Shown one piece after another: positions 1-64,000 of a DNA stretch of 64,000 bases (positions are counted from its first letter, which is position 1; each line of letters opens with the position of its first letter). A model generated the notes under the pieces. That model ran no database searches and had not been told where the DNA came from. It saw nothing but the letters and a program-made list of their open reading frames with translations. The position numbers were made by a program, and so were the translations under genes. Source of the stretch: an uncultured Verrucomicrobiae bacterium (lineage in GTDB: Bacteria; Verrucomicrobiota; Verrucomicrobiia; Limisphaerales; Palsa-1400); NCBI GenBank assembly GCA_963702845.1, contig OY969763.1, positions 4,032,001-4,096,000 of the forward strand. The letters are read 5' to 3'.

Positions 1-2006
1 CCGCTTACTTCGCCACGCGCGATGCTTACAAACGCTTGATGCCGGGACGTCTCGTTGGCGTATCAAAAGATGCGCATGGCAAACCGGCGTTGCGTCTTTC
101 GCTTCAGACGCGCGAGCAACACATTCGGCGCGAGAAAGCAACGAGCAACATCTGCACCGCGCAGGCGCTCTTAGCGAACATGGCGTCGATGTATGCAGTG
201 TATCACGGGCCTGATGGTCTCAGGCGCATCGGTCAACGAGTGCGGGCGGCGGCCCTGGTGCTCGCTGAAGGCTTGAAACGGTTGGGATACGAGGTTGGAC
301 CGCAGCTTTTCTTCGATACTTTACGCGTTGATCTCGGATCGAAAAAAAGTTCAGACGTAATCAAACGCGCTGAAGCGCACTGCATTAATTTCCGCGTCAT
401 CGATGCACAAGCAATTGGGATTTCAGTCGATGAAGCGACGATGGAGAAGGACATCGTCGATATTCTGACGGTGCTCAATGAAGGCAAGCTGCCGAATTTT
501 TCATTGCTGGAACTCGAGGCAAATCTGCCGATGCAGTTGCCCGCGCCATTCGCACGCACGAGCGCGTATCTGCAACATGTGGTGTTCAACAAGTATCATT
601 CGGAAACCGAGATGTTGCGTTATCTGCGCCGTCTGGAATCGAAAGATTTGTCGCTGACGACCTCAATGATTCCGCTCGGCTCATGCACGATGAAGCTAAA
701 CGGCACGGCGGAGATGCTGCCAATCTCGTGGCCCGAGTTTTCGAAATTGCATCCGTTCGCGCCATTGACGCAAACGCGCGGCTATCAAATTATTTTCAGA
801 CAACTGGAACAATGGTTGGCAGAAGTCACCGGATTCGCGGGAACTTCGCTTCAGCCCAACGCCGGCGCGCAAGGTGAATACGCAGGCTTGCTCGTCATCA
901 TGCGCTATCACGAAATTCGTAACGAACAGCATCGGCGCGTGTGCCTGATTCCGACTTCGGCTCACGGGACAAATCCAGCGAGCGCTGCGTTGGCAGGCAT
1001 GAACATTGTTTCGGTGGCATGTGATTCGAACGGCAATATCGACGTCGCTGATTTGCGGGCAAAGGCGGAAGCGCACAAGAATGATCTGGCGTGCTTGATG
1101 GTGACCTATCCATCGACCCACGGCGTGTTCGAGGATGGGATCAAAGACATCTGCAAAATCGTCCACGACAACGGTGGACAAGTTTACATGGATGGCGCAA
1201 ACCTCAACGCGCAAGTCGGTTTGTGCCGCCCCGGCGACATTGGCGCGGATGTTTGCCACATAAATTTGCACAAAACGTTTTGTATTCCGCACGGCGGTGG
1301 TGGGCCGGGGATGGGGCCGATCTGCGTTGCGGAACATCTCGTTGAATTTTTACCAGGCCATCCTGTCGTAAATCTCGGTGGCGAGAATCCGATCGGCGCA
1401 GTGTCAGCCGCGCCCTGGGGTAGTGCGAACATTCTGATTATCTCGTGGGTTTATATTTCATTGATGGGCGGCGCTGGTCTGACCGAAGCGACCAAGATGG
1501 CCATCTTGAATGCGAACTATATCGCACATCGGGTCGGCGAATATTTTCCGATTCTTTACAGAGGCAAAAACGGTCTGGTGGCGCATGAATGCATTGCGGA
1601 CGTGCGGCCATTTAAGACCGTCACTGTCGAAGACATTGCAAAGCGCCTGATGGATTACGGGTTTCACGCCCCCACGATTTCGTTCCCCGTCCCTGGCACG
1701 ATGATGATTGAACCGACCGAAAGTGAAGCAAAACCGGAACTGGACCGTTTGTGCGATGCGCTGATTTCGATCTACGCCGAAATTCAAGCGATCGAAGCGG
1801 GCAAAGCGGACAAAGCGAATAACGTGATCAAGAACGCGCCGCACACGGCGATCGCGATTGCGAGTGATAAATGGGACCGGCCCTATTCACGCGAGCAGGC
1901 GGCTTTCCCAGCGGAATGGACGCGCGAGCATAAGTATTGGCCGAGCGTTGGGCGGATTGACAATGTTTACGGGGATCGGAATTTGGTTTGCGCGTGTCAG
2001 GGTTAG
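1..2006 (+). CDS. gcvP: Glycine dehydrogenase (decarboxylating), glycine cleavage P protein; 5' end outside the window
   Basis: Motifs [34 protein letters not shown]-lysine region [19 protein letters not shown]-terminal [11 protein letters not shown]. Confidence 0.97.
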
Positions 2007-2100
2007 AAACTCCAAAACTCAAACTTCAAGCATCAAAGAAGCTCCAAGTTCCAAGCCTCAATTGAACTTGGAGCTTGGATGTTGAAGCTTCTTTGGAGAC
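2007..2100. repeat. Heptamer-based imperfect palindrome (CTCCAAG/CTTGGAG family) between convergent genes
   Basis: aagaagctccaagttccaag...cttggagcttggatgttgaagcttctttgg; a related copy lies at ~56621-56710. Confidence 0.65.
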
Positions 2101-2121
2101 AGGCGTTTTGGAATGGAAGTT

Positions 2122-3579
2122 TCACAACTTCTCCGGCTTGGTCACTAATTTCGGCGGTTTGTCCACCCATTGGTCATGGTCACCGAGTTCTTTACGCAAT
2201 CGTTCCAGCTCACGCTTTAAATCTTTCACGACGCCAGCGTATGCCGGGTCGTTGTAGACGCTGAATAGTTCGTGCGGATCTTTCTGGAGGTCGAACAATT
2301 CCCATTCGTGCAAGTCGTGAAAGTAGATCAGTTTGTAGCGATCGGTGCGCACGCCGTAATGTTTGTTCACCGTGTGTTCCGAGGGATGGGCATAGTAGCG
2401 GTAGTACATCGATTTGCGCCAGTTGCGTGGCGTCTTGCCTTCGAGCACCGGCTTAATGCTCTTACCCTGCACTTCTTTTGGCGCTTTCACGCCGGCGTAG
2501 TCGAGGAATGTCGGGGCGAAATCCACGTTGAGAATCATCGCGTCGGTCACGGTGCCCGGTTTGATATGGCCGGGATAACGCACCAAAAACGGCATACGTA
2601 ACGATTCTTCATACATGAAACGTTTGTCGAACCAATCGTGGTCGCCGAGGAAAAAGCCCTGATCCGAGGTGTAGATGACGATGGTGTTATCGCTCAGCCC
2701 GGCTTTGTCGAGGTATTCGAGTAAGCGTCCGACGTTGTCATCCACGGAGGCGACGCAACGCAGGTAATCCTGCATATAGCGCTGGTATTTCCATTTCTTC
2801 AGTTCTTCGTCGGTCAACCCCGCCGGCGGTTTCTGCTTCAGGTCGTGTTTGTTGAGGTCGCGATCGACGCGCATTGTGGCTACAGACGCGGCGGTGGAAC
2901 GGTTTTTGTAATCGTCATTGAATGTAGCTGGCTCGGGAATCGGGTTCGTGTACATGTTCATGTACCGTTCGGCAGGCTCCCATGGGCGATGCGGAGCTTT
3001 GTGGTGGCACATGAGAAAGAACGGTTTGTCCTTCGGCGCATTCTTGATGAAGTTGATCGCTACATCGCCGATAATGTCAGTGACATAGCCTTCCACTTTA
3101 TGCTTGTTACCCATGGTGATGAAGTGTGGATCGTGATAGACGCCCTGACCGGGAAGGATGTTCCAATAATCGAAGCCTTGCGGGTCGCTCTGCAAATGCC
3201 ATTTGCCGATCATGCCGGTGTGATAGCCGGCCTTCTGTAACTCCTTCGCAACGTTCCATTGATTCGGATCCAAGCGGTTGAACACGGTCACGCCGTTCAC
3301 GTGGCTGTATTTGCCGGTGAGGATGGCTGCCCGGCTCGGCGTGCAAATGGAGTTGACGGCGAAGCAGTTTGCAAAACGCATGCCGTCGCGCGCGATGGGG
3401 TCGATGTTCGGCGTTTTGTTGATCTTGCTGCCGTAGGCGCTGATGGCGTGGGCGGCGTGGTCGTCGGCCATGATGTAGAGGATGTTGGGGTGCTCGGATT
3501 TTGCGTGGGCAACAAAGCTGAACAAGGCGATCAACGCAAAGGTGCAAAGATGCAAAGACGCAGAGAGTTTTTGTTTCAT
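2122..3579 (-). CDS. Sulfatase (formylglycine-dependent, secreted)
   Basis: Signal peptide, PNILYIMADD, sulfatase signature CTPSRAAILTG, GKWHL; start chosen at MKQKL. Confidence 0.93.
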   Translation of the reverse strand: MKQKLSASLHLCTFALIALFSFVAHAKSEHPNILYIMADDHAAHAISAYGSKINKTPNIDPIARDGMRFANCFAVNSICTPSRAAILTGKYSHVNGVTVFNRLDPNQWNVAKELQKAGYHTGMIGKWHLQSDPQGFDYWNILPGQGVYHDPHFITMGNKHKVEGYVTDIIGDVAINFIKNAPKDKPFFLMCHHKAPHRPWEPAERYMNMYTNPIPEPATFNDDYKNRSTAASVATMRVDRDLNKHDLKQKPPAGLTDEELKKWKYQRYMQDYLRCVASVDDNVGRLLEYLDKAGLSDNTIVIYTSDQGFFLGDHDWFDKRFMYEESLRMPFLVRYPGHIKPGTVTDAMILNVDFAPTFLDYAGVKAPKEVQGKSIKPVLEGKTPRNWRKSMYYRYYAHPSEHTVNKHYGVRTDRYKLIYFHDLHEWELFDLQKDPHELFSVYNDPAYAGVVKDLKRELERLRKELGDHDQWVDKPPKLVTKPEKL

Positions 3580-3583
3580 AAAA

Positions 3584-4885
3584 TTAAATTTCCCAACCCT
3601 TGCGATATTCACGAGTCAGGAATTGGTTAGCGGCTGTCGTATTCGTAATCTTTCCGGTGGCGCCATCATACTCGAGTTTTTTGCCGCTACGATACGCGGC
3701 GATGCCGAGCAGGACGGTTTCGGCAAGTGGGCCGGAGTAGTCGAAATTACAGGTGGTCGCACTGCCAGTTTTGCAGGCGACTATCCATTCTTCATGGTGG
3801 CCGATTGATTTTGAGATGGACGCTGTCGGCGATTGGAAATCGGCGAAGGATTTTTCCGGCAAGAGCAGGCGTTTGGTGTAATCGGCCAGCAACATTCCTT
3901 TGGAACCGACGAAGAGCACACCGTTGCGCCAGTGCTTGCACTGTTCGGGGGAGAGCGAGTCTCTCAGGAGTTTTGGAGAATGACCGCCGTCGTACCACTT
4001 CAGACGCACGGGAGGTAAATCGGCCCGAGCGGCGAAATCCCAAGTGGCAATAATCCATGCCGGCGTGTTCTCTGGATGGACGGCCGGGCCTTCGGTTTCG
4101 ATGGCAGTCGGCCATCGGAGTTTCAGAGCCCAGAAAGCCAAATCGATGTAATGACAGCCCATGTCGCCAAGAGTGCCGCCGCCGAAATCCCACCAATGCC
4201 GCCAATTTTTCGGGGCAAAATCGGGATGGTAGTCGCGTTTCGGAGCCGGACCGAGCCACTCATCGTAGTGAAAGCTTTTCGGCACCGGAGCGATGACCTT
4301 AGCTTCCGGACCAGCCACAACACCCTTTTCGCACCAGACGTGAACTTCGTTCACAGAACCGATTGCGCCGGACTCGACCAATTCCACACAACGACGGTAG
4401 TTGTCGGTTGCATGGATTTGTGTGCCCATTTGCGTGGGGAGTTTGGATTTGGCGGCCTTGGCCATGATCGCGCGGACTTCATGGACCGTGTGAGCTAAGG
4501 GCTTTTCGCAATAAACCGGGCGCCCGGATTTCAGTGCGGCCATGGCAGCGACGGCGTGCGTGTGATCGGGAGTGCTGACGACGATGGCGTCGATATCCTT
4601 TTGATCGATGAGGCGGCGAAAATCTGTGTAGGTCTTCGCAGACGGAAACTTTTCGTGTGTCTGAGCTAGATACGATTCATCGACATCGCAGATCGCGACG
4701 ATGTTTTCGTTCTTCACACCGGCGATGTTGTTGGCGGCGCGATGGAAGGTCCCGATGACGCCGATGTTCAGTTTGTCATTGGCGGAAAGCTTGCGGGCGA
4801 GAAGCGACGAGGCGCCAAGCCAGACCCCAGCGGTCGTGAATGCGGTTTGCTTGAAAAATTTGCGGCGCGATACATTAGGACTCAT
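3584..4885 (-). CDS. Gfo/Idh/MocA family oxidoreductase, Tat-exported
   Basis: SRRKFF Tat motif, STPDHTH, VYCEKPL, GDMGCHYID. Confidence 0.92.
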   Translation of the reverse strand: MSPNVSRRKFFKQTAFTTAGVWLGASSLLARKLSANDKLNIGVIGTFHRAANNIAGVKNENIVAICDVDESYLAQTHEKFPSAKTYTDFRRLIDQKDIDAIVVSTPDHTHAVAAMAALKSGRPVYCEKPLAHTVHEVRAIMAKAAKSKLPTQMGTQIHATDNYRRCVELVESGAIGSVNEVHVWCEKGVVAGPEAKVIAPVPKSFHYDEWLGPAPKRDYHPDFAPKNWRHWWDFGGGTLGDMGCHYIDLAFWALKLRWPTAIETEGPAVHPENTPAWIIATWDFAARADLPPVRLKWYDGGHSPKLLRDSLSPEQCKHWRNGVLFVGSKGMLLADYTKRLLLPEKSFADFQSPTASISKSIGHHEEWIVACKTGSATTCNFDYSGPLAETVLLGIAAYRSGKKLEYDGATGKITNTTAANQFLTREYRKGWEI

Positions 4886-5148
4886 AGGGTCGGTGATTAG
4901 ACGTTCATCAATAGGAAAGGTTTCGATAGTACGCGAGCAACAAATAAATGAGTTTTGCGGTTTTTCGGTCATGTGAGCCGCAACAAACCGTCCACTGAGA
5001 CGCGTAAAAACTGATCGACATCAAAGGTATTCGATTGCCAAGGAACCGATGTAGGGTCATGCTCTTGACTGCCGCGTCGGAGGTCGTGGCGAGTCAGCCG
5101 AAGACTCCACGGAACTTTGAAGCAGCTGCGGAGTTTAACGTCGTATAG

Positions 5149-6882
5149 TTGAGCGTGGAGACCCAAACAACCAAATCCAACAGACACGCAATCATTGTCG
5201 CCATTTTGTTCGCGACGGGGATTGTTTTCTTTGGCACCAGTTGTACGAACAAGTACTTCCAGAAAACGGCTGACAAAGCCGCTTACTCCGCCATCAAGGA
5301 AAAAACTCCGCTCGTCAAAAACATGGATGAGCATTTCACCATTGAGCAGACCAACGCGCTCTCGCTCGCAGGAGTGCCGAAATCAACCAATACCGTGGAT
5401 TTTTTGGGCAAAGACGGAGCGTCGGAACAAGGTGCGTCGGTCCTATCTTTGAAAAAAGCACTGGAAGTTGCCGTCAACCACAGCCGCACCTATCAAACGC
5501 GCAAAGAACAACTCTATCTCAGCGCATTAGGCCTGTCGCTCGCGCAACACCAGTTCGCGCCGATTTTTGGCGCTAACGGAACCGCCGACTATCAGGTGAC
5601 CACAGCGAATGTCCTGGAAAGTGCAGTCGACCCGATCACACATAGCAACATCGTTGTCCTCAGCGATAATCTCGCCGAAACACATCGCATCAACGGAGGA
5701 ACGACCGTCGGAACCGACCTATTGCTCGCGACTGGCGGACGTCTGACCGTCGCATTCACAACGAGTTTTCTGCGCTATATCTCTGGGGAACAATTAAACG
5801 CCACCGGCGCGAGGCTCGCTGGCTCGTTTGTGCAACCACTGTGGCGAGGTGCCGGCTACAAGGTGACGATGGAAAACCTCACGCAATCTCAACGCAATGT
5901 TCTCTATGCTATTCGTGACTTCACCCGATTCAGAAAAACTTTCAGTGTCGATGTCGCAACAAGCTACTACAACGTGCTGCGAGACCGAGACGAGGCGCGC
6001 AACAGTTTCGTCAACTTGCAAAATTCGCGTAACAACGCGGACCGCACGCGTGCATTGGCGAAAGAAGGCCGCATCGCTCAAGCCGATCTCGGACGTCTCG
6101 AACAACAGGAATTGACGTCAGAGAACACATGGGTAGGCGCGGTGCTCAATTACAAACGCGGGTTGGACAATTTTAAAATTCAGATCGGCTTGCCGACCGA
6201 CGAACGCATCGTCCTCAATGACCAGGAGCTTGCCGATCTCAAAATCAACCACCCCGAAATCAGCGTCGACGACTCGATCAAAGTGGCGATGGCCATGCGT
6301 CTTGATTACCAAACCGCGCATGACGAAGTAGACGATGCCAAACGCAAGATTCCTGTTGCTGCGAACGCCCTCCGCGCAAAAGTCGATCTCGTCGCAGCGG
6401 CGGGAATCGACAGCGATAGCGGCCATTTGCTGCCAAACCCCCATCGTTATTCTTGGGATGCTTCGCTGAACGTCGATCTTCCCATCGAACGCACCGCAGA
6501 ATGCAACGCCTATCGCGCAGCCATGATCAATCTCGAACAAGCGATACGCAATTACACGCTGGACGAGGACCAGATCAAACTGCAGGTGCGCGATAGTTGC
6601 CGTGCGTTGGAACAGGCGAAACGCGCTTTCGAAATCAGCAAGGTCGGTGTCGAGCTCGCTGAACGGCGCGTCGAGGAACAAAGTCTTTTAGCGGAACTCG
6701 GCCGCGCCAAAGCACAAGATCAAGTTGACGCACAGAACGATTTATCGAATTCAAAGAATCAATACACGCAAGCGCTCGTCGGTCATACGGTCGCGCGCCT
6801 GCAATTCTGGGATAACCTCGGAATTCTCTACATCAAAGACGCCGGACAGTGGGAGGAACCCAAAAATGCAAAGCTCAACTAA
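5149..6882 (+). CDS. TolC-family outer membrane efflux lipoprotein
   Basis: Lipobox-like GTSC, OEP-type helical repeats; first gene of the efflux operon. Confidence 0.82.
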   Translation: MSVETQTTKSNRHAIIVAILFATGIVFFGTSCTNKYFQKTADKAAYSAIKEKTPLVKNMDEHFTIEQTNALSLAGVPKSTNTVDFLGKDGASEQGASVLSLKKALEVAVNHSRTYQTRKEQLYLSALGLSLAQHQFAPIFGANGTADYQVTTANVLESAVDPITHSNIVVLSDNLAETHRINGGTTVGTDLLLATGGRLTVAFTTSFLRYISGEQLNATGARLAGSFVQPLWRGAGYKVTMENLTQSQRNVLYAIRDFTRFRKTFSVDVATSYYNVLRDRDEARNSFVNLQNSRNNADRTRALAKEGRIAQADLGRLEQQELTSENTWVGAVLNYKRGLDNFKIQIGLPTDERIVLNDQELADLKINHPEISVDDSIKVAMAMRLDYQTAHDEVDDAKRKIPVAANALRAKVDLVAAAGIDSDSGHLLPNPHRYSWDASLNVDLPIERTAECNAYRAAMINLEQAIRNYTLDEDQIKLQVRDSCRALEQAKRAFEISKVGVELAERRVEEQSLLAELGRAKAQDQVDAQNDLSNSKNQYTQALVGHTVARLQFWDNLGILYIKDAGQWEEPKNAKLN

Positions 6883-8779
6883 CAAGCAACCAATACCGCT
6901 GCCGCTCGAGAAACCGGCCGCTGCCACAAAGCCGTCGCGAAAAGGTAAACCGTGGGTTAGACGAATCATTATCGGCGTGCTCGCATGGCTTGTGGTCGGC
7001 GGGTTGATCGCATGGCTTAAACCAGGTCACGGCAAGACGAGTGAAACAGCGTCTGGACAAGTGCGACGCGGTTCATTGGACATCACCGTTCTCGAAGGCG
7101 GAAGTGTGCAGGCGTTGGAATCGCAGGAAATCAAATGCGAAGTCCGCGTCGGCTATCAAGGCACGAAAATTCTGAAGATTATCGACGAAGGTTACCAGGT
7201 CAGCGAAGACGACGTGCGCACGAACAAGGTGTTGGTGGAGCTTGATTCAACGGAACTCGAGAAACAGACGGTACAACAGGAAATCCAATACCAATCAGCA
7301 TCCGCCGCGCTGATCGATGCACAGCAGGGTTACGACATCCAACTCAATCAAAACATCAGCGACACTCAAGCTGCCGAAGAGAAGGCGCGCTTTGCGCGAA
7401 TGGATTTCGAAAAATTTCTTGGGGACACGGTCGCCGCCAAAATTATCGATGATATGGGCCTGGAAAAGCTCATCGCCGCCCAAGACACGAAGTCGAAGCA
7501 GCTCACCGCTATTGCTGCGCAACTGCCCTCCGCGAACAGCAAACCTACGAACGGACTTTTAGCCGTTGAAGTGCCCAAGGAATCGAAACCGCTAACCAAT
7601 TCAACCAGTCAGATTGCCACGAACGCGACGCCGTTGCCGGCGGTTCAAGTCATCGATTTTTCCAAGTTCGCCACATTGGACGCGCTTGGTGATGGCGAGG
7701 CGAAACAGAAGTTGCGAAAGTTCGAGGACGATTTGCAAGTGGCGCAAAAGGAATACGGCCAGGCGAAGTCGACGCTCGAGGGCACGAAACGTTTGTTCGC
7801 CAAAGGATTCGTCACACGCATCGATATGGAACGGGATGAGATCGCGCACGAAAATGCGCGGCTCAAAGTGCAAACCGCGGAAACGGCGCGGGATTTGTTT
7901 TTGAAATATGACTTCGAAAAATCTGCCGAAGAATTCATGTCGAAGTATTCCGAGGCTGTTCGCGAAGTGGACCGTGCGCGCAAAGCCGCCGTTTCAAAAC
8001 TGGCGCAGGCAGAAGCCAAATTGAGATCATCTCAAGGTCAGTTCAACGTGCAGTCGCGCCAGCGCCAGGACCTAATTGATCAATCCGAAAAGTTTGTCAT
8101 TCGCGCCAAAAAAACCGGCCTAGTCGTTTATGGCAGCGGACGCGAGCAGTTTTATTATGGCGGCGGCGAGGAACAGATTCGCGAAGGCGCCACTGTTCGC
8201 GAACGCCAAAGCATCATCACGATTCCCGATATGACTAAGATGGGCGTGAACGTTCGCATTCACGAAAGCTACATCAAGAAGATCAAGAAGGGGCAAAAGG
8301 TCAAAATCACATTGGACGCTTTTCCCGATCAGGTGTTGGAAGGCGAAGTCACCAAAGTTGGCGTGTTACCAGATTCACAGAACATGTGGATGAATCCGGA
8401 CATGAAAGTTTATCTGACGACGATTTCGATCCCGAAATCATACGAATGGCTGAAGCCCGGCATGAGCGCGAAGGTCGAAATCATGGTCGACCGTCTTTCC
8501 GACGTCATTTATGCACCGATCCAGGCGGTCACCCCTGGCGAAGGCAAACAGCTTTGTTACGTCATCAACGGAGGCAAACAGGAGAAACGGGAAGTGCAAG
8601 TCGGACAATTCAACGACTCGTTCATCGAGATTAAATCCGGTTTGCACGAAGGTGATTTGGTTTTGCTGCATCCACCCGATAACGCTGAACCAGGCGCAAA
8701 CGACAAGAAACCGGCTGAAAGCAAGCAACCCGCGGCAACGCCGGCTAAAGCTCCAGCACCGAAAATCGGCAAGGCCTAG
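6866..8779 (+). CDS. HlyD/MacA-type periplasmic adaptor with long coiled coil
   Basis: N-terminal TM helix, coiled coils, LKPGMSAKVEI, IKSGLHEGD; start at MQSST overlaps the TolC stop. Confidence 0.88.
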   Translation: MQSSTNKQPIPLPLEKPAAATKPSRKGKPWVRRIIIGVLAWLVVGGLIAWLKPGHGKTSETASGQVRRGSLDITVLEGGSVQALESQEIKCEVRVGYQGTKILKIIDEGYQVSEDDVRTNKVLVELDSTELEKQTVQQEIQYQSASAALIDAQQGYDIQLNQNISDTQAAEEKARFARMDFEKFLGDTVAAKIIDDMGLEKLIAAQDTKSKQLTAIAAQLPSANSKPTNGLLAVEVPKESKPLTNSTSQIATNATPLPAVQVIDFSKFATLDALGDGEAKQKLRKFEDDLQVAQKEYGQAKSTLEGTKRLFAKGFVTRIDMERDEIAHENARLKVQTAETARDLFLKYDFEKSAEEFMSKYSEAVREVDRARKAAVSKLAQAEAKLRSSQGQFNVQSRQRQDLIDQSEKFVIRAKKTGLVVYGSGREQFYYGGGEEQIREGATVRERQSIITIPDMTKMGVNVRIHESYIKKIKKGQKVKITLDAFPDQVLEGEVTKVGVLPDSQNMWMNPDMKVYLTTISIPKSYEWLKPGMSAKVEIMVDRLSDVIYAPIQAVTPGEGKQLCYVINGGKQEKREVQVGQFNDSFIEIKSGLHEGDLVLLHPPDNAEPGANDKKPAESKQPAATPAKAPAPKIGKA

Positions 8780-8782
8780 CTC

Positions 8783-9472
8783 GTGCGCGCTTCAATCGTC
8801 CAGTTTGAAAATGTTTTCAAGACCTACCAGGTCGGGCCAAACGTTATCAACGCATTGCGAGATGTTTCTCTGACGATTTCGGAAGGTGAATACGTCAGCA
8901 TCATGGGACCTTCCGGCTGCGGAAAATCATCCATGCTCAATGTCCTCGGCTGTTTGGACCGGCCCAGCGCTGGCCGATATTTGCTCGGCGGATCGGACGT
9001 TTCGATAATGGATGACGACGCACTTTCGAGCATTCGCGGCGCGCGCCTCGGTTTTATTTTCCAATCCTATAATTTAATTCAGCAGCTCACCGTCATCGAG
9101 AACATCGAGGTCCCCTTGTATTACCAGGGGCGCGGTGCGGAAGAGAGTCGTGAACTTGCAATCGAGTTGGCAACGCTCGTCGGACTTGAAGCCCGCGTTG
9201 ATCACAAGCCGTTCGAGCTTTCTGGCGGCCAGCAACAGCGCGTGGCGATTGCGCGAGCTTTGGTAAATGATCCTTTGGTCCTTCTCGCTGACGAACCGAC
9301 GGGCAATCTCGATTCAACCTCGGGCAGCGATATTCTCAAATTGTTCGACGACCTGAATCGCCAGGGCAAAACGATCATTATGGTCACGCACGACCAAACG
9401 GTGGCGCGGCATACGAAACGCGCCATTCGTTTACGTGATGGCCAAGTCGAAAGTGACGGGCCACCGGCATGA
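8783..9472 (+). CDS. ABC transporter ATP-binding protein (MacB/LolD type)
   Basis: Walker A GPSGCGKS, signature LSGGQQQRVAIARAL, Walker B LLADEPTGNLD. Confidence 0.96.
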   Translation: MRASIVQFENVFKTYQVGPNVINALRDVSLTISEGEYVSIMGPSGCGKSSMLNVLGCLDRPSAGRYLLGGSDVSIMDDDALSSIRGARLGFIFQSYNLIQQLTVIENIEVPLYYQGRGAEESRELAIELATLVGLEARVDHKPFELSGGQQQRVAIARALVNDPLVLLADEPTGNLDSTSGSDILKLFDDLNRQGKTIIMVTHDQTVARHTKRAIRLRDGQVESDGPPA

Positions 9473-10761
9473 ACTCTACGCCGCGTATTTTGCGACTCGG
9501 TCGCGCCGTCAAACTCGGCGTCAAAAGTCTTTGGCTGCATAAGTTACGCTCGTTGCTGACCGCACTCGGAATTGTCTTCGGCGTTTGTTCGGTAATTGCG
9601 ATGTTGGCCATCGGCGAAGGCGCAAGCTACGAGGCGCAGGAACAGATCAAAAATCTCGGCAGCCAAAACATCATCGTCCGCAGCATCAAACCTCCCGAGG
9701 ACCAAAAAGTAAGCGCGCGTGGGTCGCGCAGTTTCGCGCTCGAATACGGGCTCAAACACGCCGATGTGCAGCGCATTCGCCAAACGATTCCAAACGTCAC
9801 CGTCATCGTCCCGGGCCGTATCATGCGTGAATACGTTTGGAACATTAGCCGACGCGTTGATTGCGACATCATGGCCACCGTCCCGTGGTACCCGGAGATG
9901 CGACACCAACACGTGGCGCAGGGCCGATTCTTCAACGACAAAGAAATGGACGATGCCACCACCGTTTGCGTCATTGGCGCGAGCACGGCCAAATCACTGT
10001 TTCCATTGGACTCTCCCATCGGCGCCAATGTTCGCGTCGGCGGCGACTACTACAGAATTATCGGAGTGATGGAACCCGCAAGCACCGTAAGCACAGATGC
10101 GAACGATAAAGAAAAACCGGCCGCAAATCAGATGTTCATTCCGTTGGAAACGGCCAAGTCGCGCTATGGCGAGGTATTGAGAAAATTTCGCAGTGGCAGT
10201 CTTGAAATGGAACGCGTGCAGCTGCACGAAATTACCATCAAAGCCGCAACGTCCGAGGACGTGGCGGCGGTCGCGGATGCAATCCGCGTGGTGCTGGAGC
10301 GGAATCACAAAAAGAAAGATTACGACGTGATTGTCCCGCTCGAATTGTTGCAGCGCGCTGAGCGCACGAAACAAATTTTCAATATCGTGCTGGGATCAAT
10401 CGCGGCAATTTCACTTCTCGTCGGCGGCATCGGCATCATGAACATCATGCTGGCAAGCGTAACCGAGCGAACCCGTGAAATTGGTATCCGACGCGCCCTT
10501 GGAGCCAAGCGCCGCGACATCGTTACTCAATTCCTCGTCGAGACCGTCACGCTCTCCGGCACCGGAGGAATTATTGGAGTGATACTTGGAGTCACCATCC
10601 CTTGGTTCGTAAGTCACTTTGCGGGGATGAAAACGATTACGACGCTTTGGTCGCCGGTGCTGGCATTTGGAATTTCCGCGGCAGTCGGAGTTATCTTCGG
10701 GATTTATCCCGCGATGCGCGCCGCGAACATGGATCCGGTCGAGGCGCTCCGCCACGAATAG
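9469..10761 (+). CDS. ABC transporter permease (MacB/FtsX family)
   Basis: RSLLTALGIVFGV, GGIGIMNIMLASVTERTREIGIRRALGA, DPVEALRHE. Confidence 0.95.
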   Translation: MNSTPRILRLGRAVKLGVKSLWLHKLRSLLTALGIVFGVCSVIAMLAIGEGASYEAQEQIKNLGSQNIIVRSIKPPEDQKVSARGSRSFALEYGLKHADVQRIRQTIPNVTVIVPGRIMREYVWNISRRVDCDIMATVPWYPEMRHQHVAQGRFFNDKEMDDATTVCVIGASTAKSLFPLDSPIGANVRVGGDYYRIIGVMEPASTVSTDANDKEKPAANQMFIPLETAKSRYGEVLRKFRSGSLEMERVQLHEITIKAATSEDVAAVADAIRVVLERNHKKKDYDVIVPLELLQRAERTKQIFNIVLGSIAAISLLVGGIGIMNIMLASVTERTREIGIRRALGAKRRDIVTQFLVETVTLSGTGGIIGVILGVTIPWFVSHFAGMKTITTLWSPVLAFGISAAVGVIFGIYPAMRAANMDPVEALRHE

Positions 10762-10762
10762 T

Positions 10763-13090
10763 TCACTGCATCGCGCGTGCGATGGAATTAAACCACAGGT
10801 CGTGCAACTCGATCGTATTCCATTTCAGTTCAGCACCAACTGTTTTGATGGCCAGTTCGTCGCCGCCAACAGTTCCTAATTTCATCGCGGCAATACCGAG
10901 GATTTTTGCGCGCTCCAAAACTTTCGGAACATTCAACGGGGAAACCGAAACCACAATACGTCCTTGCGATTCGCCGAATAACAGCGCGTCCAGGCGGTTT
11001 ACGTTGGCCAAACTTAAATCAATTTGTGCGCCGATGAGCCGCGGAGTTTCGCGGGCAATCTGTTGCGATATACACGATTCGGCAAGCGCGACTGCCAGCC
11101 CACCGTCACTGCAATCATGTGCGCTCTTGACGATGCCGCTTTCGATGAAGCCGCGCAACGCGTTGTGGACAGCGCGTTCCTTTTCCATATCGCAACGCGG
11201 CGGCGTGCCGGTCTTTAAATGGTGCACCGTTTGTAAATAGGCCGAACCGCCGAGACCAAGTAGCGAGTCATTACCATCAGCGATCTCGCCTAACAGAATG
11301 ACGATATCACCTTCGTCTTTGAACCATTGCGTGGTGATGTATTCCGGTTTTTCGATTTGTCCGACCACAGCGACGGTCGGCGTAGGATCGATAGGACCGT
11401 TTGGACTTTGATTATAAAGGCTGCAATTGCCGCCGGTCACCGGCGCATTGAAAAAACGGCATGCATCAGCGACACCACGCACCGATTCCTTAAGCTGCCA
11501 AAACAGTTCAGGATTATGCGGGTTGGCGAAATTTAAATTGTCGGTCGAGCCGAGCGCCACCGCGCCGGAGCAAGCCAGATTGCGAATGGCTTCGGCAACG
11601 GCGAGTTTTCCACCTTCGTAGGGATCAAGATAAACGTAAGTCGCGTTGCAATCGACTGTGAGAGCAATCAACTTTTCCTTCGTCGATTTGCTCTCGCCAT
11701 TGTTCGGCACGGAATCTTCTTTGATGCGAATGACGGCGGCGTCTGATCCAGGGCAAACGATCGAACCATCGCGAACCATGTGGTCATATTGCCGATAGAC
11801 CCAGTTTTTCGAAGCAATGGTTGGCCAGGCAACCAGTTGTTTCAGTGCAGCCACGGCGTCAGAACAATCAGGCACGTTGCTCAAAGTGAACTCGCGGACT
11901 TGTTTCAAGTATGCAGGTTCAATCGCATCGCGGTAATAGATCGGCGCTTCATCCGCAAGTTTCCTCGCTGGAATATTCGCAACGATATCGCCATTGAACT
12001 TCACCACCATGTTCCCGGTGTCAGTCACTTCGCCAATCTGTGCCCAAGGCAAATCCCATTTGTCGAAAATCCGTTTTACTTCCTCTTCGCGCCCCTTCTT
12101 AACGATGATCAGCATGCGCTCTTGCGATTCGCTGAGCATGATTTCGTACGGCGTCATGTTCGGCCCGCGTTGCGGCACTTTGTTCAACTCGATTTCGATG
12201 CCCGTGCCCGCGCGTGCTGCGGTTTCGCAGGTCGAACAAGTCAGCCCGGCTGCGCCCATATCTTGAATCCCGGCGACAGCGTCAGTCGCAAGCAATTCGA
12301 GGCAAGCTTCGCAAACCAGTTTCTCCATAAATGGATCACCGACTTGCACCGCACCGCGCTGTTGTTCGGCGGATTCTTGCGTGAGGTCTTGCGACGCAAA
12401 CGCAGCGCCTGCCAGGCCATCACGACCCGTTGCAGGGCCAACGTAGAAAACTGGATTGCCGATGCCTTCAGCCTTGCCGCGCGCGATCTGGTCGTGGCGC
12501 AGAACCCCGAGGCAAAATGCGTTCACCAGCGGATTGCCTTCGTACGACTTATCAAAATAGACCTCGCCCGCCACCGTCGGAATCCCAAAGCAATTGCCAT
12601 AGTGCGCAATTCCCGCGACAACTCCGTTGAACAAACGTCGATTGTTCACGACCTGAGAATTATCGCCAGAACCGTTCGTGGTGATTGGTCCAAACCGCAA
12701 CGAATTCAATGCGCAAATTGGCCGCGCGCCCATCGTGAAAATATCGCGGATGATTCCACCCACACCGGTTGCCGCGCCTTGAAATGGTTCAACCGCACTC
12801 GGATGATTGTGCGATTCGATTTTGAAAGCGATCGCGAGATTGTCGCCGATATCGATGATGCCCGCGTTCTCCTCACCTGCCCCAACGAGAATTTTAGGCG
12901 ACTTGGTGGGAAATGTTTTGAGGAGCGGCCGCGTATTCTTATAAGAACAGTGCTCGCTCCACATCACTGAAAAAATTCCAAGCTCGGTGTAAGTGGGATC
13001 GCGTCCGAGAATGCCTTTCAGCCTTTCAAATTCCTCGGGCGTGAGGTTGTGCTTTTTAACTAGCTCGGGTGTAATCGCGTTCTGGGTCAT
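10763..13090 (-). CDS. purL: Phosphoribosylformylglycinamidine synthase subunit PurL
   Basis: [44 protein letters not shown]. Confidence 0.98.
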
Positions 13091-13091
13091 T

Positions 13092-13805
13092 CTAGGCGGC
13101 TTTCGCGAGAGAACGATTTTGCAACGATTGAATCAGGCTTTCAAAAACAACCTTGCCATCCGCACAACCCAACAACACCTCGCTGGCGCGTTCGGGATGC
13201 GGCATGAGACCAGCCACATTTCGCGCTTCATTGCAAATACCCGCGATGTTCAGCAACGAACCATTGGGGTTTGCCGCTTCGGTCAACTCTCCATTCGCCG
13301 TGCAGTATTGCCACAAAATCTGCCGATTCGTCTGCAACTTGCTCAATGTGGCATCATCAGCGAAATAACATCCTTCACCATGCGCGATCGGAACCCGCAG
13401 AATTTTGGCTTCAGGAATTTTGTTGGTAAAAGGCGAATCGGAGGTGGCCGTTTTGATAAAAACATTTTCGCAACGGAATTGAAGCGAACGGTTGCGAATC
13501 AACGCGCCGGGGAGCAATCCGGCCTCGCACAAAATCTGGAACCCATTGCAAACACCCAACACCGCTCCGCCATTCGCAGCGAATTGCTGCACTGCTTGCA
13601 TAATTGGGCTGAACCGCGCGATCGCGCCGGTGCGTAGATAATCGCCGTAGCTGAACCCGCCCGGAATCACGACGGCATCAATCCCGGCCAACGAATTCTC
13701 CTTATGCCAAATCAGGCGCGCAGAATGGCCGAGCACATTTTTTAAAACGTGCACCGCATCCTGGTCGCAGTTCGACGCCGGAAATTGTAAAACAGCAAAA
13801 TTCAT
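13092..13805 (-). CDS. purQ: Phosphoribosylformylglycinamidine synthase subunit PurQ
   Basis: [31 protein letters not shown]. Confidence 0.98.
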
Positions 13806-13807
13806 TT

Positions 13808-13900
13808 TGTGTCAGTCGTCAGTGGTCAACGGTCAGTTGTAAGAACCAAAAACAGACGGGAAAGTAATGCAACAACTGACTCCTGACAACTGACCGCGAA
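13808..13900. repeat. Heptamer-repeat imperfect palindrome (GTCAGTT/AACTGAC family)
   Basis: gtcagtcgtcagtggtcaacggtcagttg ... caactgactcctgacaactgacc between purS and purQ. Confidence 0.6.
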
Positions 13901-13904
13901 CCAA

Positions 13905-14145
13905 CTACTCAATCTCGAAACGGTAATCCTCGATCACCGGATTGCTCAAAATCTTGTGGCACGCATCGTCAATCTGTTTGCGCCACGCTTCCTTATCGTC
14001 GCCGGCAAGTTCGATCTCCAGGGTACTTGCCGACATGCACCGCGCCGATGCCCTTGTAACCCATGTGTTCCAGCGCGCTCGCGACGGTCTTGCCCTGCGG
14101 ATCGAGCACGGCCTTTTTCGGTGTCACAATGATTTTGGCTTTCAC
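13905..14145 (-). CDS. purS: PurS, with one extra base (~14021-14023, GGG run), probably a sequencing error
   Basis: GTG-KAKIIVTPKKAVLDPQGKTV...GKY in one frame, LSNPVIEDYRFEIE* in another; directly upstream of purQ-purL. Confidence 0.92.
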
Positions 14146-14290
14146 TCGGGCGCGATGTTGAGCGAACCAACGCGCGCACGCCAGTTTTTTCCGCGCTCGC
14201 GAGCACAAACAGAGCGCCGCTTGAAAACAGTCGCTTCAGCCCAATTCGGACTTGCGAATGAATTCATTCTTACCGACCCTAGTCTCATTC

Positions 14291-15305
14291 ATGGCTAAAA
14301 AAGCCCTTATCACAGGAATTACGGGACAGGACGGGTCGTATCTCGCTGAGTTGTTGCTCGCTAAAGGCTATGAAGTGCATGGCATCATCCGCCGCGCCAG
14401 CACTTTCAACACCGGCCGCCTCGACCCTATTTACGCCGACCCGCACTCGGGCCAGAGCCGTTTGTTCCTGCACTACGGTGATCTCGCCGATGCCAGCGCG
14501 CTCGCGCGTTTGCTCGGAAAAATCAATCCGGAAGAAATCTACAACCTCGCCGCCCAAAGCCATGTGCGCGTGAGTTTCGATTCGCCCGAATACACCACCG
14601 ACATCACCGCGACCGGTACCGTGCGCCTGCTCGAAGCCATCCGCGAAGCCGGTTTGCGTCCGCGCTTTTATCAGGCGTCGTCGAGCGAAATGTACGGCAA
14701 GGTTTTGGAAGTTCCGCAAAAGGAAACGACGCCGTTCTATCCACGCAGTCCTTACGGTTGCGCCAAAGTGTATTCCTTTTGGATCACGGTGAATTACCGC
14801 GAATCCTACGGCATGCACGCCAGCAACGGGATTTTGTTCAACCACGAATCTCCACGCCGCGGCGAGACATTCGTCACCCGCAAAATCACCCGCGCCGTCG
14901 CGCACATCAAAGCTGGCCTGCAACAGAAGCTTTATCTCGGCAACCTCGACGCAAAACGCGACTGGGGTTATGCGAAGGAATACGTTGAAGCCATGTGGCT
15001 GATGCTCCAGCGGGACCAGCCCGACGATTACGTCATTGCCACCGGCGAAACGCATTCCATCCGCGAATTTCTGGACATCGCTTTCGGTCACGTCGGATCT
15101 CGATTGGAAAAAATATGTGGAAATCGATCCACGTTACTATCGACCGACCGAAGTCGACTTGTTGATTGGTGATTACAGCAAGGCAAAGAAGCAACTGGGT
15201 TGGGAACCAAAGACGCGTTTTGAGGAACTGGCCAAACTGATGGTCGATGCCGACGTGCAATTGCTCAAAGACCATCGCGAAGGCCGCATCAAAGTCGCGC
15301 AATAA
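14291..15305 (+). CDS. gmd: GDP-mannose 4,6-dehydratase, frameshift near 15095
   Basis: [37 protein letters not shown]-terminus [16 protein letters not shown] lies in ORF 15036-15305. Confidence 0.95.
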
Positions 15306-15368
15306 TTTTCAGGTTCTTGCTTCGAATTTACGCTTTTATCAGCGCGTGTAAGCGTTCATCTTGACGCC

Positions 15369-16653
15369 ATGCCCATGCTCGTGTCCAAAGGCCGTGACGG
15401 AGCGCAAATCCAATTGAAGCCGGGCATCAACCGTCTTGGGCGCAATGCCTCGAACGACTTTCAGGTCCAGGACACTTCCATTTCCGGCACGCACTGCGAA
15501 GTAATTGTGGAAGACGACACGGTGCGCGTGCGTGATCTCGGATTCGACCAACGGCACGTTTGTCGATGAGTTCCGTGTCCGCGAATCTTTCCTGCGCGAA
15601 GGCCAAACAGTCCGGCTGGGCTCGTGCGCGTTTTGCTTCCTTCCAAATACCACTCACGCGCCAACCACCGTGCGCCTGAGACAGCCGGCACCACCCGAAC
15701 CTCCGTCTGCGTCCGCGGAAAGCCTCCCACTGCCGCCCGTTGCACCGGGTGTTAAGACCTGCGCGAATCACGAATCTCGTGCGGCGGCGTTCGTATGCAA
15801 AAAATGCGGTGGGAACTTCTGCGATTCTTGTATCAACGAGCAAATCATCGCGCATCGCAAACTGCGGTTTTGTCGCGCCTGCGGCGAAGAGTGCATTTCG
15901 ATGCGTGAAGCTGCGCCTCAAGCGAAACGCGCACAAACGTTCTTTGAAATGTTACCGCAAGCGTTCCTGTATCCGTTGAAGCGCGACGGTTTGATCATGC
16001 TCGTTTCAGGAACGGTGTTCTTCGGCTTTTTGGACGCGATCGTTGGCGGGCCTCACATGGGTGGATTTTTCGTCGGCGCAAACGTGTTGATTGTGCAATT
16101 GTTCGCGCTCGGTTACCTGATCGCCTACATGAAAGCGATTGTGGCCGTTTCGGCTTACGGCGACGAGCACATGCCGAAGTGGCCGGACTTCGGTGAGTTC
16201 TACGACGACATCCTCCATCCCATCCTGCTCATGGGAACATGTCTCCTGCTCTGTTTTGCTCCGGTGTTAGCATACATGTATTACGTCGACTACGACCTGC
16301 CCGGCTGGGAACAGCTTGGGTTCGTCGCGTTGATCGTCCTCGGTTGCGCCGCATTGCCGATGTGCATGCTCGCGACGTTCCTGCACGAAACAGTTTTCGC
16401 ACTCAACCCGCTGGTGCTGGTCGTAACGGTTTTTCGGGTGCCGGCCGAATACATGGTCGCCTGCGTTGTGCTCGGGTTATTGGTTGGGCTTCGATTCCTC
16501 AGCGGCTACGTCACTGCGCTGGCTCACGTCATCCCCGTGCTTCCACAGGTTCTCGATGGGTTCATTTCGTTATATTTGGTGTCAGTTGAGATGCGCGTCA
16601 TCGGTTTGATCTTCTATACGAAGCGAAAACAACTCGGCTGGGCGATGTCGTAG
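15369..16653 (+). CDS. FHA domain + Cys-rich B-box-like zinc finger + multi-TM membrane protein; frameshift near 15543
   Basis: FHA motifs LGRN..N, SISGTHC, DLG/STNGTF split across two frames; CANH..CKKCGGNFCDSC..CRAC; several TM segments. Confidence 0.8.
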
Positions 16654-16730
16654 GGTCGTGTTTTCCCCGCGTTGGAAAACCAACCCTGTACGCTCTGGAA
16701 GGAACAGCAACGTTGGCCCAAGGTGTCGCC

Positions 16731-16817
16731 ATGAGTACTGCCAGTTATATTTTATTGGCTTGTGGTGTTGTGCTGTTAGTCGTGGCCATGATCATGAAGC
16801 GCACAAGGACGACCTGA
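16731..16817 (+). CDS. Putative 28-aa small membrane protein (MSTASYILLACGVVLLVVAMIMKRTRTT)
   Basis: ATG...TGA ORF in an intergenic gap; single hydrophobic helix followed by a basic tail; below the ORF-track length cutoff. Confidence 0.5.
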   Translation: MSTASYILLACGVVLLVVAMIMKRTRTT

Positions 16818-16907
16818 GTCATCGCGCCCGCCAGTTGGGCAAAGCGGGCAGCGCCCGGTTATATTTGCTGCTCGCCGCGATCTGCTCTTGTTAGTCGTTG
16901 TGTTCCG

Positions 16908-17300
16908 TCAGGAATTCAAAACTTTCAATGCCTTCTTGGCATCGGACACGCGGCAGATTAACAAGCCTTTCTTCGCGTCGGGTGGCGTGGCGCAGTAGGC
17001 GTATTCGATATTGATTTTAGCATCGCCCAATTTCCGCGAGAGTTTGGCCAAGGTACCGGGGCTGTTGTCGCCGGTGATCATTATCACGTCGTCTTCGACA
17101 ACAAGCGTTCCATGCTCCTCGAAAACGTAGATCGCCTTGTCGGGGTCGCTCACGACCATGCGGATGACGGCGTGATCGACGGTGTCGCTGGTCGAGATCG
17201 CGTAGATATTGATGTTCGCGGCTGAGAGCGCGTCACAGACACGCGCCAGCATGCCCGGGCGATTATCGAGAAAAAGAGCCAGTTGTTTTGTGATTTGCAT
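16908..17300 (-). CDS. ACT domain-containing protein (tandem ACT)
   Basis: QLALFLDNRPGMLA, NIEYAY. Confidence 0.9.
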   Translation of the reverse strand: MQITKQLALFLDNRPGMLARVCDALSAANINIYAISTSDTVDHAVIRMVVSDPDKAIYVFEEHGTLVVEDDVIMITGDNSPGTLAKLSRKLGDAKINIEYAYCATPPDAKKGLLICRVSDAKKALKVLNS

Positions 17301-17386
17301 AGCGCGAGTCCAACTCAAAAACAGTTGGACTCTACTACGCTAGTTTTCACACTCGCACTTGTCAAACGCACGGAACCGCGCGCGGC

Positions 17387-18565
17387 TTATTGCCCTGGCT
17401 TCAATACAATCTTGATGCACTCGTCTTCGTGGTCGCGAAACATCTTGTAGCCTTCGGCGGCATCGGTCAGCGGCATGGTGTGGGTAATGACGAAGCTGGG
17501 ATCGATGTCACCTTTTTTGATCCGATCGAGCAGCGGACGGAGATAACGCTGCACGTGAGTTTGACCGGTCCTGATCGTAAGCGAACGGTTCATGATTGAA
17601 CCTAAAGGGATTTTGTCGACGAAACCGCCGTAGACGCCCGGGACGGAAACAGTGCCGCCGTTGCGACAGGCCATTATGCACTCGCGGAACGCGGCGGGCC
17701 GATCCGTTTCCAACCGCATAGCTTGCTTGATGCGGTCATATGTCCCGAGCAATCCATGGCCGCTGGCTTCCATGCCGACGGCGTCAATAGTGGCGTCCGG
17801 ACCGCGTCCCCCGGTCATTTCGTTGAGCACTTCGAGTACGCTATCCACTTCGAGACGATTGATGATTTCCGCCCCGCCCTCGTCTCTGGCCATTTCGAGG
17901 CGTTCAGGAATTTCGTCAATGGCGATGACGCGTCCGGCGCCGAGCAGCCACGCGCTCTTGATCGTGAACTGGCCAACCGGGCCGCAACCCCAGATGGCAA
18001 TCGTGTCGCCCGGCTGAATGTTGCATTGCTCGGCCGCCATATAACCGGTCGGGAAAATGTCGGAAAGGAACAGCACTTGTTCGTCGGTCAGGCCGTCTTC
18101 AATTTTGATCGGGCCGACATCGGCAAAAGGCACGCGCGCGAATTCCGCCTGACCACCAGCGTAACCACCGGTCATGTGAGAATAGCCGAAAATTCCGCAG
18201 GGCGAATGGCCCCACATTTTTTCAGCGATCGATGCGTTCGGGTTCGAATTTTCGCAGAGCGAAAACATCTGGCGATCGCAGAAGTAACAATTACCGCAGG
18301 CAATCGGGAATGGCACGACGACGCGGTCGCCGACTTTCAGGTTGTTGACGCCTTTGCCGGTTTCGACCACTTCACCCATGAATTCGTGCCCGAGAATGTC
18401 GCCCTTTTCCATCGTCGGCACATAGCCGTCGAAGAGATGGAGGTCCGAACCGCAAATGGCGGTCGAACTGATCTTCACGATGCAATCGCGCGGGTTCAGG
18501 ATTTTGGGATCTGGAACGTCCATCACCTGCACTTCACCGACGCCACACCAACAATTTGCTTTCAT
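17387..18565 (-). CDS. Zinc-dependent alcohol dehydrogenase (glutathione-dependent formaldehyde dehydrogenase-like)
   Basis: [39 protein letters not shown]. Confidence 0.93.
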
Positions 18566-18580
18566 ATAAAACGGTTCCTT

Positions 18581-19474
18581 TTACGCATTGGCCATGCGGC
18601 GGATTTGTTTTTCGTATTTCGTCGCGCTAGTGGCACGACCGGCGGATTGACCTTCGGTCGTCGGAATCTCGCCTGTTTCCATCAGTTGTTTGAAGCGACG
18701 CAAGTCGTCTTTAACACTTTGCTCAGGTGCTTCGCCGAACAGTTTGGCAATGATCGCGCCCATCGCGCCCGCTGGCGGAACGTAACCGAGTTCGACCTGA
18801 ACAATAGTTTCTTTGCCATTTTGCACAGGTTCGAATCTAATCGTGCCCCAGTTGTCGACATCAGCACCGGGCAAGGATTGCCAGACGATGAGATGATTTG
18901 GCTGGTCGTCGACGATCTCGGCGTCCCACTTAACGGTCCTACCGGCTGGACCTTTGGCTACCCAACTGGATCGGGTGCCCCCGGTGACCTGCACAGATTC
19001 GAGATGATACATGAAGTTGGGCAGGTTTTCGAAATTACGCCAGAATTGATAGAGTTCCTGAGGCGATTTGCGAATCGTGACACTGCGACGGACACTGCGC
19101 GTCGCTCCCGCTTCTTCTTCGGAAAGTTGCATGCTGCAAAGAATATCCGCGACGGTGACACCGAGAACGGCGGCCGTGGCGAAAGTGAGTTTGCTCTTGT
19201 TGTTGCGCTCGGTTGCAAGACCCGTGCCGAGCGAGACAATGGAAAGTATGTCGCCCACGACACGTGACCACACCCATGGACTCAATTTCTTTTCATTAGC
19301 GGTGAGCAGACCGATGCCGGCGGTGAGTTCGCGCAATCCATAGCTGCGAGTCAGGCCGTTGTGGTTCTTTCTTACGCCGATCGCTTTTTCGAGTCTGCGG
19401 GGAGCAAGCAGTTCCGCCACCCCCAAACCGACACTAAACCACCCCAAAGCGCGCGCGAGATCTTGTTGTTTCAT
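18581..19474 (-). CDS. SRPBCC (polyketide cyclase/dehydrase) family protein
   Basis: LARALGWFSVGLG, FWRNFENLPNFM, DLRRFKQLMETGE; commonly paired with the neighbouring ADH. Confidence 0.9.
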   Translation of the reverse strand: MKQQDLARALGWFSVGLGVAELLAPRRLEKAIGVRKNHNGLTRSYGLRELTAGIGLLTANEKKLSPWVWSRVVGDILSIVSLGTGLATERNNKSKLTFATAAVLGVTVADILCSMQLSEEEAGATRSVRRSVTIRKSPQELYQFWRNFENLPNFMYHLESVQVTGGTRSSWVAKGPAGRTVKWDAEIVDDQPNHLIVWQSLPGADVDNWGTIRFEPVQNGKETIVQVELGYVPPAGAMGAIIAKLFGEAPEQSVKDDLRRFKQLMETGEIPTTEGQSAGRATSATKYEKQIRRMANA

Positions 19475-19864
19475 GAAAATCCTTTCAAAAACAACTCGCG
19501 CCGTTCCGCGAAGTTTCCAGAGTGGCGAACGCCTTTTTTGACTGTGGTATTTGCCCTTAATAAAGCCAAATTCGGACGCACGGGAGGAGAGATGACTCAT
19601 TTGTTCTCACCTTCGTAAGTTCTTTTATTTCTGATTTCAGATCTGAGGTGCTTCGCCTCGCGCGAGACGCAACCATCAGGCGAGATGGATTGTGTGCGGA
19701 AGTAGCTAATCTGTCAAAAAATGTAGGGAAAGGAGGGAAAGAAACAGCACTTTTTCTGCACTATTTTTAGTCACCAAGGCACAAAGGTCGCTAAGAGAAA
19801 TGCGACCACAGAAGCACAGATATCTACAACCGGCAAAGAACGCATGCTCGGTAAGTTACACGGC

Positions 19865-19901
19865 AAAAAAAATCCCGCCCTCTCGAAAAAAGGGCGGGAT
19901 T
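19865..19901 (-). terminator. Rho-independent terminator after the LamG/Ig gene
   Basis: AATCCCGCCCT-loop-AGGGCGGGATT followed by a T8 run on the minus strand. Confidence 0.8.
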
Positions 19902-19924
19902 GTGATCAACTACTTAGTTGCAAA

Positions 19925-22900
19925 TCAAGGGCTACATCTGCCCAGGTAAGATGCGTTGTAGATGGCGCTGATTTCAATGGCCGAAAGCGCGCGGTTGTAG
20001 AATGCAACTTCGTCCAGACTGCCGTTAAAGGGCCGGGTTCCATCGCAACACTCGCAGATGCTTCGTCCCATCTGGAAGCTGGTGTTGTTGTTGACGTTGA
20101 CAACAGTGCGCGTGGTCATGTTTGTGATGCTGAAGGCGTCCACGTAAAGGGACACGGACAGCCCAGAGCGAACTACCGCCACGTGATGCCATTGGCCATC
20201 ATTAACGGCTATGCCGAGAATGGGGTAATTGGTGCAGGCAACAGTGTTGTTTGTGGGGCCTCCAGCAAACATCTCAAACCCGATGACTCCCGGGTAGTCG
20301 CCCACGCCGTTGCGTCCGATTCGAATGCTCCAACCGGGGATGCAAGCATCACATTCTTGCCATTTCTCCATGAGTGCCATGATGTTATTATTGGTCGTTT
20401 TAACCCAACATTCGACCGTGAAGTTGTTCGTTCCAAAATTCGCCGCATTTGTTCCGAACGTAAGCGAACCACTGCTGGTTCCATCGAATTGGATGGCGGT
20501 GTTGACCTTGCCTGGGGCATAGGTCACTGAACTGGCCGTTCCGTCGTAGTTGCTGACCGAGTCTACTACGTTGCTTTCGAATTTCCACCAATCGAGCAAA
20601 CTGGCATCGGCAAGATTGGTAGCGCATATTGGCGAGTCCAGGACTGTCAGAACACCCGCCGGGGTGCTGGTTGCCGGGGTACAGATGTTGGCAGCCTGCA
20701 CGGCATACGAACCGGCATCGGTGTCGGCGACGCTAGCAATGGTATAGTTAGTGAGGTTGACGCCAATGGCGAGGACGTTGGTGGCGCTGGCAGTGGTCTG
20801 GATCCAAGAGTACGTGATGGGACTCGTGCCTGTTGCACTCGCAGAGAACCGAACGTGATTGCCCAAAAGGACCGTTTGGGATTGCGGACCAACGAGGATG
20901 GATGGCGACGTGACGGCTCTCAGTACCCTGGACGCGCTTGTGTCATTGCCCCAATTGTTGGTTATAACGACAGTGTAGCTGCCGGCTGAGTTAGTGGTGA
21001 ACCACGACGCCGTCGCACCGGAAATTGCGGTCCCATTGCGCTTCCATTGATAAGACATCGTGTCAGTCGTAGAAGGGGATTCCGATATGGTCACGAAGTT
21101 CGTCACGTCACAGATATTTGTGGATGAGAAGTCGATAGCTGCGGAAGTTGCCCTGACGCGGACATATGCGACGGCGCTGGTCACGATGCCGCTACTCGGG
21201 TAAAGATACGAAATGGAGTTTGTAACGATGACGCGAAAGCCGACGTTAGACAAAGTTGAATCGACGTTTGTGCTGGCGATGGTCAGGGTTTTGTTGGTCA
21301 CTCCAACGTCGACGAAGTTTGTTGGGTTGGCGACAGTGTTGGACTGCCAGCGATAGGCCAATTTGTTGGTCGTGCCGGTAACGGTAATTGTGAGCGTGGC
21401 AGTGGTGTGCCAATCGTTGGTTACACTGTTAGGGCCGGTGATTTGCGGCGGAGTCGAGAGCGTTGCGGTGGTGCTGGTGATCGTACCGCCGTGATTGGTG
21501 ATGACAACCGAGTAAGAATCGGCATTAGCGCCTTGAACGCCTAACAGCGTAAAGTTCGTTGTGGTGGTGCCGACGTATTGGCCGCCATCGGTGATCGTGT
21601 TGCCGTTGTCACGCCACCTGTAGGCCAAAGGGTTACCGCCGACAGTGACGGAGAAGTTCACGTTGGCGCCGATGGGAGCAGTGATGCTGACGGGGTTGTT
21701 ACTCATGAACGGACCGAAGTCGAGGTAGGCTTCGGAACTCGGGTACTGAATTGCAGTTATTGGAAACAACCACCGAGTATGTGCCAAGATCGGTAGTCGT
21801 AAGGGGACTCAGCAAGGTCAGGCTGCTGTTGGTTGCGCCTACGATATGTGATGGTGTATTGGTCAAATTGGCATTATTACGGGACCATTGATAAATCAAT
21901 GGACCCGTGCCGAGGTTGGTTACGCTAAACACCGGGCTTGAAGTGGTCCAAGCTTTTTGAGGCGATTTAGGCTGTCCGGTTATGGATATATCGGCACAGC
22001 ATATTCCATTCGTGCCCGCTGCATAGATCGCGAAGATTTCGTTGGAGGTGAGAGCGTGATCGTGAATGGCAATCTCGTCCAAGCCACCCCAGAAATCTCC
22101 ATATCCTTCCCCGCCCCCGACGTCCTGGGCAATTCGAAATGTGCTGCTGTTGTTTACATTCAGCGGATAATCATCAGAGGCCCAGATTACATCCGATACG
22201 TCCAACCAGCCGTCGACGTAGATAAGATTCCGTACAGGCCGGAACGCACGAAGGCAAAGTGATGCCACATGCCGTCGTCAATTGGCGTATATCCCCACAT
22301 CTCGTCCCAGTCGGTAGCGGCGACGCCTCCCTGAGTAGTGGTGCCCTGCTGAGTCATGTAAGGTAATCCATACCAAATGCCCACCTCCCACATGGGATTT
22401 CCTGCATTCCATGCATTCGCGCTCTCTTTTTGTATGAGCGTACCCTGGGTATAGCCCAAGTCATTCGCATAGGTATCCTGCATCTGAACCCACATGGAGA
22501 CTGTAAAATCGTTGGTTTTGAAATTACCGAACGTCGTGCCGGCAGTGAGCACGCTGTTGGTTGTGGCGTTGAATGAAAAAGCCTGTCCGACTATTCCATT
22601 GGTGTACGTTACGGCGCTTTTCACTGTCGCATTATTACCGCCTGCGTGATCAAGCCCATTGTTTTCACCTTGCCACCAAGCGAGAAGGCCACTGTCAGCA
22701 GTAGCACAGTGAGAAGAGCCGGCGGTCAACACGAAATCAACTTCAGTCGCACCGTAGGGGCTGTAGACGACAAGGGAATAGCTGCCAGCATCGGACTCCG
22801 TAAAGTATGGAATGGTAAGAACGTTGGATGTCGCAACGTGATTGCCCAACCACCCGAAGCCGTCTTGCCCGTAGAAAGCCCAGGAGTAGGTGAACGGGCC

Positions 22901-23986
22901 ATCACCGGTGGCGGTGGCGGAGAGGGAAATATTTGTCCCTAAGAGAACCTCCTGATTTGAGGGTGCAGTTGTGAGAATCGGCGGGTCAGCAAGAACACCA
23001 ACGTTGGAGTCGCTGTAGACGGCGCCACAGGCATTTGAGACAAGCACGGTGTAATCACCGAGGTCGGAAGGTTGAGCGCTCGAAATTGTGTACGCAGTGC
23101 CCGTTGCTCCCGTGATATCAGTTCCGTTGTGTTGCCACTGATACGAAAGCGGTGCGCCATTGGCCTGCGCCGTGACAGTGAAGGTGGCACTCGAGTTGAG
23201 TAGCACGGATTTTGAAACAGGCTGCGTCACGAAATTCGGCCAGGAGTTTCCGTTCGTGCCCTCCTGCGCAAGGGCCAGAATGTTGGACGCCGAAAGCGCG
23301 GTGTCGTAAAGGCTGATCTCATCAAGCACCCCTTTAAAATATACATAATTTCCGGAGCTAGTGCATGGGCTCATGCCAACCATTAGCTCCGCGTCGTTTA
23401 CGAGGTTAGCGATTTTCCCGTCGGTGGGGTGCTGCGGTGTTCCACTCAAAGAGCCATCGATGTAGATCGAGGCATTCGTTCCCTGCCTAACGCATGCGAC
23501 GTGATGAAACACGCCGTCGGTGACGGTCGCAGCTGAAGCCATGTCTACGTAGCCGACGGGACCGACACCCGTGTCACCGTAGTTGAAAGAAATGGCGCCA
23601 TTTGTTCGAAGTTGAATATCGAAAAAACTCTGATTGTTGACGCACGCAGCACGTTTACTCACGATTTCCGTGCGAAGGCTGGTGTTAAAATTAGTGGTTT
23701 TAATCCAGAACCCCACGGTAAAATCATTTGTCTCAAAATCGATGAAATTATCGGGTGGGGTTAAGTCGATAATCGCATTGGATGTGCCGTCGAACGAAAA
23801 GCCGGTTCCTACTTCGGCATTTACATAGGTGACGCCGGTGCCATTAGTAGCAGCATATACTCCCATAACCGAATCCCAAACATTACTTTCCCCCTTCCAC
23901 ATGGCGAACAATCCTGGGGGAGGACAGTCGGCGAAGAGTAATGACGGGATCGCCATTGCCAGTGTCCAGAATATGCGTGTCTTCAT
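19925..23986 (-). CDS. Large secreted protein with three LamG-like jelly-roll domains and multiple Ig-like domains; split into three ORFs by two frameshifts (~22230, ~21730)
   Basis: Signal peptide MKTRIFWTL; repeated W.GE.N / DG.WHHVA.VR / G.LDE LamG motifs; SYQW..NG..I.GAT Ig repeats; the ORFs overlap and continue each other's domains. Confidence 0.85.
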
Positions 23987-24218
23987 AAGTGTTGTTTCCT
24001 TAGATGCGTGCAACCTTCCTAATGTTTCCCCCCGGGGTTGCAAAGGGGTGGGGCGCGCGTATCAATGACAAATTTGAGATTAATGTCAAACATTTATTAG
24101 GAGACCAGCTGGATGCTCCGGTGGATCACAGCGTTCGTGAGAGTTAATCAGTCAAACGGTGCATCGGGAATGAATGGTATCAGGTGCGAATTCAAAGCGG
24201 TGGTCACTTACTACGGAC

Positions 24219-24340
24219 TTGGGATGCTGCTGTGTGCAAAGCAGCAGCCGCAGCACGTTAAGTGACTTGGAGGACGAAGATTTACACTTAATTGTGTAAC
24301 GAATCCGCCGCGGCTGGTCTTCAACATAGCCGCGCTCCGC
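24219..24340. repeat. Degenerate REP-like palindromic pair
   Basis: gctgctgtgtgcaaagcagcagccgcagc ... cgcggctggtcttcaacatagccgcgctcc. Confidence 0.4.
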
Positions 24341-24415
24341 CAACCGCCACTTTAATCGCACCCATGGTATAAGCGATGGTTTGCTTTTGAGGGCGGGTGT
24401 TACTACAAAGGGAGC

Positions 24416-25918
24416 GTGCTGCAATCGCAATCGAGCAAAGAGGAGGCGTCGGCCGCGACTGAGAATGGTTTCCAAGGCGGCTTGCAACGTTATGTCCCAC
24501 TGTTGGTGTGGGCCGCTGTCGTCGCGACGCTGATTATTATCCCGCTGAAAATCGTCGGTTACGGATTTGTGCCGGTAACGGACGCGATGCGATATGCAGC
24601 GAAGGCGTTCGCCGGAAAATCGTGGTCGGACATCTTGGTGTTACGACCGGACGCGCCGGTGGATCACAGCGCTGGTTGGGAATTGATTATTCAAGGGGTG
24701 CAGCGTGTGACTGGAGCGGGTCCGGATGGCTTGGTGGCGTTTTCCGTGGCGGGACTGTTCATGGCGTTCGTTCTTGTGCCGCTCATCTGGCTGCGTCGAG
24801 CGGAGGCGTGGGTGGCGGCGTTGTTGGTGATGATTTTGGCGGCGCCGGTGAACTTGATGCGGGTGACGAGCGGACGGCCATACATCCTGGAAATGGTGGT
24901 GGTGATGTCGGTGCTTTTGATTTGGTCGCCAGCGGGTCGATTTAAGATGGGGCAAACGGCAAAAATGATTTTGACGACGGCATTAATGGCAGCGGTGGTT
25001 TGGATCCACGGATGTTGGTATTTGTATGCGCTGGTTTTGGCGGCCTTCTTGTTGGCAGGCCAGTGGCGGAACGGCACGATGTTCGGCGCTTGCTGGCTTG
25101 TCGGAAGTGTTGCGGGCGCGTGTTTGACGGGGCATCCAGTGAGTTATTTGCGGGATGAAATTGCACTGGCGTTAACGGCGTTCAGTCAACACATGGTGCA
25201 ACGGCAGCTCGTGACGGAATTTATGGCGCAGACGGCGGATACGCTGCTGTTGCTGTGCGCGGCGGCGCTGTTGTTATGGCGGACGGCGCGCGGACGTTGG
25301 ACGGCGGCGACGGTTTTTAATCCGGCGTTTATGCTGGCGGTGCTGGGCGCGATTTGTGGCATGCAGGTGTATCGGTTCTGGCTGGATTGGGGTGTGCCGG
25401 CGTTGCTCGTTTGGATGGCTTTGGAGGTGCAGGACTTAATCGAGAACGACAGTGCGCTGGATGGGATTGGCCGGGCGACGGCAGCAGTGTTGTTGTGCGC
25501 GAGTTTTTTTGTGATGACAACGGGCGATGTGGGCGGACGCTGGACCGATAGTCTCGAGGTCGAATACATGATGCAGGATGCGCCGGAATTGGCCGGGTGG
25601 TTGCCCGAAAAGGACGGCATCATTTATTCCACGAGCATGGATGTTTTTTACGAGACGTTTTTCAAAAATCCGCGCGCGCCATGGCGCTATGTTTTGGGTT
25701 TTGAGCCGACGTTTATGCAGGCCGATGACCTGAAAACGTTGCGCACGATTCAATATTATCACGGCGCGGTGCAGGCGTATGAACCGTGGGTGAAGAAGAT
25801 GCGGCCGGAGGATCGCCTGGTGGCACGTAATGCGTCGGGACGTCCGCCCGCGATCGGCGGGTTGGAATGGAAGTATGCGGTGAAGGATACGTGGATTGGG
25901 CGATTGCCGAGGAAGTGA
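24416..25918 (+). CDS. Polytopic membrane protein, possibly GT-C-type glycosyltransferase-like
   Basis: About 10 hydrophobic segments, an early periplasmic loop with acidic residues, soluble C-terminal domain. Confidence 0.55.
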   Translation: MLQSQSSKEEASAATENGFQGGLQRYVPLLVWAAVVATLIIIPLKIVGYGFVPVTDAMRYAAKAFAGKSWSDILVLRPDAPVDHSAGWELIIQGVQRVTGAGPDGLVAFSVAGLFMAFVLVPLIWLRRAEAWVAALLVMILAAPVNLMRVTSGRPYILEMVVVMSVLLIWSPAGRFKMGQTAKMILTTALMAAVVWIHGCWYLYALVLAAFLLAGQWRNGTMFGACWLVGSVAGACLTGHPVSYLRDEIALALTAFSQHMVQRQLVTEFMAQTADTLLLLCAAALLLWRTARGRWTAATVFNPAFMLAVLGAICGMQVYRFWLDWGVPALLVWMALEVQDLIENDSALDGIGRATAAVLLCASFFVMTTGDVGGRWTDSLEVEYMMQDAPELAGWLPEKDGIIYSTSMDVFYETFFKNPRAPWRYVLGFEPTFMQADDLKTLRTIQYYHGAVQAYEPWVKKMRPEDRLVARNASGRPPAIGGLEWKYAVKDTWIGRLPRK

Positions 25919-25934
25919 ACGTCCGCGCGTCCCG

Positions 25935-26756
25935 TTATGCGGCCAAAGTTTTTGGCGCTTGCAGGCGCTTCCACTTGGCAACGAACTGCTCCTTCTGCCC
26001 CGCGTAGAAATGTTTGAAGTAGCGTGATTCGTACATCTTTTCGATATACGCGTCCGGTGGAATAAATCTTTCGCGGAACAAGCGGTAGGTTTCGCTATAC
26101 GCTTTTTGGGCCGAGTCATTCACGCGCGTAATCTGGAATTCTTTCAAGCCAAGAAAATCTTTGATCGCGCTTTCTTTAATCGAATCGTCGACTTCCATTC
26201 GCATCAGAAGCAGGCGCACGCGGCCTTGCTCGATGACCTGCACCCCATTGGAAGGAAAAGGATGTTGGTAAACGTCGATGCCGCAATCGGGCTTCATGCG
26301 GTCCTCGAACCACGTCAGCGGAAGGTCGTGCGGATATTTTGAGAGGAAAACTTCGATCATGTGATCGACAGAGAGGTTCGGGCGATCGGCGACCTTGCCG
26401 AGTTCGCGATCGAAGTTTTCAAAGAAGGCTGAAATATTTCGGCCGATGGGTTCGCGGACGAGGCTGATGACAAGCAAAGGCTTTCGTTTTTTTACAACGA
26501 ATTCGCGCATGCCGGTCAGTTCCAGGGTTTCGCCATCGTGCGGAATCATGGAATGAGCGTGAACGGTCAAACCGGGCCAGGCACGGTCGAGGGAGTGCTC
26601 GAATGAGGATGAGCCGACTTTGCCGAACTGATAGACGAGCAACGGGCGAGCAGCTTTAAGGAGGCGATTGATCCGAGCTTCGCGATGCCGGCAATCGCGA
26701 ATGCGGTGAAGAGTGGTTCGTAGGTCACGCGCGAGTGACCGGATTAACAGCTTCAT
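25935..26756 (-). CDS. Putative capsular polysaccharide synthesis protein (NKWYS/sulfotransferase-like)
   Basis: VYQFGKVGSSS, ISLVREPIGRNISAFFEN, GIDVYQHPF. Confidence 0.75.
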   Translation of the reverse strand: MKLLIRSLARDLRTTLHRIRDCRHREARINRLLKAARPLLVYQFGKVGSSSFEHSLDRAWPGLTVHAHSMIPHDGETLELTGMREFVVKKRKPLLVISLVREPIGRNISAFFENFDRELGKVADRPNLSVDHMIEVFLSKYPHDLPLTWFEDRMKPDCGIDVYQHPFPSNGVQVIEQGRVRLLLMRMEVDDSIKESAIKDFLGLKEFQITRVNDSAQKAYSETYRLFRERFIPPDAYIEKMYESRYFKHFYAGQKEQFVAKWKRLQAPKTLAA

Positions 26757-26939
26757 TGATTTATAGCGCTTGTTACAACGCTGCTTTTTTGTCGCGCATT
26801 CAGCTCGACCGACAACACCAACTCACTGCGCCAGTCAGATGAAAGCTCGACTTCATTATGACGGCGTGGCTTTGGCGGTGTCAAGGCAGGGCTCAGTTTC
26901 GCGCTGGCGAGGATGTTTTGAAACGGCTTTAATAGGCGC

Positions 26940-27776
26940 ATGGTTACTCGTTCCATGACGCTGGTTATCGTCGGCGTGTTTTTGCGGACGCTGACTTTCG
27001 GCGCTCCTGTTCCACTCATCCACGCGCATGCGCACAATGATTACGAGCATCGGCGTCCGTTGTTCGACGCATTGAGTCATGGGTTTTGCAGCGTGGAGGC
27101 GGACATTTATCTGGTGAACGGAAAGTTGCTCGTTGCGCACAATCGCCAGGATGTGAAAACGGAACGGACGTTGCAGGCGCTGTATCTCGAACCGTTACGA
27201 GAGCTGGCGAAAAAAAATCATGGCAAAATTTATGGGGCTGAACCGCGGTTTTTTCTGTTGATCGATGTTAAATCGGATTTTGCGACCTTGTATCCGGTGC
27301 TGCGAAAAGTGTTGGAGGATTATTCTGATATCCTGACCCGATTTGAAAATGGCAAGGCGCGGACCAACACGGCGACAGTTGTGCTGACGGGGAATTATTC
27401 GATGCCAACAGTCGCCGCGGAAACGAATCGACTGGCCGGCGTCGATGGAAAGTTGAAAGATTTGCCGTCAATCAAACGCGGCGACGCTGCGCTGTGGATT
27501 AGCGACAGCTGGAAGCCAACATTCCACTGGAACGGCAAAGGTAAAATGCCGGACGATGAGCGCGCGAAATTGCGAACTGTCGTGGAGCGCGCCCATGCGC
27601 AAGGCAAACTGGTACGGTTCTGGGCCGCGCCTCAGACAAAAGAGGCGTGGACTGAATTAGCCGCCGATGGCGTCGACCTTCTAAATGCCGATGACTTAGC
27701 AGGTTTGGAGAAATTTCTTCTCACAAACCCCTATCCCGGCACTCTTTTGGATGCTCCGTCGAACCGCGCGTTTTAA
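26940..27776 (+). CDS. PLC-like/glycerophosphodiester phosphodiesterase family protein
   Basis: Signal peptide, HAHNDYEH, SVEADIYL, VRFWAAP. Confidence 0.82.
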   Translation: MVTRSMTLVIVGVFLRTLTFGAPVPLIHAHAHNDYEHRRPLFDALSHGFCSVEADIYLVNGKLLVAHNRQDVKTERTLQALYLEPLRELAKKNHGKIYGAEPRFFLLIDVKSDFATLYPVLRKVLEDYSDILTRFENGKARTNTATVVLTGNYSMPTVAAETNRLAGVDGKLKDLPSIKRGDAALWISDSWKPTFHWNGKGKMPDDERAKLRTVVERAHAQGKLVRFWAAPQTKEAWTELAADGVDLLNADDLAGLEKFLLTNPYPGTLLDAPSNRAF

Positions 27777-28126
27777 CGGTCGCGATAGCCGCCGCGGCGC
27801 TCGCCGCCACGGTCACCCCGATCGCCTCCTTCGGCGCGGCCACCCGCACGAAAATTGGAGCGAGGCGCACGTTCTTCCCGTGGACGCGCAATGTTGACGG
27901 TCAAGGGACGGCCTTGATAATCCTTACCGTTAAACATTTCCACCGCCTTAATGGCTTCTTCCGAACTACCGAACTCCACGAACGCAAACCCGCGTGATTT
28001 ACCAGTAAACTTGTCCATCATCAGATTGACGGACGTGACATTCCCAGCTTGCCCAAACAAATCGTGGATGTCGTTTTCGATGGTATTGTAAGAGAGGTTC
28101 CCCACGAATAATCGATTTTCCTTCAT
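27773..28126 (-). CDS. RRM RNA-binding protein
   Basis: RNP2 LFVGNL, RNP1 RGFAFVEF, Gly/Arg-rich tail. Confidence 0.95.
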   Translation of the reverse strand: MKENRLFVGNLSYNTIENDIHDLFGQAGNVTSVNLMMDKFTGKSRGFAFVEFGSSEEAIKAVEMFNGKDYQGRPLTVNIARPREERAPRSNFRAGGRAEGGDRGDRGGERRGGYRDR

Positions 28127-28348
28127 GACTGTCTTAACCGTACAAACCGCAAATTCGACGACAGAGAGACCGAGGATCGGCCCAACATTTCCATATGCGG
28201 GACCCGGTCGTCGCCGTGATCAGCTGCGCCCCGCGGTTGTCAACCAAACCGCACTCACCCCGCCGACTGACGGTGTGCTTTGTAGCAAAGCCACTAGTGC
28301 AGTCAACAATTTTTCCGAAGTAAGTATTCGTAACCACCTGAGGCTCAC

Positions 28349-30706
28349 CTATTGATAAAGCAAGTAGGGCTCACGGCGAGCAGCAAAATCAGCCAGGTCC
28401 TTGGTCCAAAGAGCCTTGATTTCGGTCAACGATTTATCGGCTGTGATCGCGTCCAACGTCGCTTGGTTGGCGATAAGGCGTTTCATCTTTTTGAGTTCGA
28501 ACTGTTCGGGGTACCAACGATTGAGGATTTTTGCGATTGAGAGACCGATATCGACGACATTGCATTTGCTACGGTCGGTCAAAATGATGTTCACACCGGC
28601 GCAAGATTGGTTTTTGAAAATGTATTCCGGGGGCGTGAAACGAATTGGCACGAAACGGACACCGGGAAGGTTCTGTTTGTTGAGTTCGTCCGCGAGTTTC
28701 ATGTCGTGGATGTAAGGTGCGCCGACCATCTCGAACGGAGTGCCGGTATTGCGACCAACGGACACCTGGCAGTATTCCAGCATACCGACGCCTGGATAAA
28801 GAATCGCCTCGGTGACGCTGCGCATATTGGGTGACGGAGGCATCCACGGCAGAGCGGTTTCGTCGAAGAATTCGTTGCGTTTCCAGCCTTCTACTTTGAT
28901 GACGGTCAAATCGAGGCTGTCGAGGTGACGTTCGGCTTTAAACATCTGGGCGAGTTCACCTTCGGTCATGCCGTAGCGCAGCGGAATGGGATGATAACCA
29001 ACGAAGGTGGTTTTGCCGGTGAGCAACGGGCCGTCGATAGCGATGCCGTTGATCGGATTGACACGATCCAGGACGAAGAATTTGATCCCTGCTCTATGCG
29101 CTGCGTTCATGCAATGGCCTAAGGTAGAGATGTATGTGTAGAAACGACATCCAACATCCTGGATGTCGAAGACGAGCGCGTCGATGTCGGCGAGCTGGTC
29201 CATGGTCGGTTCGGATCGTTTGCCGTAAAGGCTGTAGACCGGCAGACCGGTGCGTTCGTCGACGCTGTCGCTGACCGGTTCGTCAAAGTTTCCGTAGATG
29301 CCGTGCTCGGGACCAAAGAGCGCTTTGATCTGCACGTCGGGAGCGTTGCGCAGGAGGTCAATGGTAGGATACCGGCGGCAGTTGCGGCCGGTCGGATTGG
29401 TGATGAGACCAATGCGCAGGCCTTTCAGCGCCGCGAAGTTATCACGAGCGAGAACGTCAATTCCGTTCAGGACGGACGGGACTTCGTTACTTAGTTCGTT
29501 TTTTTTTGCGCCGGCTTCGCGAGTGTGGTGCAGCGGCGGCAGCGCGTTGGTGACCATGGCGAAGTCAAAGTCGGTAACCGCTTCAGCGGCAAGGGTGCCA
29601 ATCGCGCTATAGAGCGGAAGGACGTTGCCTTTGCCGTCGGGATGGACGCGGTTGGAAAGAAATACGAAAAAGGTTTTGGAAAACGGATCAATCCAAAGCG
29701 CGTTGCCGGTGAACCCGGTGTGGCCATAGGAACCGAGCGGGAACAGGTCGCCACGCGGACGGCTGAATCCGGAATCGATGTCCCATCCAAATCCGCGACG
29801 AGACGGAATGTTTGTGGGTGTTTGGACGCTGGTCATCATCTTGACTGTTTCAGGTTTCATGATGCGCACACCGTCGAGTTCGCCGAGGTTCAGGAGCATG
29901 CGGCAGTAGCGCGCAAGATCGGCAGTGGTGGTGAAAATTCCAGCGTGACCGGCAACGCCTCCCATCAAACGAGCAGTTGGATCGTGGACGACACCGCGCA
30001 GAACGACGCCGTCAATTTTTTCGGTGGGCGCGATGCGAGCGAGTTTTTCTTTCGGCGGCAAATAACCGGTATCGACCATTTTCAGCGGTTGATAGATTTC
30101 TTTGGCGCAAAATTCGTTGAGAGGCATGCCGCTGACACGCGAGACGATTTCGCCGACAAGGAACAAGTTAATGTCACTGTAAACCAACTTCGCGCCGACG
30201 GGATTTTGCAGCGGAATTTCGGCGGCGAGCTTGATGGCGGTTTCAGTCCCCTGCCATTTGCTTCTGGTAGACACGTCCGGCGGGAGTCCGGAAATGTGGG
30301 TCAGGAGGTGGCGCACAGTGATTTTTGATTTTTCACCGGACGCACCGAATTCCGGAATGTAGCTGTGAACTGGTTCGTCGAGGTTTACCTTGCCGCGCTC
30401 GACGAGGATCATGACGGCGGGGGTGCCAGCGACGACTTTAGTGACGGAGGCGGCGTCGAAAATGGTGTCCTTGGTCATTTCCTCTTCTGCCGGAACGAGG
30501 GCGCGATTGCCGTAGGCTTTACTGTAAACGGCACCACCGTGCTCAACCCAGACCACTCCGCCGGGCAAGCGTTCTTCCTCGATTGCCTTCTCGACGGCGG
30601 TGTCGATGGCGTGAAGTTTGGTTTTGTCGAGCACGCGTTCGGCATGAACGGGAGCGACCAGCGCAAGGGTGACAACGATTGGTAAAACAAATCGCGGCGT
30701 AATCAT
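28349..30706 (-). CDS. Fusion of a beta-lactamase-like serine hydrolase and a DUF1343 (NamZ-like exo-beta-N-acetylmuramidase) domain
   Basis: ASVTK (SxxK), YSD, GHTGFTG; then FGPEHG, FDIQDVGCRFYTY, PSPNM. Confidence 0.9.
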   Translation of the reverse strand: MITPRFVLPIVVTLALVAPVHAERVLDKTKLHAIDTAVEKAIEEERLPGGVVWVEHGGAVYSKAYGNRALVPAEEEMTKDTIFDAASVTKVVAGTPAVMILVERGKVNLDEPVHSYIPEFGASGEKSKITVRHLLTHISGLPPDVSTRSKWQGTETAIKLAAEIPLQNPVGAKLVYSDINLFLVGEIVSRVSGMPLNEFCAKEIYQPLKMVDTGYLPPKEKLARIAPTEKIDGVVLRGVVHDPTARLMGGVAGHAGIFTTTADLARYCRMLLNLGELDGVRIMKPETVKMMTSVQTPTNIPSRRGFGWDIDSGFSRPRGDLFPLGSYGHTGFTGNALWIDPFSKTFFVFLSNRVHPDGKGNVLPLYSAIGTLAAEAVTDFDFAMVTNALPPLHHTREAGAKKNELSNEVPSVLNGIDVLARDNFAALKGLRIGLITNPTGRNCRRYPTIDLLRNAPDVQIKALFGPEHGIYGNFDEPVSDSVDERTGLPVYSLYGKRSEPTMDQLADIDALVFDIQDVGCRFYTYISTLGHCMNAAHRAGIKFFVLDRVNPINGIAIDGPLLTGKTTFVGYHPIPLRYGMTEGELAQMFKAERHLDSLDLTVIKVEGWKRNEFFDETALPWMPPSPNMRSVTEAILYPGVGMLEYCQVSVGRNTGTPFEMVGAPYIHDMKLADELNKQNLPGVRFVPIRFTPPEYIFKNQSCAGVNIILTDRSKCNVVDIGLSIAKILNRWYPEQFELKKMKRLIANQATLDAITADKSLTEIKALWTKDLADFAARREPYLLYQ

Positions 30707-30780
30707 TGCGCGAATGCTAGGGCGGAAATCCGAAAATCCGAAGCGGAAAAAATCAGCCTAACTTGACTGCGGTCCTCGCT

Positions 30781-31590
30781 TTAGAAACAGAGGCCGAACA
30801 TGAAACGAGTGGTGATTTTTTGATTGGTGTCGAACTCGATATCACGCGGAGTATCGAAATTGGCAACATAATCAAAGCCGAGGACGCGTGGCATTACCGA
30901 GAAGGCCATCCACCAGTTGTCTTTGTGGCAGCGCACAACCGGCCCGAGAAAAAATTTATTGCCAGCGAGACGACGGTATTCGGGCAATTCACTGTGGTCG
31001 CGAAGTTCGACGCCGACCGACCAGTTTGCGCCAATGGCTCGCGCGATTCCGAGGCCGAGTTCGAGGTCGCCGTCACGTTCCTTGAGGCGATTGGACCATT
31101 CGTTTCCCTGAGAGAAGCTCATGGCCCAACGCCAGAAATCATAAGTGCGACCGATGACGGCCGTTTCCTGAACGTAAACGTTTTCGTCGGAGGTGCGGGG
31201 TTGAACTGACACGGCGAAGGCAATTGGCAATTCCAAGTCGTCCCAAATTTGATAGCTACTGTCCAAAGATAAGGGCTTCCACGACAATGTTGTTTGAGGT
31301 TCGAACGACTGCGAGTCGACGAATTCGGGTTCGGAGGCAACGCGCAGGGCGTTGTTTCGGCCGTAGCTTAATCGGTAATTGAGCCAATGCTGCGATTCCC
31401 AGACGCTGGTGTGGTCGTGATCGAAATAGGTCTGACGCTGGGAAGCCGAGGGAGCCCACGCATCGAAATTTGATTTGGAGTTAAGCGCGCTCGGGAGATA
31501 GTTCGAAGGGACAAAAGATTGGTCATCGGCGGTCGCAGAGAGTGCTGCGAAGAAACAAACCGATAGGCCCACTAACAAACGCGCCTGCAT
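30781..31590 (-). CDS. Hypothetical exported protein, probable outer-membrane beta-barrel
   Basis: Signal peptide MQARLLVGL, amphipathic beta strands, C-terminal Phe. Confidence 0.6.
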   Translation of the reverse strand: MQARLLVGLSVCFFAALSATADDQSFVPSNYLPSALNSKSNFDAWAPSASQRQTYFDHDHTSVWESQHWLNYRLSYGRNNALRVASEPEFVDSQSFEPQTTLSWKPLSLDSSYQIWDDLELPIAFAVSVQPRTSDENVYVQETAVIGRTYDFWRWAMSFSQGNEWSNRLKERDGDLELGLGIARAIGANWSVGVELRDHSELPEYRRLAGNKFFLGPVVRCHKDNWWMAFSVMPRVLGFDYVANFDTPRDIEFDTNQKITTRFMFGLCF

Positions 31591-31748
31591 TTGGTTTGAC
31601 ACAGCAGGTTGCGCGCCAACGTTAAAATTGAGGTTTTTAGCGTCAAATGATAGACTGGCCCAAGTAACTCGCATCACGACTTTTCTATGTTTGACACAAA
31701 TTTGCTCGCGAGGGCGACTGGGTGTTGCCAATGTGTTTGTACATTAAA

Positions 31749-32516
31749 ATGAACAACTTAAGTCAGGGGCGGACATTGGAAGTATTGTTTACACCAGCGG
31801 AATTTGCCGTCCTTCCGCAACGCGATTTGTCGGGGGCGGTTTGTGTGGTGTTCGATATATTGCGAGCGACCACCAGTATGGTGACAGCTTTGGGAAATGG
31901 CGCCGATGCGATTTTGCCCGTTTCGGACATTCCTGAAGCTTTGGACCTAGCGCGGAAGCATGCCGGGGCATTGTTGGCGGGTGAGCGTGACGGCCTGCGG
32001 ATCCGGGCGGCGCTGACGGGAAGTGTGGACTTTGATCTCGGCAATTCGCCACGGGAGTTTACGTCCGAACGCGTTCGCGGGAAAAAAATTGTGATGACGA
32101 CGACGAACGGGACGCGCGCGTTGCAATCCTGCAAACACGCCGCGCGGGTGTTCGCAGGTTCGTTTTTGAACCTGGCGGCGACGACGCGAGCGGTGCAACA
32201 GATTGGAACGAAGAACTTGATTGTGATTTGCGCGGGGACGTTTGAGGAAGCGGCGTATGAGGACGCTTTAGCCGCAGGCGCGTTGTGTGATCTGGTCTGG
32301 GGAACGTTCGAACCAGGCGCGACGGATGCAGCGCATATTGCGCGGGAAATTTATCTTAAGGCTAACGGAGATCTCATGGGGGCTTTTGTGCATTCGCGCA
32401 ATGCGCGACGTCTGTTAAGCAGGGTTGAACTGAGCCAAGATGTGGCATTTTGCGCGCAGAGGGACACGGTTGATTTAGTAGCGGAATTGAAGGAGGGTGC
32501 CGTACGACGCGTCTAA
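31749..32516 (+). CDS. comB: 2-phosphosulfolactate phosphatase family protein
   Basis: VFDILRATTS, GER.G, GNSPRE, TTTNGTRAL, EDALAAG. Confidence 0.9.
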   Translation: MNNLSQGRTLEVLFTPAEFAVLPQRDLSGAVCVVFDILRATTSMVTALGNGADAILPVSDIPEALDLARKHAGALLAGERDGLRIRAALTGSVDFDLGNSPREFTSERVRGKKIVMTTTNGTRALQSCKHAARVFAGSFLNLAATTRAVQQIGTKNLIVICAGTFEEAAYEDALAAGALCDLVWGTFEPGATDAAHIAREIYLKANGDLMGAFVHSRNARRLLSRVELSQDVAFCAQRDTVDLVAELKEGAVRRV

Positions 32517-32654
32517 GTTGCTGGTTTGGACTTTACAGAACTGGCGTTGATTGGCAACGTCGATTGAGAGGGACGAGTTGTTCGACTCAGGGACTACACA
32601 CAGTCGCGCAACTCGTCCCCCGCACTAGTTTCGGGAGACCATACCCAACAACCT

Positions 32655-33926
32655 ATGCCAGAACTAAAAGGTAATTTATTAGTCGCCCAATCAGGCGGTC
32701 CCACATCAGTCATTAACGCCAGCGTTGCCGGTGTCGTGCAGGAAGCAAAGAAGTATCCCGCGATCCAGGAAATTTATGGTGGGTTGAACGGCATTCTCGG
32801 CGTGCTCAAGGAACAGATTATCGATTTGCGCCAGGAATCGCCGCTGACAATTGAAGCGTTGAAGCACACACCCGCTGCGGCGTTGGGCACCTGCCGTTAC
32901 AAGATCGATTTCAAGAAGAAGCCCGAGCAAGCGGCCAAGGACATGGAGCGTTTGTTCGAACTCTTCAAAGCGCAGAACATTCGCTATTTCTTTTACATCG
33001 GCGGCAATGACTCGCAGGACACGGCGCATAAGATTCATTTGGAATCGCAAAAACACGGCCATGAAATGCGCGTGATCGGCGTGCCCAAGACGATCGACAA
33101 CGATTTGCCGCACACGGACCATTGCCCCGGCTTCGGGTCGGTCGCGAAGTACAACGCCTGCACGGTGATGGAAGTCGCCACGGACGTCAGCAGCATGGCA
33201 ACCGATGACGGCGCTTGCTGCATCATTGAAGTGATGGGACGCAGCGCCGGCTGGATCGCGGCTAGTGCGATCCTGGCGAAACGCAAAGCGGATGACGCTC
33301 CGCACATTATCTTGCTGCCGGAAATCCCATTCGACGAAGAGAAGTTTTTGGCGAAGGTGCGCGAAACTGTTGAACGTATCCGTTATTGCATCGTGATCGT
33401 TGGCGAAGGATTACGACGGGCGGACGGAACGGAATTCAGCGCGGACAAGTCGCGTTTGGATGCGTTCGGTCACCCGGTGCTCTCTGGCGCCGGTGAGTTG
33501 CTCGAGGAATTGATCCACGGAAAACTCGGCACGAAGACCCGCTCGGTGAAGCTCGGCTACGCCCAGCGTTGCGCGGAACATTTTGCGAGCGCGACCGATT
33601 CTGAAGAAGCGGCGGCGTGCGGTGCGGCGGCAGTTCGCGCGGCAGTCGAAGGAACCAGCGGGTTCATGGTGAAGATCGTGCGCACGAGCAGCCAGCCTTA
33701 CAAGTGGACCACCGGCCTGCAACCATTGGGCGATATCGCGAACGTGGAACATCTAATTCCACGCGACTGGATCAGCCCCGATGGTTTCCTGCCGAACGAA
33801 AAGTTCGTGGAATACGCGCGTCCTTTGATCGATGGCGAAGTGAAGGTGCCGATGGAAAACGGATTACCTGTGTTCGCTGTGCTCGACAAGAAGCGCATTG
33901 AACGCAAGTTGCAACGGCGCGGCTAA
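32655..33926 (+). CDS. 6-phosphofructokinase family protein (PPi-dependent type motif)
   Basis: AQSGGPTSVINAS, GGNDS, PKTIDND, EVMGRSAGW, LGYAQR. Confidence 0.93.
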   Translation: MPELKGNLLVAQSGGPTSVINASVAGVVQEAKKYPAIQEIYGGLNGILGVLKEQIIDLRQESPLTIEALKHTPAAALGTCRYKIDFKKKPEQAAKDMERLFELFKAQNIRYFFYIGGNDSQDTAHKIHLESQKHGHEMRVIGVPKTIDNDLPHTDHCPGFGSVAKYNACTVMEVATDVSSMATDDGACCIIEVMGRSAGWIAASAILAKRKADDAPHIILLPEIPFDEEKFLAKVRETVERIRYCIVIVGEGLRRADGTEFSADKSRLDAFGHPVLSGAGELLEELIHGKLGTKTRSVKLGYAQRCAEHFASATDSEEAAACGAAAVRAAVEGTSGFMVKIVRTSSQPYKWTTGLQPLGDIANVEHLIPRDWISPDGFLPNEKFVEYARPLIDGEVKVPMENGLPVFAVLDKKRIERKLQRRG

Positions 33927-34035
33927 GCAGTTGGATACTGCCTGATCTTCCTGCCCTCTCCTCCGATGGAGGAGAGGGCGAAACCAAACCACTTGCCAAC
34001 AGCCGCACCTTACGGCTTACTTTGCGCTCGGTTAA

Positions 34036-35829
<1,794 letters not shown>

Positions 35830-36002
35830 TTCTCCGATTGGCCGTAAGGCGAAGCGGTCTGAACTCGAGAATATCTTGGATGCTGACCTTCGCGACGAAA
35901 AACCGGGAATACAGCTGGCCGTCTTTTACAAAGAAAGATTCAGCGCAGGATTAAAGAAATTGATTCGGGAAAAGAACGCGGCATCAACGCGCTGAAGGAG
36001 AT

Positions 36003-36532
36003 GTGACCGATATGACACCGGATGAATTCTGGCTGGCTATCAACGAAGCTCGTAACCACGCTACAACGGACACCAAGATTCCTTCACTCTTAGAAGCACA
36101 ATTAGCTAAGGAATCACTTGCACACATCGTATCATTTGAGGAACAGCTTCATGCACGCTTTAATGAGGCTTATGATGCAAAACTCTGGGTTGCTGCTGGG
36201 GTGATTCTCGGAAATTGCAGTGACGACTCGTTCACAGATTTCAGGGGCTGGTTAATTGCTCAAGGTCGAGATGTGTTTCTCGCAGCTGTTCGATATCGGA
36301 CACGCTCGCGAACATCGTCCGTTTCACTGGTGACGATGGCGCTCCAAGATTATTTTATCTTTGTTACACGCCAACTCGTGTTTACCGCCAAAAGCTCGGC
36401 AATAAATTTGCTGATATTCCAATTCCTTATATCCGACCGCAGTTGCGCAATTCAGAAGTTCGCAACTGGGATGACCAGCAGATTCAGAGGTCACTTCCGA
36501 GGCTATCGGCACGATTCCGTGGTTTAAAATAA
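36003..36532 (+). CDS. DUF4240-family protein, frameshift near 36296
   Basis: EFWLAI, CSDDSFTDFRGWLIAQGRD; the shifted frame continues DTLANIV...LPRLSARF to TAA 36530-36532. Confidence 0.8.
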
Positions 36533-36560
36533 AAAGCGGCGACCTTTCGACCGCCGCTTT
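36531..36560. terminator. Bidirectional terminator-like hairpin
   Basis: AAAAAGCGGCG-loop-CGCCGCTTT between convergent genes. Confidence 0.65.
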
Positions 36561-36583
36561 CGTTTCTAAACTTTTCTTCCGAA

Positions 36584-37708
36584 TTAGCCTTGGGCCTTGT
36601 CCCATTCGAGGCACTTCGCGATCACGAAATCGACTTCGTTTTCGGTCAGCTCGGGGAACATCGGGAGCGACACGCAGGATGCGGCGTTCTTTTCCGCGTT
36701 CGTGAGCGAGCCCGCGATGCGCGCGCCTTTGCCCCACGGATAGCCAGCTTGCTGGTGAATCGCGATGGAGTAGTGCGTCTTCGCGTCAACGGCAGCGTCG
36801 TTGAGGAATTTAACGAATGCGTCGCGCTTGGCCGGGACGACAGTTTCGACGACGTAAAGATGGAACACGTGGCGATAACCAGGCGTTTCGTAAGGCAAGG
36901 TGAAGTTCTTCGCGCCTTTGAGGCCTGCGGTGTAACGCGCGGCGAGTTTGCGGCGGTTGTCGTTCCACTGGTCGATGTGCTTGAGCTTGGCGCTCAGGAC
37001 ACCGGCGTGAATGTCGTCGAGACGGCTGTTGAAACCGTAGCTGTGAACGTTACGGGCGTTGGAGCCGTGGCTGCGCAACTTGCGAACCGTGGTGTCCATG
37101 TCGGCATTGTTCGTAACGAGCGCACCGCCGTCACCGAAGGTGCCGAGGTTCTTTTGAATGATGAAGCTGGTCGCAGTCGCATCGCTCAATTCGCCGATTT
37201 TGAAACCGTCGCCGGCTGCGCCAATGGCCTGGGCGTTGTCTTCGATGACAAACAACTTATGCTTGTCGGCGATTTTGCGGATGGCCTTCATGTCAGCGCA
37301 TTGGCCGTAAAGGTGAACAGGCACGATGGCCTTGGTCTTCGGCGTGATGGCCGCTTCGATTTTCGCGGGGTCAATGCACTTGGTCTTGGGATCGCAATCA
37401 ACCAAGACGGCAGTCGCACCGGCGATCCAGATGGCTTCGGCAGTGGCGAAGAAAGTATTGGCGTTGGTGATGCATTCGTCACCAGCTCCGATGCCGAGGG
37501 CCATGAGCGCGAGCCAGATTGCATCCGTGCCGTTGCCGACGCCGATGGCGTATTTGGTGCCGCTGTAGGCGGCGAATTCGCCTTCAAAGCGCTTGAGCAT
37601 GGGCCCGAGCACGTAATTGCCACTCTGGATTACCTCAGCAATGTTCGCATCAATTTGGGTTTTGATGTTGTTGTATTGGCGGACATGTCCGTAAAAATCG
37701 ACTTTCAT
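36584..37708 (-). CDS. DegT/DnrJ/EryC1/StrS family sugar aminotransferase
   Basis: VGNGTDA, PVHLYGQ, IEDNAQA, KNLGTFGDGG, NSRLD; start at MKVDF. Confidence 0.93.
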   Translation of the reverse strand: MKVDFYGHVRQYNNIKTQIDANIAEVIQSGNYVLGPMLKRFEGEFAAYSGTKYAIGVGNGTDAIWLALMALGIGAGDECITNANTFFATAEAIWIAGATAVLVDCDPKTKCIDPAKIEAAITPKTKAIVPVHLYGQCADMKAIRKIADKHKLFVIEDNAQAIGAAGDGFKIGELSDATATSFIIQKNLGTFGDGGALVTNNADMDTTVRKLRSHGSNARNVHSYGFNSRLDDIHAGVLSAKLKHIDQWNDNRRKLAARYTAGLKGAKNFTLPYETPGYRHVFHLYVVETVVPAKRDAFVKFLNDAAVDAKTHYSIAIHQQAGYPWGKGARIAGSLTNAEKNAASCVSLPMFPELTENEVDFVIAKCLEWDKAQG

Positions 37709-37791
37709 GGGGGGCAAACGTAAACTCACCGGCAAGCTGCGACAAGCGCTTTTTTGGTGTAATACAGGCCAATATTGACCACGGTCATCGC

Positions 37792-38337
37792 ATGGAACTG
37801 CCACCACACAAACCGATCTGGATGATTCGAGAGAATCTCGACGGATTCCCGCAGTTTCCCCTGACCCAACCGTTTTCAATTCGATGGTATAAAGATGGCG
37901 ACCGCGCGGTGTGGGAAGAGATCCAAAAGCGATGTGAATTCGATCCGCGGCCATTCCCGACCGACCTGTTTGACCGCGGTTACGGAGCGGATCCGGAAGC
38001 GCTTCCCCAACGGCTGTTTTTCCTGCTGGATGAACGGAAGAATCCAATCGGAACCGCCACCGCATGGCTGGACGAAACCTTTGATGGCAAACGTTACGGC
38101 CGGATTCATTGGGTTGCCATCGTCCAGGAATATCAGGGGCGCGGTTTGGCGAAGCCGCTGATGTCAATCGTTTGCTCACGATTGCGCGAACTGGGGCATC
38201 AACGCGCGTGCCTCCGAACCTCGACCGGCCGAATCCCCGCGATCAACCTATATAAGAAGTTCGGTTTCGTTCCCCTGATTCGAAACGCCGAGGAAGAAGC
38301 TGATTGGAATTTGGTTCCGGTGAAGTTTGGGCATTGA
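37792..38337 (+). CDS. GNAT family N-acetyltransferase
   Basis: HWVAIVQEYQGRGLAK (motif A), AINLYKKFGF. Confidence 0.9.
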   Translation: MELPPHKPIWMIRENLDGFPQFPLTQPFSIRWYKDGDRAVWEEIQKRCEFDPRPFPTDLFDRGYGADPEALPQRLFFLLDERKNPIGTATAWLDETFDGKRYGRIHWVAIVQEYQGRGLAKPLMSIVCSRLRELGHQRACLRTSTGRIPAINLYKKFGFVPLIRNAEEEADWNLVPVKFGH

Positions 38338-38350
38338 GTTGCGCCATGAG

Positions 38351-38443
38351 TGTCTCTGTCTCCTGTCTCCGCTGCCCCAGAGCCGGAGACAAAACAAAAT
38401 TTGTCTCCGCCTTCAGCCCTCGGAGACAAGAGACACGGAGACA
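38351..38443 (+). repeat. GGAGACA-box palindromic element, copy A (93 bp)
   Basis: 3xTGTCTC(C)-14nt-GGAGACA-10nt-TGTCTCC-13nt-3x(G/A)GAGACA. Confidence 0.95.
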
Positions 38444-38591
38444 AAAATTACGATTGCACAGCACTGTGTGCCGCAACTACGCTCCTTCGATAAACACAAC
38501 ACCAATAAAACAGTGAAAGTTTTCCTCCTTTAACGTTCACTTATGAACTTAGCCGGAAAGAAGGAGTATATAATAATATAGTTCAGGCATT

Positions 38592-39044
38592 ATGAAGTTC
38601 TTCGCCTTTACGTGCTTGTTAATAATGGTGGTTGCATCCTGTTCAAAGGAGCCACGAAATGCCCCGCCCAAAGGAACTTTTGGCATTTCGGTCGATATTT
38701 CGGACCAAACTGCGCCTGTGCCGGTGTTATTTTTGGACGACTTTTTGTTGAAGCGCTCGTTCTCCAAGGCTGGCGGACTTTTCGACAATCGTCATGTGCT
38801 GCGAGGCATGTCATACGAGACCTCGCTAGGGGCTTCAGTTATCGTCAGCGTTGGTGAAGGGCCAAAGTTAAAGGTAGTGACTATAACCGGCGCCTTACGG
38901 AGGGACTCTAAAGATGACCTGGAAACGCTTAGGCCGGACCTCGAAGGAGAATTGCGAAGTCGGTTCCCAGGCAGAAAGATAAATTCATGGACAAATTCGC
39001 CGAACCAGAGCGCTCCAGCGCCTATGAGGTTTGTCAATACGTAG
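38592..39044 (+). CDS. Hypothetical lipoprotein; integron-type cassette ORF reading into its attC
   Basis: Lipobox VASC; lower GC; C-terminal PNQSAPA is encoded by the attC left arm. Confidence 0.75.
   Translation: MKFFAFTCLLIMVVASCSKEPRNAPPKGTFGISVDISDQTAPVPVLFLDDFLLKRSFSKAGGLFDNRHVLRGMSYETSLGASVIVSVGEGPKLKVVTITGALRRDSKDDLETLRPDLEGELRSRFPGRKINSWTNSPNQSAPAPMRFVNT
38999..39020 (+). other. attC site, left arm (R'' GCCGAAC, L'' GCTCCAGC), cut by IS insertion
   Basis: Complementary to the right arm at 40678-40747. Confidence 0.85.
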
Positions 39045-39239
39045 TGTGCGTCGATGATAGTTTTTTTGGGGTTGATCGCGCGGAGCGCAGTGGAACGAAG
39101 CGCAGTCGCGCGCGGCAGGCGGTTGGACATTGGTTCAATCCGCACCTGTTGTTCTTCTCGAGTCTCCGCTTATCTGTTCCTCTTCAAAGTTCCTTTCTTA
39201 TTTCTCTCAAAGCAGGTTGCGTGAAGTTTGCTGCATCGG

Positions 39240-39430
39240 TGTCGCCGCGTTTTGTGTGTCGGGAGTTTGTCCCGCACCAGCTCCTATCCGGACAGTTGAG
39301 ATAAGACTCAACGCCCACTGTGTCTTACTTGCCTGACTGCGGCGACCGGGGAGTCCGCCCCTTCTAACGGACGGATGAACGCAAGGTTCACCAGCTGAAG
39401 CTACGGACTGGACTCGCCCGATCGCAAATT
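39240..39430 (-). ncRNA. Predicted bridge/seek RNA of the IS110 element (boundaries approximate)
   Basis: Stem-internal loop-stem with segments matching the attC target, followed by segments matching the IS circle junction. Confidence 0.7.
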
Positions 39431-39482
39431 GTTTCACGCTCTTAACTCTGGAGGTTCTACTCACGAAAAAATTAAATGTGGT

Positions 39483-40634
39483 TCACACGCCGACCCAGCC
39501 GAGGTCTGCCATGGTGCAACGGCCGGTTCGCCAGCGCCAGAGGTCCACGGCCAGTTGCCGGGCAAGGGCAATGACAGTTTTCTTCTTCATGGCCGTGCCG
39601 GCGGCAAGTTTGGTTTTCATTTTAAGTGCGGCCTTCCACCCCGGTTGCCACATCAGAAAACGCCAGACCGCTTCCACCAGGATCGCTCTGACTCGTCCGT
39701 TGCCCATGCGATCGATGCTGCCGACGCGCCGTTTGCCTCCTGAACTGTGTTCGCCCGGGCAACATCCGGTGTAGCTGCCAATCTGTTTGCGATTGTGGAA
39801 GCGCTGCCAGTCGCACACTTCGCCTTCCAGTGTCACAAGAGTGATCTCGCCAAGGCCCTTGGGCCGTGGTTGTTCTTTGACCCGCGCAATCAGTTCCTCT
39901 TCCAGTTCCTGCCGTTGTGTCTCCATGGCGACGAGGACCTCGCGGAGCTTTTCGAGAACACTGAGCAGCCACGGATCGAGGGTGGAAAGTTTTTTCCAGT
40001 TGCGCGCTCCCCACCAGCGATGGGGCAGTTTGACGTGGCTGTATTCGGCGGCTTGGCCGTGACCGCGATTGGCGAGCATGCGAATGGCTTTGTTGAGGAA
40101 CTGTCTTCGTCGCGTGCCTTCGCGCTGGCGCTGCTCTTTGTCCGAAGGAATGCGGATGGGTGCAAGTTCGTTGATGTTGCCATCAACCCAGCGAGAGAGG
40201 CGCAGGCAAAGAGCGCGCGCGTCCAGCTTGTCGGTCTTGCGCTGGCCGTTGAGGGCAATCGGCGTGATCAAAAAACTTTGCGCACCGGCGGCGACCAGTT
40301 CGCGATGGAGCACGAAGCCGAACCCACAGCTTTCCTGCACGCAGAAAACTTGCAGGCCTTCGCTGGTCCACTTCTGAACCTGGGCGATGAGTTGCTCACG
40401 GCTGAATTTGCGTGGCGCTTGGGGTGAAGCGTGATCACGTTGGGCTACCGCCATGATGAACTCCAGATGCACGTCCAGGCCAAGCTTGAGAGCCGGTTTG
40501 CCGGCAAGCAGCACAGGACGTGGCAAAGGCTGGCGCGGCGGCACGTTTGCCAGCTTGCCCGCGGCAGGCACGCTGGTTAGGGTTGGGACTGTCATGTGGG
40601 GTTTGAGTAAATATGTTTTCATTTTCAAAAACAT
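39483..40634 (-). CDS. IS110 family transposase/recombinase
   Basis: RuvC-like GLDVH, QESCG, KTDKLDA; C-terminal YTGCCPGEHSSGG and GNGRVRAILVEA, ALARQL. Confidence 0.95.
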   Translation of the reverse strand: MFLKMKTYLLKPHMTVPTLTSVPAAGKLANVPPRQPLPRPVLLAGKPALKLGLDVHLEFIMAVAQRDHASPQAPRKFSREQLIAQVQKWTSEGLQVFCVQESCGFGFVLHRELVAAGAQSFLITPIALNGQRKTDKLDARALCLRLSRWVDGNINELAPIRIPSDKEQRQREGTRRRQFLNKAIRMLANRGHGQAAEYSHVKLPHRWWGARNWKKLSTLDPWLLSVLEKLREVLVAMETQRQELEEELIARVKEQPRPKGLGEITLVTLEGEVCDWQRFHNRKQIGSYTGCCPGEHSSGGKRRVGSIDRMGNGRVRAILVEAVWRFLMWQPGWKAALKMKTKLAAGTAMKKKTVIALARQLAVDLWRWRTGRCTMADLGWVGV

Positions 40635-40677
40635 CGTGACCCCGTGTGGGGCTGCGACTCAACCCTTCATGACATCT

Positions 40678-40747
40678 GACGGCGGGACGACGCTGCGTTT
40701 ACCATCCACGAGTCAGTGGCCCGCCGCCGCTGACCTTATCGTTCGGC
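40678..40747 (+). other. attC site, right part (L' GCTGACC, R' GTTCGGC)
   Basis: GACGGCGGG...CCCGCCGCCGCTGACCTTATCGTTCGGC. Confidence 0.85.
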
Positions 40748-40772
40748 AGTGCCAGGCGGCGGATTGATCATC

Positions 40773-40865
40773 TGTCTCTTGTCTCCTGTCTCCGGTGCCC
40801 CGAGCCGGAGACAAAACAGAATTTGTCTCCGCCGTAAGCCTCCGGAGACAGGAGACACGGAGACA
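40773..40865 (+). repeat. GGAGACA-box palindromic element, copy B (93 bp)
   Basis: Same eight-box layout, spacers 13/10/13; most similar to copy A. Confidence 0.95.
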
Positions 40866-40869
40866 AACG

Positions 40870-41133
40870 TCAATTGCGCCAATTCCCTGTAAAAACTGTG
40901 TCGGCGTTATTCCGGCGAAGTTCAGCCAGGAGTTTCTCAGCGGCGGACGCTCCGCTCTGGTAAAGCTCGTGGGACGGTTGCTCATTCGGTTCGTGCGGGT
41001 TGTCGTCGCGACTGGAGCTGTGGCCTAACACGACGACGTCGTGAAAGGCGGAGAAATAGTCGTAAATGACATCCGCGCTAAATTGCTTTTCCAAAGCGCT
41101 CGCGATGCGCTCTAAATGTTCTTTGTTGTTCAT
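40870..41133 (-). CDS. Hypothetical 87-aa protein between elements B and C
   Basis: The ORF fills the interval; no motif recognised. Confidence 0.55.
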   Translation of the reverse strand: MNNKEHLERIASALEKQFSADVIYDYFSAFHDVVVLGHSSSRDDNPHEPNEQPSHELYQSGASAAEKLLAELRRNNADTVFTGNWRN

Positions 41134-41191
41134 AGTCTTGGGTGCTTTCTAAGTTCTTAGCTTCTGTTCGTAATTGGTTAATCGTTAAAGT

Positions 41192-41284
41192 TGTCTCTGT
41201 GTCTCCTGTCTCCAAGGGCGCGAAGCCGGAGACAAATTTATTTTGTCTCCACCCTTTGGGGCCGGAGACAGGAGACAAGAGACA
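41192..41284 (-). repeat. GGAGACA-box palindromic element, copy C (93 bp, inverted relative to A/B)
   Basis: Same layout, spacers 14/9/13; begins 2 bp after the helicase stop codon. Confidence 0.95.
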
Positions 41285-41286
41285 AC

Positions 41287-42833
41287 TCAACAGGCCAGGT
41301 AAACCTCGTCGGCGTCGTTGAACCGGATGTGGCCGGAGTCTTCGGCGCGTTTGATGAAACGATACGCACTGGTGCGAATACACCCGGACTCGGCCATGAT
41401 CGCCTTGGCCAAATCGGCCTTGGCTTGCGGCGTCGCACAGAGGTCGCGCACGCGTTGCGGGGCCACCATCCCTTCTACCGGTTTGGAATCGGCCAATTGG
41501 GTCTGCCATTCGTTCCAGTCAAACTCCCCATCCACTTCATAGATCATCCGTTCAGTGTCTAAACGGGCGGCAAAACGCGGGAATTCCTTCCCGTTGTTGT
41601 TCTTGCCGCAACTGACAATGAGCGAGCCGTTGTCCTCCGCCGACCCGAGCGCGATGTTGATCTGCGCGCGCGTCCAGGCGTGCAAGACCTTGGAATTGCG
41701 ACCGTAACTGGCGCGTTCGAACCCAACGGCTTTGCCCACGCCCGCTTTGCCGGTCAAGGCATGGTGCAGGACGACGATGGCACGTTGCGGATTTTCCGCG
41801 CCCGCGACGCGGCTCAAAAATTGCAACGACCGGCGCATTTCGGCGTCGTTGTTCAAGTCGCCGTTGGCAATGTTGTAGAGCGCATCGATGGCAACGATGT
41901 CCGGCGCGTGTTGCGCGATCGCTCGCTTCATGCCAGCCACGGCTGTCGTTGCTTCCAACGAGAGGAAGCTATCCTCCTCGGTTTCGAGCGTGTGAATGAG
42001 CAGTTGTTCGCAGACGGTTTTCCAGCCTTCCTCGCCCGTCCACGCGCGCAAATGTTCCAGGTCGGCGCGCAGGCGGCGATTGGAATTTTCCGCCTGCAAG
42101 ATCAACCAGCGCTTGCCCTGGGCGCGCGTCGGCAGGCCAAGGAAATCGCGGCCAATGATGCAAGCCGCCGCCAATTGCAACAACAAGCGGCTCTTGCCGA
42201 TGCCACCGGGCCCGAGAATGGTCGTGCTCTGGCCAGCGGCGATCAAGCGGTCGCCCATGTAACAATCGGTCTCATCAAAGGACATGGCGAGGATTTCATC
42301 CGGCCGGCGCATGGTCAGAGTGGAGGCTTTGTTTTCACGCGCGAACTCCAGCACACGTTCCAGATCGTCGCAACCGAATCGAGCGGTTCCAACGGATCAT
42401 GGGCACAAGCCTGGACACAGGCAGCGTGCCTGATCACCTGGCGACGTTTGCGCAACTCGTGCAGTTGTTGGACATATTGCTCAAAGGGCCCGTTCATAAA
42501 GTCGGGCAATCCCATTAGATATCCCAGGTCCCCCGCCTCCTGCAGTTTGCCTTCGTCCCTGGCGCGCTGGCTGACCGTCATCAGATCGGGCAACAACTTG
42601 TCGCGCATCACCGCTTTAATCAGCTTAAAGATGGTTTGGTGACGCAGGACGTAGAACGATTGGGCGTTGATGCCAAGTCGCTCGATGTCCTGCGCCACCT
42701 CTTTCGGCCAATAAAGGATTTTCCCCAACACCGTCGCCTCGATCTCCTCGCTGTGCGGCGGCACTTTTTCCACCGGGAGCGCAGCCCCGACGCGTCGCGC
42801 AGGGCTAACGTAATCTTCAATTATAGGTTCCAT
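41287..42833 (-). CDS. DnaB N-terminal-like domain + AAA_25 (RepA-like SF4) helicase + C-terminal wHTH; probably one ~515-aa protein with a frameshift near 42365
   Basis: PPHSEEIEATVLG (DnaB-N), Walker A GPGGIGKS, QAEN, Walker B IVAIDAL, VVLHH; basic helical C-terminus; SD AGGAAAGGA before ATG 42833. Confidence 0.8.
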
Positions 42834-42985
42834 AATGTTCCTTTCCTAAGTAGTTCAACGGACAGCGTCATGCCGCCCGCACCGGCCAACAATGGCCAGC
42901 ACGTCAATCCTGATAGTGAAGCTACGGCCGTGTCAATACTAACTTAATCAGAATGAAGCGAAATAGTCAGAATGGGAGGGGAGGC

Positions 42986-43089
42986 TGTCTCTTGCAGTAA
43001 GTTTGTCTCATATCTCAGGCAGCGCAAGGGTGAGACAACTCGCGATTTGTCTCAGCCTCCGGCACCCGGAGACAAGAGACACGGAGACA
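42986..43089 (+). repeat. GGAGACA-box palindromic element, copy D (diverged)
   Basis: TGTCTCA/TGAGACA variant boxes, spacers 13/10/13, three terminal GAGACA boxes. Confidence 0.9.
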
Positions 43090-43117
43090 ACCGGGGCCTA
43101 CAGCCTTACATCACCGT

Positions 43118-43147
43118 TTGACTGGAAGCGCCCTTTTGTGGGATAAT
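43118..43147 (+). promoter_or_regulatory. Sigma70-like promoter for the TA operon
   Basis: TTGACT-18nt-GATAAT, 6 nt before ATG 43154. Confidence 0.5.
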
Positions 43148-43153
43148 CCCACT

Positions 43154-43414
43154 ATGGCACAAGCCGTCACCATCGCGAAACATGACAAACGTAAACGATT
43201 GATCTTGCCGGACGATTTCGTGAAGGAAGCTCCGTACGGAGAATACATCATTCGCGAAGGCAAAGGACGCCTTTCCATCGTGGCCATTCCGCCACCGAAA
43301 GCTAAGCCGGCATACAAGGCCACACCGGCGTTGGAAAAAAAACTGCGGGAAGCCGCCAATTCGCCCGAGCTGGATTGTCCACCGGAGTTTTTCACTGAGC
43401 CCCTGGACGATTGA
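43154..43414 (+). CDS. Putative antitoxin (AbrB/MazE-like N-terminus)
   Basis: Small ORF, DKRKRLILP pattern, acidic tail, overlaps the toxin start. Confidence 0.6.
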   Translation: MAQAVTIAKHDKRKRLILPDDFVKEAPYGEYIIREGKGRLSIVAIPPPKAKPAYKATPALEKKLREAANSPELDCPPEFFTEPLDD

Positions 43415-43722
43415 AAGCCACGCTGACCAGGGTAGCCCGCGACGATTGGCGTAATATCCGACGCTATCTTCGTTCCAAATTCGGGCGGCAGGTTGAAATG
43501 TCTATTGCTCGCGAGGTCGCGGCCGCAGTGGAAGCTGTGACCCAAAATCCCCGGCGCGGGCATCCGATTGAATCAGCCGTCTTTCCGAATTTGCGCGGCA
43601 TCGTGGTGAAGAAATCACTGATCTGTTATCAAGCATTGCCCACACACATAAGAATCGTCCGGATCCTCGATATGCGCCAGAACACTTGGACCATCTTGAA
43701 AAAGCAACGACCGCCGGCCTAG
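43411..43722 (+). CDS. RelE/ParE family toxin
   Basis: ARDDWRNIRRYL, NPRRGHP, ICYQ, IRIVRILDMRQ. Confidence 0.85.
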   Translation: MKATLTRVARDDWRNIRRYLRSKFGRQVEMSIAREVAAAVEAVTQNPRRGHPIESAVFPNLRGIVVKKSLICYQALPTHIRIVRILDMRQNTWTILKKQRPPA

Positions 43723-43726
43723 CCCG

Positions 43727-44137
43727 ATGGCATCATTTGAAGCACTTATGGCAACTTGGCCCCACGAACCAACTCTCCTCTCAGACGCTGAACGGAGTGC
43801 CTACAGAAATCTTTTGTATGACGCTATGTTGGATATCCGCAGCCTTTGTCGGTCTCGCGGGCGCGAAAGTCGAAATCCATTGGAGATCTGGCGTCAATAT
43901 CGTCGCAGCAGACTTGCTGGCGAGCTAGCAGACTGGTTGCACAATCTGGCACAGCACTCTGCCATGGGTTTGACAGAATTGGATACGGAGTGGTTTTGGC
44001 GTGAGTATGATGGCCTTTGCCGACGACATCCGGAGTTTCGTCCGGGTGCGTGGATGGACTACAAAGAACGATATCAAAGGCATCTTTCCAGAATCGGAGT
44101 GGCTAAGCAGAACACCTCCAGCGGACAAACGGGCTGA
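43727..44137 (+). CDS. Hypothetical protein
   Basis: 136-aa ORF directly after the toxin; no family recognised. Confidence 0.6.
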   Translation: MASFEALMATWPHEPTLLSDAERSAYRNLLYDAMLDIRSLCRSRGRESRNPLEIWRQYRRSRLAGELADWLHNLAQHSAMGLTELDTEWFWREYDGLCRRHPEFRPGAWMDYKERYQRHLSRIGVAKQNTSSGQTG

Positions 44138-44148
44138 TCGAAAGAATC

Positions 44149-44190
44149 TGTCTCATCCTCCAGCACCCGGAGACAGGAGACACGGAGACA
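44149..44190 (+). repeat. GGAGACA-box element, copy E (right half only)
   Basis: TGTCTCA-13nt-GGAGACA GGAGACA C GGAGACA, nearly identical to the right arm of copy D. Confidence 0.9.
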
Positions 44191-44286
44191 TTTACGGCGT
44201 TGATCCACCAACCCGATAGAAATACTGAAGTCCTAAAGTCGCAGCCGCCGGGCTCTCCAATGCCTCGGCGGCCACGAATGAATTAA

Positions 44287-44688
44287 CTATTGATCAGACG
44301 GAGGACGCTGTTGTCCACCGGGAGGATGACCGCCTCCGGCACCGCCAGGTCCGCCGGGGCCACGACCTCCTCGAAATTGGCTGCGCATGTCTTTGAGTTT
44401 TTGTTTCTGCTCGTCAGTCAAAATCTTATCGAGCTTATCCTTCGTTTCCTTTTCCAGGTCGGCAACTTGCTTCTTTTGATCGTCAGTCAGGTTCAACTGA
44501 TCTTGAACGAAAGGCGGGATGACATGAAATCCGCCGGGTTGCATTCCGCCAGGACCGCCACCTTGTTTGTGACCGGGACGTTGTCCGCCAGCCCCAGGAG
44601 CGCCGGGTGCCTGATTGTCGGGCTGAGCTGAGAGCAGGCACGTCGATGCGCCGAGTGCCAACGCGATGAGCATACTTTGTATTTTCAT
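44287..44688 (-). CDS. Exported Spy/CpxP-like helical protein
   Basis: Signal peptide, LNLTDDQK and ILTDEQK motifs, Gly/Pro-rich flanks. Confidence 0.7.
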   Translation of the reverse strand: MKIQSMLIALALGASTCLLSAQPDNQAPGAPGAGGQRPGHKQGGGPGGMQPGGFHVIPPFVQDQLNLTDDQKKQVADLEKETKDKLDKILTDEQKQKLKDMRSQFRGGRGPGGPGGAGGGHPPGGQQRPPSDQ

Positions 44689-46013
44689 TTTGTTCCTTCG
44701 TTGCTGTTTTTCTCGGCGCCCGCCGTCTGCATCGACGCGATGCAGTAAAGACTCCGGTTGGAGCGCAGAAAGAGTGCATCACCAGCGAACGCCGGTGTGC
44801 CGTTGAAATCGGAATCGTCGAGGGCTTTGTTGTGCGCGACGAGTTTGAAATCTGATTTGGCTTCGTAAACAAAAGTGCCGGCACGACGGCTGACTGCATA
44901 AATATTTCCATTAGCCAATACGGTTGAAGCGTAGAATGGCTTGCCACGACCGCCGGAAGACGCGCCGGGTAAACGTTCCTTGTAGATGAGGTTGCCGTCT
45001 TTGGCATCGAGGCAAATGGCAAAGCCCTGGTCGGTGGCAACGCACAGTCGTCCTTCAGAAAGGACCGGCGATGGCACATACGATGCGTTCTGTTTTTGCC
45101 ACAGAATATTCGTCGAAGTGACATCGCCTTTGCCTCCAGAACGGACTGCGGCTGTGATCTGGCTGGGAAAACCGCCAGTGAGATAAATCATGTCGCCATT
45201 GACCACGACACTTGGAGCGACGTTGCCCGTGACCCGCGTCGTCGCAAACCATCGCAGCTTGCCATTTTCCGGATTCAACCCCCACAACTCGCCCAGTACT
45301 GGCATGATTAAATCCGTGCGGCCATTGACGGTTGTGAATGCAGGCGTGCTGTAAGATTGTTCGAGAGAATCGGCATCCTGTTTCCAAACCTGTTTGCCGG
45401 TCAACTTGTCGAACGCACGAATAGAACGGCTTTCTTCGGAGGCATTGATGATGACCAAATTCTTGTAAAGAGATGGACTCGAAGCCGAACCCCAGCGTTT
45501 ATTGCTGGATTCGTGACCGACGTTAACGCGCCACATTTCTTTGCCGGAAAAATCGAATCCAAGCACGCCGGTCTTGCCGAAGAATACATAAACGTGTTCG
45601 CCATCCGTCACCGGCGTGCTGCTGGCGTAACCGTGTTCGGTCAACATCCCGGAGTAAGGATCTTCGGGAAGTTCCGCGGCGACGGCTTTGTCCCAATTGA
45701 TTTTGCCCGTCGCGCGATCAAGGCAGATGAGATGTCGCTGCAGTTTGTCCACGGACCCGCCGTCATCGCCGTATCCGGAAAAGCAGGTGATGAAAAGGCG
45801 ATCACCAAAAATGATCGGGCTGGATGAACCGCCACCAGGGAGGTCGAGCTTCCACTTGATGTTTTCCCTGTCGCTCCAGGTCACGGGCGGATGTCCGCTG
45901 CGCGACACGCCGTTGCCGTCAGCACCGCGAAAGGCCGGCCAATCGGCACCCAGTGCCAGTGTTGTTTTTAGCAGCCATCCTGCCATTACGACTGCGATTG
46001 TGACCTGTTTCAT
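44685..46013 (-). CDS. PQQ-like beta-propeller (BamB family) protein
   Basis: DWPAFRG, GSSSPII, repeated TGK..W blades. Confidence 0.88.
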   Translation of the reverse strand: MKQVTIAVVMAGWLLKTTLALGADWPAFRGADGNGVSRSGHPPVTWSDRENIKWKLDLPGGGSSSPIIFGDRLFITCFSGYGDDGGSVDKLQRHLICLDRATGKINWDKAVAAELPEDPYSGMLTEHGYASSTPVTDGEHVYVFFGKTGVLGFDFSGKEMWRVNVGHESSNKRWGSASSPSLYKNLVIINASEESRSIRAFDKLTGKQVWKQDADSLEQSYSTPAFTTVNGRTDLIMPVLGELWGLNPENGKLRWFATTRVTGNVAPSVVVNGDMIYLTGGFPSQITAAVRSGGKGDVTSTNILWQKQNASYVPSPVLSEGRLCVATDQGFAICLDAKDGNLIYKERLPGASSGGRGKPFYASTVLANGNIYAVSRRAGTFVYEAKSDFKLVAHNKALDDSDFNGTPAFAGDALFLRSNRSLYCIASMQTAGAEKNSNEGTK

Positions 46014-46101
46014 AACGTTCTAGAGATATAGACGGATTGAAGTGTTAAGGTTTGGTTACAGTTACAAACTAAATTGTAAAGGAATGGTAAAGTTTCAGGC
46101 T

Positions 46102-47190
46102 CTAAGCGCTGACAAACGGTAATTCGACGATTTTCGCTGTGGAATCGCCGGCGCTGGTTCGAACGATAAGTTCTTCGTCCGTTTTATTTACTTCTTTGCG
46201 GACGTATCCGAGGGCGATATTGGCGTTCAGCATAGGGGAATGAGCCGCGCTCGTGATATAGCCCACTTCTTTGTCGTTCTTGAAAAGTTTGTCGCCTTTC
46301 AAGGGGAGCTGCTTCAGATCCGCGAGACGAAGCCCACGCAACGATTTGGCCACCTGACCGTATGTGCGAATGCGCGCGATGACTTCCTGACCGATGTAGC
46401 AACCTTTGCTGTAACTGATCGCGCGACTCTCGATGGCTTCGGGCGCGAGATTTGTTTCGTCCATGTCGACGCCAAACCGTGGAATACCGGCTTCGATGCG
46501 TGCGATTTCGAATGCCTGCCAGCCACAAGCACGCCCTCCGGCGGATTTTGCTGCAGCGATGGCCTTGTCGGCCACGGCAGCAATCGCGGCGGACGGAACA
46601 AACAAATCGAAACCAGCCATGCCGAGGCGCGGCTGATTGATCACATAAATCTCACCAAGGTTGCCGTCCTGAACGGAACTAAGCGTGAACGGTTTCGCGG
46701 GAATTGTTAAACCGAGTTGCAGGCTTTCCACCACAGCCGCTGCTTTCGGACCTTGAACGCTAAGTAATCCGTAATGCGGCGTAACGTCCACCATCTGGAC
46801 ATCGTCGGCGATCACATATTTTTCGAGCCGATCTTTTATCGCGTCGGAAAGGCCCGGCTCGAAGTCCAAAAGAATTTCGTTCGCCAAACTATAAACATTC
46901 AGGTCGCTTTGAATCCGACCTTTCGCCGTAACCAGCGCGGCGTAACAACCTTCGCCGGTTTTCAGCGCCTGCACATTGTTTGTGACCTGGCCATTGATAA
47001 ATTTCTGACGGTCGGCCCCAAGCGCACACAAGCGGCTGCGGAAGCTCAGATCAATGACGCCAGCGGTTTCACGCAACGCACGATACTCAGCCAGTACGTC
47101 GCTGTAATCTGCCACGACTTCCTTGCCGCTCGCTTCGGTGAAGCGCGCATGCAATCCCTCGTGAAATTCGTGCAGTGCTAGAGGATCCAT
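46102..47190 (-). CDS. ygfZ: YgfZ/GcvT family folate-binding protein
   Basis: YgfZ signature KGCYIGQE, RIEAGIP. Confidence 0.85.
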   Translation of the reverse strand: MDPLALHEFHEGLHARFTEASGKEVVADYSDVLAEYRALRETAGVIDLSFRSRLCALGADRQKFINGQVTNNVQALKTGEGCYAALVTAKGRIQSDLNVYSLANEILLDFEPGLSDAIKDRLEKYVIADDVQMVDVTPHYGLLSVQGPKAAAVVESLQLGLTIPAKPFTLSSVQDGNLGEIYVINQPRLGMAGFDLFVPSAAIAAVADKAIAAAKSAGGRACGWQAFEIARIEAGIPRFGVDMDETNLAPEAIESRAISYSKGCYIGQEVIARIRTYGQVAKSLRGLRLADLKQLPLKGDKLFKNDKEVGYITSAAHSPMLNANIALGYVRKEVNKTDEELIVRTSAGDSTAKIVELPFVSA

Positions 47191-47193
47191 AGG

Positions 47194-47925
47194 TCAGTCG
47201 TTGGCGTTCATGAACTCGCGCACAAAATCATTCGTTGGCTGTTCACGAATTTGCTGCGGCGTTCCGATTTGTTCAATACGTCCCTGCCGCATGACGGCGA
47301 TGCGATCGGCCAATGAATTCGCCTCATGTTGATCGTGCGTGACATAAAGAAACGTAGCATCAACGCGTTCGCGTAGCTTTCTAATTTCTTTTCGCAACTG
47401 CGCGCGCATCGGTGAATCCAGATTGGAAAGCGGTTCATCGAACAGAAACACTTTCGGTTTGCGCACCATCGCCCGACCGAGCGCAACACGCTGGCATTCA
47501 CCACCGGAAAGCGTCTCCGGTTTTCGGTTCAGTAATGATGTCAGGCCGAGCATCTCTGCAGCTTCGTTGACGCGCTGGAGTATCTCCGCTTTCGCGAATT
47601 TTCTAAGCATCAGACCGAACCCAATGTTTTCCGCAACGGTCAGGTGCGGAAAGAGCGCGGGAGATTGGAACACCATCGCGATATCGCGGTCTTTAGCTGG
47701 CGTGCCGTTCAACACACTGCCATTTAATGAAACGCTGCCGCTGTCGGGCGCTTCGAGACCAGCGATCGTCCGCAGCATCGTTGTCTTTCCGCAACCTGAC
47801 GGACCAACAACTACGAGAAACTCGCGATCAGCAACGACAAGGTCGAGTTCGCGAATGGCGTGGACAACCTCTCCGCGTTTACCGCGGAACGATTTGGTCA
47901 CTTTATCGAAACTGATACCGGCCAC
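47194..47925 (-). CDS. ABC transporter ATP-binding protein (MalK-like)
   Basis: GPSGCGKT, LSGGECQRVALGRA, FDEPLSNLD, YVTHDQ. Confidence 0.93.
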   Translation of the reverse strand: MAGISFDKVTKSFRGKRGEVVHAIRELDLVVADREFLVVVGPSGCGKTTMLRTIAGLEAPDSGSVSLNGSVLNGTPAKDRDIAMVFQSPALFPHLTVAENIGFGLMLRKFAKAEILQRVNEAAEMLGLTSLLNRKPETLSGGECQRVALGRAMVRKPKVFLFDEPLSNLDSPMRAQLRKEIRKLRERVDATFLYVTHDQHEANSLADRIAVMRQGRIEQIGTPQQIREQPTNDFVREFMNAND

Positions 47926-47970
47926 AACGCGGACTCTAATTCGGGAGGATAAGTTACACGAGTCTCTAAT

Positions 47971-48091
47971 TTGTAGCGCAGGCCTCCGGGTCTGCTGTAT
48001 CGCAGGTTTCTAAACCTGCGTTTCTTGGAGTCATCAATGACAGCCGATTTGGAAACCGGCGATACAGCAGGTTTGGAAACCTGCGCTACGA
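47971..48091. repeat. REP-like long palindromic element
   Basis: gtagcgcagg..ctgctgtatcgc ... gcgatacagcagg..cctgcgctac. Confidence 0.7.
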
Positions 48092-48095
48092 ACTG

Positions 48096-48485
48096 CTATT
48101 CGAGCTTATGCGGATACTGAGCGTTTGCGCCGCCGATGTTGCACACGGTTTGCGCATCGACTTGATTCGGATTGTAGCTCGTCGCGAATGTCGCGGCCGA
48201 ATCGTTTGGGCAAGTCGGCAATTGGCCGCCTGCTGTATGGCCGATGTATGGCTGCAAGTCCGCGCCCGTTGGCGAATCTCCTGAACTCTTTTTTGCCTCC
48301 AACGCCCACATTTGCTTGGCGCCGTCGATAATCCTCAGGTTGTTGATGCATGACGTTGCTTGCGCCTTTTGTCGAGCATTAACGAAGTTCGGAATGGCAA
48401 TGGCGGCCAACATGCCAATGATCGCGACAACGATCATAATTTCGACGAGTGTGAATCCTGCGAGTTTTCTGGTCTTGGTTTGCAT
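48096..48485 (-). CDS. Type IV pilin / prepilin-type N-methylation protein
   Basis: G|FTLVEIMIVVAIIGMLAAIAIPNF. Confidence 0.93.
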   Translation of the reverse strand: MQTKTRKLAGFTLVEIMIVVAIIGMLAAIAIPNFVNARQKAQATSCINNLRIIDGAKQMWALEAKKSSGDSPTGADLQPYIGHTAGGQLPTCPNDSAATFATSYNPNQVDAQTVCNIGGANAQYPHKLE

Positions 48486-48778
48486 ACGGTTCTCCTTTGC
48501 GAATGCGGCGTGGACACGACAAGGGACGGGTTATGATGAATACAGGGTGTCCACGGTATTGTCTCCTTGTCTCCGCGTGTGTCGGATGAGCACCTGTTGA
48601 TCGGCTTCGTGCCGGTCCCCTGCTCTTCCGACCTCGTAGAATTGAACACCGTCACATTTGACAAGTTGCGCGGGCTGATGCGGTCGACGTGAAGCAGTCT
48701 TGAAAAACTTGATTGCTGTCGCGGAATTTGCAATGTTAGACAGACGTTGCTAATGAGCCGATGCTTGTTGGCACAAAT

Positions 48779-48853
<75 letters not shown>

Positions 48854-49057
48854 ATTTTTTTAACGACGAAATATGCAACCTGATTTGTCACTGTGGGGAA
48901 TTTATACGATGCCGCTCGGCCTCGCGATTTGCTTTGGCCCCGTGCTCATTGCGTGGCTCATCGACGAGACGTAATACCCGCAAGAACGATAAGAGCAACG
49001 ACAAGCGCTAAGCGCGAGTCCCCTGCCCGCCCCCCTCCGCCTCGTTACTTCGGCGGC

Positions 49058-51341
49058 TACATCACTGCAACCTCGTCCACGGTGCAACGCAAAGTGAAGC
49101 GGTCTTTAAATGGCGTGATGTCCATCGTTCCGCTGATTGTTGATCGGCACACGCACACCTTCTACGTCGGCACTTCGTAAGACGTAATTCGTCCGGCAGC
49201 CTGAATCCTGCAGTAACGATCTGTTTGGGCGGATTGCGCATCGGCGGTCTGATGTCGGCAATCACCTGACCGCTGCTCACCTTCGAATAAATTCTCGCAG
49301 ACACTTCGCCAAAGGCTGTTGGAGCGCGTTCGATTTTGATTTCCTGACCGTCGGCCAGCCAACGACGCGGAGTGTCGAACATCAATCGCAACGTCTCGGG
49401 TTTGCCGTCGTCGTTGAGGTCGAGGTCCTGGACGAGCATGTCGCGCAGTGTCCAAAGAAAGAATGCGTTGGCGGAACTGTTCGGCGGGAGATACATGGGA
49501 CGACCGAATCCATCCAGAGCTTTGAGACTGCTACCTTCGCCACCAATGAAAGTGTCGCGCGTCATGCCCTGGGCCATCTTGCCGTAAAAGGCGGTGAGAA
49601 CGCCGTCGACGTCGTCACGTTCGGCGAGTTTATCCACGTAACGAAGACTGTAGAGATCATCGATGCCTTTTTCATTCGCGAACAAACCGGAGTGTTGGTC
49701 GAATCGAATCATCCCCATGCAAATGCCACCGTGCTTCTGTAAATAATTAATGAGCCATGTTTCGCGCTCGTCGCCCGGCCCGAAAATGCCAGAACCGATC
49801 ACATACGGGGCCATCAAATTCCAGTAGCTGCCCATTTTCGTTGCGGTGATCGGATCATACGGCGCTTCGTTGCCGTAAAGAGACAGCGGAATGAAAGGCG
49901 GCGTGATCGTGTCATCAATGCTTTTGTCCACCGCGGTGGAAATTGCTTTCCTAAAATCGCGCGCGATATTCGCGATGTGCTCGCCGTCTTCACGGTCGCC
50001 CATATCAATGAGAATGGCCGCGATATCGCGCAGACCACGCCAACCGTTAGCATTCGAGTTGAGAGAGTAGATGCGATCAAAAATGTCACCGGCATATTGT
50101 TCCTTCGGAAGGATTCCGGTTTTTGGTTCGCGATTCGTGCTCAGGAGATCGACCTCGCGTTGCCATTCGACCTTGTGATCGCGAATGAAACCGGAATCGC
50201 GAGTGAGCCAATAGTAGTGCGCGAGCATTTGCAGTTTGAAGGCGGCCTGGTGGAATCTCAGACTATAATTGCCATTCGTGCGTGAATAGTTCAGCAGCGG
50301 CACGATCATGCGCCGAGTGTCCTTCGTGTAGCCATACATCATGAGGGCACGAACCGTGTCGCCGGATTCGGCTTCGTAAAGACGTTCATAGCCGTTGCCG
50401 TGGCTGTAATTGGCGTTGTCGCCTTTCATCAGCATGTAGTTGCCGATGATTTGAGCGCGCCAGGCGTTGTTGACGAGTTGCTCAGGAACGCTCAACGACA
50501 TGCCGCTTCGGATATACGACTCCCAAAGGTTTACGCAACCGCGCCGCTGCTCATCATACGACCCAGGCAGATCAGCCATCCGCACCGGTTGAGCCATCGG
50601 CTGGCAAGCGATCGCAAGATACGCGTATTCGCCGAGCAGCAGCTTGGTCGTTAACGCATTTTTTGTCGGGTCCCATTGCCACGATTTGTCGAACCACACC
50701 CAGGCGTAGCTATTGCCGTTGCGGACGGCGCCGTCGCTGACTGTAAATTGACCATTCGGAGCGAGCGCAGCGGTAATTTTCGCTTCCGCATTGGTTGGGT
50801 TTTTAAATCGGACAAAAACAACACCGCTGTCTGACAACACGCTTTGAACGGATGCAAACACCTCTTCTTCGTAAGTGTGACCTTTGTGATTGTAGCTGAA
50901 GCTGACAATCGGCAAGTAACCGCGGTCGTAAGCCGGGCCTGTAAGAGTGCTCAAGTCTGCGCCGAATTCAGCATCGTCGTCGCCCACTTTGAATGTGATC
51001 GGCAAGCCGTAATCCTTCCATGCCCTTTTCGAGGCGAGTGCGTTGATGGCGCTGCCGTTGGAAACAAGGCGCGCTTTCAGCGGTGCATCGGGAGCGCTGA
51101 GCACGATTGGATAATATCGGAATGCCGCATCGACATAGCGCAATGGTGGCATTAGTTGACTGAAGAATTCGTAACTCGGCCCGCCGGGTTGATGCACCGC
51201 AATGCTCCCCCAGAAATCCTCCTTGGCTTGCAGAGCAATGTCTACATTGCGGACCGCCGCGGGCAGGTTGGTCTGCGCAAACATGCGGGTGGAGAGTGAA
51301 AGCAAAAAGACAACCGTCAGAACGTGAGTCAAACGCACCAT
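49058..51341 (-). CDS. Secreted hypothetical protein, possibly (alpha/alpha)6 glycosidase-like; C-terminus probably frameshifted
   Basis: Signal peptide; PRRWL..G.EI...APTAFGEVS C-terminal pattern; an alternative frame ends ...RCTVDEVAVM* at 49058. Confidence 0.6.
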
Positions 51342-51578
51342 GAATACAGCAACGTAATCTCGTCGCCCCATGGTTTTCAAGTGTGGCAACTTGCGCGTTT
51401 CGGGCTCGTCGAGCAGACATGCAAAACACGTCTCGCGCAGATACCGGCGACAACACCTCTCCGAGCTCTTCCCCAGCGGCACTAGTGAAATCGAAATGTT
51501 GTTGTTCGGTCATGATTGCTGATTTTGCGAACGTTTCTACCGTATCCGAAATCTTTTTCCCGATCACGCAGAACCACC

Positions 51579-51968
51579 TCAATCCTTCCCGCCCCAGAAA
51601 TCGTTCATCCAACAAGTCGTATAAACTTCGCAAACACGATTGCTCGCATCAAAAAACACGGTGTGATATTTCCGCATCCCCTTGCGGTCGACGCCACCCT
51701 GAGCATAAAGCCACACCATACCGTTTGGCCGCATATCAGCATCGCTCACCGGATGCCCTTCCTCCGCCATCTGGTCAGCGCCTTCGATAAAATTCGTGGA
51801 GTCCACCATCCTGAATGGCTGACCGAAAGCGGCCAAAACATCGTTTGTCGTTCCTGAATAAAACTTAGGCTGCTCCTTGTTCCTCGCTGGCTCTGAAAAT
51901 AAATTCACATAAACACCCAGAGCGAGGAACGCAACAAATGCAGCCATCATTCGAGCTTGAAAGTTCAT
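51579..51968 (-). CDS. Hypothetical protein with N-terminal TM/signal
   Basis: 129-aa ORF; VLAAFGQP...W.Y pattern weakly resembles SmpA/OmlA. Confidence 0.55.
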   Translation of the reverse strand: MNFQARMMAAFVAFLALGVYVNLFSEPARNKEQPKFYSGTTNDVLAAFGQPFRMVDSTNFIEGADQMAEEGHPVSDADMRPNGMVWLYAQGGVDRKGMRKYHTVFFDASNRVCEVYTTCWMNDFWGGKD

Positions 51969-52699
51969 TAAATATTAATGACCGAATTCTTCGTTAGTCC
52001 CCCGCGCGTTTCTCTTCCTCTCGCGAATAAGTCAAAAGGAGACTGTCAAACCAATGCAAATAGCACCAAAAGTGCCATTCCCATAAACGTTTTCCATGCC
52101 CCGGCGAATTCAACGAAGCTTTTGGACTGCGCCAGCCCTCTGGCGCTTTTGCACAGTTAAAACGATCTTGAAAACCCGCACGACCACCGGATCCCCAACC
52201 GAAGGCAAAATTCTTTCTTGTGCCTTTTGCGCCTTTTTGCGGACATTCGTTTGCGATCCGCTTCACACTTTACACAATTATCGTCTTCATGTAGTAACTG
52301 CTATGTGCTGCACGCAAGTGCCTTGCATCGGAATGCAAAACACTACTGCCGCTAAGGGGTCAAAAACAGCATGGTTTCAATCTGTGTTTCAGGGTGAACT
52401 CGAAACCTGCAACCAAAGCGCTGAAAAGCGTGAAAAACCGCAAAAGTTGCGAATTAGCTCTCCGAGGAAGGTTGCGGATGGGAGCGGTTAGTTGTGGTTT
52501 AAAAAAGAATTTTTTAAAATAGAAGTTCAGATGTCACGAGTGCCAATAAGTAAGAGGCTATCCGTGCTATCCGTGGCCCGGATGCCCGGCGCGGCCATTC
52601 TCCCTCTCCACACGCGAGGACGAGAGAGCCAAGGAGGGGACGCCAAAAGCTCGTCACGCGACTAAGGCTGACAGCCCTCTCTGGTCAACCAATTTACTG

Positions 52700-52728
52700 T
52701 TGACCGTCCGCCCTGCAGTTGCTACTTT
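52700..52728 (+). promoter_or_regulatory. Sigma70-like promoter of the ilv leader
   Basis: TTGACC-17nt-TACTTT. Confidence 0.65.
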
Positions 52729-52735
52729 CCGCGCG

Positions 52736-52792
52736 ATGAATATTCGGGCCAATATCGTGCTGCAGGTTGTTCGCGTAGTCGTAGTTGACTAA
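52736..52792 (+). CDS. Branched-chain amino acid attenuator leader peptide MNIRANIVLQVVRVVVVD
   Basis: 18 aa with 7 Val, 2 Ile and 1 Leu, directly before a terminator and ilvN. Confidence 0.85.
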   Translation: MNIRANIVLQVVRVVVVD

Positions 52793-52824
52793 CGCGACCT
52801 GTCGCATTGTTGGCTCACAGGTCG

Positions 52825-52854
52825 CCCGCCGTTCGAAAGAACGCGGGTTTTTTT
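52825..52854 (+). terminator. Attenuator terminator
   Basis: CCCGC-C-GTTC-GAAA-GAAC-GCGGG followed by T7. Confidence 0.85.
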
Positions 52855-52897
52855 ATTGAACCAGACTGCTCTTTTAGGCAGTCAGAACGGAAGAAAA

Positions 52898-53377
52898 ATG
52901 AGACATACCATCTCAGTTACAGTCGAGAACAAGTTCGGCGTGCTCACGCGCGTCGCGGGCTTGTTTAGTGGTCGTGGCTACAACATTGACACCCTCAATG
53001 TCGCTCCCACGCAAGACGCCAGCACCTCGCGCATGACCATTGTCACTGTCGGCGACGACGCCACAGTCGATCAAATCGTCAAGCAACTGAACAAACTGGT
53101 AGACGTCCTCAAAGTCGAAGACTACCGCGAAGGCGAATACATCGACCGCGAACTCGTCCTCGTCCGTGTCGCCGTTGACGCCAAAGCGCGCGCCGAGATC
53201 ATGCAGATCACCGACATTTTCCGCGCAAAAATCGTCGATGTTCAGCCGCACAGTCTGACCATTGAAATCACCGGCAACGAAAGCAAAGTGGAAAAGTTCC
53301 TCACGCTCATGAAAACATTCGGCGTGCTCGAACTCTCCCGAACCGGCAAGATCGCGCTCTCGCGCAAAGACAGCTAA
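52898..53377 (+). CDS. ilvN: Acetolactate synthase small (regulatory) subunit
   Basis: MRHTISVTVENKFGVLTRVAGLFSGRGYNI, KQLNKL, SRTG. Confidence 0.96.
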   Translation: MRHTISVTVENKFGVLTRVAGLFSGRGYNIDTLNVAPTQDASTSRMTIVTVGDDATVDQIVKQLNKLVDVLKVEDYREGEYIDRELVLVRVAVDAKARAEIMQITDIFRAKIVDVQPHSLTIEITGNESKVEKFLTLMKTFGVLELSRTGKIALSRKDS

Positions 53378-53414
53378 TTTCCATCAACTATCAACCATCA
53401 ACTAAGAACAAATA

Positions 53415-54437
<1,023 letters not shown>

Positions 54438-54540
54438 GATTCTAGTTTAGAACGTCGCGAGGCTCTGACCTTCTCGAGAGGGAAGTCAGAGCCTCCGCAT
54501 TTTGGGTAACTTTGGATTTCCGGTGGTGTTTAGTCCCACG

Positions 54541-55437
54541 ATGGGTATAGTGACTGGAATGGTTCGCAGGACGATCATGGGTTTAGTGGTATGCTTTGCA
54601 CTGTTCGTTGGTGCCGCCCAAGCGGTCACAGACGCAGCGCCAGCGCCCGCCCCTGCGTCTCCATCCGCGGTGTCGGACGAAAACGCGCCCGACGCAACCG
54701 ATGCCCCCCCTCTGCAGGACGACAATCCGTATTCAGCCATTGTTCGCGGCAACGTATTTCGTTTGACCGAACCGCCCAAACCGCAGGCAAAAGAAGACCC
54801 GGCCATTCTCAACCTGCCGAAAGTGAACATCACCGGTTTTCGTAGGCGCGAAGGCGAGCCGGTCCGCGCGTTGTTCGCCACGGTGCCGAAGGATCCGAAA
54901 GAATCGCCGAAATATTTCAATCTCGCAGAAGGCGAAAAAGAAGACATTCTGGAATTGAAAAAGATCGATCCTAATCAGGAATCGGTCGATGTCATTATCG
55001 CCGGCACGCCGACGACCCTCACGGTCAAGAGCAATAGTTTCGTCCAATCTGTCGTGGTTCCCAAAACCGCCGCCGCTCCGCTTCCCGGTATAGCTAATCC
55101 AGGATTGAATGCACGGCCTCCAGCCGCTCCTTATGGCGGCTCACCGGCTTATGGCGGCCAAGCACAGCCGCAGCCGATACAGCCAGGGCAACCGCAGCAA
55201 ACACAGCAACCGTACAATCCACAGAACGGCGGCGTTATTGTCGCTGGCGGCGGTATTGCACCTGCGACTGCTTCAACAGTCGTTGCCGGCGGCACACAAC
55301 CGCAACCCGGCGCATTTGCTCCAGCACAAGCCGCGCCTGAGGGAACAGCGGTCAGCACCGGCGGGGAAGCTGCGTTGCGAACGATTCCGACCCGAGGCAT
55401 TCGGACGGGTATGCAAGCACCGCCGACCCCGCGATGA
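54541..55437 (+). CDS. Hypothetical exported Pro/Gln-rich protein
   Basis: Signal peptide, small beta-rich core, low-complexity tail; start uncertain. Confidence 0.6.
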   Translation: MGIVTGMVRRTIMGLVVCFALFVGAAQAVTDAAPAPAPASPSAVSDENAPDATDAPPLQDDNPYSAIVRGNVFRLTEPPKPQAKEDPAILNLPKVNITGFRRREGEPVRALFATVPKDPKESPKYFNLAEGEKEDILELKKIDPNQESVDVIIAGTPTTLTVKSNSFVQSVVVPKTAAAPLPGIANPGLNARPPAAPYGGSPAYGGQAQPQPIQPGQPQQTQQPYNPQNGGVIVAGGGIAPATASTVVAGGTQPQPGAFAPAQAAPEGTAVSTGGEAALRTIPTRGIRTGMQAPPTPR

Positions 55438-55441
55438 CCGT

Positions 55442-56602
55442 TCAGATTTTCAGAAACAGCTCCGCGGCCCAATCAGCGTAGCGCATTCCTTGACGGGTCA
55501 GATGAAACCGTTCTTCATCGAGACTGCCGTAACCGAGTTTGATTATCTCCTGGATTTCAGCGTTCCATTCCTGGCGCAAATCAAATCCGGTCCGCTGCGC
55601 AAACTGCACAAGCGGCCATCCGGCGTTCATGCGTAAACCGAATGCGGCCAACTCACCCGCACGACGCAGCGGCGGCAATTCTTCCTTCGACTCAATCGCG
55701 CGTTTGCCTTTCTCAATCTGTTCGCAATAAATCGTCGTATTGGACCAATTCTTCGTCCGCACGCCCCGCACAAATCCGGCGGCACTCGGGCCCATGCCGT
55801 AGAACGAGCCGCCGCGCCAATAGTTCACGTTGTGCAAGCACGCGCGGGACGGGATGTCGCTCGATTTATTATCATCCTTCGCAAAATTGGCTATTTCGTA
55901 TTGACGGAAACCGGCGCGCTGCGCGGTGTCCAATAACTCCTCATACATTTCGCACGCGAGATTCTCGTCGACGGCGATTTTGCCCTGCTGCAAATCGTGG
56001 AACAGGGCCGTGTCTTCCTCGTAAATGACCTCGTAGGACGACAAATGTTCGCTGCCCAGCGCTATGATTTCTCGCAAAGTGTCGCGCCAGATTTCCATCG
56101 TCTGACCCGGAATTGCGAACATCAGGTCCAGATTCACATTGTCGAAACCGGCCGAGCGTAAAATATCGAACGACTTGAAGACCTGTTCGCGCGAATGGAT
56201 TCGACCGAGCTTATCGAGCAACGCTTCATTTAACGACTGAACGCCCATCGAAATGCGGTTCACTCCGAATTCGCGCAGCAACTTTGCTTTATCCGCCGAA
56301 ACCGTCGCCGGATTACATTCAACGGTCCATTCCTGCGCCCCCGTCAGGCCAAGGCGTTGCATCGTCTGGAGGATGGTCTCCCACTGACGCAAGTTGAGCA
56401 GCGAAGGCGTGCCGCCACCGAAAAAAATCGTCCGCGGCTTCAGATCGTGCGCAACTAGTTCCAATTCTCGGACGAGGGCGTCGACGTAACGGTTCACCAC
56501 CTCGCCGCTGCTCGCTTCCGAGTAGAAGGCGCAGTAAGAGCACTTCTTTGCGCAAAACGGCACGTGCACGTAGAGGCTGGTAATGATGGGCTCGTTGAAC
56601 AT
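55442..56602 (-). CDS. hemW: Radical SAM heme chaperone HemW (HemN-like)
   Basis: YVHVPFCAKKCSYCAF, GGGTPS, YEIANFA, HNVNYW. Confidence 0.9.
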   Translation of the reverse strand: MFNEPIITSLYVHVPFCAKKCSYCAFYSEASSGEVVNRYVDALVRELELVAHDLKPRTIFFGGGTPSLLNLRQWETILQTMQRLGLTGAQEWTVECNPATVSADKAKLLREFGVNRISMGVQSLNEALLDKLGRIHSREQVFKSFDILRSAGFDNVNLDLMFAIPGQTMEIWRDTLREIIALGSEHLSSYEVIYEEDTALFHDLQQGKIAVDENLACEMYEELLDTAQRAGFRQYEIANFAKDDNKSSDIPSRACLHNVNYWRGGSFYGMGPSAAGFVRGVRTKNWSNTTIYCEQIEKGKRAIESKEELPPLRRAGELAAFGLRMNAGWPLVQFAQRTGFDLRQEWNAEIQEIIKLGYGSLDEERFHLTRQGMRYADWAAELFLKI

Positions 56603-56620
56603 CGAAGCAAACGTAGTTGC

Positions 56621-56710
56621 AAAAGCCCCAAATCCCAAGCTCCAAGCTGGCAATTGGTGTTTGGCATTTGGAGCTTCTTTGGTCCTTGGTGTTTGGAGCT
56701 TGGTGCTTTT
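56621..56710. repeat. Heptamer-based imperfect palindrome (CTCCAAG/CTTGGAG family)
   Basis: cccaagctccaagc...tttggagcttctttggtccttggtgtttggagcttggtgc; same family as 2007-2100. Confidence 0.65.
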
Positions 56711-56791
56711 TCACGTTGCCCCATGTCAACAAGTGAGTAGCATTTCCCCATGCCGCCAGTCCTGACACCGGTCCAGTCTAACATTCCATTC

Positions 56792-57511
56792 ATGCGCTCT
56801 GACGGGCGTGAATTTGATCAGCTCCGACCGATTCGTTTTCAAAACGGAATCGCGCCGAACGCCACCGGCTCAACCCTCGTCGAGTGGGGCAACACCCGTG
56901 TCATCTGCGCGGTGACGATTGAGGAATCGGTGCCGCGCTGGATGAAGGAACAGAACGTCGCGGGTGGTTGGGTCACCGCCGAATATTCGATGCTCCCCTA
57001 CTCCACTCTGACGCGCAAAGCGCGCGAGGTGTCCAAGGGCAAAGTCGAAGGACGCACCCAGGAAATTCAGCGGCTCATCGGACGCGCGATGCGCTCAGCG
57101 GTCGACTTGGAACGCGTTGGCGCGCGAACGATTTGTGTTGATTGCGATGTTTTGCAGGCAGATGGCGGCACACGCACCGCCTCGATCACAGGCGCTTTTG
57201 TGGCCCTCTCTCTTGCCGTCAGAAAGTTGATGAACGACGGAAAAATCACGAGTTCCCCGATCCTTCACAACGTCGCTGCGGTGAGCGTTGGCATTGTTCA
57301 AGCACAACCGCTGTTGGACCTCTGCTACGTGGAAGACGTGGCTGCGGCGGTCGACATGAATTTCGCGATGACCAGTGCTGGTGAATTTATTGAGCTTCAA
57401 GGGACGGGCGAGGAAGCGACGTTCACTGACGACCAATTACAATCGATGATCAGTTTAGGAAAGGCTGGAATTCGGCGTTTAATCGACTTGCAAAACAAGG
57501 CGGTAAAATAA
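56792..57511 (+). CDS. rph: Ribonuclease PH
   Basis: GWVTAEYSMLP, GRTQEIQRLIGR, DVLQADGGTRTASITG. Confidence 0.97.
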   Translation: MRSDGREFDQLRPIRFQNGIAPNATGSTLVEWGNTRVICAVTIEESVPRWMKEQNVAGGWVTAEYSMLPYSTLTRKAREVSKGKVEGRTQEIQRLIGRAMRSAVDLERVGARTICVDCDVLQADGGTRTASITGAFVALSLAVRKLMNDGKITSSPILHNVAAVSVGIVQAQPLLDLCYVEDVAAAVDMNFAMTSAGEFIELQGTGEEATFTDDQLQSMISLGKAGIRRLIDLQNKAVK

Positions 57512-57543
57512 AGTAGAGCCGCTGACGGCGACTGCGACGCGCA

Positions 57544-58098
57544 CTAATTCCAAGAGAGATCTTCCGGAGCTTGCGCCAACAGCACCAAGCCCTTTTGTTT
57601 CACGATCGTTTGCCAAAGTATTTCCGGCTGAGGATTGAAGACCAGATCGACCGAGGCGGGATGCACGAGCCAATCTTTCCGCGCCATTTCGTTGTCCAGT
57701 TGGCCGGCAGTCCAACCGGCGTAACCAGCGAACAAGCGCAACTTCTGTGATGGCGAGTAGGACTCGCCGATGTCCATAAGAGCATCGAGCGAATGGCCGA
57801 GGCGCAAGTTGTCCATGACGTTGGCATCGGGAAGAAGCAGATCCGAGTGCAGGTAACTCAAGGCGGTGGGCTGCACCGGGCCGCCGATGAAAAGCGTCTC
57901 ATCCTTCAGCTTTTCCGGCAGATCCGCAACGAGCGCTTCACCGACTTTGTTTTCAGTTGAGCGATTCAAGATCAGTCCAAAAGCACCTTCGGCGTCGTGT
58001 TGGCAGATGAGCACGACCGATCGATGAAAAAATGAGCCGTGTAATTTGCCGCCATCGAGGAGCAACTGACCGCGCAAAGATTTAGTGGCCTTAGCCAT
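57544..58098 (-). CDS. YqgE/AlgH family protein
   Basis: FHRSVVLICQH..EGAFGLILNR, GGPV, GYAGW..GQL..E, DLSWN. Confidence 0.92.
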   Translation of the reverse strand: MAKATKSLRGQLLLDGGKLHGSFFHRSVVLICQHDAEGAFGLILNRSTENKVGEALVADLPEKLKDETLFIGGPVQPTALSYLHSDLLLPDANVMDNLRLGHSLDALMDIGESYSPSQKLRLFAGYAGWTAGQLDNEMARKDWLVHPASVDLVFNPQPEILWQTIVKQKGLVLLAQAPEDLSWN

Positions 58099-58214
58099 AC
58101 GACTGTAAGCGTAATCTGCCTCAAGGGCGGGCGGGTGACAACTTGATTGCGTTTTTGGAGTGCGGGCATCCCGCTCCACTTGCTTCGCAATGCCAAAGCA
58201 CATAATCTCGCGAT

Positions 58215-60919
58215 ATGATACGCCTTCATCGATTTGTTCTGCTCGTTGGGCTATTCGGTCTTTCAGTTTGCATGCATGCGGCGTCCGTTGCGCGGATGCG
58301 TTGTGAGAATTTGGAGAACCCCATCGGTATTGATGCCACCCAACCGCGATTGAGCTGGAACATGCAGAGCGATGAACGCGGCGCGTTGCAATCCGGCTAC
58401 CAGATTCTTGTCGCTTCAAGCGAATCTCTGCTCAAAGAGGGCAAAGCCGACCTGTGGGACAGCAGCCGCGTTGATTCCGATCAATCGATCAATATCGGCT
58501 ATGGCGGGAAGGCGTCGCAAGTCAGGCCAACGTTGTTTTTGGATGGTCCGCGTCTGGGACAAAAATGGTCACCCATGCTCGTATAGCAAACCGGCGCTGT
58601 GGCAGATGGGCTTGCTCTCGCCCGAGGACTGGCACGGCAAATGGATCGCGCGCACAGCCGATACAAACTCGAATCCGGCGCCATTTCTACGTCGCGCATT
58701 TCAAGTAGGCCAACATATCAAACACGCCACTGTTTACATTTGCGGCCTTGGTTATTACGAGTTGCACATCAACGGCAAAAAAATTGGCGACCATCTGCTC
58801 GATCCCGGCTACACGCGTTACGATAAACGCGATCTTTACGTTGCCTACGATGTCACTGACGACTTGCAAAAGGGTAAGAACGTCATCGGCGCGATTCTTG
58901 GAAACGGCTGGTACAACGTGCACACGCGCGCTGTTTGGGAATTCGACAATGCCCCATGGCGCGCTGCACCGAAGTTGTTACTGGAACTGCGCGTTGAACT
59001 CGCTGATGGCACGACACAAACCATTGCGACCGATGACACGTGGAAAACAAGCACCGGCCCGATCACATTCGACAGCATTTACGGCGGTGAAAACTACGAT
59101 GCGCGATTAGAGATGTTAGGTTGGGACAAACCCGGTTTCGATGATTCAAAATGGAGCAAAGCACAGCTCGTCGAAGCGCCAAAAGGAAAACTCGTCGCGC
59201 AAACAATGCCGCCAATCAAAGCGTGTGAAGAGTTTGGCGCCAAAACCATCACCGAGCCAAAACCCGGAGTATACGTTATCGACTTCGGCCAGAACATGGC
59301 CGGGTTTGTACAACTCACGTGCTCTGCGCCAGCCGACACGAACATCAGAATGAAATATGGCGAGCGTCTCGACGGCGACGGCTTGGTTGATCAAACGATC
59401 ATCAACGAGCACATCCGCCGCATGGATTCCAGTCAGCAATTTCAAACCGACTCATACATCGCCAAAGGAAAAGGAACAGAAACGTGGCACTCGCGATTTA
59501 CGTATTACGGCTTCCAATACATCGAGGTAAGCGGGTTTCTCAGTAAACCAACCGCCGAAAATTTTCGCGCCTATTTCATCCATTCCGCCGTGCCGGTTGT
59601 CGGGCACGTTCAACTGTTCAAACGAATTGTTCAACAAGATTTGGAAGAATGGCCGCTACTCGTACCTGAGCAACCTCGAAGGCATTCCGACCGACTGCCC
59701 GCACCGCGAGAAGAACGGTTGGACCGGCGACGCTCATCTCGCCTGCGAACAAGGCCTATTCAGCTACGACAGCCTCCCCGTTTACGAAAAATGGTTGAAC
59801 GACTTAAACGACGAACAACGTCCGACCGGTGAACTGCCCGGCATCGTGCCAACCGGTGGCTGGGGCTACAAATGGGGCAACGGTCCTGCGTGGGACAGCG
59901 CGTTCGTCCTTATCCCCTACTATCTCTACGAATACTGCGGCGACACGCGCGCGTTTGCGGACCATTACGCTGGGATGAAGCGCTATGTCGATTACCTGTC
60001 CAGCCGCGCTAAAAGCGGCATCATCAATTTCGGCCTGCCCGACTGGGCTCCGGCTAACACCACCACGCCGACGGATATTACCTCGACTGGCTATTACTAT
60101 CGCGACACGCAGATTGTTGCACTTGCAGCAAAAGTTCTTGGCAAAGAATCAGACGCGCAAAAATACACCGACCTGGCGGCGAGCATCAAAACAGCGTTCA
60201 ACAACAAGTTCTATAACCCTGCTACTGGTAATTACGGCAACGGCAGCCAAACATCACTAAGCTGCGCGCTCTATCAAGGACTGTGTGAACCAACCGATCG
60301 TCAACGTGTCGTTGAGAACCTTGTCGATAACGTTCATCACCACGACGACCACATCGACACTGGGATTCTCGGTGCGAAATATCTGCTCTACGCGCTCACG
60401 GACAATGGGCGCGGCAACCTCGCTTACGAAATAGCGAACCAAAAAACGCAACCGAGCTGGGGTTGGTGGATTGTCCAGGGCGCTAGCACGCTGTGGGAAC
60501 AATGGAACGGCAACGATTCGCACAACCACATCATGTATGGCGACATCTCAGCGTGGTTTTACAAAGCGCTTGCCGGTATTAATTCCGATCCCGCATCGCC
60601 CGGCTTCAAACATTTTATCATCAAGCCAGAGGTGCTCGGCAACCTGCAATGGGCCAAGGGCACTTACAATTCAGTCCACGGGTTAATTGTCAGTGATTGG
60701 TATCTGAAAGAAGGCAAGTTCAACTTAACTGTCACAGTTCCGCCGAACACGACGGCAACGATTTACCTACCCTGCGGCAATCCGGGGGACGTTCACGAAA
60801 GTGGCCGTTCACTTGAGGATACAGCCGGCTTCAACCGCGTAGAGGCAGAAGGTGGCTTAACAATTGTAGAAGTGGACTCAGGTACTTACAAATTCTCGAT
60901 GCCATTTCCTCAGAACTAA
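58215..60919 (+). CDS. GH78 alpha-L-rhamnosidase family protein, split by two frameshifts (~58520, ~59600)
   Basis: PIGIDATQPRLSW, GENYDAR, DFGQN, PTDCPHREKNGWTGD, TLWEQW, SHNH across three overlapping ORFs. Confidence 0.9.
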
Positions 60920-60930
60920 GTTCGACCAAC

Positions 60931-60962
60931 AAAAAAGACCGGCCATGTTTCCGTGGCCGGCC
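60931..60962. terminator. Terminator-like hairpin between convergent genes
   Basis: AAAAAAGA-CCGGCCA-loop-TGGCCGG. Confidence 0.65.
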
Positions 60963-60986
60963 CTCGCAATAATTTACGCTAGCAGT

Positions 60987-61598
60987 TTATTGAGCTTTGA
61001 TTTCAAGCTGATTATCAACCGCTGAAACGCCCGCAACTTGTTTGGCGCGTTGTTCGCAATCCATCTTGGCTTGATCGTTCGCCACTGAACCTTTGAGCGT
61101 CACTTTGCCATTGCTAACATCGACGTTCAGGTTCTGCGGAGCGTTCGGATTCGCGCTGACACTGGCAGGATTGCTCGAGTCTGAGCTATTGCCGAGAATC
61201 GCCGCGCGGACTTTCGCTTTGATCAAGCTGTCCGAATTTCCGGCTTCGGCGGTCGCTGTCGTTGCGCCGGCGGATTCATTGACCGCTTTGCCCTGTGCGT
61301 TCGCAACTTTGGCCTGCGCATCCGCGTCAGCTTTCGCTGCTTTGGCCTGAGCGTCAACTTCGTCCTTCTTGGCGTTAATCTGCTCCTTCTCCGCTTTGGC
61401 TTGAGCGTTGATCTGGTCCTTTTGTTGGCTCGCCTGTTTGGAAATGGCGTCCTTTTGCGCGTTCAATGCGTCTTTTTCAGCGTTCGCATTGGCTTTGACT
61501 GCGTCTTTCTGAGCGCCGGCGGATTCATTTGCGGTATTTTCCCGGTTACACCCCGCCATCACCAATGCCGCTGCCGCTACAACTAGAATTTTTTTCAT
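60987..61598 (-). CDS. BON domain lipoprotein
   Basis: Lipobox MAGC, Ala/Lys/Gln coiled coil, C-terminal GKVTLKGSV...GVSAVDNQL. Confidence 0.88.
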   Translation of the reverse strand: MKKILVVAAAALVMAGCNRENTANESAGAQKDAVKANANAEKDALNAQKDAISKQASQQKDQINAQAKAEKEQINAKKDEVDAQAKAAKADADAQAKVANAQGKAVNESAGATTATAEAGNSDSLIKAKVRAAILGNSSDSSNPASVSANPNAPQNLNVDVSNGKVTLKGSVANDQAKMDCEQRAKQVAGVSAVDNQLEIKAQ

Positions 61599-61796
61599 AT
61601 ACGTGTTTTTTTGCTTTTGGATTACTCCTGTGACCTAAAGTAGGCCTCACAACACGCTTCTCAATTGGGGACGCGGCGATTCGTGCCATCGGGCAATCGC
61701 CGACCGCAAGAAACTGACTTGGACTGACGGGGCGGTCGAACGTGACCGCGCCCGTCAGGATATTGAAGCGGCGGTCGAGTGACACGCCGCACGAAA

Positions 61797-63239
61797 CTAT
61801 GTGCGAATGGAATCGTATTCGCGCTTGGTCGTCATTCCGGGCATCGGCACCGGATATTTGCCATTTTGATCCGAAGGCAACGGTCCCGGCCCGAGTTGCA
61901 GATCGCCGATGTTCGGAGCCATCTCGTGCTCGTGATTGAGCGCCTCTTCCCAAGTGACGACCTGGCCGGTGTGCGCGGCCAAACGACCCAAATTGCAGGC
62001 GTTGCTCGCTTCAGCGCCGTATTTAGCTTCGTTGTATTTATCGTTTTTTTGGATCGCGTCGATGAGATCGTCCCATTCGTTTTGATAAGGGTTGGTGTCG
62101 TAATTCGCCAACTCGCCTCCGACACTGAAACTCTTGCTCCTGCCTTTGGATTCCCACTGCAGACCGTTTTTGCTCGCATGCTGCGTGGTGAAAATTTGCT
62201 GCGGCCCGCTGCAGTCACCATTGTGCGCCATCACGGCCATTCCTTTGCTCCCGTGCGCTGCGCTCTTATAAATATCCGCGCAACCAACGATGCAACGACC
62301 ATCCATCAACAATGTCGTGCCGTCGGCGTACGTATATTCGACAGAATACGTGTCGAGATTCTGATCGACCATATCACCACGGAAATGACGACCGCCTAGC
62401 GCTTGCGCTTTCACGGGCCACGCATTCTTCATCCAGCAGGAATGATCGACATGATGAATGTAAAAATCATTGAACATGCCGCCGCTCGCCCAAATAAAGG
62501 CGTGGAAGTTGCGGATCTGATATTCCACATCGGTCATATTCGCCGGCTTTTTCGGCACGAAACAATTAGCGAGCGGACCCGCCATCCGATAGCAGCGCAT
62601 CAAAATGATGTCGCCGATTTCGCCGTCTTGAACGCGCTTATGCAACTCCTGCATACCCCGGCTGTGGCGGCTCATCAGTCCGACGCCAACCTTTAGATTC
62701 TTTTTCTCCGATTCTTCAGCGTACTGCAGCATCCGGCGAGTCGAAGGACCATCCGCCGTCAGAGGCTTTTCCATGAACACGTTCAGGTTCTTGTCGATCG
62801 CATGTTTGAAGTGCAAACCGCGAAACCCCAGCGGTGTAGTGAGGATGACAATGTCGCCTTTCCGCAGACAATCCATCGCCTTCTTGTACGCGTCGAAGCC
62901 AACGAATTTGTGGTCATCGACATTCATCTTCGCTGAAAAATCCTTGTGCAATGCGTCATAGCTGCCGTTGAGACGATCGGGAAATGCATCGGCCATCGCA
63001 ACAAGCTTGATCGGTCCTCGGTTCGCAACGGAAAGCGCATTAGCAGCCGCCCCTGTGCCGCGTCCGCCGCAGCCGATCAATGCAACGCGGATCTCGCTGT
63101 TGTGCCCCGGATGCACATTCGGCAGAGGATTCTTCGGCGAAGCGTAGGCCAAACTGCCAACGGCAGATGCTGCAGCGGCGGTGGCAGTAGTTTTAATAAA
63201 ATCACGACGAGTCGTGAGCGAGTTAGTGGACTGGGTCAT
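61797..63239 (-). CDS. Gfo/Idh/MocA family oxidoreductase, Tat-exported
   Basis: TRRDFIK, GCGGRGTGA, FMEKP. Confidence 0.92.
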   Translation of the reverse strand: MTQSTNSLTTRRDFIKTTATAAAASAVGSLAYASPKNPLPNVHPGHNSEIRVALIGCGGRGTGAAANALSVANRGPIKLVAMADAFPDRLNGSYDALHKDFSAKMNVDDHKFVGFDAYKKAMDCLRKGDIVILTTPLGFRGLHFKHAIDKNLNVFMEKPLTADGPSTRRMLQYAEESEKKNLKVGVGLMSRHSRGMQELHKRVQDGEIGDIILMRCYRMAGPLANCFVPKKPANMTDVEYQIRNFHAFIWASGGMFNDFYIHHVDHSCWMKNAWPVKAQALGGRHFRGDMVDQNLDTYSVEYTYADGTTLLMDGRCIVGCADIYKSAAHGSKGMAVMAHNGDCSGPQQIFTTQHASKNGLQWESKGRSKSFSVGGELANYDTNPYQNEWDDLIDAIQKNDKYNEAKYGAEASNACNLGRLAAHTGQVVTWEEALNHEHEMAPNIGDLQLGPGPLPSDQNGKYPVPMPGMTTKREYDSIRT

Positions 63240-63299
63240 AAATCTGTATTTTCCTGACGATACGTAGCCGAAGTCAATTCAAAGAATTTTTTTTGCACA

Positions 63300-64000
63300 C
63301 TATGGGCCACTGACGATCGTCAGAGTTTCTATGGCTGGTGTCATCGCCGAGTTGATCGCGGTCGCACGATAGAAACTCGCTGCGGTCGATGGATGAATTT
63401 TAATCGCGCCGCCGCCAGCGATGGAACCCCCGACCAATCCACGCCACGTCGTGAGATTAGTAGAACCGGAAAGATTATACAACTGGTTCGTAGGCCCACT
63501 GACGGTGAATTGAAAGTTTGTCCCGACCATAGCCGGAGCGCTGAACGTGCACGGAGATGCAGGCGGGGAGAACGCGCGCCAGAGGCTACCCGCGTTATCT
63601 GCAACGTAGAGATTGCCAACATTGTCCCAGGCGACTTCGCGGTAGTCGTCGAGCGGGACCAGGTCGCGCTTGATGAGTGCGCCGGTGTTGGCATCGAGAA
63701 TAGCGACACCTCCGCTCCCGCCGCTGCCGGTGCGAAACGCGACCGCGACGTAAGTTGCGGTTGGATCAACAGCGCAGGCGAAAGCGCCGCGCATGGTGTC
63801 GTCGCCCGAACCGACGGCCCAATCGGCCACCGTTTCAGGAGTGCCGGATTCGTTGTACGGCGGAAAACGGAGCACGCGCGACGCAGGGTCGCCGGGATTG
63901 ACCCGGTATTGAATGGTGTAGATATAGCCGTTTTTATCCACAGCAATGTCGTACGGATAAATCTTCAACGAACCGGTTAACGCAGCGACAATTTGCGTGC
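63300..64000 (-). CDS. C-terminal part of a secreted NHL/beta-propeller-like protein; 5' end outside the window
   Basis: DIAVDKNGYIY, VAWDNVGNLYV repeats; STNLTTW...FYRA C-terminal module. Confidence 0.6.
   Translation of the reverse strand, partial: TQIVAALTGSLKIYPYDIAVDKNGYIYTIQYRVNPGDPASRVLRFPPYNESGTPETVADWAVGSGDDTMRGAFACAVDPTATYVAVAFRTGSGGSGGVAILDANTGALIKRDLVPLDDYREVAWDNVGNLYVADNAGSLWRAFSPPASPCTFSAPAMVGTNFQFTVSGPTNQLYNLSGSTNLTTWRGLVGGSIAGGGAIKIHPSTAASFYRATAINSAMTPAIETLTIVSGP

Follow-up and report, generated by a model that had tools for sequence, protein, structure and literature searches.

In SaPI/PICI satellites, 6 to 12 penta- or hexameric iterons, opposed around an AT-rich centre, lie directly after rep, and it is the C-terminal winged helix of the self-loading helicase that reads them (available parts of PMC9371898 and bioRxiv 10.64898/2026.10.17.759575). 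In REP/REPIN-RAYT systems, an enzyme gene is flanked by palindromes that cluster between genes, vary together with the enzyme and are not accompanied by a target duplication, according to the available portion of PMC6006769. Near the run-off origin of Bartonella, as far as the accessible parts of PMC2697382 and PMC5496983 describe it, a chromosomal phage-derived helicase and origin, left with no integrase, adjoin plastic cargo. We analysed an island in a window of 64,000 nucleotides (the whole stretch of DNA studied) from genome G000, where palindromic elements lie on both sides of a helicase gene and bound cargo. A multiplied origin around an integrase-less helicase, with foreign genes between the copies, was not found in the literature searched.

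Pattern search of the window located five elements, A to E, at precisely the coordinates proposed by the sequence-only reading. Element A (38351..38443, plus strand) has eight GAGACA boxes in the order >>> 16 < 10 > 15 <<<, and element B (40773..40865, plus), also with eight, is 90.6% identical to it. Element C (41192..41284, minus) lies 3 nt past the helicase stop codon, the native origin position, that of the single array of relatives. Element D (42986..43089, plus, 7 boxes) is upstream of the helicase start, its first loop resembling E1, E3 and E5 of a second cluster, and element E (44149..44190, plus) is a half copy of 4 boxes whose loop is identical to D's second loop at 13 of 15 positions. 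The inversion of C, judged from the tail pattern, and the half-copy nature of E were borne out. At one mismatch or fewer, GGAGACANGAGACA matched 10 times in the window, every time inside elements A to E, for 0.04 matches expected. Upon folding, A, B and C formed long hairpins (z −6.8 to −10, A being at −6.8), and D had a z of −2.7; Rfam returned just chance miRNA-like matches under the gathering scores, plus a tRNA at 48779.

The box had been read as the heptamer GGAGACA, and its invariant part proved to be only the hexamer GAGACA, several copies of the second cluster reading TGAGACA. That no other full copy exists is correct for the 64 kb window and not beyond it: seven further copies form the second cluster, at G000:C1:4001786-4005462, 65 kb upstream of the window elements. 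Searching the whole genome with the element pattern gave 12 copies at these 2 loci only, so the element is not an ordinary REP/MITE scattered genome-wide. A MITE/TIME was rejected on two grounds, the lack of target-site duplication at the 5 element junction pairs inspected and the variation of the box with the helicase recognition helix; reading the boxes as transposon ends (TGT..ACA) was ruled out since relatives use other boxes. In the best sequencing runs, which consist of contigs and contain just 5-9% of the sequence words, apparent joints at 38445-40773 and 40866-44170 were an artefact, due to a single contig matching several element copies.

The helicase gene (41287..42833, minus) encodes DnaB_N (PF00772) and RSF1010 RepA-like AAA_25 (PF13481) domains and a C-terminal winged helix. 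It had been taken for one intact ORF, wrongly: a frameshift near 42350-42400 splits it into a DnaB_N ORF (42315-42833) and an AAA_25-winged-helix ORF (41287-42354). Close relatives (P0002-P0005, P0122) are intact fusions of 480-521 aa, and the top fold match was RSF1010 RepA. The winged helix was modelled with a pLDDT of 83; its fold matches were weak and all winged helices, with no Foldseek E below 0.001, and a PDB sequence search with this domain gave nothing meaningful. No helicase promoter was found on the minus strand by the promoter scan. Because its helicase is now frameshifted, the window island is probably a recent relic.

An array was present at the helicase stop codon in 38 of 54 distinct relatives, which disposes of the objection that homologues would never be flanked by box arrays; 4 of the 16 without one are at contig ends, and the box was set by hand at 8 loci. 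The expectation that homologues would have analogous arrays with another box, co-varying with the winged helix, was borne out: hexamers follow the recognition helix. R[GPST]SAYR[YF]I helices pair with GAGACA (9 loci, window included), [QK][AP][TS]AYR or QASAYR with TGAGAA (7 loci), AY[NEKD] with GGAA-type boxes (12 loci) and RQV[SA]Y with GTGAC (2 loci); the later-found loci L232, L237 and L247 agree. Box labels, as observed in a single labelling of 31 rows, change 6 times on the winged-helix tree versus 15 times on the ATPase tree, a contrast that joint transfer of the adjacent winged helix and array would also give; one quick tree has long branches, and 9 rows were removed as duplicates, broken or short. 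From these sequence comparisons, the boxes are very probably the iterons of the helicase.

The GAGACA pattern is found in 4 other genomes among the 401 of the order, 3 of which have the array directly after a homologous helicase, and close helicase homologues occur in 14 of the 401, mostly of the integrase type. At the 38 loci where 5 kb or more of upstream sequence was available, an upstream array accompanies 0 of 25 helicases with a tyrosine integrase versus 3 of 13 without (window, L069, L073). The strict element pattern had 0 matches in the metagenome contig collection; a looser one retrieved 8 stretches in viral contigs, and those with arrays had one canonical array. A box-agnostic detector recovered the window architecture in G000 for no box but GAGACA, with 7 full copies; it is insensitive, since the degenerate copies of G001 and most of those of G304 escaped it.

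The island lies, as had been noted, between unrelated chromosomal genes, encoding a GNAT acetyltransferase (37792..38337, plus; PF00583) and a 133-aa protein (44287..44688, minus). In contig C32 of the congener G001, their orthologues are neighbours ~37 bp apart, without an element, and the island is therefore an insertion. The island showed no terminal repeat and no tRNA. The proposed lack of a tyrosine integrase was confirmed, with no PF00589 match within ~250 kb and no match in 22 kb to an integrase profile built for this analysis; nor did the island ORFs, three small ones of which have no assignment, give any repressor/excisionase, terminase or capsid-interference match in Pfam or PHROG, and no Y1_Tnp (HUH transposase) was present in the island. 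The claim that it contains no transposase was mistaken, an IS110-family one being encoded at 39483-40634 (PF02371, E 4.6e-16; PF01548).

The cargo (cassette, 87-aa ORF, ParE pair, 136-aa ORF) was found where first placed. An attI-like entry site (38448..38588, plus) is 87% identical by blastn to the site beside E5 of the second cluster, and blastn found 7 such sites in G000, the window one included; no integron integrase exceeded the TIGR02249 family cut-off in G000, and no intI was found next to attI. The 150-aa cassette ORF (38592..39044, plus) has no Pfam family, has a 50% paralogue at G000:2599032, and its last codons enter the end of the IS110-family IS (about 39021..40677, minus). This IS splits the cassette attC into a left part with a GCCGAAC core (38999..39020, plus; placed by a manual alignment to the intact family member at G000:4836696 and to further copies of the IS) and a right part with a GTTCGGC core (40678..40747, plus), member of a genome-wide attC family. 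IS110 elements of the IS1111-attC type target attC (available part of PMC11187229), and the 1.66-kb IS, of which the genome has six near-identical copies (98-100% protein identity), likewise occupies an attC site in several of them, at a single position; unlike in that case, it is here a passenger, which does not explain the boxes. The 87-aa ORF (40870..41133, minus) has no Pfam, PHROG or Atlas match. A putative antitoxin (43154-43414, so called by position only, no family) and a ParE toxin (43411-43722; PF05016, E 9.7e-10) form a pair at 43154..43722 (plus) with a sigma-70-like promoter match (43118..43147, plus; consensus match only). The 136-aa ORF (43727..44137, plus) has a paralogue at G000:4836346 that is an attI-headed, attC-ended cassette; in the window, no attC follows the ORF before element E.

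Genus g113 shows the same layout with other boxes. In G304/G419, a solo helicase gene is intact and accompanied by 4 copies in direct orientation that bound cargo within 11 kb, and further copies lie on other contigs; compared with L073, this gene is under purifying selection (dN/dS 0.32/1.31). Three genomes sharing the G304/G419 box with one array have only that array. G211 and G169 have clusters in which 2-5 copies lie together, one cluster adjoining a helicase fragment, and G304 and G211 have about 10 copies on several contigs, intermediate between a 2-locus and a genome-wide spread. The TGAGAC element was present in 3 of the 401 genomes, all of this genus, and the helicase is flanked on both sides by element copies in three genomes. 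At least one G211 copy is a plain intergenic insertion, its neighbouring genes having the same order in G304, and the helicase island sites differ between the two genomes. Against spreading, G211's own intact solo helicase array has no dispersed copies. Two genera amount to 2-3 data points, and a single origin was not rejected (AU p 0.158).

Elements of this kind are also present in congeners at the site orthologous to the second cluster (folK/Gfo), with 7 copies and cargo in G000, one lone copy in G002, and other cargo with a TTCTCA-box element in G001; the latter is single in G001 and was found in 0 of the 401 genomes of the order. No close helicase was detected in G001 or G002, whose genomes are 73% and 67% complete. 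The copies themselves indicate that recombination took place at their boxes: some are halved, some cores are flipped, one tail is expanded to 7 boxes, and elements delimit a unit that is repeated 3-fold in tandem.

We propose that the island is a satellite derivative, devoid of an integrase, that has reiterated its origin, the copies of which serve as joints for local recombination, a statement to which, taken as a whole, we give a probability of about 0.5. The element would be the iteron origin of a satellite-type initiator-helicase. The hexamer would be read by the C-terminal winged helix and the AT-rich centre melted by the RepA-like motor, and recruitment of the host primase would probably fall to the DnaB N-terminal domain. 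In the window lineage, genes for integrase, repressor and packaging would have disappeared from this unit, and its origin would have turned into a short portable palindrome, flanking the helicase on both sides and recurring in local clusters. Firing or melting at a chromosomal copy may lead to local re-replication and to single-stranded hairpins ending at boxes; template switching and host recombination between boxes could duplicate, halve or flip the element, and the same recombination could join, amplify or swap the DNA between copies. Cassettes and toxin-antitoxin pairs would accumulate by such exchange. That the helicase drives the spread of the elements is a step that we infer. Against this proposal, no nuclease or recombinase is encoded in the island, and the strand-break step is left unexplained by it. 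The idea of an undescribed helicase-associated element survives in that the boxes are tied to a helicase family and an integrase-less helicase with several copies and cargo recurs in another genus; it fails in that the unit is a satellite-type origin. The counter-reading of a decayed known satellite with duplicated origins is partly right. Since the unit is of this type and most relatives are ordinary integrase-bearing one-array islands, the parts are of a known kind.

Former satellite origins might instead have been spread by a host RAYT (HUH), or have gathered in REP-rich hot spots, without any part of the helicase in spreading. Of 26 copies in relatives, 13 have a REP-like motif within 150 nt, versus 2 of 29 other gaps, a contrast inflated by picking the motifs from the same loci; in G000, such motifs are near 2 of the 12 copies. 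In addition, three tandem RAYT units (PF01797) are bounded by elements at G169:C18, G000 has 3-4 RAYT-like genes (845531, 847485, 3188809, 3500455), no target-site duplication was seen at the elements, and the G211 insertion leaves gene order intact. However, no REP-like motif is near any of the five window copies (the nearest is >17 kb away for the motif tested), the RAYT genes of G000 are >500 kb from both clusters, and its copies are confined to two loci, not dispersed as REPs are. These facts, together with the copies on both sides of the helicase in three genomes and the match of box to helix, make such hitch-hiking unlikely.

Passive decay, in which integrated satellites lost most genes while slippage and homologous recombination duplicated their palindromic origins with no selected function, seems to us quite unlikely. 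It would fit the integrase found 3-6 kb upstream in all GAGACA-type relatives with enough flank, the broken window helicase, the ~27 bp of helicase 3′ end that are left beside E6 in the second cluster, and a cassette cargo typical of satellite remnants in G000. Neither G000 cluster, however, retains any remnant of an integrase, repressor, terminase or tRNA; solo helicases that are intact and have arrays on either side are under purifying selection; a tight family of intact close relatives exists; and the G002 copy is 89% identical to E4/E6 versus 74-79% for the flanking genes.

Domesticated run-off replication, by which the host would retain a helicase and an origin of phage descent in order to amplify a region that is plastic, possibly with packaging in trans, extra copies being extra origins or titration sites, is improbable. 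The integrase-less arrangement recalls Bartonella (PMC2697382 and PMC5496983, as available), both G000 clusters lie within 65 kb, and L069/L073 are under purifying selection, but the distribution of close homologues is patchy, the site is empty in G001, the helicase sites of G304 and G211 differ and the window gene is broken. It is very improbable that a site-specific recombinase with its gene elsewhere uses the elements as sites, in the manner of integron or pdif cassette joints, the helicase being only cargo: an element-65 bp spacer-element module recurs three times in the second cluster, each time beside a different gene, but joints to the shared attI-like cargo differ by ~45 nt between clusters, boxes co-vary with the helicase helix, and the elements have no XerC/D- or attC-type core and no recombinase nearby.

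If, as in the satellite-derivative reading, origins alone multiply and join captured genes, replication would explain some recombinase-less genomic islands, and some "orphan" palindromic repeats would be escaped origins. A wider claim, which we make tentatively and hold as doubtful, is that of a mobile-DNA system without integrase or transposase, the helicase counterpart of RAYT/REP. It would consist of a solo initiator-helicase, whose winged helix could be re-programmed, and of palindromic origins that are portable, spread locally and mark captured-gene joints; modules between elements would be amplified, made circular and inserted anew at other copies. Such a system would exist in at least two Limisphaerales genera in GAGACA, TGAGAA and TGAGAC versions, with a readable helix-to-box code. 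Independently of spreading, the family offers naturally occurring pairs of winged helix and iterons whose hexamer can be predicted from a few residues, so that initiator specificity is directly testable and possibly programmable.

Like REP/REPIN-RAYT (PMC6006769, available portion), the island has clustered palindromes around one enzyme gene, co-varying with it and without target duplication; unlike it, the helicase has no HUH domain and the elements are ~90-bp iteron arrays in few copies. The Bartonella locus (PMC2697382, PMC5496983) is single, conserved, vertically inherited and tied to a gene transfer agent, with a Twinkle-like/Toprim protein and, in the parts available, no reiterated origin; here, the empty G001 site and the differing sites in g113 are at odds with a position that is conserved and inherited vertically. 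Satellite-like islands of Verrucomicrobiota that carry an integrase (L044-L068, L042) share the helicase family (46-55% identity), the box-helix pairing, the box polarity order and the stop-codon array. They differ by their own tyrosine integrase, often at a tRNA, and by one array ending in a CCCC-TATA-GGGG-type hairpin, without an upstream array, whereas the window has no integrase, arrays on both sides and repeated copies bounding cargo. With SaPI/PICI, as far as the available parts of the sources above go, the island shares the C-terminal winged helix and an array of iterons, opposed around an AT-rich centre, directly after the initiator-helicase gene, in the form of element C. It departs from them in having no integrase with att sites, primase, repressor or terS, in a motor of the RepA/DnaB type (DnaB_N and AAA_25) rather than SF3/MCM, and in an origin that occurs in 12 copies, at a second locus as well as on either side of the gene.

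The sequence-only reading had described five GGAGACA-box palindromic elements (A to E, window 38351-44190), with no full copy elsewhere in the 64 kb. All five were present at their positions, and a 14-nt tandem-box pattern gave 10 matches in the window, every one within the elements, versus 0.04 expected by chance. A whole-genome pattern search of the source assembly, a single 6.03-Mb contig (G000:C1) on which the window spans 4032001-4096000, found 18 TGTCTC-N11-16-GAGACA units grouped into 12 elements, of which five belong to the window and seven form a second cluster (4001786-4005462), while a shuffled control gave 0 to 6 scattered units per 6 Mb. The genes in the 65 kb separating the two clusters are ordinary ones, named from their N-termini. 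The boxes of a full element are ordered >>> 15-16 < 9-10 > 15-16 <<<. Copies include halves, one expanded tail and cores flipped relative to tails, and these forms point to the boxes as recombination points. No target duplication was seen at element junctions. Contigs of run X8 prolong the element from its loose end at window 41241 with TGATACA boxes, suggesting an additional box variant in soil relatives. A tRNA gene is found at window 48779-48850, 4.6 kb to the right of the island and away from its border.

When the locus was compared between relatives, the window site proved empty in the congener G001, and the island is thus an insertion. At the folK/Gfo site, which holds the second cluster, the source genome has seven element copies and three cargo genes. 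The congener G002 has a lone copy there, which shares 89% identity with E4/E6, whereas G001 has other cargo with a TTCTCA-box element between the cargo genes. A remnant of the helicase 3′ end, about 27 bp, adjoins E6. The spacer joining paired elements of this cluster is 65-72 bp long, is conserved and contains a TGTAAGTCGTTGAT motif (L001:9871-9935, 11108-11173 and 12497-12568); such a spacer was not found elsewhere in the source genome.

Helicase homologues were drawn from genomes, viral contigs and metagenomes (loci L044-L079 and L096-L118, the weak hits L080-L095 being left out). Once duplicates were removed, a box array was located at the helicase stop codon in 38 of 54 relatives; 4 of the other 16 are contig ends. 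Three of the four other GAGACA-pattern genomes, among 401, have the pattern directly after a homologous helicase. Arrays with other boxes, expected to co-vary with the winged helix, were found to do so, the hexamer tracking the recognition helix: R[GPST]SAYR[YF]I goes with GAGACA, RQV[SA]Y with GTGAC, Q/K-led AYR helices with TGAGAA, and AY[NEKD] with GGAA types (box assigned by hand at 8 loci). Loci found afterwards fit this pairing, for instance a RATAYR helix with TGAGAC boxes. Box labels changed 6 times on a winged-helix tree versus 15 on an ATPase tree, both being quick trees of 31 labelled rows, with label counts made without a shuffle control. We infer that the helicase binds the element; the helix-box pattern would also arise if domain and array, being adjacent, were transferred together. 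In two satellite relatives (L055 and L056) the array stands off from the helicase stop, the intervening DNA (about 150 and 550 bp) being foreign. The source genome has another DnaB_N-AAA_25 gene (G000:C1:5225434-5226982, 494 aa) with a CCGGAC array at its stop and no integrase seen nearby; its 60% homologue L218 (G001:C391) has a GTGGGA array instead.

What had been taken for a single helicase gene (window 41287-42833) is interrupted by a frameshift. In run X1, a contig with 95% identity carries one extra base near 42366, and the closest intact proteins, P0002-P0005 (72-77%) and P0122 (same 90% cluster), are unbroken DnaB_N-AAA_25 fusions. Because a frameshift turned up in only 1 of the 33 orthologues that were checked against congeners, a true lesion appears likelier than an assembly error. 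More genes near the island look frameshifted or truncated (window 36003-36527; L001:6306-8367; G000:3992089), possibly through assembly indels. The closest fold of the AAA_25 part is RSF1010 RepA. The C-terminal 60 residues were modelled as a winged helix (pLDDT 83), and their Foldseek matches are winged helices, but weak ones (best E 0.019).

The island had also been thought free of transposases, which was mistaken: an element of the IS110 family, present in six copies and with a PF02371 transposase, sits inside the attC of the first cassette. IS1111-type elements targeting attC have been described (PMC11187229). Seven attI-like sites, one of them at window 38448-38588, occur in the source genome, which has no integron integrase over the cut-off. 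Cassettes accompany these sites, several within satellite or terminase remnants.

Thirty-eight loci whose upstream sequence extends for 5 kb or more were compared, tyrosine integrases being called by a profile built in this analysis. An integrase was present at 25, with an array upstream of the helicase in none of them (0/25); among the 13 integrase-less loci, upstream arrays occurred in three, namely the window and, in another genus (g113), L069 (G304 = G419) and L073 (G211 = G420). Extra array clusters at L065 and L076 are downstream only. At L069 the solo helicase is intact (545 aa), and four direct TTCTCA-box copies within 11 kb bound its gene and two cargo blocks. Copies also occur on other contigs of G304; three genomes sharing this box type have one array each and no others. 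The L073 helicase lies between degenerate arrays, amid housekeeping genes. The dN/dS of the L069-L073 pair is about 0.24. A common origin for the solo lineages of the two genera was not rejected (AU p 0.158). A TGAGAC-box family, seen in three of the order's 401 genomes, each of genus g113, has five copies in 7 kb, one inverted (G211:C15), four adjoining a helicase fragment (G211:C59), and four spaced about 805 bp (G169:C18).

Position, co-variation, insertion, recurrence and rearranged copies of the element are observed. As to mechanism, we give a probability of about 0.5 to local re-replication, fired by the helicase, which with recombination at boxes would spread the origin and join or amplify intervening DNA. 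The helicase would bind and melt a chromosomal element copy, and its DnaB N-terminal domain would bring in host primase, primase recruitment being the role of this domain in DnaB. With excision impossible, local re-replication from the helicase's origin would follow. Template switching and host recombination may then resolve nascent ends and hairpins at boxes, so that the origin would be copied nearby and the DNA between copies joined or amplified. In Salmonella, escape replication of this sort is reported to result when integrase or excisionase is lost (PMC2697382).

Several findings count against helicase-driven spread. REP-like motifs occur near 13 of 26 copies in relatives versus 2 of 29 other gaps, having been picked from the same loci as the tested copies; they are taken to be REPs partly because they flank a PF01797 gene in L292. 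In G169:C18 a RAYT unit is triplicated, with elements at unit borders. Hitch-hiking of the elements with REP/RAYT is the foremost rival, though an unlikely one; motifs are near 2 of 12 copies in the source genome and near none of the window's five. The three tandem RAYT (PF01797) units (L292:5483-7998) are 90-93% identical with an element at each border, and an MvaI/BcnI restriction-modification pair adjoins them. Also counted against helicase-driven spread, one G211 copy sits between genes in the same order in G304, and the array belonging to the solo helicase of G211 itself has no dispersed copies. That the copies came about by passive decay is a little less probable than hitch-hiking. A Bartonella-like domesticated run-off origin (PMC2697382, PMC5496983) seems improbable. 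No strand-break enzyme was found encoded with helicase or elements, a further count against helicase-driven spread; a recombinase acting in trans is very improbable.

Other arrays are dispersed in the source genome. One intergenic family has opposed GGAGAAAC box arrays flanking an AT-rich centre (G000:C1: 77744, 399466, 474570, 1024851, 1774939, 2516341, 2853841, 3619444, 3853869, 3895443 and 4439231), with no adjoining helicase seen. Another has TGCGAC-type arrays, part of them paired with TGCAAT or TGCTAA arrays (939861, 1663501, 3792231, 4107171, 4507285, 4746292, 4960013, 5502554, 5531928, 5729508 and 5844673); these are possibly other escaped origins.

In the literature searched, which covered few subscription papers, no account was found of a helicase without an integrase whose iteron arrays are reiterated or dispersed. 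That helicase and element form a new kind of mobile system is less likely than not. The element follows the same logic as SaPI origins (PMC9371898; bioRxiv 10.64898/2026.10.17.759575), with binding only predicted here: the SaPI origin has 6-12 short iterons immediately after rep, with an AT-rich centre between opposed sets, and they are read by the C-terminal winged helix (PMC9371898). The PICI replication module works alike, but the window island has no integrase, repressor or packaging genes, and therefore falls outside PICI membership. The RAYT/REP locus (PMC6006769) has a similar layout, whereas the island has no HUH enzyme. The element itself is probably an origin of satellite type.

What the first reader, a model, noticed from the sequence alone, without database searches (positions are those of the whole stretch)
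39240..39430. Readable bridge/seek RNA guides matching both the attC target and the IS circle junction
On the minus strand, just 3' of the transposase, a stem (AGUCCGU/GCGGACU, with a further outer GCGAUCGGG/CCCGGUCGC) encloses GCUUCAGC-U-[hairpin GGUGAAC/GUUCAUC]-CGUCCG. GCUUCAGC (39394-39401) matches the target's left side GCTCCAGC at 7 of 8 positions. CCGUCCG (39368-39374) is the exact reverse complement of CG|GACGG across the insertion point. Further 3', AUCUC (39298-39302) and AUAGGAG (39281-39287) match the two strands of the predicted circle junction GACATCT|CCTATG. This is the target-loop/donor-loop layout of IS110 bridge RNAs, here programmed for attC L boxes, and it independently supports the inferred IS ends. 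It is a candidate programmable recombinase.
Basis: partly seen in the sequence, partly recalled or inferred. Interest (0 to 1): 0.78.

Follow-up and report, generated by a model that had tools for sequence, protein, structure and literature searches.

The report
Guide RNA of attC-targeting insertion sequence
A 1.66-kb jumping gene carries, behind its transposase gene, a folded guide RNA whose two short loop segments spell out the integron-type repeat it lands in; this is a well-supported new example of a mechanism described in 2024, not a new kind of system.

Summary
The window holds one of six copies of a 1657-bp IS1111-type insertion sequence (39021-40677, minus strand) sitting in an attC-like repeat. 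In this one sequence they are no more than chance would give. Relatives settle the matter: 13 genome loci and 80 metagenome loci.

- **Fold:** an 84-nt stem / internal loop / hairpin (39342-39425) is kept by compensatory changes. It is 95% paired, 14 of 26 pairs carry double changes, and 0 of 500 shuffles reach it.
- **5' guide:** GCUUCAGC (39394-39401) is right. It covaries with flank positions +2..+9.
- **3' guide:** It is CCGUU (39366-39370), matching flank -5..-1 and followed by AGA, the first bases of the element.
- **AUCUC:** a chance match inside a variable hairpin.
- **AUAGGAG:** invariant and in a multiloop, but so are the element's ends, so its donor role cannot be tested here.

attC-targeting IS1111 members with a seekRNA (ISKpn4, ISPst6, ISPa25) were shown experimentally in 2024. 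This is a new, distant lineage of that kind. The scan noted similar elements before on other DNA. No RNA evidence exists for this organism.

The parts
39021..40677 (-). Whole insertion sequence, 1657 bp; one of six copies in the genome
   Evidence: six matches at 95-100% identity; common ends; uninterrupted target repeats fix the junctions, with no target duplication.
40660..40677 (-). Left end: 7-nt extension AGATGTC (40677-40671) and subterminal inverted repeat ATGAAGGGTTG (40670-40660). CATGAA 40671-40666, preceded by TG, would serve as the -10 of a junction promoter.
   Evidence: The 7-nt/3-nt extensions are the IS1111 hallmark quoted in PMC11187229 (Introduction passage). The promoter reading is by eye.
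39483..40634 (-). Transposase gene, 383 codons from the first ATG. The likely start is M5 (40622) by conservation. Carries DEDD and G-x2-P-x4-SG motifs.
   Evidence: NCBIfam NF033542 'IS110 family RNA-guided transposase', 171.7 bits against a cut-off of 140. Pfam PF02371 E 4.6e-16; PF01548 only 18.2 bits, below its cut-off. Invariant columns; translation.
39342..39425 (-). 84-nt structured core of the guide RNA (seekRNA-like): stems P1-P3 enclosing an internal loop with a central hairpin
   Evidence: 59 sequences, 26 pairs, 95.0% of cells paired, 14 pairs with double changes, 0 of 500 shuffles as high; slid controls 42-54% paired. RNAalifold on 51 sequences finds the same stems.
39394..39401 (-). 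5' guide GCUUCAGC. It pairs with the transposase-sense strand of the right flank at +2..+9 (GCTGAAGC, or GCTGGAGC through one G:U).
   Evidence: Flanks match exactly, or through one G:U, in at least one de-duplicated row for 5 of 6 guide variants. Mean 7.23 of 8 Watson-Crick pairs over 61 rows, against a permuted maximum of 6.80 (0 of 2000).
39374..39392 (-). Central hairpin GGUGAAC / CUUGC / GUUCAUC between the two guides
   Evidence: helix 2: 5 of 7 pairs with double changes, 82% of cells paired.
39361..39370 (-). 3' guide CCGUU (39370-39366), identical to left flank -5..-1 (one U opposite G), so it pairs with the other strand. It is followed by AGAAG (39365-39361), whose AGA equals the first bases of the element.
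   Evidence: variants GGGUU, ACUUU, GGCUU, GCGUC, GCGUU and CGGUU track the flanks. Mean 4.33 of 5 over 64 rows, against a permuted maximum of 4.00 (0 of 2000). AGA follows in 64 of 65 rows.
39241..39341 (-). Second RNA domain. A long-range stem (GUCGCCGC 39346-39339 with GCGGCGAC 39248-39241, competing with the end of P1) closes a multiloop. The multiloop holds hairpin 39317-39289, the single strand GGAUAGGAGCUGGUG and a variable hairpin 39274-39260.
   Evidence: hairpin 39317-39289 has 6 pairs with 2-34 double changes. The closing stem is almost invariant, so it is untested.
39281..39287 (-). AUAGGAG: candidate donor guide, equal to the last 5 nt of the right end plus the first 2 nt of the left end
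   Evidence: Present in 79 of 80 rows holding at least 200 nt of the RNA region. The ends are invariant too, so there is no covariation test. A 7-mer across the junction arises in 430 of 2000 shuffles.
39021..39037 (-). Right end: TTGACA (39037-39032, a possible -35 of the junction promoter), subterminal repeat CAAACCTCAT (39033-39024) and 3-nt extension AGG (39023-39021)
   Evidence: TTGAC...CATAGG is kept in all relatives with a right end.
40678..40747 (-). Larger part of the attC-like target repeat, from the box GCCGAAC (40747-40741) to ...CCCGCCGTC
   Evidence: The same repeat occurs uninterrupted at 11 other places in the genome.
38999..39020 (-). Smaller part of the target repeat: CGCTGGAGCGCTCTG, then the box GTTCGGC (39005-38999), the inverse of GCCGAAC

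Best explanation
The stretch is the guide-RNA gene of an IS1111-type insertion sequence. The 3' non-coding region is transcribed. An about 84-nt core (39425-39342) folds into a long stem that holds open an internal loop. The 5' loop strand (GCUUCAGC) pairs with one DNA strand to the right of the insertion point (+2..+9). The 3' loop strand (CCGUU) pairs with the other strand to the left (-5..-1). Together these 13 nt place the DEDD transposase on one arm of an attC-like repeat, beside a bulged base. The element, excised as a circle with junction ...CATAGG|AGATGTC..., is then inserted in one orientation without a duplication. Shown here: the ends, the target, the conserved fold, and the covariation of both loop strands with the flanks. 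Inferred from relatives studied by others: that the RNA is made, binds the transposase and is needed for movement. Open: how the donor is recognised. The invariant AUAGGAG in the second domain is a candidate.
For: Ends and target: six copies share the ends, and empty sites fix the junctions. IS1111 hallmarks: subterminal repeats with 7-nt and 3-nt extensions, no duplication, and a 465-nt region from the stop codon to the right end. Fold: 95% of cells paired, 14 of 26 pairs with double changes, 0 of 500 shuffles, slid controls 42-54%. Guide-flank covariation over de-duplicated rows from 6 own copies and 84 relatives: the 5' guide reaches 7.23 of 8 (n=61) and the 3' guide 4.33 of 5 (n=64), and neither is reached by any of 2000 permutations. 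The highest mutual information sits at the expected positions: RNA position 28 with +5 is complementary in 49 of 54 rows, position 26 with +7 in 48 of 54, and 3' position 10 with -4 is identical in 46 of 54. Distinct guide variants sit beside matching flanks: GCCGGAGC beside GCTCCGGC in 11 of 12 rows, ACUGGAGC beside GCTCCAGT in 2 of 2, ACUUU beside ACTTT in 2 of 2, GGCUU beside GGCTT in 1 of 1, and GCGUC beside GCGTC in 1 of 1. In L041 an unoccupied attC of another sequence type lies just upstream of the occupied, guide-matching one. The order (top-strand match 5' of bottom-strand match) and the size agree with the seekRNAs of ISEc11, ISPa11 and ISKpn4 (PMC11187229 section 9; PMC13604230 Table 1). 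A covariance model of the core finds exactly the six IS copies in the genome.
Against: There is no RNA evidence for this organism. No public run holds half or more of the element's sampled words (the best holds 0.31). The only RNA-library piece is one soil metatranscriptome contig of a relative over 39308-39575, which may be DNA carry-over. In this sequence alone the matches are at chance level. Not every row fits. 12 of 35 CGGUU rows sit beside GGGTT (one mismatch). The own-genome copy L006 has a non-matching left flank and one mismatch to its 5' guide. L030 (guide GCGUCAGC) has a right flank that does not fit at all. Rows are related, so permutation overstates independence. The two target matches do not overlap as reported for ISEc11. 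The transposase has no sequence match to any solved structure. Its N-terminal DEDD Pfam domain scores below cut-off.
Confidence: 0.85

Rival explanations
1. Full two-loop bridge RNA. The second domain (39341-39241) is a donor-binding part, and AUAGGAG pairs with the circle junction (RE -5..-1 plus LE +1..+2), as the target loop's 3' strand does with the left flank plus AGA. This adds to the best explanation rather than excluding it.
For: AUAGGAG is invariant in 79 of 80 rows and lies single-stranded in a multiloop between covarying hairpins. Durrant et al. report donor-binding nucleotides in a multiloop for many IS1111 members (PMC11208160, passage). Both modules share the layout guide-CUGGUG-hairpin. 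The one relative with a changed right end (CACAGG, L025) keeps pairing through G:U.
Against: There is no covariation, because neither side varies. A 7-mer match is expected in about a fifth of shuffles. No second donor guide was found. AUCUC is not conserved. For ISEc11 the short 82-nt RNA, without a second domain, sufficed for movement (PMC11187229 section 10). The same RNA stretch matches the right junction RE+RF about as well (by eye).
Confidence: 0.4
2. One reading: CCGUCCG reads across the insertion point (-5..+2), and AUCUC plus AUAGGAG form a donor loop.
For: CCGUCCG is an exact 7-of-7 match in five of the six own copies' targets, and AUCUC complements GAGAT at the junction.
Against: In relatives the same columns read CCGUCGG, CCGUGGG or CCGUACU. 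These do not match their junctions in that register, but match them in the register 4 nt downstream. AUCUC lies in hairpin 39317-39289, whose loop and stem differ in nearly every relative while the left end stays AGATG.
Confidence: 0.07
3. No guide RNA. The conserved region is a protein-binding or single-stranded-DNA element, or an mRNA 3' structure, and the flank similarity reflects protein-determined site choice or shared descent.
For: No transcript is shown here. The target is itself a hairpin-forming repeat that could be recognised as structure.
Against: Position-by-position complementarity switches with the flank in several independent variants and on opposite strands for the two segments. 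The guides lie about 345-380 nt inside the right end, not at the termini. Related elements need and bind the RNA (PMC11187229, abstract and sections 8-10).
Confidence: 0.04

Closest known systems
seekRNAs of the attC-targeting IS1111 members ISKpn4, ISPst6 and ISPa25 (Siddiquee et al. 2024, PMC11187229; targets in PMC13604230 Table 1)
   Same: The transposase is followed by a long non-coding region giving a structured RNA of about 82-86 nt. The top-strand match lies 5' of the bottom-strand match. The target is one end of an attC site, on the arm that ends in GTT..., in one orientation, with insertion 5' of CG and no duplication.
   Different: The insertion point differs: 15 nt from the GTT box here against 8 nt in AA*CGAATTGTTAG. 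The guide sequences differ. The transposase is only distantly related to any plasmid-borne IS110-family protein (at most 34% over long matches). It carries an N-terminal extension of about 45 residues. Relatives lie in MAGs whose records are labelled Verrucomicrobiota. A direct comparison with the ISKpn4 RNA fold was not possible, because Supplementary Fig. 7 is a PDF not held.
ISEc11 seekRNA (PMC11187229 sections 7, 9, 10)
   Same: 7-nt and 3-nt terminal extensions, a junction promoter formed on circularisation, about 13 nt of target recognised by two RNA segments, and natural retargeting between close relatives (ISEc11/ISXne4), as seen here between guide variants.
   Different: ISEc11 uses a linear target, and its two matches overlap in the target. 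Here they cover -5..-1 and +2..+9.
IS621 bridge RNA (Durrant et al. 2024, PMC11208160)
   Same: A DEDD recombinase with an SG motif. RNA internal-loop strands pair with opposite strands on either side of the crossover. A guide segment is followed by bases of the partner DNA (here AGA of the left end), which recalls the handshake guides of IS621 (recalled, not checked in a call).
   Different: The RNA is encoded at the right end, not the left, and the order of the strand matches is reversed. No clear shared core dinucleotide was found. The donor part is not an internal loop.

Membership tests
IS110 family RNA-guided transposase (NCBIfam NF033542) | Protein scores above the curated cut-off of the family model | tested here: met
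   171.7 bits against a cut-off of 140, residues 52-367 on profile positions 3-336 of 343
IS110 family RNA-guided transposase (NCBIfam NF033542) | DEDD catalytic residues and the G-x2-P-x4-S/T-G motif (PMC11187229 section 6) | tested here: met
   D54, E101, D135, D138 and G290-P293-S298-G299 are present. All but S298 are invariant among 5 intact relatives. The assignment as catalytic is by eye against motifs, not by structure. Pfam PF01548 scores only 18.2 bits against a cut-off of 29.
IS1111 group | Subterminal inverted repeats of about 11-13 bp | tested here: met
   ATGAAGGGTTG and CAAACCTCAT give 9 matches, 1 mismatch and 1 gap. In relatives they read ATGATGGGTTG / CAACCCTCAT.
IS1111 group | Terminal extensions of 7 bp (left) and 3 bp (right); no target duplication | tested here: met
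   AGATGTC and AGG lie outside the repeats. Filled and empty sites differ by exactly the element. The rule is quoted from PMC11187229.
IS1111 group | Long non-coding region downstream of the transposase gene | tested here: met
   465 nt from the stop codon to the right end (462 nt after it), against 43 nt before the first ATG
IS1111 group | Transposase of 330-350 aa, related over its full length to that of IS1111 | tested here: inconclusive
   379-383 aa, with the excess in an N-terminal extension. 27% identity over 49-376 to an ISSso6-family protein. 23% over 122-328 to an unnamed IS110-family protein abutting a Tn3-family transposase gene in a Klebsiella plasmid, probably IS4321/IS5075-like by my inference. 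No tree was made.
seekRNA (Siddiquee et al. 2024) | [quoted passage not shown] | tested here: met
seekRNA (Siddiquee et al. 2024) | The two matches overlap in the target | tested here: not met
The family-wide registers are -5..-1 and +2..+9.
seekRNA (Siddiquee et al. 2024) | A 70-100 nt RNA that co-purifies with the transposase and is needed for movement | not testable with these tools
   There is only a conserved 84-nt fold and one metatranscriptome contig of a relative.
IS1111-attC subgroup (Tetu and Holmes 2008; described in PMC3001079) | Inserted in attC near its 5' end, antisense to the cassettes | tested here: inconclusive
   The target has inverse boxes (GCCGAAC/GTTCGGC; in relatives GCCTAAC/GTTAGGC) and imperfectly paired arms with a bulged base at the insertion point. 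The longer arm is the one hit, which would make the element antisense. But the folds are no more stable than shuffles (z 0.13 to 0.58), no attC model was on hand, and cassette genes were not established.
IS1111-attC subgroup (Tetu and Holmes 2008; described in PMC3001079) | Transposase falls in the monophyletic clade of ISPst6 and ISPa21 | not tested
   Reference proteins were seen only as printed text of a supplement and were not put into tools. The low identity to all plasmid-borne relatives suggests a separate lineage.
Integron attC site | Association with an integron integrase | tested here: inconclusive
   Own genome: best TIGR02249 match 85.9 bits against a cut-off of 265. Genomes of 5 relatives: 2 over the cut-off (422.2 and 375.7 bits), plus one 93-residue fragment.
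Bridge RNA (IS621 type) | A second loop with two guides for the donor | tested here: inconclusive
   One invariant 7-nt match (AUAGGAG) in a multiloop; no second guide; no covariation possible

The most novel reading that the evidence does not exclude
This may be an independent, deep-branching lineage that came to target attC separately from the gammaproteobacterial IS1111-attC group. Its RNA may show how IS1111-type elements read the donor. Both bottom-strand segments end in the element's own first bases (left-flank 5 nt + AGA in the target loop; right-end 5 nt + AG in the multiloop). One RNA would then spell out the left junction and the circle junction, with a shared core-like AG. That would be a handshake or core logic like that of IS621, in a family where donor recognition is unresolved.
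Probability: 0.2. Interest if true: 0.55.

Novelty: new member of a known kind. Interest (0 to 1): 0.32.

Why it matters
RNA-guided IS110/IS1111 recombinases are being developed as genome-editing tools, and attC sites are the recombination sites of integrons. This lineage offers a ready-made natural retargeting series: at least six 5' guide variants and seven 3' guide variants, most beside matching attC variants. It comes from about 90 elements outside the Proteobacteria. The series shows which RNA positions are read (8 + 5 nt), that G:U pairs are tolerated, and how an element tracks sequence drift in its target repeat. It does not change the picture of how such elements work.

Tried and rejected
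- **Rfam:** release 15 scanned over 38500-41500 at E up to 10. Nothing fell on the RNA. The only hits were spurious microRNA matches to a neighbouring palindromic repeat.
- **Solved structures:** the single protein and a 5-sequence profile gave no match.
- **Expression:** no run holds half or more of the element's sampled words. The contigs laid cannot show transcription or RNA ends.
- **Internal promoter:** none on the minus strand in the linear element.
- **Integron integrase:** none over the cut-off in the own genome.
- **RNA model in other genomes:** 0 matches in 150 other genomes sampled from the phylum. Only 30 candidates per genome were scored, under stricter filters, so this is not evidence of absence.
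- **Second donor guide:** I looked for one complementary to the left end. The candidates (the GACAC stretch, the GGGCGUUGA stretch) do not covary with the T/C and T/A changes in the left end (by eye).
- **AGAWG as a reader of the left end:** its fourth base agrees in only 28 of 65 rows.
- **Plasmid locus L110:** fetched in search of ISKpn4; it was not in an integron, so I dropped it.
- **Direct comparison with ISKpn4, ISPst6 and ISPa25:** not done. Their proteins were seen only as printed text, and their RNAs only in a PDF that is not held.
- **Paper not held:** PMC2447020.
- **Earlier notes:** a look-up by place for this genome returned nothing.

Full report
**What is at the coordinates.** On the minus strand a 383-codon gene (39483-40634) is followed by a 465-nt region from its stop codon to the right end (462 nt after the stop). 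The protein scores 171.7 bits on NCBIfam NF033542, 'IS110 family RNA-guided transposase', against a cut-off of 140. It matches Pfam PF02371 at E 4.6e-16. The N-terminal DEDD domain PF01548 reaches only 18.2 bits, below its cut-off of 29.

**The element and its ends.** The genome holds six copies, at 100, 99, 100, 99, 100 and 95% identity. It also holds eleven short matches to the DNA just left of the element.
- All six copies begin AGATGTCATGAAGGG and end ACCTCATAGG.
- The short matches are uninterrupted copies of the target, reading ...CCGCCGTC followed at once by CGCTGGA.. or a close variant.
- The element is therefore 39021-40677 (1657 bp), inserted without a duplication.
- Inside the ends lie imperfect inverted repeats, ATGAAGGGTTG and CAAACCTCAT. 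They are set back 7 nt on the left and 3 nt on the right.
- This is the arrangement that Siddiquee et al. give as the hallmark of the IS1111 family (PMC11187229, Introduction passage).
- Joining the ends would place TTGACA (39037-39032) 17 nt ahead of TG-n-CATGAA (40674-40666). That would be a junction promoter like the one described for ISEc11 (legend of their Fig. 2). This reading is by eye. The scan of the linear element found no minus-strand promoter.

**The target.** In transposase orientation the target reads: box GCCGAAC, one arm, a central part, a second arm ...CCCGCCGTC|CGCTGGAGCGCTCTG, then box GTTCGGC, the inverse of the first box.
- Relatives sit in repeats with GCCTAAC ... GTTAGGC.
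- The arm that is hit is 3 nt longer than its partner. In the one uninterrupted copy whose minimum-energy fold pairs both arms, the insertion point lies beside a single bulged base (L007).
- This is the architecture of integron attC sites. The longer arm being the one hit would make the element antisense to the cassettes and near the attC 5' end, as reported for the IS1111-attC group (PMC3001079, Discussion passage).
- The support is incomplete. The folds are no more stable than shuffles (z 0.13, -0.89, 0.33, 0.58), and I had no attC model.
- The own genome has no integron integrase. Its best TIGR02249 match is 85.9 bits against a cut-off of 265.
- Two of five genomes that carry relatives do have one (422.2 and 375.7 bits), and a third has a fragment.

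**Are the guide matches more than chance?** In this sequence alone, no. A 7-mer of the non-coding region that spans the target junction occurs in 557 of 2000 shuffles, and one that spans the donor junction in 430 of 2000. The test has to come from relatives.

**Relatives.**
- A genome scan gave 13 loci at 56-79% protein identity. Nearly all are in MAGs whose records are labelled Verrucomicrobiota.
- A metagenome scan gave 196 confirmed relatives among 595 candidates, of which the best 80 were kept.
- The non-coding region aligns at the DNA level.
- 90 rows (6 own copies and 84 relatives) carry the 5' anchor of the RNA. 85 of them have both loop strands, and 72 remain after removing duplicates.

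**The fold.**
- On 59 distinct sequences of the 84-nt core, my structure has 26 pairs. It consists of P1 (9 bp), P2 (6 bp), P3 (4 bp) and a central 7-bp hairpin.
- 95.0% of cells are paired and 14 pairs carry changes on both sides. None of 500 shuffles reaches any of the five measures. Sliding the partners by 1-3 columns drops pairing to 42-54%.
- RNAalifold on 51 longer sequences finds the same stems. It adds a second domain: a nearly invariant closing stem, an invariant 3-bp hairpin, and a strongly covarying hairpin (39317-39289) with up to 34 double changes per pair.
Across the family it pairs in 62% of cells.

**The 5' guide holds.** The 8 nt before the invariant UGGUG pair with the transposase-sense strand at +2..+9 of the right flank.

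| 5' guide | Right flank +2..+9 | Rows |
|---|---|---|
| GCUGCAGC | GCTGCAGC | 29 of 38 |
| GCCGGAGC | GCTCCGGC | 11 of 12 |
| ACUGGAGC | GCTCCAGT | 2 of 2 |
| GCUGGAGC | GCTCCAGC, or GCTCCGGC through G:U | 2 of 2 |
| GCUUCAGC (this element and L041) | GCTGAAGC (2 rows), or GCTGGAGC through G:U (4 rows) | 6 of 6 |

- The mean is 7.23 of 8 Watson-Crick pairs over 61 rows. Permuting the flanks gives a mean of 6.42 and a maximum of 6.80 in 2000 trials.
- The two highest sensible mutual-information pairs are RNA position 28 with +5 (complementary in 49 of 54 rows) and position 26 with +7 (48 of 54).
- One variant fails: GCGUCAGC in L030 has a right flank that does not fit, and an odd right end.

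**The 3' guide is shifted.** In relatives those columns read CCGUCGG, CCGUGGG or CCGUACU and do not match their junctions in that register. The 5 nt immediately before an invariant AGA do match the left flank -5..-1.

| 3' guide | Left flank -5..-1 | Rows |
|---|---|---|
| GGGUU | GGGTT | 10 of 13 |
| ACUUU | ACTTT | 2 of 2 |
| GGCUU | GGCTT | 1 of 1 |
| GCGUC | GCGTC | 1 of 1 |
| GCGUU | GCGTT | 2 of 6 (two more with one mismatch) |
| CGGUU | CGGTT | 14 of 35 (12 more beside GGGTT) |
| CCGUU (this element) | CCGTC, the last U facing G | 4 of 6 |

- The mean is 4.33 of 5 over 64 rows, against a permuted mean of 3.74 and a maximum of 4.00.
- Positions -4, -5 and -3 carry the signal.
- In the window the guide is 39370-39366.
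- The RNA segment is identical to the transposase-sense strand, so it pairs with the other strand.
- The order (top-strand match 5', bottom-strand match 3') is the order Siddiquee et al. report for IS1111-type seekRNAs (section 9).
- The guide is followed by AGA in 64 of 65 rows. AGA is the first three bases of the element, so the RNA spells the left junction of an inserted copy. The fourth base agrees with the left end in only 28 of 65 rows. I treat this as an observation, not a shown function.

**The donor loop.** AUCUC (39302-39298) is the end of the loop and the start of the 3' arm of hairpin 39317-39289. Relatives have quite different sequences there, with the stem kept by double changes, while their left ends stay AGATG or AGAAG. 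It is a chance match. AUAGGAG (39287-39281) is different.
- It is present in 79 of 80 rows that hold at least 200 nt of the region.
- It lies single-stranded in the multiloop.
- It equals the last five bases of the right end plus the first two of the left end.
- The ends do not vary either. The one exception is L025, CACAGG, where pairing survives as G:U. So there is nothing to test.
- For ISEc11 the short 82-nt RNA alone supported movement (PMC11187229 section 10).
- I found no second donor guide.

**Distribution and expression.**
- A covariance model of the core finds six places in the genome, all inside the six copies, with no orphan RNA genes.
- It finds none in 150 other genomes sampled from the phylum, under strict filters.
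- Rfam 15 has no matching family.
- No public run holds half or more of the element's sampled words; the best share is 0.31.
- One 269-nt contig from a soil metatranscriptome, about 92% alike, covers 39308-39575. That is the end of the gene and the RNA core of a relative. Such libraries can carry DNA, and contigs show neither ends nor strand.

**Comparison with what is known.**
- Siddiquee et al. (2024) showed that ISKpn4 and ISPst6 target one end of attC sites and make 82-86-nt seekRNAs that co-purify with the transposase. They found that ISPa25, with a 46%-identical transposase, has the same matches (sections 4, 8, 9).
- Their targets are CGGCTTGAA*CGAATTGTTAG and relatives (PMC13604230 Table 1). 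The insertion is 8 nt from the GTT box, also 5' of CG. Here it is 15 nt from the box.
- The protein is far from everything on plasmids. The best long matches are 26-34% identical.
- It is 27% identical over residues 49-376 to an ISSso6-family protein. It is 23% identical over 122-328 to an unnamed IS110-family protein beside a Tn3-family transposase gene.
- It carries a conserved, proline-rich N-terminal extension of about 45 residues before the first catalytic aspartate. This puts its length (379-383 aa) outside the 330-350 aa quoted for IS1111 transposases (section 6).
- Whether it belongs to the monophyletic IS1111-attC clade was not tested.
- Searches of the held library found no description of such elements in Verrucomicrobiota: 'IS1111-attC' (10 papers), 'attC' with 'bridge RNA' (1 paper), and 'Verrucomicrobi'/'IS110'/'attC' (listing only).
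- Earlier notes of this scan describe attC-targeting IS1111 guide RNAs in two other genomes. They agree with this reading and were not tested here.

**Verdict.** This is a real, well-supported guide RNA gene of an IS1111-type element aimed at an attC-like repeat. It is a new member of a known kind.

Noticed in passing
window 38357-38447, 40779-40869, 41199-41289, 43003-43093, 44146-44190: A family of about 91-nt imperfect palindromes built from GTCTCC/GGAGAC units, spaced 0.4-2.4 kb apart. One lies about 30 nt from the attC-like repeat. They caused the spurious microRNA hits in Rfam. They may be a second kind of intergenic repeat or cassette boundary.
   Followed up: no
own genome; L007-L012 and further places listed: The attC-like target repeat occurs uninterrupted at 11 other places, with small clusters near 1.70-1.73 Mb and 4.29-4.32 Mb. 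Yet the genome has no integron integrase above the family cut-off. These are attC-like sites without an integrase.
   Followed up: partly
L006 (own genome, the 95% copy): The diverged sixth copy carries the 5' guide GCUGCAGC instead of GCUUCAGC. Its left flank (…AGCATT) is not attC-like. Its right flank matches its guide in 7 of 8 positions. It may be an old or off-target insertion.
   Followed up: no
window 40499-40634 (residues 1-45 of the transposase): A conserved proline-rich N-terminal extension of about 45 residues precedes the first catalytic aspartate. It is absent from the ISSso6-family and Klebsiella IS110-family proteins compared. In this copy there is no internal methionine that would allow a shorter protein.
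   Followed up: partly
L030:1887-1960: A relative with guides GCGUCAGC and GCGUC. Its left flank fits (GCGTC). Its right end reads ...CTCATACT, and its right flank repeats the left-flank motif CCGGCGTCA instead of the expected complement. This is unexplained.
   Followed up: partly
L023, L046 and L048, right junctions: Two or five extra bases (GG, AGGGG) lie between the right end and the guide-matching CGCTGCAGCG. The distance between the crossover and the top-strand match is therefore not fixed.
   Followed up: no
window 39339-39350 with 39241-39248: GUCGCCGC can pair either within P1 of the 84-nt core or with GCGGCGAC about 100 nt downstream. The two folds are mutually exclusive and might distinguish a long precursor from a short mature RNA.
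   Followed up: no
L026:1-113 and L041:290-400: Relatives sit in arrays. L026 has the right end of a second element copy in the attC just upstream. L041 has an unoccupied attC of another sequence type upstream of the occupied, guide-matching one.
   Followed up: partly
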